From contig NC_087251.1 of NCBI RefSeq assembly GCF_037042905.1, positions 4,466,001 to 4,530,000 of the forward strand: a DNA stretch of 64,000 nt, written 5' to 3'. Origin of the DNA: Lytechinus pictus (Eukaryota). The notes under the pieces were generated by a model, which saw nothing but the letters and a program-made list of their open reading frames with translations, was not told the DNA's origin and searched no databases. Each line of letters starts with the position of its first letter. Position 1 is the stretch's first letter. Shown here piece after piece: positions 1 through 64,000 of this stretch. The position numbers and the translations under genes were made by a program.

Positions 1-880
1 AGACATTTTTGGACGGTATAATCAGACTTTTACTTGTTTTCAGCGCATTTTGGGCTGTTTCAAGCCAACTCGCAACAGTTTAGAAACTGATAGCTTAAAA
101 ACGAGCACATGGACCCCATGTTTTTAATATTTTAACGTCATCAGAATATATTCCTCTGTAAAACTAGAGAATATGATGAAATTGACATGGATTTTGAATG
201 TTTGGGAGCAAAATTACGGAACTATTCGCATTTTAGACGATATTATTAGACTTTTGCACGTTTTCGGCGCATTTTAGGTGGATTTCAATATTTTGAAGCC
301 AACTCGCAACACTTTGGACACTGATAGTTTAAAAACGAGCACATGGACCCCATATTTTTAATATTTTAATGTCTTTAGACTATATTCCTCTACAAATCTA
401 CAGAGTATGATGAAAATGACATGGATTTTGAATGTTTTGGAGCAAAATATGGAACCATTTGCATTTTAAAGGGTATTAAGAGACTTTTGCATGTTTTCGG
501 CGCTTTTTAGGCGATTTTCAAGCCAACTCGCAACAGTTTAGACACTGATAGTTTAAAAACAAGCACATGGACCCCATATTTTTAATATTTTAATGTCTTC
601 AAAATATATTCTTCTACAAATCTGGAGAGTATGATGAAAATGACATAGATTTTGATTGTTTGGGAGCAAAACTACGGAACCATTCGCATTTTAGACGGCA
701 TTATTAGACTTTTGCAAGTTTTGTGCACATTTGGGCGATTTTAATGCCAACTCGCATCACTTTGAACACTCATAGTTAAAAAACGAGCATATGGACCCCA
801 TATTTTTAACTTCCCTACACCTTCGATATGCATTCCTCTACAATTTAGCAGAATTTGATGAAAGTGACATGGATTTTGAA
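1..880. repeat. Tandem array of ~224-234-bp units (about 4 visible) inside the family A element
   Basis: AAGCCAACTCGCA-like anchor at 62, 296, 520 and 744; AAAACGAGCACATGGACCCC and GATGAAAATGACATGGATTTTG recur with the same period. Confidence 0.9.
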
Positions 881-1331
881 AAAATCGCAGCTTACAAAAT
901 ACTTTTTTAATTTTTGAGTAGATTCACGTCTTTGAATATTTGTTTTTTCCGAGTTTTTGCACCATTCTTGCCAAATGAGGGCGCTGCTGACTCCAAATAG
1001 ATATAGTTATACCAATTAAAAGACTTTCTCTTTCTTTTGTATACACTTTGTTGTATATCTTGAAAATTTGATGAAGTTTGATGCGGTATCTACTGAGTAA
1101 AGATGATTTACACTCATTTGGTGAATTCGTGAGGTCTAAGAGAGGCATAATTCTCTCGATTGCGCAAGATTGCATATCATTCAAATACGGCGACTTTGAA
1201 GACCCGTAGAAAAAAAATAAGCACATGAACCTTTGTTATTTTTTGCATTTTCATAATGCATAGATACCAAAGTAACTCTCTGCAAAATTTGGTGAAAATG
1301 ACATGGACTTCATTTTAACTGTGGAACGTCC
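1..1331. mobile_element. Non-autonomous TTAA-flanked DNA transposon (Kolobok-like, family A), left end outside the window
   Basis: Right end TAACTGTGGAACGTCC followed by TTAA (1332-1335). The terminus is identical to the complete copy at 6185-7119, and the subterminal AAGCACATG...GGTGAAAATGACATGGA module is shared. Confidence 0.75.
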
Positions 1332-1335
1332 TTAA

Positions 1336-1432
1336 AAAACCCATATTGCCCTCGTCTAAAGACTCGGGCCAATATGATTCTTTTGCTGGCAATATATTTG
1401 ATGTTCCCCTCAAGACCAGTCAATATTATATA
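1336..1432. mobile_element. Arm of a small palindromic MITE hosting family A (right arm)
   Basis: Near reverse complement of 6089-6180 (CCATATTGCCCTCGTCTAAAGACTCGGGCCAAT...ATATTTGATGTTCCCCTCAAGACCAGTCAATATTATA). Confidence 0.7.
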
Positions 1433-2687
1433 ATTATCATCATCCAAATCAGATATCTAGAACAAAAATCATGATAATAGTGATATTTCTTTAAAGTATA
1501 CATCCAAAGAAAATTCACGAAAGTGATGATTATAGACAAATTATATATGAATGGAAAGGTCTTGTCTTTTTATACACAAATATGTCACTAAAAAGTCTTA
1601 TTGATGTCGTGGAAATGCAAGAAATGAAATTATTAGAGACCCTTCTCAGCCCCCCAGCCGCCCCCAGACAGACAGTCACGCGATCAAAAACAGTCGAGAA
1701 TAATGACGTCACATGATCGACTCACTCTGTGCAAGCCAGCAGTACACTGATAGCTGATTCACCTTCCTGGTCTCTATTTTTCTTCGAATTTACCGTTTTC
1801 TTCATGTATTGTGATATCCGAATTCTGTTTTCGACAACTTCAGACTATAAGGGAACCAGAACTGTGTTATTTTGCCCGTTTTTTATTGAATTGTGAACTG
1901 GAAAGATCGATTTTGTCCACTCGACAGTCTTCGTTGTGTTGCTCTACTAACTATTGAAAAACTCCAAGCTGCACGGTCCCATTCACTTGCTCCCGATGCA
2001 TGTTGCAGGCTACGCTGTTTGATCCAGTCAAAAGTCAAGGTAAGCATGTTTGGAAACTGTACTTGTTCTGACGATGCATTCAGGTCAGATGACAGATACA
2101 GATCTGATATAAGTTTAGAATCATGCATTTTGGCATAACTACTATTGAAATTAAACAGTTTTTATTTTAGAAATAATGTTTTTGCACAATTCCAGCAGAT
2201 TTTTTCTTCAGATTTCTAAAACTGGTCAGGACTCAGGCAGGCAATTAAATTATTTAGGAGCACTGGTATGGACCATGGCTGAAAATCTGCTGTTTCAGAG
2301 GAGTGTTTAAGTTTTTATAATACACAGAATTATATCACCATGATGCCGATGTCATGAAGCCAGACAATTTTTTCAGCAGTGATTACCCTGATTCCTGGAC
2401 AAAATCACTCACACGTATTGCGAGGTTAGTATCAGTATACTAACCTCGCACCACGAACCGCGTTTGGCAGTGGATTTCTAACTAGTGGGTCGCGCGTGCT
2501 GGGATCTCACTTCTTGGGTCCACGACTTCTATGGCTTGAATTTTCTGTGCGCGGCGGCATGTAATGAACCCTTGGGTGGGCCAAAATTAGAGTCTGGTGT
2601 TTCTATCTGATTAGAGTGTTGCTGCATATATGTATGCGTAATGCCTTCAACAATGAAGATAAATGCAATCTTTGTAATGACACAGAG

Positions 2688-2879
2688 ACTCAGAGAGCAC
2701 CGTACCTCAAGTGATGTTCGTGTAGTCTCCACTTCACTACTGCTACAGCCTACACTACGCTACACACCTACCCGGGTAGGTGTGGCGTACATGTACGGTA
2801 GTGTAGCGGTAGTGAAGTGGAGTGGGGCCTACACAAACATCACTTACATCACTTGAGGTAGAGCACCAGTGTTCTGAGT
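2688..2879. repeat. Imperfect ~190-bp foldback (hairpin)
   Basis: Near-perfect centre ACACCTACCCGGGTAGGTGT; outer arms CTCCACTTCACTAC/GTAGTGAAGTGGAG and TACCTCAAGTGATGT/ACATCACTTGAGGTA. Confidence 0.85.
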
Positions 2880-3328
2880 GGAACTTTTCAGGTGTCTAAA
2901 CCTACTATCATTTGTTGTTGACCGGGAATTACATGCCACCGCACGTCATCAATCATCACGATAATTAAATTCATACTTTGATTTGATTATTTAAACTATT
3001 TCTTTTTTTCTCTCTTCTACACACAGATCTGCACACTTGCTGACTCTGGTGACTTCTGGTCTCTGCTTGCTACCTCAATCTGGGAGATTCCATCATGTCC
3101 TTTTACTATGATTTGGATATAGCCATTTTTTTCTGCACTCTTTCCAGGACCTACGGTTTGCAAGTTGTGGACTGATAATGATACAAAAGAAAATTTTTCT
3201 TTATCAATCTTGGAAACAATTTTGAGCACAGTTTTGGAGAGAACTAAGAAATTTGACTTGGACAGGAATACAGCTTGTCAAAAATAATAACACACAATTT
3301 AAAACGAAAGAACAATTTTAATGTTACT

Positions 3329-3500
3329 AGGGCATTTTGCGAGAAATGTTATACTCAATCACACGTCCCAAATCAAGGGTAAGTCCTTTGATTAAACATG
3401 TAGTTGAATTGCGATTGCAACTCGACCTTATTACGCTTGAATTTGAATTTAAGACTTACGCTTGATTTGCAATTGAACATAAGTTTCTTGCAGTGCCCCA
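3329..3500. mobile_element. Degenerate small MITE (Harbinger-like termini)
   Basis: GGGCATTTTGCGAGAAA at the left is an imperfect inverted match to TTTCTTGCAGTGCCC at the right. Confidence 0.45.
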
Positions 3501-3844
3501 TAATTATGTTTTGTTATCAGATATTTAACGTGCTGATTTTTCTCGAAAGGTATAATATATTTGTCCTTTTAAACGGTATTTGAATATGGGTACGCCTTTT
3601 ATTTGTTTTCCACAATATTTATTGCATGTATGAACAGAAGTGAAATATTTATTGTGAAGCACTGTGAATGTTGTGTGCTGTTGTGTGATGGTTCATCATT
3701 TTTGTTATAAGACTGAAAGCCTGGTGGATGTGAGGAAGTGGCCTGGATGAAAGAAAAGTGAACATGTGTCCAATTACTGATTTGCATATTCTAAGACAAT
3801 TTTGTTTCTGGATAAATTTTGCTATGCATTCCCTACATTAAGAG

Positions 3845-4180
3845 TAAAGGAGAAGTCTACGCAATCAAAAATTCATTTGAATTTAAAGAAAAATAACAAG
3901 ATATTGCAGGAAATTTCATAAAAACTTTGATTCAAATTTATATAATTACTATTTTAATAGTTCCGTAAATATAACCTATTGTGATCAGATGAAGAGTTTC
4001 CTATCGTCAAATCTGCAAAGAATAAAAAACAAAATGCCACAAAAAATAGAAACGAATGTGATGTGAGTGACAACTCTAATTTGCATATCATTGTTTGTGT
4101 ATATGACTGTTTTGAGTAAAAACAACAAGGGAAATTACTCTATTCAAATAATTTTTAGTTGATGTGGACTTGACTTTTAA
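3845..4180. mobile_element. Old, degenerate copy of the family C Kolobok-like MITE
   Basis: TAAAGGAGAAGTCTAC...GTGGACTTGACTTTTAA ends and internal TTTGCATATCA...TGTGTATATGACTGTTTTG resemble the copies at 40905 and 52321. Confidence 0.55.
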
Positions 4181-5235
4181 TTCTACCCCTCCCATCCCAA
4201 ATAAGAGTAGAAATAATCTAATCAAGAACTTGAAAATCAAAAGCAGCAATTAAGAAGCAAGATTTGATAAATACAGGTCTGAATAGAATTTCACAAGAAA
4301 ATAAAAAGAGAAAAAAAGATGGGTAGGGACGGGGAAGGAATAAAAAAAAAATACACAGAAAAAGAAATCCGAGTTGCGAACCAGGGTCCTCGCACATGAC
4401 AAAACAATGGCCAACGTTTTTGGCCACAGACCATCGCCCTGTCGGGAAGGCATTTTTAAGATATATGAAAGAAAGTCCGCTCGCCGCTGTTTCCTAATAA
4501 TGCTTCGGCAATTCAACTGCAATTTCAGTTATTTCGCGATGGATATTGCCGTGTTTTTTTTGTGGTTCCTGACTTTGCTACTTAATGAAATTTCATAATT
4601 TTTGTTCAGTCATAAAGAAGAATGTCTATGCTTTATATTGATTATAACATTAATGTGACGCAATGTGATTTCTACGTGAAAATATGCTTTGTTTATTCAC
4701 ATATATTTCTTGAAAAAAAAAAATTCTAAGCTAAATATCGGTTACCAAAATACGTTAAATGTGCACTTTTTTTCACTGTTCAGTAAATTCAAACTTTTAT
4801 CTATATAACAAGACCAATCTTAAGAGGAATAAACAATTCTAAGAGCAAAAAACGCTGATTGGAAAGATCGTCTCCAATAGGCTGCTGTCAGCTCAGCTGC
4901 TCACTGCTCATTGTGTGACGTCACTCAGCTGGAGCCCGCAAGAGGACCGGTGGAAGGCAAAAATATGGCATGAAAATAAATCATTTTTGAGAGCTGATTT
5001 CTGCAATCTCTGATCACTATTTTGAAAAGTGAAGTTATATATCTGATCAGTAATACTTCCCCTTTACAATGATGACCACATAAAGTCATTATAAAATACT
5101 TTTGATTCTTCGGATGTATACTTTAAGAATATCACCATTAGATAATTCTTTTGTGTCATGTTAATATCAGGGTCTAGGCTCTGCACTTTACCATTATGGC
5201 ATATTTGGCAATCGCCCAGATCCAGCGTTGTCAAT

Positions 5236-5510
5236 TACCGTGTTTACATGTGATCAGAACGGCTTTTGGTTTATCTTGCACCGCGTTTACACGCTGTTAA
5301 CCTGAAATGACACGCTCACCAACAATGTACGTCATAATAAAGACAACGCTGGATCCGTGCGCTTTGAAGTACGTCATAATGGTAAAGTAAACGAAATGCG
5401 CGCCAATTGCCGATGCAGAATCGGCTTTCTGTTTACACGTAGTAAAAAAGCCGATTCTGCATCGGCTCGCGGTTCTGAACCGCGAGCAGATGCAGCGTGT
5501 AAACACGGTA
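5236..5510 (-). mobile_element. MITE copy 1 (internally deleted), TIR ACCGTGTTTACA, Harbinger-like terminal sequence
   Basis: TACCGTGTTTACATG...GTGTAAACACGGTA; internal sequence is the reverse complement of parts of 5516-5983. Confidence 0.75.
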
Positions 5511-5515
5511 TACAT

Positions 5516-5983
5516 TACCGTGTTTACAGTCATGTGATCGGCTTTGCATCGGCTCGCGACTCTGAACCGCGAGCCGATGCAGCATCGGCTTTTTCATAGC
5601 GTGTAAACGCGATTAACTTGCATCTGCTCTCGGTTCAGAATCGGCAATTTTGCACCACCAAAGTAGTAGGTTCAGAACCGCGAGACCGATGCAGAATCGG
5701 CTTTTTTGCTACGTGTAAACAGAAAGCCGATTCTGCATCGGCAATTGGCGCGTATTTCATTTTACTTTACCATTATGACGTACTTGTAAGCGCACGGATC
5801 CAGCGTTGTCTTTATTATGACGTATATTGTTGGTGCGTGGATTATTTCAGGTTTTTGCCCCAAAAGCCGATTCTGAACCGCGAGCCGATGTAGCGTGTAA
5901 ACGCGGTGCAAGATAAACCCAAAAGCCGATTCTGCATCGGCTCGCGGTTCTGAACCAAAAGCCGATCACATGTAAACACGGTA
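5516..5983 (+). mobile_element. MITE copy 2, same family, opposite orientation
   Basis: TACCGTGTTTACAG...GATCACATGTAAACACGGTA; multiple internal GCCGATTCTGCATCGGC/GGTTCTGAACC palindromic subrepeats; unique core at ~5745-5852. Confidence 0.8.
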
Positions 5984-6088
5984 TCTGACGTAGATTGTTG
6001 GTGCGCGGATCATTATGAAGCGTATTTCTTCATACGACGCATCCTCAAAGGCCCGGATGTGAGAACAGGGAAAAAACAAAGGTAAATT

Positions 6089-7170
6089 TATATAATATTG
6101 ACTGGCCTTGAGGGGAACATCAAATATGTCACCCGCAACGGAATTGGCCCGAGTCTTTAGACGAGGGCAATATGGTTCTTTTAAGGACGTTCCACAGTTA
6201 TATTTGTGCGCATTATGATCTGCGCATAGTTTACACTCTGCGCGCTGACGTCACAATGGATGAACAGGTATTAATTAGCTGCGGGTATGAGCTGATTTTT
6301 CTCGTCTTCTGCACTTTAACTGCAGATCCGATGCGTTATTTCATGAAGCTAAAAAATTGAATTATTCCATGGACCATTCAAAAAAATATTCTCTACAATT
6401 TCAAAATACTTTACTCTGCAGTGCTGCCAAGAATCACGAATATTAGCCCGAGTTTGAATAAATGGTAGAGTGGTTTTGATTTTTTCTTTACATAGATACT
6501 AAGCATTCGGCCCATTTTTGGTGTTTTAAAAAGCACATTTGCTCTAATAAAAATGCTGATAGTTTAAAAACAAGCACATGAACCCCTATTTTTTAATGTT
6601 TCTACCTCTTAGGTATACCTTCCTCTACAACTCTGCAAATTTTGGTGAAAATGACATGGATTTTGAATAAAGTGCAGCATTTATTGTACGTTTGTACATT
6701 GTTACTGAAATTTTACATTTTTCAGATTGGGATTTTGTTATCTTTTACGCCATTTTTAAGAACTGACAGTGCTGTTAAACTTAAAATTGCAAACAAATAG
6801 CACTATTAATAGATTCTTCATTCTAACGATACAATTATTAACTCTCTTGCGAAATTTGATGACTTTTTCATGTATTTTGAATGAGTAATGGAGGTTTAAA
6901 CTCATTGTAGTAATCTTGGGCGGTCTAAAAATGCCAAATTCTTTTGAATGCGCAATTCTTAAGAACATCAATTTGGGTGAACTTTGAAGCTCTATAGCAA
7001 AAAATCAAGCACATGGACCTATGTTAATTTTTGCATATTTCGAATATTAAGGTTCTAAAGTATCTATGTGCAAAGTTTGGTGAAAATGACATGGATTTCA
7101 CTTTAACTGTGGAACGTCCTTAAGGGCGACATATTTGATGTTTCCCGACAGAATAGCTAGTCAATTATTA
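6089..7170. mobile_element. Small palindromic MITE interrupted by a family A element
   Basis: Left arm 6089-6180 starts TATAATATTGACTGGCCTTGAGGGGAACATCAAATATGTCACCC; short right arm 7124-7170 GGGCGACATATTTGATGTTTCCC...GTCAATTATTA. Confidence 0.65.
6185..7119. mobile_element. Complete 935-bp Kolobok-like non-autonomous element (family A)
   Basis: Perfect 16-bp TIR GGACGTTCCACAGTTA/TAACTGTGGAACGTCC; TTAA TSD at 6181-6184 and 7120-7123. Confidence 0.9.
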
Positions 7171-7632
7171 AGGTTGTACAAAGTGTATTTCAAACTATTA
7201 TTTGGACCAATTTACATGCCTGCAGTTGCTTATCAATACTTTCGATTTCATTCACGAACTTAGCGAATTCGTAACCCTTAATAAGCAACTGTGACGTTAT
7301 TGTTACCTTGCAGTCGCACATCATGCATGGCGCGCACATACACTCAACGCGGAGAAATCTTGCGCTTGGGGTTGTTTGTGTACCGGTATCTTCAATACGT
7401 TGGTTCATAAACTGGTTCCAGCCATATTTCTCAAATACTGAAATTAGCAATCAGAATCGGCTCCTACTGCGCAAGCGCACTATCAAAAATATGGCCAATA
7501 TTGCCCTCTATTTTGTACAGGATTCCTATGGGCAAAGCCCGGAGAGGGCAACATGGCGAATGTTTACCTCGTTGGTCTCGGATTGAAGCGGCGAAATATG
7601 ATTTTTATTTATCTCCTAAAATGCCTTGTATA

Positions 7633-9219
7633 CATGGATGTCGATCGGTATTCTTGGTTGGGGGGATGATTGACACAAAAGTTCTTGTGGATGGGGATCT
7701 TTCAACATTACCCCCACTAAAATCACAAGTTAGGACATTTTGGAGTAATTGATATGCATGGTGTTCTTGGAAATTCCTTCATTGTTGTTGTGTACTGTAC
7801 TTATATAATTTTTTTTTGAAAATTCATTATGTGTTACAAGTAAGCCTATTCTAAACTCATACGAAAGAAAAAATGACAAAAATTGTCTGGACCATGTACA
7901 TAGTGATCTGAAATTTTTTAGTATGACATGAAAACAGGAAAAAATTACCTGTTTAGGTTTGTTTGTAGTAACTCATGAGGAGCATAGATACATGTATCTC
8001 ATTAGAGAGCGAGCTAAAATTTCTTTATATTCTGACGTGAAAGCTTGATATTCTAAGCATTTTTGGTACCAATGATTAAGATGGGTATCTAGAAGAACAA
8101 TAGATGCGAGCGCAAAGCGCCAGCTGAAAATTTTGATATTTCGATCTGGAAAAAAAGACAGTTTAATGGACGCTTTTAATAAAGAACAAGATATATATCC
8201 AACAAAAGATTATTGCAAATCGAAGTGGGAGTTCTTTTGAGGTATAGAACTGAAAACGGGACATTCTATTCACCTATTTAATCATGAAAAGTATGGGGTT
8301 TTGGTACAGAAATGATGCGAGCGCGAAGCACGAGCTGAAAATTTTTATATTCCAATCTGAAAAGCAGACATTTTGAGCACGATTTTAAATCAAAATCGAG
8401 TTGGTATCTCAATCTCGCTTGCTGGTTTCAGTGTTGCATTACAATCTTATTTTATTTTTGAGTTGCACATGCGGAATTATTGGGAGGGGGCAAAACGATA
8501 TGTTCCCCCAAAATATTTTCATTGGTGGGCGATCGCCCCCCTGCCCCCCCCCCCCCAGATCGACGCCTCTGTGTATACAACTTCTCTCTTAAATCTAACC
8601 CGACTGGCAATATCTTTTTTCTTAATGCATGATGATAACATGCAGATTCGGACCAATTAAGACTAGCACAAATTACAAACTGTGTGGCTTCTCGTGCGCC
8701 ATCGGGCTTACCGTCATTCCATAGAGCTATTACTGTAATAGCTATATGGTCATTCCTTAGACGATTTATCTTGCCACCCTTTTACTCCCGTTTATTGTCC
8801 ACCCTTTTGAATTAATTGATGTATTAAAATTAATTTATTCACCACTGGTGGGATGGAACACCCTATCAACAATAGTTGTTTTTCGTTGGGGTCCTTTTAT
8901 GTCATGTGTTAAAAAATATCATATACAAAAACATTTCACTCTTTTTCATCTTGAACCTCCACCCATCTGAATAATAGTCCTGAAAAAGAATGTTTTTATC
9001 TAATAACAATATACACAAATTGCGAGGAAAACAAACTGATTGATGGCATAATCATCACTATAATCATCATGATCAAACTTTTCATTTTTTCATCATCATT
9101 ATTATAATGTTTCTTCCCTAAATTATTGGGGGGGATGATAATACAGGCCATCCCCCCCACTTGAAATATTGGGGGGGGGGGATATATCCCCCCCATCCCC
9201 CCCGTGATCGACACCCATG
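7633..9219. mobile_element. hAT-like non-autonomous element with 8-bp TSD
   Basis: TIR CATGGATGTCGATC versus GATCGACACCCATG (13/14); identical 8-bp flanks CTTGTATA at 7625-7632 and 9220-9227; G/C-run subterminal structure. Confidence 0.75.
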
Positions 9220-9319
9220 CTTGTATAGGTAATAATTTGCGTTGTCTCTGCATGCAAAGTCAATACGCGCATTGAGACCGAGGAAAATACGAACAATATA
9301 CCTATTCCTTCCCGATATC

Positions 9320-9565
9320 ATTGGGTGATTTCAAGTCCGGTGTTGGCCTTGGTGTTGTTGTTGGTGTTGAAATTTGCATTGCTTCCCCTGGCTCTAAAAC
9401 TTATTCATAGTTTGAAAAACTGATCCAGATGACATCATTAACACCTCAACAACTAGTGAGTTACTTTTTAGGACCATCTTCATTTTATGTTTGGCGTTAT
9501 AATCGTGTAAAAATTGACCTAACACCAACACCAAAAGGTCAACACCGTACTTGAAATCACCCAAT
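9320..9565. mobile_element. 246-bp MITE
   Basis: TIR ATTGGGTGATTTCAAGT(C/A)CGGTGTTG(G/A)CCTT at both ends; internal GGTGTTG/CAACACC subrepeats. Confidence 0.85.
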
Positions 9566-9894
9566 ACGGTTTTGTAAGATGGGGTGTCCATGCAAACTTC
9601 GTGGACTTTTCAAAAACAATCATCAGGCTTAAATTTGTTCACAAAATATTCACAATTTATACAAAACCAATTCAATAAATTAATACCACATAGACGGAAA
9701 GGTCCTAAACTATAAAATAATTGACGAAAATGTGAAGCAGGTCAAGGGGTTTCGGCGGTATCGCGATATCAAAATTCTATTCCGAGCGCTGTGCTGGAAA
9801 ACCGTATGACCAACTTCGCGGACCAAAGTTTTTGTGGAGATTTAAACAAAAACTCAAGGTCAAAAGGTGAGATATTTAGATTGACGACAAAATC

Positions 9895-9896
<2 letters not shown>

Positions 9897-9927
<31 letters not shown>
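9897..9927. repeat. (AT)n microsatellite
   Basis: Direct reading. Confidence 0.95.
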
Positions 9928-9931
<4 letters not shown>

Positions 9932-9934
9932 AAA

Positions 9935-10286
9935 CACGGGTCTCCGGAACTCATTAGATCGTAGGCTCAAAACGCGTGCACGTATTGCTCCATTATCGGG
10001 CAAGCGCAAGTTAGCTGCGGGCGTGGGGAGCTTTGGCGGGCCGGCATAATGGCTCCGCGCCGATCGAGCTCACCGCACTGACCGGCTGAGTAGATCACGA
10101 CGCGCGCTCTCTGGAGCGACAAATCACAAATTTGAGGGTCTCCGGAACGGGAAAAATATTGGAATTTATATGGCTTTGTGAATAATATTGGTGATGCTCT
10201 GGAACGGAAATTTAGGCTGAAAATGGGGTCTCGACCGCGGCACGTACGTATTATACATTTATACTGAGTACCCCCCCCCCCCCGGG
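9935..10286. mobile_element. Right part of a poly-C/CCCGGG-terminated repeat element
   Basis: Ends GAGTACCCCCCCCCCCCCGGG; repeated GGGTCTCCGGAAC motif; similar terminus in opposite orientation at 56823 and 63895. Confidence 0.45.
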
Positions 10287-12539
10287 CTAAGATGTCTGAT
10301 ACGGTGATAATAAGTAATATTTTAGGTTTTATTCATTCGAATTCTAGGTTAGGTTATCATCTTTAGCAACAAAAAAGTGAGTATAGACCATAGAGATGTA
10401 TACTAATTACGTATATCTCTATGGTATAGACCAATGTGATCCTTTAATTTACTCAAATGACTAAACAAGAGGGAGAACAAGGTATACGAGACACAGACAG
10501 GGAAGGCACGATGAATAGAGAGACTTCCGCCTTTAAAGCCAGGCCGGAACGGTGGGTGGTGGATAAAATGACGGTGGTGGAATTTGGATGCACCCCGTGT
10601 AAAAACAAACTCCATATTACGTGAAAATAAAGCAGTGAATTAAATTCGAAGTGATAATCAATTCCCTGGGACGAAACACGAGAGAGCTAACATTGATCGT
10701 TGTCGGATAATACAGCGCTCAATGTTTCAAAATTGGCGTCATTAGATAGAGGTGGAGTATTCCAATGTCTTTCTCTCTCCGACACCCATCCACTTGGACA
10801 TGGCTTGCCTGCAATCTTAGCTTGCCGCTACAGTTCGATGCTCTGTATCTAGTTACGGTCTGCCACTTGTCACAGGTTAGCAATGTAAAGTAGGCTTTAC
10901 CTTACCGGATTACAGGGAATAGGGAGTGGTTGGGTAACCTCCCATGTATGATAATTACGAAGGGCAATAACAGTATCCTATTATGTACCATGCACACCAG
11001 AGAGCAAAACAATAACAAGGATAAAAAGATTGCAAAGTACATGAAAATAATCAAAGAGCAATTTCAAATTGTCTACCTTTCATATGGCCACTTCCCACTT
11101 TTCTTAAGTAAAAATGTCTGGATGTGCCCCTATTTTAGGGAGTAAGACACGATGGCAAGTTGTAGCGACTGATCACCCTTCCAGCAAAACATGTCACCCG
11201 ATGGGTGTATGGCGCCTGAAGGTTGGCTAAGCCGATGCTGTACCTATCACTATCAAGCCTGCAGCTATTATCAACTCTTTGCGTTTCACCGTGGGATTGT
11301 GTTCATGAAACAGAGCCGTGATAGACGATGTTTAAGGGATTGACACTCCCCCTTCAACTTGTTAGGGTTCTGGTTCAAAATGATAGGGAAATCCTACCTC
11401 ATTTCGTTATAGGACGATGATAATGGAAGCTGAATTGCCGCGACGGGCCGTCGAGCTTGTGGGTATTAGGTGAAAGAAATACAGGGATGTATTTCATGAC
11501 CTAGGGCAAGTGATCAAGCAATTACACGAAGCCCCGGGTCCTATACTCCACAGTGCTGACAAGTAAATTAGATATGATAGATTTGAAAGAGAACGTACAT
11601 GTAAGTAAACCAAGATGATCCTATTTCTCATCTATCAATTGTTTTCCACAAACGTTCATTATCTTCCGTCATACTTCAATATCAACGAAAAAGTGAATTT
11701 AAAAAAAAGGTCAAAATATAGGCCAGACAATTGTGGGTTGGTCATGGATTTGATGACTCTTGGTAATGTACGCTAAATAGAGTTAATTCAAATAGTACTA
11801 GGAGGATGGTTATCTTCGGTAGACGAAAATTGATCGCCGGTGACAGATAAATGCGTCAGAACATATCCCCAGAGAACGTGAATGATCATACTTTATCAGT
11901 GGAATTCATGTATGATTTGACGGTATGATAATACTTCATATACAACGACCCATTAATGTGGGTCATTGTAGAAGAGGACTGTACTCCCTCAAAACTGACG
12001 AAAATATACATGTATAAATCAGTCAGCAAATATTTACTCTTGATACATACACATGTAACGATGATTAAAAAAAATAGCAAAAGTATTTCCGTGATTAAAT
12101 TAGCATGTCTAGAATGGTAAAAAAGTAATTTTCTGAGATTTTGTGGACCTTTCCTGCGATCTAGCCCAAACACGATCACAACTTCCGAGAGATGTCAAAT
12201 TAAACATCACTTTTGGACTTTGTTATGATCTAGACCATCATTTCAGGTGGCCATTTTATAAAGAGTACAATCGTGAATAACTTCGCCATTGTACCACCAT
12301 AGAAACTTTGATTTTGTTTGATTGATAGGCCATGTTACTATGATAAATAACATAAAGACAAAGGTGCCACAATCGTAGATCCTGTACGAAACAGGTAATT
12401 AAATCCAGTTACTCTGCTATATCCGATGATTTCTTCCAGAACCGAAAATGAAATCCATATTTCATTGTTCGAATCGAAAATCCGAAAAAACAGCTCCTCT
12501 GAAAATGTAATTTTCCAATTGATCGTGTGCCCGGCAGCA

Positions 12540-12722
12540 ACTGTGCAGCGCCAGATCGACGTTTCTATATCCCTTAAATCGTTAAAAGTCAAAGAGGATA
12601 GCAACAACCCCCATCTTACATGTCTTATAGAATATATTTTGGTCTGCCGCGGTCAGGGCTTAAACTCCGGACCTCCTTGTTGCGAGGCGGACGCTCTACC
12701 ATGCACCTGCACCAACTCACCG
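12540..12722 (-). mobile_element. tRNA-derived SINE fragment
   Basis: Minus strand reads GGTAGAGCGTCCGCCTCGCAACAAGGAGGTCCGGAGTTTAAGCCCTGACCGCGGCAGAC: degenerate A/B-box tRNA-like head followed by non-tRNA body. Confidence 0.6.
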
Positions 12723-12813
12723 TTGCGAAAACCGTGTTTGGAAGTAATGGTTATATTGGTTATATATTGGTGCTGCTGTCTCGCCTTTGTGTACCCCCTA
12801 TATCAATGGTTAA

Positions 12814-13393
12814 AGGGATGGTCCAGGCTGGAAATATTTATATCTCAAGAAATAGAGTAATGCTGAAAATTTGATCAAAATCGGATAACAAATAACGAAG
12901 TTGTTGAATTTTAAAGATTTGCATTTTCCGGTGAAACAGTTCTGGGCATGTCTTCATGAGTATCCATTAGGTGGGCCGATGATGTAATATATCCACGTTT
13001 TCTCTTGTATTGTATTATATGAATTTAGGTTTATTCCAAATTTTTTCTACCAAGAACCAAAACAATTGGATTGACAACTGATTAAGTGCATTAGTTATTC
13101 ATTGCCCCCAACTTTTTTATCATAATTGAGACACATCATTTACAAATGTATGAAAAATTGACACAATTATAATTTCATGTAATAACTTAAGAAAAAGAAA
13201 AGTGGGGATATGACATCACCAGCCCACCTAATGAATATTCATGACGATGTGCATATAACTGTTTTCACAAAATATTGATAAACTTTAAAATTCAATAACT
13301 TTGTTATTCGATTTTAATAAAATTGTCAGCATTTTGCTGTGTGAATTTTACTCTATTTATTTAGGTATAAATATTTTTAGCCCGGACCATCCT
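12814..13393. mobile_element. 580-bp Kolobok-like MITE (family D)
   Basis: TTAA|AGGGATGGTCCAGGCT...AGCCCGGACCATCCT|TTAA; subterminal AAATTTGATCAAAATCGG module. Its right part is repeated (second right end at 14234). Confidence 0.85.
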
Positions 13394-14610
13394 TTAAGAA
13401 ATATGTTAGTACCATTGGAGCAAAGTGTTTCTTTTGTTTCGTTGATAAAGTAATAAATGTTGAAATAAATTCCATGGCAGGGGCCGCGGAACGGGTTTGA
13501 AAGTGGTGGGGATGATCATGTTAAATAAAATCACAATTAGGGCTTGTGTATGCTTCCAGTGAGGTGAAAATCTGCGGGCATATATACATTCGCATGGTTC
13601 TAACAGGGACTTACCTCAACGGAATTACCTCTCATCTCCTTGGTTCTAATCATGACCAATGTACATTTGTATGTGTGATTATTAAGTTAAGTACTATCAC
13701 TATTACTACTCATCTGGAAGAGGTCTGAAGCCATTCCGGATCCTGGTATGCCCGCGTGGTCATTATAAATGGTGAAACAGTTCTGGGCATGTCTTCATGA
13801 GTATCCATTAGGTGGGCCGATGATGTAATATATCCACGTTTTCTCTTGTATTGTATTATATGAATTTAGGTTTATTCCAAATTTTTTCTACCAAGAACCA
13901 AAACAATTGGATTGACAACTGATTAAGTGCATTAGTTATTCATTACCCCCAACTTTTTTATCATAATTGAGACACATCATTTACAAATGTATGAAAAATT
14001 GACACAATTATAATTTCATGTAATAACTTAAGAAAAAGAAAAGTGGGGATATGACATCACCAGCCCACCTAATGAATATTCATGACGATGTGCATATAAC
14101 TGTTTTCACAAAATATTGATAAACTTTAAAATTCAATAACTTTGTTATTCGATTTTAATAAAATTGTCAGCATTTTGCTGTGTGAATTTTACTCTATTTA
14201 TTTAGGTATAAATATTTTTAGCCCGGACCATCCTTTAAGAAATATGTTAGTACCATTGGAGCAAAGTGTTTCTTTTGTTTCGTTGATAAAGTAATAAATG
14301 TTGAAATAAATTCCATGGCAGGGGCCGCGGAACGGGTTTGAAAGTGGTGGGGATGATCATGTTAAATAAAATCACAATTAGGGCTTGTGTATGCTTCCGG
14401 TGAGGTGAAAATCTGCGGGCATATATACATTCGCATGGTTCTAACAGGGACTTACCTCAACGGAATTACCTCTCATCTCCTTGGTTCTAATCATGACCAA
14501 TGTACATTTGTATGTGTGATTATTAAGTTAAGTACTATCACTATTACTACTCATCTGGAAGAGGTCTGAAGCCATTCCGGATCCTGGTATGCCCGCGTGG
14601 TCATTATAAA
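12930..14610 (+). repeat. Direct tandem duplication, 2 x 840 bp (12930-13769 and 13771-14610)
   Basis: Period 841; only two substitutions noticed (ATTGCCCC/ATTACCCC, CTTCCAGT/CTTCCGGT); single T at the junction. Confidence 0.95.
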
Positions 14611-15845
14611 CAAGACAATCTGCTATTGAAGTTAGTATTCACTTTTTTTTCGGCCATGCACGATAAAGAAGAGTCCATTATGATGTATACTGGGACCTAT
14701 CCCTTTGAATGAAAAAATACTCGGAAAAGAAGTATGATTGATTGATCGTTTAATTATTTTCTGATCTTGATACCAATATCATGATTATGAGAGAAACCCA
14801 TTCAAGTTGATACAAATCCAAGCCCCGAGCAATCTGCTACGTTCTCACCGAAATCTCAATCTAAACGTAAGCATTTTATTGATCCGTGTCATCGAATTGC
14901 CTCAATACACATACAGAAATTGATCCGTATATGAGCTTACAATTTTCATTTCGGTATTTACCTTGATTTTCATTCAGTGATGACTGAATATATTTTGAAA
15001 AGAAAAACAGAGCGTGCCATTGATCATCACTTCAGTGTTTTGTTTTGATTTCATTCATAGTGTTGTTCACACAATAAATAACGAGCAAGTGCAAAATAAT
15101 CTTGGCATTCCTTTGATCACTTGTAGAATCATCCCGGGATAACCAAAAGAGTGAATGCAGTGTGCTTACGTTCACATACTGAAGGAGATGACGACATTAT
15201 TAATAGTTTTCATCTAATACCGCTGTGTCCTAACAAATAATTTATCCTAAGGGGAAAAAAGAATATTCTGAAGAAGCCATGAAAAGAAGTGATGGGTAAA
15301 TTTGGTTTTGATTATACGAGTAACCCTCTCCCACAAGCATTATTCAATATTGAAAACAAAAAATTACCGTATCTATGTATTAATGAGATCCGATGCTCAA
15401 TCCCTTGATGGTTTAGGCCTACTTTCATGAGGTTATCACTCCCTCTTTCAGTAGAAATTGATTTGGAGATGGAAATCTCCATGTTCACAGTGTCTGATAG
15501 GGTGAGATGATGGTCAATAGGGTTCACTAAAGATTACTGTGATGGATGGCTGTCTTCGACTTCATGGGATTTGACGCTCTTGATTATTAATGGTTTTATC
15601 TAACAAATCATAGCGATGAAGAGCCTGTCATAAGGGCGTCGTCAATGGAAGGAAGATGAAGTGCCCATATGGTCCTCTCTTCATATCGTCATGATGGGTA
15701 GTCTTATCTCCCGATAAATATTTGCACTCTATTAAATCATCTTTATTTGTCTGCCTACTATATTATATGAAAACATAATGAGACGCTCATGAACTATTCA
15801 GGGATTGACTATGATGTAGGTTGTTACGTCATGTGTGTTATTTAA

Positions 15846-16161
15846 AGGTCATGGTCAAGTACACCCCATAAAAATGTTGATTTTAATCAATAGAGGAATA
15901 TTTATTAAAACAAGCACAACGCTGTAAATTTCATCAAAATCGGATGTAAAATAAGAAAGTTTTGACGTTTTAAAGTTTTTTTTTTCACAAAACAGTTATA
16001 TGCACAACTCGGTGATATGCAAATTATTATTCTTAATATTATTATTAAAAATGTCATAACTTTATTGTCTTACATCCGATTTTGATGATATTTTCAGCGT
16101 TATGCTAGTTTGATTTTTCTCTTTTATTCAAATCAACTATTTGCTGGGGTGGACTTGTCCT
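15846..16161. mobile_element. Family C Kolobok-like MITE, internally deleted
   Basis: TTAA|AGGTCA...CAAGTACACCCC...GGGGTGGACTTGTCCT|TTAA; shares AAATTTCATCAAAATCGGATGTAAAATAAGAAAGT. Confidence 0.85.
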
Positions 16162-16205
16162 TTAACGAATATTAATGATGAAATGAGAGTTATGAAGTAG
16201 AACTA

Positions 16206-16486
16206 CACTGTTAAAAAAACTGATTTTACAGAAAAAGAAGAAGATTTTGCAGAAAGCAATAACAGAATCATTCTGTAAATTAATAAAACAGGATTTTTTT
16301 CTGCAATTTAACAGAACAGGTCTGTTTAAAAAGGGGAAAAGGCTGTTTTATTCAAGGAAATTTGTAAGATTCCATGCACCAAATACCAATTTCCTGTAAG
16401 ATTACGCAATCTGGTAAGATTACAGGTGTTCTCGAGACTCTGCTGCAGGAACTTCTTTTATTTTAGGGATAAATTTTCTAACAGTG
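16206..16486. mobile_element. CACT...AGTG MITE with TA flanks (EnSpm/CACTA-like)
   Basis: TA|CACTGTTAAAAAA...TTTTCTAACAGTG|TA; internal TTTACAG/CTGTAA subrepeats. Confidence 0.75.
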
Positions 16487-16833
16487 TAGATGAGAGTTTG
16501 TTTCTTAAAAAATGATGAAGACGATACAAAAACATTCATTTATTTTGCCAAGAAACAAAGGGATTATACAGTTATGTTTTTTTTTTGTAATTGGTGAAAC
16601 TACGCGGATGAGGGGGCACCAATGAAACCTTTCTTTTTTCTGAAAACACCTGATTTCTCTCTTAATAATCAATATTTGAATTTGAGTGTTACCTCAACCT
16701 ACACTTTGATTTCCTACACTGCTTTGGGCACTAAGATTATGATCACAAATATTTGTATTGCAAGTAAGTTATTTTTTTATGCGAATGCGGGCATAGTTTA
16801 TAAATGCAATGAAAATCGTTATCTTTCTCTTAA

Positions 16834-17546
16834 CCCTATTAGGACTGGACTAATTCAGCACCCCTCGACATTTTCGCGATAAATCCGCTGCGCATTTTTT
16901 TTACGTTTTACTTTTAAGTCTCACGCAACTTTTAAAACCTAAATCACGACCCCCGGTACGCGTTTTTGAAATTATGTAACATTTCGTAAGTCCATGCAGT
17001 CCCAAAATTGCTCAAAAACGCGAATTCGTGTACAAATCCAATACAAAATAGTGTTTTTAGCCAAAATTCATTAATGTATAATCATTTTTCCTTTTACTGA
17101 TTAAACTCAACTAATTTCATCTTGTCTATGGTCAAAGTACAGTCCCCGACGATTTCCATTGATAGAAACAATAAAAAACAAAAAACAAAGAAATGCATAA
17201 GAAATTTAGAAAAAGGAATAAAATACATAAGATTAAAAGGAGATGTTGAAATTTGTTAGGGTACATTTGATCAGATTCCTATAAAGAGTCTGTGAATCAA
17301 AATTAGCATTTTAGGGACATTTAGATATTAAGAGCAAACTTATGATTTTACGCAAAAATTAGCATGATTAATTAGAAATGAGATTTTTCGCAGAATTTGA
17401 TCTTATTGTTTTGTAGATTATGTCATGGGTAACGCGCATGCCAATTTTCGTCGCGATCGCACGTTCGACGGCCGAGATCATAAGGGGGGAGCTGAATCAG
17501 CCCCCAATCTTCTTAGGCGTCGAAATAAAGCCCAGTCTATTCATGG
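16834..17546. mobile_element. piggyBac-like MITE (degenerate right end)
   Basis: TTAA|CCCTATTAGGACTGGACT at the left; AGCCCAGTCTATTCATGG|TTAG at the right. Confidence 0.6.
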
Positions 17547-18922
17547 TTAGTTAAAATAAAAGATTCAGCGGTTTACGTTGGGATTTAAATGCTTTATAAT
17601 TGGCAGAATAATTGAAAATTACATATCCTTCACAAAAATATAATGTTATTGCATTTTTTTTATTTGATATATTTTATCTACTGTCGAGAGTAAAAGGGCA
17701 CCCATAAAACACCATTAATAAAGTTCACGACGAAATGGCTTAGATATCATGATCTCATTTCAGATATTTCACTCTCGTTCATACATTTGTCCAATTCCTC
17801 CTAAGCTGTACAGTCCGGACTATTTTGATTTTTTTTTCGCGCGGATGAATTTATTCCCATTAACTTGTCATTCTAATCTATAGATTCTACAGCCGTTTTA
17901 TGTGTCGCGCTTTCATTCCTTTGCTCGCACTTCGCCATGTTTGAGAATGCAACTTAATTGTAACAGGTGATTTAATACATCGAGTGTAACAGCGTGTCAG
18001 GGGACTGAGAAATACAAGCCAACTCTCTTTATGCAGTCAGATGGTTGGATTCAACCCACACATTATGTGATTGTAAAGAGTACCAATAACCCAATTACCC
18101 ACAATCATAATTCTACACTATGCAAACCTTTGTTGAGTGATAGTAAATGGGGCCACTTGTGCACGTTCTCACGTCCCTCAACGCACGCACGCAGGGAAGA
18201 AGCCGCCAAGTTTGCACACCTGTGCTTTGTTAGTAGGACGTGGTTTAGTATGGATGAAGGTTGGCATGGGAGGAGTGGCTCCCATTTCGATCAAGGTGAA
18301 GTGCAATAATACCTGTCCTGTTTTTAACTACCCGCCATTGAACGCAAAAAAAAATGTAAATAAATAATAATCATGTACATAAATACAATGGATATATTAT
18401 TTTGTTACCTTGTGTTCTAAAGAAATTACTTTTTCGAATGAATTTCCATTACGCCCGAACAAAGGTTACTGAAAAAACAAATTACTTGTGTATGAATGAT
18501 ATAGAGATGAAATATTCATTCAAGTCCTTTTAGCAATTCATTTTGAATTAAATAATGGGGTTGATTTCCTAATCCCTAGAATTAGTAATGAGAAAACTTT
18601 GCGGCTTTCTTTCTGACTATTCGTTAAGTTTGATAATAGAAGATTGATGGAACGCTTTCTCAGCAAGATACGTAGACTGATCAACCAAACACATCATCAC
18701 TTGAATTTTGAAAGAATGAGAATGAAAAGGGAATCAATTATTGCATATATTTCATTATGAGTCAAAACTCTGATGACATAAGAGCATTTAGGTGCTCCGT
18801 GTAAGAATGTGTGGGGTATATGAGGGTGTGTGAGAGGGAGAGTATTGTGGATGTGCGTGCGTGTGTGCCTCAGCTAACGTTAGTTCAAGATTCAGCTTCC
18901 TTAGAAGAGACCCTTTTGTAGC

Positions 18923-19070
18923 TATAATAATAATAATAATAATGATAATAATAATATATGGTATATTTACCCAGGGTAGCGACTTCAGTTCCGAAACTGT
19001 TGTCCAAGCGGGCCCTGTTATTATTATTACCCAGCTAAGCTAGGCTACCTATTCAGGTGCACACAGCTTT
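18923..19070 (-). mobile_element. 3' end fragment of a retroposon with (TAT)n tail
   Basis: (ATA)n run at 18923-18955 abutting TTTACCCAGGGTAGCGACTTCAG...GCGGGCCCTG...ATTATTACCC, a typical SINE/LINE tail layout; family not verified. Confidence 0.5.
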
Positions 19071-20796
19071 GGGTAGAAAATTGCGAGGTTTTTTTTCCTT
19101 AATACAGTACATGCATGTTCTAAAGATCTCTATTACCGGACTACTAGTGCATCAAAAAAAAAAAAAAAATCATAAATGATAATGAATCGTGTGGAATATG
19201 AAACTTCTTGCGTTCCGTAACCAACTTTTCATCATGATTTCGTCATAAAACTGAAAGCCCAGATGTTAGTTCTATCCCGTGCCGTGAAAGCTGGCATAAT
19301 TTTTAATGACTTTTCTATTTTCAGTTTTCGTGTAAACTACAATTCAAAACTACCTCGTGAGTCCCTTTTCACACACGTACACTTTGATACATTGACGACA
19401 AAAGAAGATTGAGGAGTAGTGGCAGGAGAAATTAGAGATGGATTTGGGATGAGGGAGAAGATATATAAAATCATGGTAAAACACAGAATTGTAGTCCGAA
19501 TAGCAAGAAAATGAATAACAGTGTTATGACAAATCCGATAACACACACAATATAGATAAGAGAAAGAAAACCAGCAACACTCTATTATTATCATGTAAGA
19601 ATTATTATTGTGAATTTCATGATTCTATTTTGGTTTAAAAATATGGTATAAGGTCAGGTCTGGTAACGAAAGTGAAAGAGAATGCAAGGAAATGTATTCA
19701 AGATTTAATCACTCTTTCGTGACTTTGTGTATCGCAAACTGTTCAGCATACTAAATCTCAGCGTATTCACCAAAGTGAGATCAGGACAAAGTGTAACTTT
19801 ATATACATTGAATGAGGTTGCAGAATAAATAACACTGTAACACACTGTGTTTGTATTGTGAGACAACAGCATCAAAATATTTTGCATTAATGTGGAGAAG
19901 ATGAAGATAAGCGGGGGAACACGAGATATGATTTATATATTTAAAAATGATCTCGTGAATTCATAATGGAAAAGAAAAGAATAGGAATGAGTAAACTTGG
20001 TGAAATTAGAAGTCTAGGCTGAAACGAAGCATTAAAAGGCAACGGTCATGTTCAATCTTCATAAATCCTCTTGTAGGAATATCACTTATCACTCGGGTTG
20101 AGTTTATAGGGATCAGTGAGGATGATTGATTATTGAAGTCCACGTCTAAGCTACATACAAACATTGATTTCTACCCATATCCACTAGAGGAATATCTCTC
20201 TTTTTAAAGACCATTGTAAACGAGTCCTTTCGTCTCGGAATTTTTTTTAAATACAAATCCTCGCCGACTTTAGCAACAGAAATTGTATCTCATAAGGCAC
20301 AAAGCATATTCAATGCCATATATGTTAGTGGTGATTTAGGTAGCTAGATTTTGATCACTAACAATGCTACATTGACATTTCAAAGTATAGAAATTATACA
20401 TCCTGAAAATCATCTTTTGCATTGATTGTAAGAAATAACATGGGCTATGTTTATAAGAATTAAAGACATAAATTTATTTATTTAAAACGGTTTAGTGCAA
20501 CAAGGCTATCTATAGCGGCTGAAAAGCCGAATCGCATAACCCTTTACAAACATTTACATAACAATACATTCAACATCAAATAAAATTTACACGAATTCTA
20601 CATCATAAGAAACATTAAAATACATTGGAAGGCTGTTTATCATGTTGGGGACGCATGTATTAAATTATGACATGCATCCCCATGATGATAAACCGAAATT
20701 GAAAATACATACGGCCAAATAAAAAAACAATGACTTCTAACTTACCAGAAATTAGCACGGAAGAGAGGGGAATAAAGAAAAGGGGAAAAAAAAAGA

Positions 20797-20834
20797 GAGG
20801 AAGAGAGAGAGAGAGGGTGTGTGTGTGTGTGTGT
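20797..20834. repeat. Compound (GA)n-(GT)n microsatellite
   Basis: Direct reading. Confidence 0.9.
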
Positions 20835-20949
20835 GAGTGTAACAATGAGAATTTCTATTATCACAGATCCTGGTAAATTTGAATGGATCACTATAAGGTG
20901 TACATTATTGGAGTTAGGTGGCCGCAATGAGATGAAGCATACAATACAT

Positions 20950-21166
20950 TCAATTCAATTTAATTCATTTATTTCCTCTTTAAATCTTTTTACATTTACA
21001 ATGATAGTTCAATATACATATTTACAAAATGTAACATTTAAATCATTTTTTATAATACAATAAAATCGAAAGGGAAGGAGACCAACTAAAAAGCAGAGCT
21101 TGAGGGTGAAGGCCCCCTTTTATAAGTACACTTTATGAATAAAAAATAATATCAAATAAAGAAATA

Positions 21167-21229
<63 letters not shown>

Positions 21230-21319
21230 GCAAAGTGGTAATGCATTGTACTTAGTACAATGCATTACCACTTTGCCTCATTAATATCTTCTATGTCCAA
21301 CACGCGGAACGTAATATCG

Positions 21320-21374
<55 letters not shown>

Positions 21375-23490
21375 ATGAATAAGAAATAAACAAATAAAAA
21401 TAAAAATAAATAATAATGAAAATAAATGATTCAGTATACACTGTATACAGAAATCATATAACGATTACACATATATACATAGAGAAATTAATAAACACAT
21501 TTACATATTAAGTTCTGAATTACATTACTTTGGGAAAAAAACGATAATCTAATATGAATTCAGAAGATATTTTTGAAGTTTTCCTTTGAAATTTTGTATT
21601 GAATTACATTGTATAATATCCTTTGAAAAAGAATTCCATAATTTTGGACCAGTAAAAACAAATGTCTTCTGTGCAAACGATGTTCTATTCAGAGGTAAAT
21701 GAAAGGAACTCGCCAGGCGAGTGAAGTGCTTATGAATTGTATCATTTTTTACAAACATAATTATCATTAAAAGGTAGCGGTAATTGTTTATTGATAAACT
21801 TGTACATTAACTGTCCGAGTTGAAAAGAATATGAATCTTTAACCTTCAAGACGTTATTTCTCAAAAACAGAATATTTGTAAGTGCCCTGAATTCTGCATG
21901 ACTAATAATACGAATCACTCTTTTTTGTAATATAAAAGTCTATTGATTTGAGAATTCGCTGCGTTACCCCATGCAACAACTCCGTAATTCAAGTATGGTA
22001 AAATTAACGTTGAATATAATGATAACAAAATATAATGGGGTAAGAAGTGACTTAATTTTCTAATGACACCAATGTTGCGAGCAATGATTTTACAAATATT
22101 ATCCACATGATCAATATGTGATTTCCAAGAAAGTTTTTCATCAATGATCAGTCCCAAAAAATTAGTAGATCGCAATCTTTAAATGACAGTATCATTCAAA
22201 ATTACATCTTTTGGTACAGTCGTAATCTTGTTGCTAAATAGCATGTAGCTAGTTTTTTCTAGGTTAAGAGAGAGTTTGTTAGCTGTTATCCAATTCGAAA
22301 CATTTTTTAGTTCGTCATTGAATATTTGCGTCTATTGCTCTGGGTCGGGGTCGGGGTGCGACAGAAATATATTAGAGTCATCAGCGAAAATTATAAATGG
22401 AAGCAATCTAGATGACATATCAATATCATTTATATAAGTAATGAACAAAAGTGGGCCAAGAATGCTGCCATGTGGAACTCCACAAAGGACAGGTTTACGT
22501 TCAGAAATATTACAATCAAGTGAAACGAAATGCGAACGCCCGGTTAGATAATCCTTGAACCACCTAGTGGTTCCCCTCTAATTCCATAATGAGAAAGTTT
22601 ATAAAGGAGAATGTTATGATCAACTGTATCGAATGCTTTTGAAAAATCTAAAAACAAACCAATCGTATTCGAAGACTTGTCATAAGCTTTGGCAACTGTT
22701 TGAACTAAAGAAAGTATTGCATGGGAAGTGTTAATCTTTTCCCGGAAACCAAATTGAGTATCGGATAGTATGTTGTGCTTTAAAAAAAACCATATGGTTC
22801 GTATATGAACCAATTTTTCAAGAATTTTAGATAAGTTTGTAAGCAATGAAATTGGTCTGTATTATCTTAGAAATTTTCATTGATTTTGGAAATATTTCCC
22901 GATGATAAATGACAAATTGAATATATAAATAAGAGGGTCAATTATATAATTCATAGTTTTCTGTAAAAGGTTGTTATCAATGTTATCAAATCCTGCACTT
23001 TTATTTAATTTTAGGCCATATATAATTCTAATTATCTCCTGTGCGTTCGTAGGAGAGAAAAACATATAACTTTGATTTCTATCCCCCAGATATTGATGAA
23101 ATGAACGGGAGTTTGATAGTATACTTCTCATGCTTCTAGAGAGGTTAAATTCAACTTGTGAAAAATAATTGTTGAAAATATTTGCCATCTGAACTTTATC
23201 TTCAATAATAGAATCATTATGCATAAGCTTAGTTATCTTTGAAAACTTTGGTCCATTATTGATGGTAGAATTGATCAATTTCCATGTTTTTTTTAGATCA
23301 TTCTTGCATTGATTAAATTGATCATGGAAATATGCCTTTTGAGCAGTACGGACGACCCCTGTTAGTATATTCTTATAATTAGTATATTGGCCCCGAGTAT
23401 TCTCAGTTAATCTTGATATATATTAATAGTATAATCGATTTTTTTCTATTTATCGAACGAAGAATTGGATTCGTTATCCAAGGTAACAAT
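20950..23490 (-). mobile_element. 5'-truncated, frameshifted L2/CR1-group LINE (reverse transcriptase pseudogene)
   Basis: Minus-strand fragments LPWITNPILRSINRKN, KSAGFDNI, LSKILEKLV, QFGFRE, FLDFSKAFDTVDH, GVPHGSILGPLLF, FADDS, FLGLIIDEKLSWKSHI, GPKLWNS; 3' UTR with AATAAA and (TTGAA)-like tail near 20950. Confidence 0.93.
21173..21370. repeat. (AT)n microsatellite split by a ~95-bp insert containing a perfect hairpin
   Basis: (AT)n 21173-21226 and 21322-21370; 28-bp perfect arms 21225-21252 and 21254-21281. Confidence 0.95.
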
Positions 23491-24527
23491 ACACTTAAAA
23501 CATCATGATATAAATTAACATAAATACGGATAGTACATGCATTTAGAGATCAAACTGTGTTTTAAAGTTGTAAAAAAATCAGACAGATTAATTCATAATT
23601 CATATCTGAATGGCAAAATTCGTTTTTATTTCCAGTATTAACATGATTCAAATAACGAAATAATTAGTTCATCATCTTAAAATGTTTAGAAAAAAGCAAA
23701 AGACAGGGAGAAGAAAATAAAATAAAAAATAAATTAGAAAGAGAGAGATATTGAGCGAAAATATAAGAGAGAGAAAGGGAGGGAAAGAGGGAGAAAAGTA
23801 ATGAGGTGAATTGAGGTAGCAAAAAAGAAGGTAGACAAAAAGAGAGATAAAGAGAGATCCTAATAAAATTTGACATTTAATAAACAGCATAATTCCAGAC
23901 ATGTAAAGGAACCTACATCTACATAGGCCTGTGAAATTGATCTCATACAAAAACATTGTATTTCCATTTTCAAATAGTAAAGGCATAATCACATAGGCTT
24001 TATATTTATATACAAATCTTTTTATGTGAATTTCATTTCTTCTACTTCTTTGAAAATATATATTTCTCTGAGGTAGCAGTCCTCTATTTGTCCGAAGGGA
24101 ATAGTGTCACGTGTATGTATTCATTCCTTTATCCATGGAGCTATCTTAGGATAATGCATAGATGGGGGAAATGACCATAGATGAATCAAAGTATTAGCCT
24201 CATTTTTGGGGCTGTTATCAGCCGATCTTCTCTTCTTGACATGGTTGCGATCAGCTAGAATACATCTCATGGAGGTTCACACATAAAGATGAAAATGTAT
24301 TGTTAAAAAGAGAAGAAAATGGCGAATAACGTGTCAAAGATGTATACTAATTATGCTCAAGTGGGAACCCAATCTCGCTTTGAGACATTTCATTGAATTA
24401 TTGTACTTAGATATCGACATGAATTAACAATATCCAAATCAAATATCACATTAAGGTGTGTGTGTGTGATTGCGTATAGGCAGAATATTTTTTTTTAATT
24501 GTCGTTTTATTATCTGTGTATTTACAG

Positions 24528-25631
24528 GTGGCCAAGATGGTATTGATTGTCGTACTCTGCTTCTTCATCTGCTGGTTCCCATTTTTCCTGGTAAGCATGT
24601 TGGGTCAATTCACAACGATTTTACACGAGGAGAACTATATTTTCACCCTTCTCTTGATTCACCTGTTTGGTTTTGCTAACTCCTTTATGAACCCTGTAAT
24701 ATATGCCTTGATGAGCCAGGCTTTCCGTAGTGGGTTTTGGTTGATACTCACCATATGCTGTCCTCAGTACCGTGATCTCGTAGCCCCAACCAACAGAAGC
24801 GGTGAGCGCCGCAGTGTTATCGCTGTTTCACAGACAGAGGTAGCTACCGAACGACAGCAGGCAAAACGCGGTTATAACCGCTTTTTCAGACGAGAGAGCA
24901 CGCAGTTCTCTGCCGTCTCTGACCAAGATGAGGATCGTATTGGAATGACCAAGATAGGGAAAGTTGGAAACAGCTCAAATAACAACAACAGAAGGGTGGC
25001 CAACAACCAGACGGTCCAGGAAGCTGAACGAAAGCAAAGGGCAGAGCGTCTTCTGCACAAGTTCCTTGACGAAGAACCTCCTAGAAAGTTGACTGATATC
25101 GAGTCAGTCATTGAAAACACCAACGGTATCGGTCAGCCAACAGAACCGAACGAGTGCGAGACGCCACTCATTGGAAATGATTATCAAGAAGACAGTTGTA
25201 AGCTAAATGGTCCTCACGTCGTGTATCGGAAGTGTGTAGCAAACCCTGTAGACATCACTGCAAATGATGCTAGCAGTCAAAAGGCCAATGAAGAAGTGAC
25301 CGGCAAGGATGGACAGGTCTATGTAAATACCGAAATTGATAAGAACATAGAGGACTTGGTATCGCAGGATGAGCTGATGAAATTTAATGCGAGTATTTCT
25401 AAGTGTGCTGCATGGAAGGCGACTAACGACTCAACATTGCAGAATGATGTTATTTTAATGATAAACGAAGATGTACCCGATGCTGAGCAGTCAAACAAGG
25501 GTAATAATGTGGGTCAAAACTCCTCAACACCCTGTGTGGAACAACTGATGGACTGTGAGCATGAAACGACATGGAACATAGCTCAAGGTTCAAATGGACT
25601 AATTCCAGATGAAGCTACAACAAAGGTATGA
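24528..25631 (+). CDS. Terminal coding exon of a rhodopsin-class (class A) neuropeptide-type GPCR (QRFP/orexin/CCK-receptor-like): TM6, ECL3, TM7, long C-tail
   Basis: Acceptor TGTGTATTTACAG|GTG in phase 0; VAKMVLIVVLCFFICWFPFF (CWxP), FGFANSFMNPVIY (NPxxY), helix 8 SQAFRSGF, CC candidate palmitoylation site; open to TGA at 25629-25631. Subfamily cannot be fixed from one exon. Confidence 0.93.
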   Translation: MAKMVLIVVLCFFICWFPFFLVSMLGQFTTILHEENYIFTLLLIHLFGFANSFMNPVIYALMSQAFRSGFWLILTICCPQYRDLVAPTNRSGERRSVIAVSQTEVATERQQAKRGYNRFFRRESTQFSAVSDQDEDRIGMTKIGKVGNSSNNNNRRVANNQTVQEAERKQRAERLLHKFLDEEPPRKLTDIESVIENTNGIGQPTEPNECETPLIGNDYQEDSCKLNGPHVVYRKCVANPVDITANDASSQKANEEVTGKDGQVYVNTEIDKNIEDLVSQDELMKFNASISKCAAWKATNDSTLQNDVILMINEDVPDAEQSNKGNNVGQNSSTPCVEQLMDCEHETTWNIAQGSNGLIPDEATTKV

Positions 25632-26557
25632 GCGGTATACCGATCAAAATAGTCCTAGAACACATATGACAAATTTACAACTTGTTGGAGTCACATTTGA
25701 CAAACATGGCGAATGATAGTCAAATGACACATAATTTACGTTTTAAAAGCACGTTAGATCCTAGATGTATTTGCAATACTGGAATTATTTCTTCAAAAGG
25801 TAAGGAGTGATGATTTTATGGAGATGATATATATTTGAAAAGCATGACACCAGAAAAGGGAGTATTTTGTATACAAACACTGTAAATATTGTTCATACGA
25901 ATTCACTTAACAAAAAAATGTTACCTGTGAAGCAGTGTCAATTTAGCGATCGTTTGATATCGGTTATTTGAGGGGAATTGTTATTTATATCTTGTGATAT
26001 TATGTCAGATTGTGTTCACTATGGTTATCCCCATTGTAAGAGTCAGCTGGCCATTCATAAATGAATGTATTTATTTTCTCCAAGGAAAAGTGCAAGAACC
26101 ACCTTGTAGACACTGAATATTCCTTGAGACAACATAAAGAAAGTTGACCACAGTGATAGAAATACCTTGCATATAGTTGTCGATCCACCATTAGAATATT
26201 GTTTTGAAATCGCCTTTATCTCATGTATAAGCAGATAAGTGAATCTTGTGGCGATTATAGTTTTATTTTAAAGGAAAGTGTTTTTTGCTTGGATTCTTAA
26301 TGATTTTTTTGCTTTCAAATTTGAATGAAATCTCCAGTTTTACTGTATTTATGATGATAACATCACATGAAAGGTCTGGAAATTTAAATTTACATTCTTA
26401 AATTCTGTATCAGATTTGACGCAGGTATTAGTCCGTTCGGGCCGCAATCCGTTCCGGGTAAAACATGACCCCAGAATTTCGTCAGATGTGACCTTTCATG
26501 GGTCAGATCTGCCCCTGACCTTATTTGTCTCACATACTATTCTCTCACAGGAGCAGA

Positions 26558-26665
26558 GCCATTTTACTTTCAATGGGTTACCGACATGGCGCAATTTCTT
26601 TTGAATCGGGCTTGCCTAACAAGGCATTACGCGCCATGTTGGTAACACATTGAAAGCGAAATGGC
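26558..26665. repeat. Inverted repeat (~35-bp arms) in the presumed GPCR 3' UTR, probably a MITE remnant
   Basis: GCCATTTTACTTTCAATGGGTTACCGACATGGCGC versus GCGCCATGTTGGTAACACATTGAAAGCGAAATGGC. Confidence 0.8.
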
Positions 26666-27037
26666 CAAACTCTGTAATAAACTGCTCTAAACCGGACGGG
26701 AGTGTAGCCCTAATAGACTGATTTCAGTACTGCCAATCTTTTAAGAATATATACATGCTTCGCGTACATTAGGATGATTCTAATTCTAATGTAATGTTTC
26801 AACAGAGAGCTTATTTAAAAGCTAAATGATCGGAAAGACAATGTGAAGAAGACAAATGTCTGAAATAGTTTAGGTAAATAGTTGTGCTTAATATCTTTTG
26901 AAAATATTATGCTGTTACTTTTGGAATAGATGTAATGAGAAATACAGACTTCCAATTTCAACTTCGTGTAATATGTGAATAGCACAATTTGCTGAAAATT
27001 TCCAAAATGTTCACACCTCAATTCCTATTAAAGTTGC

Positions 27038-27165
27038 TGTGCGGCCATTCACTTTGATATGCCAAATTAGATAGTAACCATGTGTTATTGTTTTTGCTGC
27101 CTTTGTGCGGCCATTGATCTCACTTTGATATGCCAAATTAGATAGTAACCATGTGTTATTGTTTT
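27038..27165 (+). repeat. Short direct duplication (~57-62 bp x 2)
   Basis: TGTGCGGCCATT(GATCT)CACTTTGATATGCCAAATTAGATAGTAACCATGTGTTATTGTTTT twice. Confidence 0.9.
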
Positions 27166-27483
27166 AGATGTCAGTGCCATTAAAATCCATTTGATGTGAT
27201 GATATTTAGTGCTAAGCTAGTTCCTAAGAATGTTTTTATTGTAAATATGAATTGTTTTCATGAATGTATTATGCCGCTCCAATCATTGTCTACTTTAGAG
27301 GGCACATCGGCTAAAGCATTTGGCAAATAATGACAACCGTTACGTGCTTGGTTTTGATGTCTACACAACTAACGTCAATTTGCTTGGGAAAATAGAAGAT
27401 ATAGGTTGCGAAATGAATTCCCTTATTATATAAAACTATAATTTGCCCTCTGTTGTCAAAAGTGGTGTGGCCTCTTTCCTCTT

Positions 27484-27737
27484 CACTATAAAAATATTGG
27501 GTAAAAGTGCTCCATGAGGGTAATTATGTGTCCAACCAACATTTGGCATTTCTTTTGGGCATATTTATTTATCCAGTGTGATGAAAATTTTGCCCATTCT
27601 ACAGTAATTGCTGTTTATTTTTTAACCTCACTGGACAATATGCTTCCCACATTGGGTGAAATTCCGCCCCAAATTGGTTAAACACATAATTACCCTCGTG
27701 CTGGTGAAAATTTTACCCAATATTTTTTTTTACAGTG
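27484..27737. mobile_element. CACT...AGTG palindromic MITE (CACTA-like)
   Basis: CACTATAAAAATATTGGGTAAAA...TTTTACCCAATATTTTTTTTTACAGTG; inner GAGGGTAATTATGTGT/ACACATAATTACCCTC. Confidence 0.8.
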
Positions 27738-29276
27738 TACAGGGATTTAAGCGTTCTCCAGTTCATGCTTGCTAAAAGATCGGTCAATTATTTCCCTGCA
27801 TGCTTTTTACATGCTTATTACACTATCTACTATAGTCACGAGCTAAACGCTACCTTAATAGAGTGAACAATCATTTCCATATATTTTTTTTCTTGTATAA
27901 ATTCACGTTTATAATGATCCTGTAATGAGTTAAATTTAGGATTTCCAAAGTAACCTTTGTAATTTTTGCTATTAATTGCAAATTCACGGAACATGTAAAG
28001 TAATTTTAGTGGATATGTTTTTTTTTTTAATCCTGCAAGCTATCTGAGTGTGTGATGGTATTGCAGAAAAATCGCTCTTATCATGATCAATGGTTACAAT
28101 CTACGCGAGGGTAAGTACTTCAACTAAATCTTTTATTGATTATTATCGAGAACAAACGCAAGATGATGCGATGAGGTCTAACTTGAACTCAAAGGGTTTT
28201 AATATAAAAAGGAACAAAGAGAAGACATTAATCATTAATGAAGATGAGGGAAAAACATCAAATAATGACACAGATAAAGATTTTTTGTTATTCTTTTCTT
28301 TATGCTGTGCACCACGAATTAATAATCTATTGATGCTTCATGGTAAGTAGATTACTTTAAACAGAAGAATGACTTAGAACAATAATTGTAGTATATAATT
28401 ATGGGGAAGCAGCTTCCAATTTACGTCACAAAAATGCGACTTTACATAATTCTATCCCTGTTATCTATTGAGAGATTTCGTCAAAGTTTCTCTTATTTCC
28501 CCCTTTATGTGTACCGGTTGTGACGGTCAACACACATTTTTACTGCTAATTGATGTATGAACTGAAAGAGTAGAATATTGAAACCATCTGGTGCATTTTA
28601 CATCAAGGACTTTGCATCGCATAGAAACTGGCGTTTAAAATACAATAACAATGTAGCCCTTGATAAAAATGTCTAGCGCAAGACCACTATCGCTTATACA
28701 GCCAGAAAACATCAAAACGAATATTCTATGGATAATGGTAACCATGATGTAGATTTAATAACGATGTTTAATGAGGACTAGTGTTATTGTAAATCATTGC
28801 TCCGAAAAGCGAGATTAATTCAGACTGAAAGATGGTAAGGATGTTAGGTTGAAAGAAATAAAATAGAGAAGATGTTGATTTATAAGACTGATATTTATGT
28901 CTATCGTGAACGATAACAAGACTTAATATATCAAATTATGTCTTTCTCTGTAGAAATTTAGAATAATGTGTTTTAAACGGAAGAGTGCATGATAAAGCAA
29001 TGCGTAAAATATACATCATACCGGGATAAATAAGAGTTTACATGAAAATCATGTAATATCTGGCATGAACTTCAATTAGTATTTTCTTTGGAGGATATTG
29101 AAATGTATTAATGCAATTTTGACAATGCAGTAAACCAAGCGTGGATCCGTTAAAATGTCAACGTATGCTTTGTTTGATTTTAATTGAAAGTAGCATTGCA
29201 ATCGATTGGTGCAATAGGAATGTATTTATCAAATTATTATTGTGTTCGATGTTGTTTGTATTCAGGATTTAAGTTC

Positions 29277-29282
29277 AATAAA
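29277..29282 (+). promoter_or_regulatory. Candidate polyadenylation signal of the GPCR gene
   Basis: AATAAA followed by GT-rich sequence; earlier AATAAA also exist (e.g. 26676, 28857), so the site is not unique. Confidence 0.3.
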
Positions 29283-29304
29283 ATGTCTGTGCTAAAGTGT
29301 GTAC

Positions 29305-29960
29305 ATGTATGTATGTATGTTTTCTTTATTTAAATACGGGATAAAAAACCTGCTTTCAGCCGCAAGGCTGTTTTTCAGCAAGTCCGTACATAAAAGTTGA
29401 AAAACATAAAATAATAAATTATAAATCATGCATGAACAAAATAATAACTACAAACATTTGAACAGACATAAGTTACATGATAAAAATAAAGATTTGAGAT
29501 AAGAGAATAAGAACTAAACAAGCAACAAAAAATATATATAAATATATACACATTTAAAACATAAACAAAAGTACAGTCAATATACATGATAAAAAAATGA
29601 AAACAATACAATGGTCGGAATCTCAGTCAGCAACAATTACGGATAACTAATAGGAAAGATATTTTGGATGCATTTTTTTAAAAGCCGGTAGATTTGTTTG
29701 TGTTCTTACAGATTGGGGGAGGTTATTGAATAAATGACTGGCAAGATATAAAGAGCTAATTTTCAAATAATTGGTGTGGGGTTTTGGAAGATGAATATCG
29801 ATATTTCTAAGTGAATGGTGCGTGTCCTTAATTGTAAGTTTTGAGTCTAGCACATTTGGAAGCAGATTATTTAATAATGTCTCCAATCCATAGTGTAATG
29901 TGAGATCGAAACGTTTTATATCATGTTGGAAGATTTGAGTCAAGAGGAGATAAAGACAAT
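29305..29960 (-). mobile_element. 3' fragment of an L2/CR1-group LINE
   Basis: HHSLRNIDIHLPKPHTNYLKISSLYLASHLFNNLPQSVR...AFKK is a typical ORF2 C-terminus; 3' UTR ends in AATAAA and a (CATA)n tail. Confidence 0.8.
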
Positions 29961-30117
29961 AAACGTATATGTAATGTATACCATGGTGATGTTTGGATAT
30001 AAAGGAAAAATATCAATTAACAAAACATACGCAACTGATTAATAGCAGTGTAAATATTATTCTCAAACTATGACATTAATTTTATCTATAAAAAAAAGAT
30101 GAACTTAATAAATACCA

Positions 30118-30320
30118 GTGCCGACCGCACAGGAACGTTGTTAGCCTAACAGTGCGCTAACAGTAAGCTCATTCACATCTTTCGGATTGTTAAGTCAAAA
30201 CATTTATTTCAATGTTATGCAATGCATTGTTGTAACATTAGGCATTGCTGCCACATTACCGATTGTAATAGGGCATTATGTTAGTGCACTGTTAGAGCTA
30301 ATAAGGTTTCAGTACAGATG
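30118..30320. mobile_element. Degenerate palindromic MITE
   Basis: CTAACAGTGCGCTAACA versus TGTTAGTGCACTGTTAG. Confidence 0.45.
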
Positions 30321-31409
30321 TACAAATGGAGGTGCAAAGCTATTTTATTTGCTATTATCTTATATAATATCGCATACTTTTATAACTCACAATACCCATA
30401 CACATAACTTTTATTTCTTATAACATTGTCTACTTAATAGCACTCTCAAGATTGGATTTTGCGCATAAAATTATTATTATACTCCATTGATAGGGTTAAT
30501 TAAATTGATGATAGGATACTGCACGAATATAGTAATAAGAGCATTATACCAAGTGCAATCACATTGGTTACATGTGGGTATTACAAATGGGAAATTGCAA
30601 CATAATTAAATTATTCGATATGAAATTCCAAGACATTTTGTTAAAAGTTAATGAGATTTCTACAACTAAACTTCATTGTTTAATATTACACGATATCAAT
30701 AAGTCAAATACATTGAACAATACAAATATTATATAGATAATAATAAAGGCATATACAAAAATCCGCACATACACACCTATATACACACACAGCTCACACA
30801 CATATCATGCGTTCGTTATTGTGTTATCATTATGGCAACATCAATAGCTGAAAATTACCAAACGATTGAATAAATTAGCTTGCAGGAATTATAAAAAGAC
30901 TAGCAGTTCCATGCATTGAGCAATTGAAAGTAGTTCAGTAATATTTTCCTTGAACTCACTTTTCTCAATTCAAGATATGATAAAATATTGATGACTAAAA
31001 ATTACTTTCACTTCTTAGTAATATAATGGAATTGTTCTGTCTCTAGAGTATTTATCACACATCAAAATAATGCCTGGTTTTGAGCTACTTCTGAGTTTAA
31101 GTTTTAAGATCAATATAAGATATCGTGTGGTTTATTTATAAATAATTATCCGTAACTGTATAAGTTTTTAAATCTAACGCCACTACGATATTGTTAAATG
31201 AGAACAAAACAGAACAAAACAAAACACAAGAGACCTGTGAATATATTTTTTGGACTTTGAATCTCGAACCAAAGATAAAGAAGGCCTAATAGGAAGTAAC
31301 ATTTACTCGAAAATAAGAGAAAAAACTTCTTGGATCATCATTTTTCTAAAATCATGTGTACTCATCCATTGCATTCAAACAGCCTATACGATATATACAA
31401 TTATGCACT

Positions 31410-33213
31410 GGGGTGATTCCATACGTGTCGTACGGGACATTTAGAGAACATTTGACAGTTTTTTGACAAGAAAAACAAAAAATATTCCATTAACTAAAGG
31501 TGATCATCAAGTACTACCAGAGTTTTAGGAAAACCAAGACTTAACATGACTTGAATTCACATCCTGTATAATACAGATTTAAAATAGTAATGTGTCGTAC
31601 GGACGCAGAAGAATTGGCTTTTTTAGAAACCTCATGTTTGTACTCTAAAGTCTGTGAGTTGGACAGATAATTTTCATAAAAACTGAACTCAAATTGATAT
31701 TCAATAACTCAAGAACAAACACATCTATGAAAGAAAGCAAAATAAACATTCATGAATAAATAAAGTAAATTATTATTTTCGAGAACATTGTGGCGTACGG
31801 GACACTCAATATGTGTCGTACGGGACATCTCTAAATTGAAGCCAAACTTTCTTACTTTATGTCTCTTTGACTTCTTCAATCACTTTATTTGGCTCATGAT
31901 AATGATAATCATATCAAACTGAAGACATTCATTATGTTAGAAACCGCTTTTGGCTGAATATTTCTGTCAATATATCATAAACAAAATAATGTGTCGTACG
32001 GGACACTTGTGTGTCGTACGGGACACCTGCGTGTTGAACAGGCACTTGCGTGTTGTACTGGACAGCCTGAATAAAACAATGAACTTTTTATCAATCAGAA
32101 GGGGAGCATTGCCCCTAAATTCTTCCTTTTTAATGAAAAGCCTTTTAATAAGTAGTCATTCAGGACAATATAATTAAGTAACCTCAATATATACAATCGG
32201 GAGCAATACATTATCATTTTTTCTCATGACGGGAAATGTACAATACTTCACAGCATTTTTGCGAGCTGAAAAACTTGAGGTTTTGTGTGAAGTGATATTT
32301 TAGTGAATTAATTGATGATTTCTAATACACTATTTAAACAATGAATGAATGAAACTGTTTGTGTAAATTATGGGGCTAAAATGTTATGATTTTTCATATA
32401 AAATGTATATATACATGATTTATGTCACAACTGTCACTTGTAATTCCACAAAATATCTTTTTCTAAAGAAATGCGATTCTACTTTTTCAAACCTTTCTGC
32501 ACTTTATGAAACCATATGGTTTGTCTTATTTTCCAGATTTTTTTTTGAACAACATGGGTTGTCTTATGAAAAAAGTAAGGAGTTTCAATACTGTATATAA
32601 AAAAAATTGTGATCATCAAGGGAAGTCCAAATAGATGATTGATATGTAAATATTTGTTTTACATCTTATGATAATTTCACATTAGCATGCAAGAGGAAGT
32701 CATCTTCCAGGCTAGGGTGAATCAATTATAAAGGTTATCTTTTCATGCTCAATGACAAAGAAATTAACTTGCTCTGACCAGTGAAAATCACCAGTTCAGC
32801 TGAGGGGATTCACAAAAGAATACGCCTACATGAAGTCAATTAAAATGGTTAGAATCACCTATTTCGAGTGCTATGGAGATAAAAAAAGTACTTTTTCAGT
32901 TCACTTTATGTTAAATTAATCACTTAAATTAAAATAGGCCTACTATTTATATAGTTTCTGAATCCAAATCCTGCAATTAAATGCAGTATATATTGTGTGT
33001 CGTACGGGACAACTTTTAATAGGACAATTATTGAAAAATGAAAGGCAGTAATTAGATCCTTATGGGATAAATCGATCAACCATGGGTCAAAGATAGAGAA
33101 ACTGATATTGTGAAATTGCATCATCAAAAATAAAATTGTAGGAAAAACTTTTGCATTTTCATGTGTCGTACGGGACATTGCCAAAAATAGGTGCGGAAAA
33201 ATCAGGGCTGCCC
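31410..33213 (+). mobile_element. 1.8-kb non-coding element with repeated TGTCGTACGGGACA motif, unclassified
   Basis: Motif exact at 31426, 31814, 31992, 32012, 32998 and 33164, variants at 31593, 31791 and 32051, all in the same orientation; GGG...CCC ends; end layout parallels 42218-42582. Confidence 0.6.
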
Positions 33214-33534
33214 ATATTATGGATCATGAAAATGTTGTAGATATTATTTGGAACCATCAATGATACATTATTCCATTGACCTGCAATATTTCCAATCTTC
33301 TCGTGCTTTGCCAATAATCGTTTCAGGCAGTGTTTGTACTTGACTAAATTTAATTAGCAAAATTATTGAAAATTTCCTTGTTTCCCTAAAAAAAAACTAC
33401 ATCTGACTTCACTTTGGTTAAAACTCATAATTTTCATAAAATCTAGGTATCATAGTAAAATATTACACTACTTATGACTTATTGAAAGCATGTTGAAATT
33501 TATGATATTTTTGAAGTTCTAGTGTGGAAGTTGG

Positions 33535-33861
33535 GTGATATTCTGATAGGCTTAGTTAAACCTTGGTTTAATCCTAGGCTAAAATAGAATTTTTAACCAT
33601 ATTTATATGGAATGCTGGCTTCATAAAGCTTTTTTCTATATTATTGTGGAAATTATTTTGTACCAATTAATTCATCAAAATGCATTATATTTTTGTATTT
33701 TCATATTCTTCCCATTTCACGAATCAATAATAATTTTTGATTTTTTTTTGCAGCAGGGTGAAAATGATTTTGATTGTTGAATAATATGACAACCGGCACT
33801 CCATAATAGTGTATTCTAAGTTAAACCTGGTTTAACTAAACCATGGTTATCAGAATACCAC
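33535..33861. mobile_element. MITE (Harbinger-like termini)
   Basis: GTGATATTCTGATA...TTAGTTAAACC versus GGTTTAACTAA...TATCAGAATACCAC. Confidence 0.6.
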
Positions 33862-34697
33862 TCCCTGTTACTACACAAAGGAGGTATGTCTATTATCAGT
33901 AATTGGTCTCTATTTTCTAAAACTACATCGGCTATATATACTCATTTGGTTTACAATTCATCAAAAGTTGGTCTAAACTCTACATGATCTTGGAAATCCA
34001 GTTTTCAAGATAAGAGACGAAGTGTATATCATATATTTTTAGATTTTGTTCCTTTTTTCTCTACATAGACAGCCCCAACCCTCCTTCTTCCCTCTCGAAC
34101 TTTTCTTCAGCAAAAATGGGAACCATAACATATACTGTCAGCAAAAAAAATCATATTATCCCCAGTCTTTAGACAAATTATGGGTCTTTAAAGAAATATT
34201 AATGTTTTCTGAATTTATTTCACCCTTTATTGTTCAACTATATTGATGATTGTGATAATGATAACAACAATGAGAATGATGATGATGATTAATGATAAGA
34301 TAATGTCATATTAAGAATTGCATTTAATTTAAAAAGATGCCCATCATGTAACCTGGAGGATGATTGTATATCCACCCCCTTCCATCCACTGTCTACGCAC
34401 CTGTGAGTAATCAACGGATATTTTTCAATTATACCACTATTTTATTTTGTATTTTGTCTTTAATTAATTTTGCAATTGCTTTATTCATATCTACCTAAGA
34501 TCGTAAGTTAGAAGAAAATAAAACATAAGGAACTAATTAAAGAAAGGTATTGTTAGAGTCAAACTCATGGCGTTTTCTTTCATCCAATGATCGTTACACA
34601 CACCTCATCCCAGACACTCGTTCAATCTATAAAAAAAAAACCCGCATAAAATTGTACTAATAATTCCTAGGCCTATATGTATACCGCGTGAGTACAA

Positions 34698-35545
34698 AAA
34701 CAAGTGGAACGCCTCTGGCAGTATATCGCCTACATTATGCGATTCGATATGGCAGTAGTGCTGACTTTGAAATCAGCTAATGAATAATTTATTAACAAAA
34801 GAAAAAACTCATATGATAATAAAATACTTTGTCCATTGACCCAAAATGACCTTTGACCATGACCATGTGACCCTAGACGTGTGCAAAACAATCATTCATA
34901 CTTAATTACCCTTATTACTGTTTCCTGAAAACAACTAGATTTATAAACTTTCAAAGTTAAGATGCCAATTCAGCAAATACCTCCAACGCGGCCAAAGTTC
35001 ATTGACCTTAAACGACCTTAGATATTGGTCATGTGACCTGAAACTCGCACAATATATTCAGGGATACATGGTTGCTCTTATGTCCAAGTTTCATGAACTA
35101 GATTTTTAAGTTATGATGACAATTCCACAAATACCCCATGTCCAAATTAAGTTCATTGACCCTAAGTGACCTGAAACTCAGGCAGGATCTTCAGTGATGC
35201 ACTAAATTAAGTTTCATGAACGAGATCCATATACTTTCTAAGTTATGAAGACATTTCCAAAACTTAACCTTGGTTAAAATCTCGATATTGATTCCCCCAA
35301 CATGGTCTAAGTTCATTGACCCTAAATGAGCTTTGTCCTTGGCTATGACTGTGATCTGAAACCCAGGCAGGATATTCAGTAATACTTGATTACTCTTATG
35401 TCAAAGTTTCACGAATTAGGTCCATTTACTTTTTAGGTTATGATGACATTTCAAAAACTTAACCTTGGTTAAGATTTCAATGTTGACGACACCGCCGCCG
35501 GAAAAGCGGCGCCTATAATCTCGCTCTGCTATGCATGCGAAACAA
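34698..35545 (-). mobile_element. Helentron/DINE-1-like non-autonomous element with internal tandem repeats (older copy)
   Basis: Same ends as 45895-47045 (AAACAAGTGGAACGCCTCTGG...GGAAAAGCGGCGCCTATA); degenerate CATGTGACCTGAAACTC...CCAAGTTTCATGAAC units. Confidence 0.7.
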
Positions 35546-37149
35546 TCAACTTGACCCCTCACAAATCCCTAATTAAAGGGGGGGGGGAATATGTCATGAA
35601 CTCATGATCATTATATATGGATGGAGAGAGTAGTTTCCTCCAAATAATTTGATATCATAATGTGACATGTTCAGGAGGTATTTCTTTGCAGTGGTGTAAT
35701 TTTTTTATTTGCACCAAAGTAAGAATGACTGCAATTAACGAAACCACATGTAATGTCATAATCCTACAATGATTGCATTGAAATCCATTGTAAAACAAAT
35801 TTTGACAGAAGAAGTGTTTAACAAACACTTTTTAGTATCAATTCTCAAATTAATTTAACTGTAAAGGGATTTGCAAATAATTATGTTTACTAACTCGTGT
35901 AGGATTATGACACTATTGGCAATTGGTGGCGTGGCTGGAATCGAACCTTCGACATTCATTTGTAGTCAGGCGCCTTGGACTTTTTGGTCACAACACCTTC
36001 TCACGCACCCATATTATCTCACACACTCGCCCACACACACAATCAGACTCCTATACCTTCGTATCCGCATAGCCCGTCAGACACCCACGACGACCTAAAA
36101 TTCCATTTCAAATATGACATACCAGGATTCTACGGAGCTCAATGTGAAGAATAAAAAAATCAAATCCATTGATTAAAGGATATGAATAACAATTATAAAG
36201 TGCAGGAACGCCCTAAAGATAAGTATGGTTAATATTGTAATCAATCATACGATATATTGGCAAAGCCAAAGCAAGACTTTATTTTAAGGTTATGAAGAAT
36301 GAGCAAATAAGAACGCCAGAGCCGGAGGGCAAGGATACAAAAGACATTCGAATGAGATCATATAACTATAGAAAATATCTTGGAAGCCCAACCTGATTAT
36401 TATAATGTCTGGAGTCTAAATCCTAACATCTCTTCTATACTAGATTCATTCCCCGGTACGGTCCTGGGAAGGACGAAGTAAAGTACTTATTAAAGGCCAG
36501 ACTTGCTGGGCGAGAGACAGAGATCATGCGGCTTTAGGCATGATGTGCAGTATGTTTACATGGATGGCAGAAATAAAACGTTAAAAAGAAATCTTTTGAG
36601 TGGCCATGTTAACACATTTGTTTCTATCGGCTTAAGTGAGAGGGTATAGGAGATTTGGTAAAAGAAGCCCCAAATATGGATACACGGTATCTAGGTAAGG
36701 AGAAATGAAAATGCGCTTAAAGAACTGACTGGGAAAAACATTCTAAAAATCAGAAGCCTATCAAACAAAATCTTTTTCAGAAAGTCAAAAAATATTTTTC
36801 AAGTAATGAAACAGACATGCAGGAGATTTCATGTTGTTCGATACTCGATATAGCATTTTAGGAAAATTATACTACTCCTGTCCGCGATGAATCCTAAAGG
36901 AGCATAATTTCATAGTTCTGGCATGAGAACAATATTATCAGCTTCCATTACAATCTCATCATTTTCTTAACCCCCCCCCCCCACACGCACACACGAAGCG
37001 TTTAAGGTGACATGGCTTGTTTTATTATTCTGTAGGAAGTCGTTCACATCGCTCATTATCACCATTGGATTTAATTCCGATTATTACAACTCGCCCCTAA
37101 GTATATTTTGAAGGAACTATTACGAGGAAGGTGAATGAACTGTTGATGA

Positions 37150-37290
37150 GACGAAGTACAATTCAAGGAATCGCGATAGTAAGTCGAGAAAACGAGACAT
37201 AAGTCTAGAGAATGAGTAGGTGAAACGAGTTACAAGTCGAGGGAACGAGTAGATGAAATGAGTTGTAAGTCGACAGAAAGAGTACTGAGC
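37150..37290. repeat. Degenerate ~33-bp minisatellite
   Basis: AAGTCGAG...GAGTAG(G/A)TGAAA(C/T)GAGTT repeats. Confidence 0.6.
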
Positions 37291-37783
37291 AATAAATACT
37301 AAAGTCAAACGCTCTGTATCTTTATTGAAAAGGCGTTTAGAATGTCAGTAGAAAATAATTAGTAAGACGTGACTTTAGGTAGGTTTGTTAAAATCGGAAA
37401 CAAAGAAAGTAATCACGGTTTGAAGAAAACCTATCAACGAATAACAGAAATGTTTTATATTTTGCAACCTCGCGAGTGATTTATCTCGATAAACTTCATT
37501 AACATATTCCTCTATTTTGTTATCAAAACCTATTTGACGTCAAGGCACACTTCCGCCTTTAATGTAGAGTTGATAGTCTGTTGTTGATAGGGATTGTTGT
37601 TGATAACAGAAAGTGCGTGAATATATTGAACATGCTGAAATCGAAGAAAAAATTTACAAACAAGCAGGAAGAATCTGGGAAGAACTTTCATTATAAACGA
37701 TTTACAATCATAATCTCATTTATTCCCAAGACATTCAACCTTTAAAAAACGCAAGGACGTTACAACAAATGCGGGTAACTTAA

Positions 37784-38355
37784 AGGACAAGTCCGACTCA
37801 ACAAAAAGTAGAATAAGAAGAAAAATCCATCAAGCATAACAATGAAAATTCCATCAAAATCGGATGTAAAATAAGAAAGTTATGACATTTTAAATTTTCG
37901 CTTAATTTCACAATACAGTTATAATTATGCACGTCCTGGTCGGCATGCAAATGAGGAGACTGATGATGTCATCCACTCACTATTTCTTATGTATTTTATT
38001 ATATGAAATATTCTTATTTTCTCCTCATGGCAAGTGAAACAAAGATAAAAATTCCTCCCTGGACATGTGGAATTAGCATTGTTATAATACTGCATGGTTT
38101 AGTCAAGTTACACCTTCTTGTCATATCTGTAAAAAAAGAAATATTTTATAATTCAAACAATAAAAAACAAAAGAAATGATGAGTGAGGAACATCATCGAG
38201 CAGTACGCATAACAGTTTTATGAAAAATAAGCGAAACTTTAAAATGTCATAACTTTCTTACTTTATATCCGATTTTGATGAAATTATAAGCGTTAGGCGA
38301 GTTTGATTTTTATCTATTTATTCAAATCAGCATTTCTCTGGAGTGGACTTGATCT
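37784..38355. mobile_element. Family C Kolobok-like MITE
   Basis: TTAA|AGGACAAGTCC...GTGGACTTGATCT|TTAA; colinear with the 40905 and 52321 copies. Confidence 0.9.
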
Positions 38356-39261
38356 TTAAACCGTTCCGTGTTTTAACTGAGGTCATCACTAATTACATGA
38401 TTTGAACATCAGGAGTGATGTATCTTGGATATCTTATGGAATTGAAAGATGGCATAACCAACTCCTAGGTTGAGACGCATACTGGGGTAATCCCTTTATA
38501 TTCATACGATTAGTCTCTCTAGGGAGTAATCATAGTTGGACAAATGACGTACAATAATTCAAAATATGTAATTCGATTTTTTTTTTTAACATAGTAGTGT
38601 TCCTGTGAAAGTCTATTGTTGCCATGAGCGAAGGCGATGCTTAAGCGAACAAATGGGTCGCTCATCAGATCGTTACATTAGATTGAATATAACACATTTT
38701 CAATTTTTACTTTATTTTTGTTCGAGCACTTCGCCCGCAAAACTACTGAAAATATAGCAATAAAGTATCTAAAAGTATCTAGTTACAATTATGCAGGATT
38801 AGAAAACAGGTAATGCGGCTGTTTAATAAAAAGATTACCATTACAAAATATCTTATATTTCACGATCTTGCTTTGATTCTTGAACAAAGAGAGAGCGAGC
38901 GAGAAGAAAAAAGGATCGCACCGCAGAGATGATTACCAATTTACACACTTATAATGCTGACAATCAGTCATTCTTTTTCTATCAGTTTTCATTGGATTAA
39001 TATTCTAGCCCCCCCCCCCCCCCGCCCCATGATAACAAGACATGTAAGACAAAATCAATGATGTTATTTGATTCTCACAACGTGCACCCTAGAAGTTGTA
39101 CTGAACACGAGAGGGAACATAGTAGACTGGGAGGGCCAAAATATCATATTTCCAAACTATATGATGCTTCAGGCTAACCTGATAGAAGATGATATATCAC
39201 ATTTATGATGTAGCTTTATGTCTTTGATGTGACAGATGATGGGTGTTGGAGATTATTAAAA

Positions 39262-39426
39262 CCAGGGGAGCGTTTCATGAAAGGACTTGTCGGACGTTTT
39301 ATCCGACAAGTCACATTTTATCCGACAGTTACCATAGTAACAGTACCTCTCAGCCAATCAACATCAGAGAAAGATGTCAGATCTGACAACTTGTCGGATG
39401 AAAATGTTGATGAAACACTCCCCTGG
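39262..39426 (+). mobile_element. ~165-bp Harbinger-like MITE
   Basis: CCAGGGGAGCGTTTCAT...ATGAAACACTCCCCTGG; internal TTGTCGGA/TCCGACAA subrepeats. Confidence 0.85.
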
Positions 39427-40377
39427 TAGTTATGTCAAGGGTAGGACATGCTGGGACTGTTTATTGAACAGTAGCAGATTAAGATAGAGTCTTGGCCCTT
39501 TCACACATGTCAATATCTTATGAGCAAACTCACCCAAATGACCCAAATCTAACATTTAAAAAGAAACTCTTGAATTCTGAAATACAAATAATAAACTAAT
39601 GCATTTCATAAGAAATTGATAAAAGCAAACAAGCAAACAAAGTTGAAATCAAGAATAGGTACCAAATTCAATCACTACACGCACATTTTCCCCATATTTT
39701 TTTAAGGATATAATATGCTTCCGACTTTATTGGATCTACGATTAATTTTGATATAAAGTAGCAGAGTACCGCAACAGAATCACAACATATGAAAACGGTT
39801 CTTGAATAACATTTAAATTAGTTTATTTCTCTTAATCATTTACCCAAACACATAATATATTTATTAGCACTATTTTTACACAAAGATTTTTGTCATAGGT
39901 CTCCTTGTCGAAGATACAATACAAACATCTTTGTAAGGTATATCACTCACCATCTAAAGGGGAAACAGTGTACATAGGGGCAAGTCAACATAGTCTCTAC
40001 GATCAAGTAATGGCCTACATCAACTAAATGAGACTTGATTAATAAGATAAAAGCATTCGCAGGAATAAAGTCCCTGATAGTAATATATCGTATTATCAAG
40101 GGCAGGCTGTTTAATCCATCTGACCCATGTATGAAATGAAAATGAATTCCTTCACCTTGTACACATATACTACCACTAAAATGAGAAATACAATTAAAAT
40201 TATTTGGAAGCTAGTAAATAAAAGAGTAAAGTTTTTAGTCCTTCATGTTTAGTACTTATAGCCTATATCATCGTTATTTTGCACGATGTTGCTGTAATCA
40301 CATAAAAATGAAATATTCGAATCATTTCATACTTTGTTTAGGGTAAATTGGGTGTTATATAACTGAGATCTAGACAA

Positions 40378-40539
40378 CTGGGGAGCGTTCATCAACATTA
40401 TTGTCCGACAAGATGTTAGATCCGACGACTTTCCTTGATGTTGATTGGCTAAGAAGCAGTGTTACTATGGTAACTGTCGGATAAAATAGGACTTGTCGGA
40501 TAAAACGCCCGACAACTCCTTTCATGAAACGCTCCCCTG
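40378..40539 (-). mobile_element. Second copy of the same MITE, inverted
   Basis: CTG|GGGAGCG...CGCTCCC|CTG (3-bp CTG duplication); reverse complement of 39262-39426. Confidence 0.85.
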
Positions 40540-40904
40540 ATAAGTATTTTTCAAATTTATTTTGGTACGTAACAATCAAACTCTATTCTTTAACATTAAA
40601 AAATAGATAATTACCCAACAAGGTCAGTTTTGCTGACAATAAGTAGAGATCCAACCAATAAAGGCTGCTTGATATGATTGTCACTGAATATTAATTCATA
40701 AGATATGAATGACATTTTCATGATTAAGTTAAACCAACGCCACACACTTTCTTTTCAATGACATCCTCAATTTGGGGGTAGTAAGCAAATAATCGGCAAT
40801 TACGCAATATGATGTAACTGTCTTTCTAGAGCGAAACCGAGCAAAAATAGTGTTAGATCCATATTACTGATAAAGCGCTACTGCTTCTTATTGCTTGAAA
40901 TTAA

Positions 40905-41496
40905 AGGACAAGTCCACCCCAACATAAAGTTACTTTAAATAAAAAGAGAAAAATCCAACAAGCATAACAGTCAAAATTTCATCAAAATCGGATGTAAAAT
41001 AAGGAAGTTATGACATTTTAAAGTTTCGCTGAATTTCACAATACAGTTATATGCACATCCTGGCTGGTATGCAAATGAGGAGATTAGGACGTCATCCACT
41101 CACTATTTATTTTGTATTTTATTATATAAAATATGAAATATTCTAATTTTCTCCTCATTGTCAAGTGTTACAACGATTAATTCCTCCCTGAACATGTGGA
41201 ATTAGCATTGTTTAATACTATATGTTTCAGTCAAGTTGGTCCTTATTGTCAAATCTATAAAAAAATGAAATATTGTATAATTCAAACAATAAAAAACAAA
41301 AGAAATAGTGAGTGATGGACATCATCGACTGACTCACCTAGTTGTGCATATCACTGTTATGTGAAAAATAAGTGAAACTTTAAAATGTCATAACTTTTTT
41401 ATTTTACATCCGATTTTGATGAAATTTTCAGCACTATGCTAGTTTGATTTTTCTCTATTTATTCAAGTCAGCATTTTCCTGGGCTGGACTTGACCT
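40905..41496. mobile_element. Family C Kolobok-like MITE (full length)
   Basis: TTAA|AGGACAAGTCCACCCC...GCTGGACTTGACCT|TTAA. Confidence 0.92.
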
Positions 41497-42217
41497 TTAA
41501 TTATTTCAATCAGTTATTGATTTTCTAACAGTTAGAGAAAGCAAGTTATATTATTTAAAAAGATAAAAATAAATGTGTTTGATTACTGCATTTCTATAAC
41601 CAAACTATCACTAGTAACCTATATCCTACATGTGTATATATAAATAAACATGTATGATGAAGAGTTAAAATGAAAATCAGCACATTTCAGGCAATTAATA
41701 TGGTATTTTTGGCAGAATTGAACTCATCAACATACTTCTATGTAAATGTATCCAACATATACAGAGTAAATAGATCAAGACAACATCTGGATACCAGATC
41801 TATGTTTCATTAAGTTCAACCACCTATAACAAAGCATACTACAAATCATTCAGATTTTCTACCTGAACAATGCATGTCATTAAATATGACAATCATATTT
41901 CTACATCATGTCATTTATCCTTTTTTTTCTCTAATATCATATTCATTCATCTTCCATTTAATTGTACATTTTATATTTTTGTAATTCTTTTGCAAATAAT
42001 ACCTATTTCTATAAAACATCTTCAATCAGAAAAATACTTAATTCTCATAAGTATTAATAATGAATGGTGATACGTAGTAACCAATAGATGTGATGAAATT
42101 ATCTTTCTACACTTTATTAAACTATATGAAACATAAATATATACTTCTACAAACAGCTCATGAAAAAAAAAAAGAATATAAGGCACTGTTTGTTATGATG
42201 AAAAATAATAACCAAAT

Positions 42218-42582
42218 GGGCTATTCCACGGTTACTCACGTTACATTTGGAGACACCTTGACTCATACTTGGAGCTGTAACTCCATTATTATTGATAGGA
42301 ACTAAACATCTCTTTATCACAACATAGTATGCAGTCTGACTATCCTTTGTATAAAAACAAAACTCAGGAAATTTCATTATGCTCCTGGCAAATCTTTGAA
42401 ATGTGTCGGTTACTCATGTTACATGATTTGGACATGCAAGGCTTTTATGAAAGTTGATTATATCCATTTCAAAGAAGTATATTAGGGAGACAAATTTGTA
42501 TATAATTAAAAAAATAAAGAACACATGGTTTTTACTAGGGGTGCAGATAAAGTGGTTACTCACGTTACGGTTCAGATGGGCT
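42218..42582 (+). mobile_element. 365-bp element with same-orientation GGTTACTCACGTTAC motifs, unclassified
   Basis: Motif at 42230, 42408 (one mismatch) and 42554; start GGGCTATTCCA-motif-ATTTGGAGA parallels the start of 31410. Confidence 0.55.
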
Positions 42583-43438
42583 ATATGTACAAAGACACAT
42601 TGAGCTCATGTCCATCAACCTATGGAATTGCCCAAATACTTATATCTTAGTGCTTTATTGATAACCCATTTATATCATAGAAACTTAAACAAAAGTAAAC
42701 ACAGATTTATATTATATTAGATATTGTAATTAATAAAAATAAATCATAATAAATGAACTTTTGAGATAAAATATAGAAACAAACAAAATCAAATAAATCA
42801 CATTTAATTTACAACCAATGTGATGATAGAATACATGGCAATAAAGCCATTAAATTTACAACAAACAAATAATGCACTCATTGAATTGAATATAAAAATT
42901 CATAGAAATCCATATGATTGAAATGACAGATATATAAATATGATCAGACTAAAACTGGAATGAGACAAGGCTGTCATATTTGAATTTACCCAACATATTA
43001 TGACCCATGTGTAAATAGTATGCCTTCTCAAAATTTTATATCCTGAACAAGGTTAACTACATGTAATATTTGTCATCATAAAAAACAATTGGAAATTTAA
43101 AGATATGTCAAAGACATATCAAAGAAATATGTACATCCCTTCCTTATCCTTTGGCCAAGATAGGCCATGTTAACTTCAATTAAAACAAAAACTATTCAAA
43201 CAGATATGTTTAAAAAGCAATATGCAATGTAAAGTGATCTGAGTGATCACATACTTCTTATGGAGAAGCCCGAATCTACAAAAGAGAAATGGATCATATG
43301 TTGAATCAAAAACAAAGAAGATAAACCATTCCATCAAACCATTGAGGGAAAGGTGATTATCCTACTATTGCGCCTCTAAGGTATTCATTACTAAAACGAG
43401 CCTTAAACTACAATCAAATAATGCAATCATTCACAGGT

Positions 43439-43444
43439 TTTATT
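43439..43444 (-). promoter_or_regulatory. Candidate SEL1L polyadenylation signal
   Basis: AATAAA on - about 360 nt past the stop, followed by T-rich sequence; alternatives at 42823 (ATTAAA) and 42654 (AATAAA). Confidence 0.35.
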
Positions 43445-43805
43445 CAATGAAACAAGGTTTCTAAAGTAATCAAGATTGGTTGTGGGGGAGAGAGTTACTT
43501 GGATGCACCATTTTATCCTAACAGTAGAATTTGGTAAAGCATTTGCATGTTGGAATGATACCAGCATATTAATTGTCAAGACAACTTCACATACTATGAT
43601 GGGCACAGGAAAAGGGGACATTATATTTGTTATACATGTACATGCTACTTCCTTTCTGGTTGGGTTTAAATGATGATGAACCATCATCACAGTAATGACC
43701 AGTCAAATGTCCATTGCTGGGAATTAAGTGGAAGAATCGAAGGGTGGGGATAAGAATGGGAAGGAGAGAGTAGGAAGGGGGATGTAAGGATGAGAAGAAG
43801 GGGGA

Positions 43806-43940
43806 TTAAACAAAGTGTCTCCTGGCTAAGACAAGCACCCCAAGCATGATATTGAGTCCTAATAGAGATGTGATGATGTATACATCCCAGTACTGACCAA
43901 ACAATGCATCCATGTCCAGTGTCTTTAGAACATCTGAATT
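43806..43940 (-). CDS. SEL1L: SEL1L last coding exon (transmembrane anchor)
   Basis: Strong acceptor (long pyrimidine tract...CCCATAG); reads NSDVLKTLDMDALFGQYWDVYIITSLLGLNIMLGVLVLARRHFV*, matching the LDMD..LG..WD.Y...TM region of vertebrate SEL1L; phase 0 agrees with the preceding exon. Confidence 0.9.
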   Translation of the reverse strand, partial: NSDVLKTLDMDALFGQYWDVYIITSLLGLNIMLGVLVLARRHFV

Positions 43941-45894
43941 CTATGGGAGATACAACAAAAGAAGAAGAAAAAAAAGAGTAATAAATTGGATTTTCTTCCA
44001 CATTATGAAAACGATGCAGCATTGTTTGTACAATGGTCATTACTTTACATGAGATTTGATGCTTGGAAGTCCTATCGAGGCAAAATGTTATCAGAGGATT
44101 ACAATTTATGCGTGACATAAATATAAGCAATTGAAGAAATAGATGGTCAAGAAATTAAGACTATATATAATATGGGGGATGTAAAGAAGTGTTGGTAAAT
44201 CAAATGTTGAGAATGTGTTTTTTGTTACTTGTGCATGCATCACATATGAACTGTGACTGATCAGGTTGTGTAGACATCGCAGTATATCAGAATTATGAGT
44301 CTTCCCCGGTATATTGAATTCATAAACTAAACAAACACAGAGGCAAAAAATAGACAATTTGCCTGGGGCTCACAACCATTCAATAGCTTATTTTCTCTCT
44401 TGATCCTGATCCACAGTATACATCACATGTATGATCTGTTGATTGAAACAAATTAGCAATCAAGATGAATTCATAGGATAGGCCTAGAGGGGTGGAAAAT
44501 ATAGAGCAATACAGAGGAATTAGTGATGAGTTGCTGTCAGCAGCTTAACACGCATCACAGTGATTTACATGCAGAGAAATGCTACATTGGCTTTACTTTT
44601 ATGCCCCCAAGAGCCAGAGGGTGACCAATATTCTTGCGTAGGTAAAGCCGATTATTTCATATAAATGTAAATTACAAGGCAAGGGTTGCGGAGAAGACCT
44701 TGTCAATTTTTTCTCTATAAATATTGAGTTAATTATGTTGGGTGTCCATCATTCATCAACATGACTTGATTTCAAGTCTCTTTTCATATGATTAGGAATT
44801 AAATATTAATTTGATATTGTATTTCTCAAATCATGCTACATTAGCTGCTTGTTTGCACACTTAATTGACATCTAATTTCCAGAAGTTACGATATACAAAT
44901 ATGGAGAAGTTCTTACATATTTTCATTAATGCTATGTAATATGTCTTAAACAAACAATTGTGACAGTTTCTGTATCATATGGTTTAGACAAGAAAGTTGA
45001 TATTACATACATTGACATCTTTCCCTATGTGAATGATCAAAATATATCACAGGATGAAATTATATAATTTATAAATAGGGGATCAAATTGAGAACAGATG
45101 TCTTCTATTTGCAACTACTTTGCAAGAATGATCCAAGAAATGAAAACTAAATGTGACAGTCTATTTAGTTAATCGTTCATCGTCAACCATTTACGTGATG
45201 GCTGAAGCAAGTTGGAAGGTGTTTTCCATCCTACTGTTAATGGGTACTGTTAATCATTCACTCATGTTACAAGTCCATCCTCCATATGGTCTTTCATCAT
45301 TAGAAAGCATTCATGCTCATTAAAAACAACATAAATCATCATTCACTATCAGCAGTTGGTTCCTTAAATCTTGAATGCTATCTAGAATCCTGCCTGTTTG
45401 AAAAATAATGAGTAAACTTTGCTAGAAATATGAATTTTAACACAATTCAAGTCTTTACTGTTAAATAACTGATGTAAAAATACCTCAAGCTTTATAAAAG
45501 TGAACATTTGCCCATAGTCCCCTCCCACAAAAACCTCAAAAAACTTCATGTTGATTTGTAAACTGGGGTTTGCCTACAGAATAATAATTTCACAAACAAA
45601 TAAATATATATGTACTTTGAAGCATCAAGTCATAGTCGATGTCAGCTATGTGATACTATGCATGGGGTAATTGAAAAAAAATGACACACCTTATCTGGTA
45701 ACCTTTGACCCTTTCACATTACATCCAGTAGGTTCATATCTTCACATGATAAACAGGTCATATAGGATTAACATGATATAGGAGTTTGAATGTTCAAATA
45801 ACATTTCTGTGACATATCCTTGAAAATGATTTTTTTTTCTTTCCAGAATTAAATAAACCCAAGCATATGAAAATGCAAGATAGCAAACATTACT

Positions 45895-47045
45895 AAACAA
45901 GTGGAATGCCTCTGGTGGTCTCACCTGCATCACGCGATTCAATAAAGCAGCAGTGCTGACTTTGAAAAACACCATTTAAATAATTATTCACAAAAAACAC
46001 CATTCATATAATGATACAATACTATGTTCATTGACATTGGACCTTGATCATGTGACCTAAAACTTGTCAGTGATACTCGATTACCCCTATATCCACATTT
46101 TATACACTATATCTATAAACTTTGAAAGTTATGACAGCAATCTAATAATTACCTCTAAAATTGCCAAAGTTCAATGACCTTAAATGACCTTTGACTTTGG
46201 TCATGTGACCTGAAACTCACATGAGATGTTCAGTGATACTTGACGACTCTTATGTCCAAGTTTTATGAACTAGACCAATATACTTACAGAGTTATGATGG
46301 TAATTCAACAAATACCCCCAACATGGCCAATATCCATTGACCTTTGACCTTGGTCATGTGACCTGAAACTCGCACAGGATGTTCAGTGATACTTGATTAC
46401 TCTTATGTCCAAGTTTCATGAGTCAGATACATAAACTTTCAAAGTTATGATGGTAATTCAACAGATACCCCCATTACGGCCAAAGTTCATTGACCTTTGA
46501 CCTTGGTCATGTGACCTGAAATGCACACAGGATGTTTAGTGATACTTGATTACTCTTATGTCCAAGTTTTATGAACTAGACCAATATACTTTCAAAGTTA
46601 TGATGGTAATTCAACAAATACCCCCAATTTGCCCAAAGTTCATTGACCCTAAATGACCGTTGACCTTAATCATGTGACCTGAAACTTGCACAGGATGTTC
46701 AGTGATACTTGATTACTATTATGTCCAAGTTTCATGAATCAGAATTTTATCAGATCCATAAACTTTCAAAGTTATGATGGTAATTCAACAGATACCCCCA
46801 ATTTGGCCAAAGTTCATTGACCCTAAATGACCTCTGACCTTGGTCATGTGACGTGAAACTCATGCAAGATGTTCAGTAATGCTTGATTAATCTTATGTCC
46901 AAGTTTCATGAACTAGGTCCATATATTTTCTAAGTTATGCTGTCCTTTCAAAAACTTAACCTTAGGTTAAGATTTGGTGATGACGCCGCCGCCGTCGGAA
47001 AAGCGGCGCCTATAGTCTCACTCTGCTATGCAGGTGAGACAAAAA
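45895..47045 (-). mobile_element. Helentron/DINE-1-like non-autonomous element with ~153-bp internal tandem repeats
   Basis: Subterminal inverted repeat GTCTCACCTGCAT (~45918) / ATGCAGGTGAGAC (47028-47040); terminal hairpin GTCTCACTCTGC-TAT-GCAGGTGAGAC; A-run flanks; TCATGTGAC anchors at 46048, 46201, 46354, 46507, 46670 and 46844. Confidence 0.75.
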
Positions 47046-47390
47046 CATTGGCGTAGTAGGGGTCGGTGGCTGGGGGGGGGGGGGGTTGGGCAAGAGCCAA
47101 AAATTCCCGGTCATATCATAGTATAAACAGGTAATGGCATGAGGCAAAAATTTTGAGGGGCACACCATTGCAAATGTGCAAAAATTTATAAAAAGTCACC
47201 AGCGAGCGAAGCAAGCCAGAAATGAAAATGGCCTTTTGAAATGAAATTCTAATCATGTGATAGATTTTTACATCACAGCATACAGCATGTGATATTTTAT
47301 TGTTTTCCATTCATTTCATTTTGTTGCCTCCTTTATTTTCTTTTATTTCCCCTTGGCTGTGGAACCACCCCCCCCCCCCGTACGCCAGTG
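47046..47390. mobile_element. MITE with G/C-run subterminal structure (hAT-like termini)
   Basis: CATTGGCGTA...TACGCCAGTG; no TSD recognisable. Confidence 0.6.
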
Positions 47391-48859
47391 CTCCAACGTA
47401 AAGCTTAATCCAGGAAGGGTCTATACAGGGCCCGTTATAGAGCCCTTTAAAAGTTACAGATGAAGAGCCCCATTACAAGGGGTCTTGCGCAGAGCCCCCG
47501 GAAGCTTTGGAGATTTTAATAGCAATCTTATGATAGACTTCATACATAAGGTTTATACCATCCATCTTTCTTCCCGTTCTTAATTTTCAATCCTCGGCTG
47601 CCCGGTCGTGTTATCTTGTCCCTTTTCTTCATTTGGCCCATTCTATTCTTCCTTAATTTCCTGCTTTTTTCCCTTTTTCTCATCTTTTAATTTATTTCCT
47701 TTTTTAATAATGCTAATGTATTGATATATTGGGGTGATTTGTTCTTTCTCACATGTTCTTCTTTCCTTTTTTTTTCACTTTTTTCTTCAATTTAAATGTT
47801 TTTCTTAGTTTTCTTTTCATCTTATATCTTTCCCTTTCCTTTTCCCAAAATTCCTAATTTTCTTCCTTTTTCTTGACCTGTCTTTTTCCCCTTTCCCTGT
47901 TTCTCTTTGTTTAAATTTTCCAGGTGAACTCCACCCAGGCCCCCCCTGCCCCCCCCCCCCCCCCCCCCCCCGTCTGTTCCAATACTGCTCAAAAACACTA
48001 TTGAGGAACCATCATTTCAAGGATCTTCCATTCAAAATGACTTCTCTGTCCCTAAATTTAAGTTATTTGAGTCTGACAATAATCCAAGAAAAATAAAAAT
48101 TTCCTGATGGTGTAAATCGTCACCAAGGAGGTGCCACATGTCAACCAAATTTCCAAATCATAAAAGCAAGACATGGTCTTTTGTCTGTTAACCTACTTAT
48201 CCATCCCTTTTCCTAGAAAGCTATTGAGTTAAAGCTTGTCAATGGCATCCTTCTTGTAATTTCCTCTCAATGACCCCACTGAATTCCCTGAACTGTGCAC
48301 TTCTTGACATCAACAAATCTTATCCATAACAATCCACATGCCAGACAAGGAACACAAACAAGTACAGTACATTACAAATAAAACATTACCCATAACATAC
48401 TCCTTTTATCACCTGCCTCGAAAGTCTGCAGACCAGACATGAGGAATTATTCTGCTCTAAAATTCTCTACAATGCCTTGGCCATATATTAGCCTTCCCAA
48501 ATACCACCATCTGTATCCCAATTTCCTCTCATTTCATGGTCTGAGTGTCTTGAAGTTACATACCAGATAAGGCTCCATTTCAATAACATTACCATTTAGT
48601 TAAATGAGCATTAAAAAGCTGAAACTTATCCCCTTCCCCTCTATTACTTTCTCTCTTTATTTTTTTCTATGAGTTGATCTGAACCAAAACAGAATCGCAG
48701 GCAAATACAATGTAATGTGTGAAAATGTGAAGTAAATTTAAAGCAACGTTACCATCACAGGAAAATTCATTTCAACTGCAAAATCAATGATGTGAGGGGA
48801 AGGAGCTGCAAAAACTCAATGATATCGCACAGAAAAAATGACAATTAAAAGAACTTTAA

Positions 48860-49445
48860 AGGAGAATGAAACCCTTGAAACCAGCTGAATCCATATCAAA
48901 GAGAAAAATCAAAGAAACATATTGTTGAAAGTTTGAGGAAGATTGAATAAATAATAAGAAAGTTATGAGCATTTGAATATTGAGATTACTAATGCCATGT
49001 AGATCCTCCGATTGGCAATGCGACCAAGATCTGTGATGTCACACACGTACAACTTTCTCATTACTTTAGTACTTATTTCACTTATATTCTCACTTTTATA
49101 GAGTCTATCACAAGGTGAGGTGTTCTCCTTATGAGAGGACAAGTACAGAGGTTTCACAACATTATATCATTGATGAATCGTTTGTCATATATGATTAGAA
49201 TGAGCAAAAAGAGATGTTTTGGGGTATATTTTCAGTGTCCAAAAGGGGAGAGTTGTTCATCTGTGACATCATAGATCTTGGTCGCATTGCCAATAAGAGG
49301 ATCTCCATAGCATTAGTGATCTCGACATTCAAATGCTCATAACTCTTCTATTGCTAGTCCTATTTTACTGAAACTTTTGTTGATCTTATTCTTTGATTTT
49401 TCTGCTTTCACAAAAGTTAACTTGCTCCAAGAGTTTCATTCTCCT
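48860..49445. mobile_element. 586-bp Kolobok-like MITE (family E)
   Basis: TTAA|AGGAGAATGAAACCCTTG...CAAGAGTTTCATTCTCCT|TTAA; long internal inverted repeat TTGGCAATGCGACCAAGATCT/AGATCTTGGTCGCATTGCCAA. Confidence 0.92.
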
Positions 49446-49810
49446 TTAAGGAATGTGAACAATGTATTGGGGTGACCCTAACTATTGTATGTCTTCATTT
49501 CTGCTCTAAATGAATAATAATCAGTATCCTCACATTTTGTCAAGCTGAATAACAATAGCCCATATTTGGGAAATATGATGCTACATTAATGGTGGCTTTA
49601 ATGAAAAGACACCAACAATAGACCAAGAAACTGATTTGTAGGTACCCTATTTAATGAAATACTTAAGTAACACTCTGTAAAACACGTATTAAAAATATTT
49701 GATACTCATTTCAACCATACATAATCATAATGTAAAGCCTATCTTGGCTAATATAGTGAATACTATATTAAATCCTCTGATAAACATTTAGTTGTAAATG
49801 GTGAATTTAT

Positions 49811-50224
49811 CGCATGCATTCGTTATTCCGAAGGTTCGGATATTCCGAAGGTTCGTATTTCCGAAGGTTCGTAATTCCGAAGGTTCGTTAGTCCGAAAAC
49901 GAAATGAGGTTCGTAATTCCGAAGGTTCGTTAATCCGAAAACGAAATGAGGTTCGTAATTCCGAAGGTTTGTTAGTCCGAAAACTAATGATTAACGAACC
50001 TTATTTCGTTTTCGGACTAACGAACCTTCGAAACAACGAACCTTATTTCGTTTTCGGACTTACGAACCTTCGGAACATCGAACCTTCGGAATAACGCCAC
50101 AAATGTTCGGATTAACGAACCCTTTTACGTTTTCGGATTAACGAACATCGAGGTATAGGCAATTTACGTGTTTCAGAATTACGAACCGTCGTAATAAAGA
50201 ACCTTCGGAATTACGAAGTGTAAC
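49811..50224. mobile_element. Foldback MITE built of ~16-bp repeats, 9-bp TSD (MULE-like)
   Basis: TTCGTAATTCCGAAGG-type repeats in the left half and their reverse complements in the right half; TGAATTTAT at 49802-49810 and 50225-50233. Confidence 0.85.
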
Positions 50225-52320
50225 TGAATTTATTATGCATATTTTTGAAAAAATTCTATGTCCTGCTGAAAAGAGAAGCCTTTAAACTGATGCAGTGAAG
50301 GTGTGAATTTGAGATGGTTGGGATTGTTGAGGATGTGTCTCCAATGAGCACATTACATAGTGTGTGATCAACCAGGCTTAACTGAGGATGGTGGAAATAG
50401 CCCACAAACATAATGGGTGACACTTGAGCTTTATCCTAGTGGTATCATTCACACCAGAAATAATCACAAATCAGGTTTGGAAAACAAGTTTTTAAGTTCC
50501 AGAGCTGTGGAAATTAAAATGAAATAAAGCTTAACAGAATAAAATGAAATCACCATCGTTGTGTTTATATGGGTTGTGTGCCAAACAAATCTGGTAAAAA
50601 TTGTAATTGTTCACTAATACTAAGAAAAATAAGCATACCATACCGTCTGCAAAGAAAGGGATTTTTCAAGTTATATAATACACATGGGCCCATATGTACT
50701 TGTATTTGTAATTTTTTGTTTTCAAAATTTTCAGCTCAGATTTCATCAAGACTACTGGTTCAATTAATCTTGATCTTAGACTTCTTCTTGGTGGTGTTGT
50801 TCCATGTGACCACTCAAATTTAGCTGCCTGTAACCAGTTTATCTTTTATAATAAAAAATTAAATTTGTCCCAAATGCTGTTGGGTGATATTGGCATCATG
50901 TTATAAAGGAAATTGAATTCAGTTTCAAGTGACGCCATCAGAAAAAACACCACATGAATCAAAACCTGTCTATGAAACTGAATAAAAGGACACAAAAATT
51001 CCTTAAGTATTCTTTTGTTGATCATTAAGCAAAGGGTACATCATGGTAATATAAAGAGTTTAATCCTGTAAAACAAAACACAGTACTTACATGTATTCTG
51101 AAGACCTCTTTATTAAATATTACATGCAGAATTCACTCAAGAATTTTTGTAAGAATAATGAATGAGTTTACTGCAGTGTAAATGAACTATTAATAATTAA
51201 CATGTGGAAGGAAAAAAAAATGTAGAGCAATTTTTCTTCAAGGACAAAGTTTATATCTTCATGAAGCTTTAGTGGATAACATTACGTCCTTAGAATCAGA
51301 CACAAGTGTTTTTAATAATATTGTTATACTTAAGGTTGCAATAAGATTTGGTACCTATATAAGGGATACAATTTTTACCACAAGACAACAATCATGTGTA
51401 TTCATGTAGGAAAAATATTATAAAAGACAATATTTGTTCCCTTAATTATATTTCACTTGAATAGTTCATCAACACTAGTCTAAATCGTTACAAACACTAA
51501 CAATGATGAATGGAAGATATGTATTCTTCTGGATACTTCAATAATATTTAACAGTGAATAGTTGGGAGACCAACGATGCATGGGATTTTCTGTGACTTAG
51601 TTTAAGATCACAGGCATGAGGTATTGATATTCAGACCGTCTTGATCACCAGAGTACCCATGAAATTACAAGAACATGTTCAGACTAAAAAATACCCAATA
51701 ACTACTTTCCACATTCAAACCACCCCGAAGCACACCCTTTTGGGTTAAGCTACTAGCATACGCAGTATGGTCTGATAAGCAGGCAAGGCCCAACTGCTCA
51801 CTGGATGGAGAAAGTTCTCATAATTTGCTTTCACACTGCCAAAATCCTTACAACCTTGGAAAAATCCCTGCGAAAGTTTTTACAATTTTAGCACGAATTG
51901 ACAATGTTCCATGGTTTTGATTGACTGGGTGAAAACTTTCATGAAATGATTTCCTGTAAACATGATCATCTATATTTTCTTCTCAATTAGGTTTTATAAA
52001 TAAATATACATCATACTATAATTAATATTTTGAAGTTAATTCTACTAACAACTTGTTGTAATGTTCCTAGACTTTATGTAATTGTGCAGAAAGAGGTGTG
52101 TGGGTGTGGATGTTTTACAGCTATGAATTTGTGTATACTATTCGAGATGAACTATCAATGACATACATTTTGCAATATTGGAAGATTCAGTGCTGAATAT
52201 ATTTATGAGAGGACTTCATCTCAATATCTCAAAGTACTTCTGTAACTATGAAGACAATTGTCAAATTCATGCAATCATCTTTTGGGACAAAAAAAACCCA
52301 AAGAGAATCCAATTTCTTAA

Positions 52321-52915
52321 AGGACAAGTCCACCCCCAAAAAAGTTGATTTGAATAAAAAGAGAAAAATCCAACAAGCAAATCACTGAAAACTTCATCAA
52401 AATCGGATGTAAAATAAGAAAGCTATGATATTTTAGAGTTTTGCTTAATTTCAGAAAACAGTTATACGCACATCCTGGTCGGTGTGCAAATGAGGAGACT
52501 GATGACGTCATCCACTCACTATTCTTTTGTATTCTATTACATGAAATATTCTAATTTTCTCCTCATTGACAAGTGAAACAACGCTCGATTCCTCCATGAA
52601 CAGTTGGACCTAGCATGCTTAAAACTATATGGTTCAGTCGAGTTGGTCCCTATTGTCAAATCTGTAAAAAATGAAATATTGTATAATTCAAACAATAAAA
52701 AACAAAAAAGAAATAGTGAGTGATGGACATCATTGACCATCGCATTTGCATGTCACTGAGTTGTGCATATCACTGTTTTGTGAAAAATAAGTGAAACTTT
52801 AAAATGTCATAACTTTCTTATTTCACATCCGATTTTGATGAAATTTTCAGCGTTATGCTAATTTGATTTTTCTCTATTTATTCAAATCAATATTTTTCGC
52901 GGGTGGACTTGACCT
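52321..52915. mobile_element. Family C Kolobok-like MITE (full length)
   Basis: TTAA|AGGACAAGTCCACCC...GGGTGGACTTGACCT|TTAA. Confidence 0.92.
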
Positions 52916-54625
52916 TTAATGAATGAATTCACCATTCTCAAATTTATTCCCTTGCTTCATTTTCCAGGGAGCAACTGGAAATTATTTTTCAAGAAACTAA
53001 ACATTCATCAATGTCATTCTGTCTTCTCTCATTTAAGAGTCAAATAAAAATCAAATTATGTTTGTATTTAATAGATCTGAAAATCTGTGTGCATGTTTCT
53101 TGAGGGCACTGCTCTCTATTCATTTCAAAAGGTAAATTTAACTGATGTTTTCCATTGAAGTACTTACATGTACTAGCATTGGATGAGCTACTACTTAACA
53201 GATTATATTCTTGAGATTAAGGGCAAACTAAGATTGGGAAGGATAAGAACCACATTCTTTAGTCATCAATTCTAATTTCAATTTACATGCATATCCTAAG
53301 GATCAATATCCAAGAGGAAGAAGAAAATCTCTGGATCAATGGATGTAAGGGAGGATATATATTTATCAAAGCTTAATTATGGAAAATTTTCACTAGACAA
53401 CATGGCTTTATATGAAATTCATTATCTTTTATGTTTTATCATGCTTCAATAATAATGAATTTAAATTACATACTATTTGGAATTGCTTGAAGCAGCACAA
53501 TACCAAAAAAGGAGAAGTATCTGGATGCAAGCTTGGTACTTATGAACCTTAATCAGAGAAAATGTTCAACTTGGAAATGTGGCATGCATTTAAAAAATAA
53601 ATTTTATTTTAACTTTATGGGGCTTCAATTAAAAAGTAAAACAAAATGACCCAAACATTATATAGACTAGAATGCTAATTTGTGAAAGAATTCATACAGA
53701 TATCGCAGAAATTCATTAAAGATGATAATTTATTACTGAATCAAGAATGTAAAGACAAAATGTTACAAATTCATTTCCATTAAGATTATAATGAAACACC
53801 AGAATCTTATTTCAAATAATCTGACATTTCACATTATAAAATCACATCTACATCTATAGGTAGTATAACTCATTGAAGGGAGTGGTATTGTGAAAGACTG
53901 AGAACTGTAAAATGTATAAAATCATTCCCATTAGTAAAGCCTTATATCTCCTTGTATGCAAGGCGATGTACATATTTAATCATATACATTTATAAACAAA
54001 TACCCCATACCCCAGAAGGTTGAAGGCTTCCATCCAGAATGCATACGTACCAGTCGTGAAAGAACAACAGTTTTGACTATTTCTACTTCAGATGAACAAA
54101 GAAATCATCAACTATTGCTGTAAGTACATACATATAAAGGGAAAGAAATTAGCAAAGAAGCTTTTTCATCAGTTGAATCTGGATAATGGAATATGAAAGT
54201 ACACTAACCTGACTCAACATTAGATGGGGAAGAGAGAACAAGAGACAGACAGACTGAGTGAGAGAAAATTCTGTTCTACCCTGATTTTGATGTTTTTTCA
54301 TTAAATTAAAGCCATTCAACATCTTTCTTCCCTCCCTTAGCCTCCGGCTTAGCTGATTGCCCGGAGAAAAAAAGTACCTTTGTAATCCAAAATCCACAAT
54401 GAAAGTCACACTCCAATCAATAAAATGTATACATTTTTAAAGCAATCACATAATACAATAAGTCCCAATACAATAAAAATCATGGAGGCAGACTGCCCTC
54501 CCCTCCCCCCATTGGTGTCTAGAGTAACTGAAGGGGAGAAGGAGAGAAAAATAGAGAGAGAGGGGGGGGGGGGAAGGGATGGCCATTCTTTCATGATATT
54601 TAGTGTTACACAAGTAAATCTCATA

Positions 54626-54856
54626 CACTCTAAATTCCAAGGATTTAAAATAAATCCAGATCGGCTGTGAATAGTGACCAGCCGAATATTTGATTTAGAT
54701 TTAAATCTTGTTGATTTACATATAAATCTAAAAAAATGAATTTAAATGTTTTGAGATTTAAAAGTTAATCCTTAAGATTTAAAATAAATTCAAAATTAGG
54801 CTGGTCACTATTCACAGCCGATCTGGATTTATTTTAAATGCTTGGAATTTAGAGTG
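54626..54856. mobile_element. CACT...AGTG MITE with ~57-bp near-perfect TIRs and TA flanks
   Basis: TA|CACTCTAAATTCCAAGGATTTAAAATAAATCCAGATCGGCTGTGAATAGTGACCAGCC and its reverse complement |TA. Confidence 0.9.
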
Positions 54857-55554
54857 TATAAATAAGGGTAAATAAGAGACTGTTATCTTAAAACTTGAAT
54901 GACTTTATATATGTTTAGTATACAATTAAAACACAAGACATTAGAGGTACAGTTTTGGGAAATAAAAAGAAAGCTTCATTTGTAATATCTGTTCCCTTAT
55001 TTATCATGTTTCTTTCCAATGCCATTTCTTTCCTTAGTGCAACTATGAAAAAGAAATGATATACAGGGATGTCAAGCTGCAAGAAAATGCATGTCACACA
55101 GGAGTAAACTACAGCACACAGGTACAATAAATCATATTAGAAATTCATTGAATCATTTGCTTGTTATCTCAGCATATCGCAGGGGAAACTTTAAGCATTG
55201 TTTAGAGTTCAAAAGACTGGAAGTAAAGGAATATTCAAAGTACAGCAAAATGCTCAAAGCAGACATGAAAGCAAGCTGTTACTATTGACTAGCCTGTATA
55301 TTAAAAACAAAATAAAAAGTTTATGAAACACAAAATATCATTTGAATTCTGTCAGGCATGGAAAAGATGATTGGTTGTACAAATCAAATACGTAATTCGG
55401 AGGCTTCTCAAAATTCTGATTAAAAAGATAAATTTTTAGGTCGTCATTATGAATGGGTGTGCGATTTCCTGCTGAATACTATATTACAATGTACAACTAA
55501 CAAAAAAACTGATGCTAGCGTTGTGTGTTAGCGTGCCTCATAGCTGTGTTCAGT

Positions 55555-55710
55555 GCAGGTGTGAATGCAGTTGGAAAACACTCCGTCCATCGGAAAGGAC
55601 GCAAATGTTGGTCCTGTGTATAGGAGAGTCACAACCTATGCACGTTAAAACCAATACACTATTGGTCAAAGAGTAGGGTGTTCACCCGGTGTATTGCACC
55701 TGCCAGTCCT
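55555..55710 (+). mobile_element. SINE fragment resembling the Deu-domain (DeuSINE) core
   Basis: CCGTCCATCGGAAAGGACGCAAA...GGTCCTGT...GCACGTTAAAA...CACTATT...AAGAGTAGGG...CCCGGTGT follows the Deu-domain motif order as recalled; not verified by search. Confidence 0.55.
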
Positions 55711-56822
55711 CGGTACTACAATACTGCAAGAATCTTCAGGATTGAAGGAGGCAGTCAGTGCAGCTTGAAACCTTGAAACCTACATTACACTTAATAACAC
55801 TTCCATATGTATTGATGAGCTGAATTTAACCACATAACAAAAAGCAAATCAAAATTAATTAAATTGAATACAATTAGCAAATCATTCAGTTGTTTCTAAT
55901 TTTCACATACAGGTTTGGATTGTGTAGAGGTTACATTCATATTGCACTTTTTAGTAATCTGATATGGAAAAGGGGAAACGACCTCACATTTCTGTGACAA
56001 TTTGAGAAAGGTCTTAAATGTAGATTTGTGCAATAGTTCGCTTAGCTTTGAATGAAAATATTAAAAGGAATTGCATTGGAGACGCTCTTAGGAAACACTG
56101 TATATCTTGAATTATGCATGAGACACAATGCCTCCAAATACAATAATTCAATGCACTACAATAATGACTGAACTATTAGGAGTTTATGCACCGAAATGAA
56201 GCCAAATTTGGAAATAATTTGCCTCATAAATGAGCTATCATTATGCCATTAATACTAGTTGCTTAGAAGTGGAGGCAACTGGCATGTGCCGGTCCCTAAG
56301 CTCAATCAGAGAAGAATTGGCTAATAGCTCTATTCAAGAAAAGAGCAGGATATATGCAGGATCTAAAAGTACATGGTATTCACTATTCAAAACCAGAAAA
56401 AAAATGAAAAAGAGGAGAAATATGAAATCAATTGATTTTTATTTCTTCATTTTATGTGTCTGTTCAGAAGTATTGATAAAATCATAAGGGGAAGCTATTT
56501 TCTCATTCATCAAACAACTTGATCATTACGAAATAAATCATTCAAATTGAATATTTCATAGAAAACTATACATTTTCCAAGGTTTGTGTGGGTAAAAATG
56601 ACAAACTAAAGACTTGTTCATCACCAATTAAATATAAAGTAGATGAAAGCTCAACACTATTTATGCTACAAGAGCAAAAGAAGATTCTCAATTGTTTGGA
56701 TCTGAACTGTAATAACAGTCAAAAATCAAAATCCTTATCCCTTTTTTGGTGGGGGGTGTTTTTTCCCCAATAATTGGCAGTTATCTATAATATTCATTAA
56801 GTGATAATCAGGGCTGAATAGG

Positions 56823-57008
56823 ACCCGGGGGGGGGGGGGGGGTACTTGACCAAAAAAGTGGTAGGTATGTGCGGCGGGCGAGACAAAAAAATGAGGGCTT
56901 TGGAGCAGGCTTATTGTAAAAAGGAGGGTCCTCGGAACGGGCTTCAGAATTACAAATGTTTGTCTCTCTGCTCGATCCTACATGTAGAGTATCACCCCCC
57001 CCCCTCCC
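56823..57008. mobile_element. CCCGGG/poly-G-terminated repeat element (short copy)
   Basis: CCCGGGGG...GTACT start and GAGTATCACCCCCCCCC end; same terminus type as 10286. Confidence 0.45.
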
Positions 57009-57737
57009 TCTCTCTTGTACATACATGTACAGCATTTGGACTCATACATAGTTTACAGACGTGTGAGATGTTGAAAGCCATGTTCAGGCTCTTACAAAAG
57101 CAAGCAATCTTGCAAACAGATCAGACTTCCCAGACCAATATGCTGACTGATTGTCCTTTTACCATTAATACTCTAATGGACACATTTGAGTGATTTCAGC
57201 CATACAATCTAGAGGCCATATGCATTCATAACTTGCAATATGCTTCCATTTTAAGCTGAAGAGAGAAAGTTGAATGAATCTTGTTGCTTGGTCACCCTTT
57301 CCATTGGAATCTAGAAGGTTGATGCCCTAAGAGTGCACATGTAGAGCTGCCAACATTTACAACAGAAGATTTGAATTTATAATTTTTGAGATAAAATTAA
57401 TGATTTCTTAAAAGGAAAACCTACAATGTGTTTCCTTGAAAAAGCTATAGAACATTGTAGCGTGCAGCATATAAATACGCAAATCAATGTAAATGATGCT
57501 CATTAAGATGTAGCAATTTTTGCCACACTTTTCCCCAAGAATATATGAGGCAATAAATAAGAAATGTCAATGCTTTACGACTAAAAGATCTCATCCAGAG
57601 TTGCCAAACTTTAGGACAAATTTGCAATCTAGAAGGTGAAAATTCACAACTTTGAAAAAAAAATGTAAATTTCCTGAAGAGGGCAATATAACATCAAACC
57701 GTGCACAATATAAAATGAACAGATCTATAAATAATTC

Positions 57738-57857
57738 TTATAAATAAGAATGTTCAGAAATGTTAAAAAGTGTGCCTTTCTCCATATAAGAAGACTGAAT
57801 ATAAATAAGAATATTCATTAATGTTGAAAAGTGTGCCTTTAATATGAGAAGACTGAA
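57738..57857 (+). repeat. Direct duplication ~60 bp x 2
   Basis: TATAAATAAGAAT(G/A)TTCA..AATGTT(A/G)AAAAGTGTGCCTTT...AGAAGACTGAA twice. Confidence 0.85.
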
Positions 57858-58149
57858 AAATTCAGTATAAAATGACTACAAAGACAACAAGAATATTGAT
57901 GTACATGCATGTCAATGCCCTGTAATTTGTGAGGAAAATTGTTATGTCTTACACAGCAGTCAATTTGTGACAGTGTTTTGTTATTCTAATGATTGACAGC
58001 TCTGCACATTATACATGCATGTACCATAGTAAAATGTGCAATATTTCATGTTGTTATTCAAAATGAATTAAAAAGAGAGTTTTTTTTCTACATGATTTTG
58101 GAAGCACACAGAAAAATTTTGGAGCCCTATATAATTACATAATTCATAA

Positions 58150-58355
58150 AATAAGATTCAAAAGAAATGGTGAGTAACATCATTAACCCTCTCATTTGCA
58201 TATCACTGTGCTGTGCATGTAACTGTTGTGTGAAAATACAGAAATGTCAAAATTCCTTCCTATCTAACATCTGATTTTAATAGAATTTTCAGCGTTATGA
58301 TGCTTGATTTTTCTTTTTTATTCAAATCAATTTTTGTTAGGGTGGACTTCCACTT
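58150..58355. mobile_element. Right-end fragment of family C MITE
   Basis: CATTTGCATATCACTG...TTTTCAGCGTTATG...GGGTGGACTT...TTAA. Confidence 0.75.
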
Positions 58356-59719
58356 TTAATAAAGCTACCATGCAAGAGGTTAGTTGGATGTCTCATATTT
58401 AGGATTTTTTAGCATTGAAAAAGTTGTGTATGGATGTCTACTCTGGAATTCTAATGCACATATGACTTGACATCAGAGGGCACTGTATTACATACTAGTA
58501 GCATAACAAGTGCTCCTCAGCTTTCCTCATTTCCATTGTACATGAGAGATAATGCTAAATGGTGCAAATTTGGTAATGTCACTGAGTTCCAGGTTTTTTG
58601 ATGTGCAGCAATTGTAAAAAGTAACTATCGGTTATCAATGGTACTTTCTGATTTTTAAAGGAATTTTCAGTCCTATTATAGAAATTATCTGTCTTAAGAG
58701 ATGTCTTAAATATTGTTCAGCAACAATGAAGTTTCTTCATTTTGGGAATTTCATTATTTTTTCCAATATTATTTATAATTCATAAACACAAGATATGAGA
58801 TGAATAATACCAATGGAATTCACATATATGTTATATTAAAGATTAAAGAAAATGGTTTGTGTACAGAATTGGGATTTGAATGCATAATTATTTTGTATTA
58901 TATCCATTGTATGAATATTCATGAGTATTCTAAATTGGTCTGTTGGTACTCACTTGACAAAATGTATTTACCACTATATTTTCCAAGGGCAAACTATTTA
59001 GAGCTCAATGAGTTATTGAGCATGCGCCATTCTCCCCTTGACAAAAATATTCAAAACTATATGGAGCTAATGCAGAATATTGGCACAGCAAATTGCGTAT
59101 TGTCTCCAGTAGGAAAGCCCTGCAATGTTGCATCACAGACACTGATCAGACTCCACTGAGCATGCTGGCTTAACAAATTTGGTCCAGAATACGGACCATC
59201 TAGGAAAAGATCACCAGGAATTATTTTTCAAAAAGAGATATAAAACAAATATACCAGGTGTTTCTTTCGAAGGTATTAGTGGGAATTATTCATGCTCAGT
59301 TTGACTGGCTATGTTACTATAATACTGGTTCATGCATATAGATAGCATTTGGATTTAAATGCATGGTGATTCTTTATCTATATAACAAAATATTATTAAA
59401 GTTTAAACACACAAAATTGCTTTTGGGAATTTAGGATACTTTGCTGATAATTGCAAGTTCAACCAAAAATTGTGAATGATAATCAGGTGGGATTGCTGGA
59501 CTACTGATATCAAGTAGTTCATCATGTATCTCTACATGCGATTATATCTCGGTAATTTTTTTTCTCCATCTATCTGGTCTGGGACCGTCGGACCGATGCC
59601 AGTGTCATGTGCTGTACACTATTTAAATTTGAGCAGATTTGACAATAAGGAGACACTTAATCAAATCACAATACGCTACAGCAATGGAAATTCTGTTTGG
59701 GAAAGAATCAAACTTTGTT

Positions 59720-59974
59720 TCGCATTACAATGAGAAAATAAAAAAAATTCATATAAACAAAATACAAAAAAGAAAATACGTGGGTGATTTCATCAGTTCC
59801 TGCACTTGCATATCAACCACAATTTGAAATGTTTTGTAAAGATAAGCAAAACTTTGAAATGTCATATATATTTTGTATTTAACATCCAATTTCAAAGAAA
59901 TTTTCAGTGTTAAGCTTCTATGATTTTTGTCTGTTTTTATTAAAATAAAACATTCTGTTGGTGTGGACGTCCCT
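59720..59974. mobile_element. Right-end fragment of family C MITE (old)
   Basis: AAACTTTGAAATGTCATA...AAATTTTCAGTGTTA...GTGGACGTCCCT|TTAA. Confidence 0.65.
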
Positions 59975-60011
59975 TTAAAGGACACTTTATGTGATATATA
60001 TTTGACATTCA

Positions 60012-60155
<144 letters not shown>

Positions 60156-60574
60156 TCACAATAAATATCTAAAAATATGTATCTATAAATATATATCATA
60201 CACACAAAGCTGATATTGTTCTGCACAGTCAGTCAACAAGAAGACTCAAAATGAAATAAAAACTCTGTAATGAAAGAATTATGAGGCTGTTCATACACAA
60301 GAAATCATAATGCATGACTTTGAAAAATTGCAAAAGAATGATTAAGAATCTATTATCAATTAATCTTTATTCCCCCTAATCAATCATTCTTGCCTTCATT
60401 ACATCCCCCATTAATACAATAATTGTAATAAATAATTCTTACATTAATTATCATCATAACAATAATGATATTGATAATGTTTAAAAATAGTACCTCTCAA
60501 CATTAATACTTGATATCACTAAATACAAAGCATTAAAGTTTTAAACTACCAATTCTAATGTATAATGCTCTCTT

Positions 60575-62870
60575 AGTTTTGATAATGAACTATAAATAAG
60601 TTTGAAGAATGATTTCATGGATTAACTCTTTGCCCGCCACGGACGACTCGCGGCACATACAGCGGACTGCCAACGACGACTCAAGTCACAGTTCGCACAC
60701 AATGCATACGGCACGCATTTAATTGTAATTGCGTGCACACACAATAGCGACGCGTGTATTGCATTGTTTACGAATCTAGCTTTCGTGTTATAGCTTTCGC
60801 CGACGTTGTTTACATAGAGATTTTTCGCGTAAAATTGAGTTTTTTTAACTGCTTTAGGATATATTTCGATGAGCTTTCAATAGCTTGCACTGCTTTCCTT
60901 GTAATAAAAGAATGATACAATTTGCCACCTCCCTATAACAATAAGGGGATCAAAGTATCAATAGACGGGAAGTAGCCAGGGACAATTTCAATAGAAGAGT
61001 TTAGTTCATTGTCAGTTTACTCTTTTTGAATGCCCCATTTCAATCCTAAACTGCTTAGCTCATAATGACCATAAAGACATGGATTTGGTACATAATGAAA
61101 TCTAAAGAACACATCTTTTCAATGGACTAACTTAGAAATTTAACCTTCATTAGAAAGTATTGAAAGAGGTATGAAATACCCTCCTAAACGAAAAATTGGA
61201 AACAGAATGTAAAGTTAAAATTCTCAAAATCTATGATTTTATACATAGCAAAATGATACCATTGGCAAGAGTATTCATTTCTCTAAAACTTTGCTACACA
61301 ATTTTTTTTCAATACGACATACCAGTAAAAAGTTATTGCGAGTTGAATAAGACAGTGCACGCAAACCCCCTCTGAATGTGGCACCCCAAAATTAATGTGG
61401 CGCAGGGGGGATAGTGTACGTGGCGGGCAAAGAGTTAAACGAAATATCATTGTTCTGGGTAGAATTACAGATGTGAAATTATTATTACTGCCACAATTTA
61501 ATCATTTGTTTATGTCAATTCCATCTCCTTCTGCTAAGTTAATGAAAGCCATAAAAGTAAAGTTCTTTAATTTTATATGGAAGAATAAGCCAGACAAAAG
61601 ATTAGTAGAAAACATGGTGTTGGTGCTTATGAAGAAGGGGGTCTTAAGATGCCAGACATTGATTTTTTTTAATATCTCATTAAAGCTTACATGGATTCGG
61701 AGAGTGATTTTAGGAAAATGTGATGACGTTTTTCTGTTATTTTTAACTAAGCCATTTGTATTAGAATTTGGGGATGAATATTTTCTGTCATTATCTCATG
61801 AAGCTGTTAATGCATTCTGGAAAGACGTATTTTATGCTATGTTTTTGTAAATTCAAGCGGGAAAAAAATAATTGGCTTACCTATCCTTTTTTGAGAAACA
61901 ATGCTATTCAAATAGGAAATAAGTTTGTATTTTTTCAATCGTGGTATGAAAAGGGGTTGGATTTATTAATGACTTGATTGATGTGAAGGAAATTTTCTTA
62001 CTCATGATGAATGTGAACAAAAATTTTGTTTTAAAGTAAATTATTTGTCTTAGACAAACAATAAAGTGTCGATATCGAGTAAATGTCGAAACTTGTGAAA
62101 AGAATATAGAAAATCCTTTGATACCTTCACATATCAAAATATTAGTACATGACCAGAAAGGATGTCAATAGATCTATAAAACTTTGCTTGGAAAAACAAA
62201 ATGTGTTCCTTTAATATACATGTTCAAAATGGGATCGATATTTAGATGATCCTCCTGATAATATAAAAATTGAAAAATACCATATCATGATATTTCATTT
62301 TACTTCAGATATTAGTTTAAGATATTTCAGTATAAGATAGTAAATAGAATATTATTTCTGAACAAACAATTAAAGAAAAAGTTTAACTGTTAAAACTGAA
62401 AAATGTTCATTTTGTAATAGGGAGTTGAAAGATATTGTACACCTTTTTTATAAATGTAAATTTAGTTAAAAAAAATATGGAAGAAAACAGAAAATTGGAT
62501 TAATGAATGTTCTCAAGCACACGTTAAGTTTAGTTTGAAAAATATAATCTTTGGTTTTGATGAGAAAAGAAATGATGCATTGAATTGTTTGGTATGTATA
62601 ATCAAACAGCATTTATTTTTTCATAAGTTAAATAGTAAAAAACCAGTGTCTACATATATGCAAAGAAAAGAAATGATTCAATATTATGAAGATGAGAGAT
62701 ATATTAGTTCTATACCGGGTTTGTTTAACAAATCTAATACTAAATGGATGCCACTTCATTCTTTATTTACTTGAGAAAAATGTTTAAGTATTAGTATTGT
62801 TTGAGTTCTTTTATTAATTGAGTAATAATGTTTGCTGTGTATATTTTGATATTATTTGACTCAATAAAAG
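60575..62870 (+). mobile_element. 5'-truncated, degraded Tx1/L1-clade LINE (ORF2 C-terminal part)
   Basis: SWIKRNIIVLGRIT..LLPQFNHLF, FNFIWKNKPDK, EEGGLKMPD, zinc knuckle KCSFCNRELKDIVHLFYKC (62401-62457), NIIFG, KWMPL; AATAAA near 62863. Confidence 0.88.
60626..61434. mobile_element. 809-bp piggyBac-like non-autonomous element inserted into the Tx1-like LINE
   Basis: TTAA|CTCTTTGCCCGCCACG...CGTGGCGGGCAAAGAG|TTAA (16-bp perfect TIR). Confidence 0.92.
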
Positions 62871-63029
62871 ACCTTTGGAGGGCTTAGAAGTTGGAAAAAA
62901 TAAGTTTGCTGGGCTTGAAATTGTGGAAAGTGCTGTTGAAACGTTTCAGGTTGCTGTGATTGGCCAGACTTGGTCTGGTGGCTTCGCTGATGTGTCCATC
63001 TTGTTTTGCTTAAAATGTGTATGAGAGTA

Positions 63030-63851
63030 CTGTAAATTCAGAAATATTTGTGGATTTCGCGGCAAGATCGGCGAGCGCGAATTTAAAAACATGCAAATTT
63101 CTGAGCATATAATTTTACATGTAATGCATGTTTTAAAACAAGAATCAATTTTTGCTTGCATCCTTTTGGCAAGGAGACTGTATGATTTGACCTATAGAGG
63201 GCAACATTTAAACAAGCAAGCTTCAAAGCTTCATCATATATCGTGCACAAATATATACATAATATATATCGCAAGAATTTTTCTTTCAATGCGATAATTT
63301 TGTACAGTCCCAGATCGGTATTTGAATCATGATGTTGCTTGAAATTTAAGTTGCTTTTGCTGTTAGATTTGTGAGTGTTAAGGTCTGCTTGACATGTCTG
63401 ATGTTTGTATAATACCTAGTCTTCGTTTTCAAGAAGTCTTGTCGATCGCTAAGGTAGATCGATTGATCCCATGCGCTTTGAATCGCCGTAATTCCCCCAG
63501 TCACTACCTGGTACTCGGCCTTAAATCACACCAGGCCAGGAGCACCTCCATTTTGCCTCCCCCGTCCATTGTCTGCCCAACAGTCTACCCAACAAAGAGA
63601 AGTTGCGCTAAATGTCACAAATGCTAATGATCGGAACAAAACAATGCTGAATTACGCCAATGCAGAGCTAGAATATGAGCAGAAAATACAATTTTATTGC
63701 CAGCAATGTTAATTAAAACCAGTCAGAAATCGGAAAGAAGGAAGTGACTTTTTCATTGTGGAGTGTGCAACGCGAATTCAAGAACCTGCCAATATGTTTT
63801 GAAGCTGCCGAACGCGAAATATTAATCGCACAAAAATAACAGCGTTTACAG
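63030..63851. mobile_element. TA-flanked CTGTAAA...TTTACAG element (Tc1/mariner-like MITE, possibly composite)
   Basis: TA|CTGTAAA at the left and TTTACAG|TA at the right; CGCGAA subterminal motifs; possible inner end TGTACAGT near 63308. Confidence 0.45.
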
Positions 63852-64000
63852 TAGGTGTGTATGCATGTGGTTATGTGTAAGTCATTGGCGGGATCCCGGG
63901 GGGGGGGGGGGCAGTCACATGTATTGCTGTACACACACGTGGCCAAAACATTTCCAAACACCCCTAAACAATTTTTCGCATGCTTTATTTACACATTTGG

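Follow-up and report, generated by a model that had tools for sequence, protein, structure and literature searches.

An 83-bp module shared with an unrelated repeat is a recurrent insertion site for a MITE family of Lytechinus pictus

Little is understood of how cut-and-paste transposons choose a target beyond a few bases, and the nesting of some MITE families into themselves has no known mechanism. Some other systems select targets through sequences that the element itself carries. Bacterial IS110 elements encode a recombinase together with a structured RNA, and their insertion is confined to sites that pair with this RNA. In P-element homing and in tethered integration, insertion is biased, by a DNA fragment that the element carries or by a bound protein, in favor of genomic copies of the same sequence. 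We know of no guide-type homology targeting among cut-and-paste DDE transposons. PIF/Harbinger elements need a Myb-like ORF1 protein, which binds the element ends, in addition to the transposase (PMC2836001). Tourist-like MITEs have TWA or WWW target duplications, with TWA the commonest, and some of their families insert often into themselves (PMC5172404). The same review names the rice families Castaway and Gaijin (Jiang and Wessler 2001) as showing a high level of same-family insertion through independent events.

Here we describe a MITE insertion in the window, a 64,000-nt stretch of Lytechinus pictus DNA (contig NC_087251.1, positions 4,466,001 to 4,530,000), and the family to which it belongs. 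An earlier note on this sequence had read 5236-5983 as one MITE that carries a likeness of its own insertion site. A window search for the 13-nt terminal sequence TACCGTGTTTACA returned exact ends at 5236(+), 5510(-), 5516(+), and 5983(-), with seven matches at up to two mismatches against a shuffle mean of 1.5. The four exact ends divide the stretch into two complete elements, E1 and E2, rather than one (Table 1). In BLAST comparisons with the 451-bp consensus (MITE451), E1 aligned over 5299-5481 to positions 332-150 at 91% and over 5431-5510 to positions 90-1. Neighboring elements that run end to start with spacers of 2-7 nt occur at 14 places in the genome. The TA that the note took for a target duplication turned out to belong to the terminal repeat, and the family duplicates 3 bp outside that repeat. 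At the window site, no target duplication could be rebuilt (AAT..TAC, CAT..TCT): the 3-mers fail to match whether E1 and E2 are taken to have inserted separately or together as a composite. The site is old, with E2 84% like the consensus.

Table 1. Features of the insertion site in the window, and classes of host sequence for insertions at the module.
Feature	Window position or loci	Strand	Remarks
Host left arm, truncated repeat B copy (B221 to ~B307)	5146..5235	+	Includes left part of native 83-bp module, 5185-5235
E1, complete but internally deleted MITE, 275 bp	5236..5510	-	Both 13-bp terminal repeats; exact ends
83-bp module within E1	~5305..5388	-	Repeat I1: 93 nt, 91% complementary
TACAT spacer, E1/E2	5511..5515	.	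Between the two elements
E2, full-length MITE, older subfamily, 468 bp	5516..5983	+	BLAST: MITE451 1-451, 84.2%, E 1e-145
83-bp module within E2	5764..5846	+	Motif 1 (TTATGACGTA) 5773-5782; motif 2 5815-5824
Host B copy right arm (~B310-412)	5984..6089	+	BLAST: 5986-6089 = Bcons 312-412, 88.5%, E 2e-34
Second B copy, 5' hairpin module	6088..6186	+	Abuts truncated first B copy; BLAST: Bcons 3-106, 87.5%
Hosts, canonical B	window, L045, L048, L053		
Hosts, B variants	L033, L044, L041, L051		
Hosts, modules of other MITE copies	L031, L032, L034/35, L036, L038, L039, L040, L042, L046, L047, L054		
Host, unclassified	L043		

The likeness between flank and element interior is real. We joined the two flanks by script and aligned this empty site to the E2 module, which gave 70/85 identities (82%), or 69/84 without the TA; the left arm alone matched the MITE consensus with E = 3e-7 (BLAST). 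The internal module and its reverse copy in E1, both given in the note, were recovered as repeat I1. A BLAST search of the flanks against the MITE consensus found no other MITE sequence. The statement of the note that homology stops at the core holds against the MITE but fails against a second repeat, which we call B, where the match continues on both sides for ~40 bp and ~75 bp beyond the module. These alignments establish the identity of the empty site, a truncated copy of a separate repeat with a 558-bp consensus (Bcons): 5146-5232 corresponds to Bcons 221-304 at 88.5% (E 3e-26, BLAST). The module is native to B at B258-340, and the homology between MITE and B is exactly these 83 bp, which correspond to MITE451 243-325. 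The joined flank matches the B module consensus at 72/85 positions as against 70/85 for the resident E2 module. Meanwhile, the E2 module is identical to the B module consensus at 78/83 positions, and the E1 module is 88% identical to the module of the 451-bp form, with 5313-5388 matching Bcons 333-258 at 93% (BLAST). Hence, the resemblance of the flank to the interior of the element comes from insertion into a repeat that has the module in common with it. The module contains two copies of (T)TAT/(A/G)TGACGTA, each of which resembles the target half-site described below, and motif 2 of the host (TGACGTAG) starts 3 nt past the insert. The window thus shows one old case, with a truncated B copy that received two elements at its motif 2.

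The genome comprises 812 Mb with ~35% G+C, and a search for the module gave 1092 first-look candidates, of which 40 were scored and 30 fetched. Nine of the 30 module-bearing loci (L020-L024 and L027-L030) have no terminal repeat and carry B sequence on both sides of the module. Some of the fetched loci look alike and appear duplicated (L020/L028, L022/L023, and L025/L026). We considered that the module had been captured by two flanking insertions and dropped the idea, given MITE sequence that adjoins the module with no terminal repeat. We met no description of a module shared across families in a literature search that was directed at neighboring questions rather than at exactly this one.

To describe the family as a whole, we counted exact 13-nt TACCGTGTTTACA ends across the genome, and found 1517 as against 42 for the reversed pattern. 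An unbiased sample was formed from the first 100 exact ends in genome order, taken blind to target and falling into 57 loci. In this sample, the canonical 451-bp form is present in 14 copies that lie 1-21 nt off the consensus (13 of them at 8 nt or fewer), and 14 copies so nearly identical indicate that the family is young. Identical 3-mers flank 12 of the 36 listed end pairs, a list that includes a few pairs spanning nested elements: TTA (twice), TAA (twice), TAT (three times), ATA, AAG, AGA, AAC, and TCA. Nested cases, compared with known host sequence, gave duplications of ATT and ATA. A proportion of 12/36 perfect duplications among the listed pairs is low for so young a family. Over 95 non-redundant flanks of the unbiased sample, a half-site YCAY-WWW lies next to the element end, with A at -5 in 68 flanks, C/T at -4 in 87, and T/C at -7 in 74. 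The target rule of the family is the palindrome YCAY-WWW-RTGR, with the consensus CAC-TWA-GTG. The two long end pairs of the sample (L086, 3.7 kb, and L075, 1.6 kb) contain no open frame above 160 aa. Judged by its sequence features, this is a young Tourist-like MITE family without coding capacity, and a PIF/Harbinger transposase probably moves it. Since no autonomous partner or protein was found among the end pairs of this sample, we infer both the superfamily and the binding of a protein to the module.

The insertion in the window is one of many at the same place. We searched the genome for a left junction, that is, CCAGCGTTGTC followed after 0-15 nt by TACCGTGTTTACA with up to two mismatches, together with a control pattern. 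This search returned 24 matches against 0 in the control; 21 of the 24 are true module contexts, at 20 loci, and the matches at L049, L050, and L052 are chance hits outside any module. L034 and L035 form a single tandem structure, and L037 is the window itself. The mirror right junction (element end, 0-12 nt, GACGTA N1-2 TTG) gave 19 matches against 1, with ~13 of the 19 at motif 2 and 5 at motif 1; such opposite-side junctions add to the number of events. In MITE hosts, the left junction of motif 1 was found 9 times against 0 in the control, and an element end followed by TGACGTA 21 times against 0. A control search over the 28 nt between the motifs gave 5 matches, 0 of them in a module. Taken together, these counts place the insertions just 5' of (A/G)TGACGTA at each of the two copies, with none in the stretch that separates them. 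The host module continues past the insert in 12 loci. The hosts include canonical and variant B copies as well as the modules of other MITE copies (Table 1), and the inserts are not all oriented alike: at least 8 point in one direction and at least 6 in the opposite one. Identity to the consensus is 84-100% for the inserts and 72-98% for the hosts that are MITE copies. The hotspot at the two module motifs is genuine and recurrent.

A third hotspot lies outside the module, at MITE position 15-17 beside the terminal repeat, where the search returned 29 matches and its control none. Self-insertion between sister copies may explain this one, where young insert meets young host (L076 and L081). The same process was rejected as the cause of the module matches, as old MITE hosts and B are struck too. 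L081 and L093, at first candidates for module insertions, were set aside when they proved to be at MITE position ~141 and close to the right-hand end of an older copy. For the young nested insert of L045, we found no joint that skips the 451-bp insert among contigs of four public runs, which were short and piled on repeats. One of these runs, labeled as another organism, contains pieces at least 96% like the MITE, one of which runs from the element end into other sequence.

To gauge the strength of the effect, we counted intact motif-2 sites across the genome (25-mer, up to two mismatches). There are 979, of which 21 are occupied (~2.1%). B-type modules number ~262, with 4 occupied, so that the rate of occupation in B is similar to that in MITE hosts. 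Viewed from the element, 12 of the 1517 exact ends (~0.8%) abut the module anchor; in the unbiased sample, 0/100 ends lie in a module, MITE sequence adjoins only 6 ends (4 loci), and B adjoins none. Scored with the family target matrix, the motif-2 site reaches 4.5 bits, compared with a median of 6.4 bits for 31 true sites; among 62,859 background positions, 1.2% do as well. From these figures, only ~0.01-0.02 module events would be expected, an excess near three orders of magnitude. The best matrix sites in the MITE consensus are at positions 435 and 15, followed by 27, 251 (motif 1), 290, and 293 (motif 2). The general target rule therefore predicts the position within the repeat but not the ~thousand-fold excess. 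Part of the preference may be a general liking for B or MITE chromatin. A site predicted in B, B101 (GGTCAT-TTA-AGGGCA), scores 10.7 bits under the target matrix and so outranks the module sites, which score 4.5-6.7 bits; MITE position 27 scores 6.6 bits. The junction counts given here concern the module.

We suggest, as the best explanation overall and one that we lean towards, that the transposition machinery prefers the motif-bearing 83-bp module that the MITE and B have in common. Of the three readings put forward in the earlier note, this is closest to attraction by the repeated TTATGACGTA motif, which fits the data best, with insertions directly 5' of both motif copies. A transposase together with a Myb-like DNA-binding partner would recognize the motif-bearing module in target DNA. 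Both motifs are strong hotspots for this family whether the module sits in B or in another MITE. The MITE may have acquired the module by capture, for which frequent landings in B would offer chances, or may keep it as a pad that provides harmless targets. The reading by which the element had inserted into a related element was partly right, in that the flank is another module-bearing repeat; the insertion is not a one-off, and the flank is not a decayed copy of the same MITE.

A more specific proposal, which we put forward tentatively and hold to be possible rather than probable, is that the module is a portable landing pad. It would draw the machinery ~thousand-fold over the target rule through recognition specific to the module, either by a Myb-like partner or by homology-assisted tethering. 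By carrying it, the MITE would seed the genome with harmless targets, shared with B, which is a possible source of the module.

A host factor could act in place of the transposition machinery. A bZIP protein might bind the sequence TGACGTA, which we take to resemble the cAMP-response element, or the module might be kept open in chromatin, with the element landing at the best local site. The hotspot is found wherever the module is, in two repeats that are otherwise unrelated, and the insertions occupy the positions that the general target rule predicts, both of which are consistent with this idea. However, at least 14 of the 21 junctions between an element end and TGACGTA lie in modules, while TGACGTA outside modules should presumably number in the tens of thousands, as estimated from base composition. 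So many non-module copies are expected, yet the junctions are mostly in modules, and therefore the 7-mer alone is insufficient. We consider a host factor rather improbable as the main cause.

The number of loci could also overstate the number of events, if one or a few real insertions had been multiplied through transposition of the composite, segmental duplication, or conversion of one module by another. Some junction loci are possibly copies of one event: L033 and L044 have the same host variant and the same junction. The tandem structure of L034/L035, the look-alike pairs among the fetched loci (L020/L028, L022/L023, and L025/L026), and a single MITE-plus-flank combination that recurs in another host repeat at L058, L060, and L075 likewise point to some multiplication. 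Against this stand the variety of junction trinucleotides (ATT, AAT, ATA, TAT, and TTA), the presence of both insert orientations, and the wide range of identities, 84-100% for inserts and 72-98% for hosts. Moreover, the four canonical B hosts hold four different inserts: the 275+468 bp pair of the window, a copy of 451 bp with 99.8% identity, a variant of 420 bp, and a copy in reverse orientation with 94% identity. Multiplication of a few composites is thus unlikely as the main cause.

The earlier note had also offered guide-like targeting, in which RNA or DNA from the module of the element pairs with the target module and directs or tethers integration. Several observations would suit such a mechanism. 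First, the hotspot is restricted to the sole sequence that MITE and B share, and B and MITE hosts are similarly occupied. Second, all 13 delimited inserts carry the module, so the incoming element may need it. Third, the general target rule leaves the excess unaccounted for. The element also folds strongly, as the note had expected from its palindromic subrepeats: the E2 RNA fold reaches -223.9 kcal/mol (z = -15.6), and 0/100 shuffles equal it. Such a fold is as expected for a MITE built of hairpin subrepeats, and an Rfam scan of 5000-6300 gave two matches, both far below their gathering scores, and none at threshold. Other evidence speaks against such a mechanism, which does not pass the support test that the note itself had set. 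The unbiased sample has 0/100 ends in a module, and ordinary sites obey the short palindromic rule. There are two insertion registers, one for each repeated motif, where a guide would give one, and the third hotspot, with its 29 matches, is outside the module. Targets do not track insert subtype: 451-type inserts are found in B-type (L045 and L053), older-type (L032 and L039), and 451-type (L038, L040, and L042) modules, although this comparison has low power, as module subtypes are only ~6-12% apart. The B module also matches the window flank better than the E2 module does. A guide mechanism for this MITE is therefore unsupported, and we think it very doubtful; a weaker form, in which homology only helps to tether the element, may still apply.

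Finally, a one-off chance insertion, or a landing in a decayed older copy of the same MITE, would suit an old window site (E2 at 84%) with no rebuildable duplication, but it can be dismissed, as the flank has no MITE sequence beyond the module and has B on both sides, and as the same site is struck at ~20 loci against an expectation far below 1.

The occurrence of the same 83 bp in two unrelated repeats, both struck at the same two positions, separates an effect of the module from an effect of the MITE interior. If the module does attract the machinery, as we favor, this would be a natural case of an element that carries its own safe harbor. If it does not, what remains is a nested insertion of the ordinary sort, in a family whose target rule is sharp.

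Among known systems, the family is most like PIF/mPIF and the Tourist-like MITEs, with which it shares short terminal repeats (13 bp here), a size of 130-500 bp, a lack of coding capacity, and many near-identical copies. Its extended target is palindromic like that of PIF, and the consensus here, CAC-TWA-GTG, matches the 9-bp PIF target that Zhang et al. (2001) reportedly gave as CWCTTAGWG. It differs in that its terminal repeat matches no family that we could name, perfect duplications flank only about a third of the listed pairs, and the module, common to an unrelated repeat, is itself a hotspot. The 3-bp A/T-rich duplications are also those of Tourist-like MITEs, among which TWA is commonest (PMC5172404). 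Stowaway-like (Tc1/mariner) MITEs are similarly small and hairpin-rich and have TA at their very ends, but here the TA is inside the terminal repeat, and the sequence duplicated is 3 bp long and differs among insertions (AAT, TAT, CAT, TCT, TAA, and TTA). With the bridge RNA of IS110, the MITE has in common only the idea of an element that carries a target-matching sequence; unlike IS110, most of its insertions are elsewhere, there are two registers, no RNA family was detected, and coding capacity is lacking. Homing of P elements operates on a scale of kilobases around the parent gene, whereas the insertions described here fall at fixed nucleotide positions. The closest known behavior is that of the self-inserting MITEs of rice, and 4 of our 57 unbiased loci have an element in or beside another copy, with hotspots at fixed positions. 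In the present family, the hotspot also works in a different repeat family with which it shares only 83 bp.

Beside the previously described motif 1 and motif 2 of its internal module, the Tourist-like MITE has a second self-insertion hotspot, in which, genome-wide, the incoming copy begins exactly 4 nt past a resident copy's 13-nt terminal repeat. The pattern TACCGTGTTTACA-CTTA-TACCGTGTTTACA returned 29 matches in a genome-wide search versus 0 in the control, and the insertion spot beside the terminal repeat (CAC|TTA) is the top-scoring target within the element. At 14 places in the genome, an element end is followed by the next element start after a spacer of 2-7 nt, as at 5498-5528 in the window. 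Runs of such end-to-start neighbours at 73 bp spacing occur on contig 13 and look like tandem arrays of mini-elements.

Mini-elements of 68 bp, comprising two terminal repeats and little besides, were found at four loci (L058, L060, L075, and L055) together with longer copies in identical flanks, with GCGCGCTCACTAA on one side and TTTTTGCTGGTGCCCCC on the other. Either these flanks belong to another repeat family that has been repeatedly targeted, or the four loci are a copied composite. Two junctions on contig 5 (L034/L035), separated by 247 bp, lie in a tandem array with a 247-bp unit, in which a terminal repeat is fused to MITE positions 66-293, terminating at the motif-2 site. This array looks like a rearranged derivative that originated at the hotspot.

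Among the first 100 exact element ends in genome order, identical 3-bp target duplications were present in only 12 of the 36 end pairs listed for this very young family; many of the remaining pairs agree at two of three bases (TAT/TTT, TGA/TAA, and ACT/ACA).

Repeat B, the 558-bp host of the window copies, is arranged head to tail at L053 (B446-558, 3-310 [MITE] 308-558, 1-558, 1-165). A hairpin module made up of the first ~150 bp of B is also found alone in the window.

Locations of B pieces in the window and of MITE insertions beside a terminal repeat
Feature	Location	Remark
Solitary B 5' hairpin module	window 1330-1495	
Solitary B 5' hairpin module	window 6088-6186	
Solitary B 5' hairpin module	window 34118-34193	
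Further B piece	window 9227-9318	B403-492
Terminal-repeat-adjacent insertion	L076 (301/318), L041, L048, L054	examples among fetched loci

The B/MITE cluster is flanked by an inverted pair ~1.3 kb apart, CATTGTGTGACGTCAC (4909-4924) and GCTGACGTCACAATG (6244-6258). Both include TGACGTCA and are similar to the young module's motif 1 (ATTGTGACGTAA). The pair may represent the termini of a larger element, or chance.

Three pairs of loci (L020/L028, L022/L023, and L025/L026) lie on different contigs or at distant places. In each pair the flanks agree across hundreds of bases, which points to segmental duplications or assembly redundancy.

Contigs from the public sequencing run X7, which carries another organism's label, agree with the MITE at no less than 96% when compared with the nested-insert locus (L045:1063-1513), and one stops at the element's end, then runs on into other sequence. 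The B parts of this locus lack X7 contig cover, which says nothing on the presence of B in that organism. The MITE family seems to be common to L. pictus and a related species.
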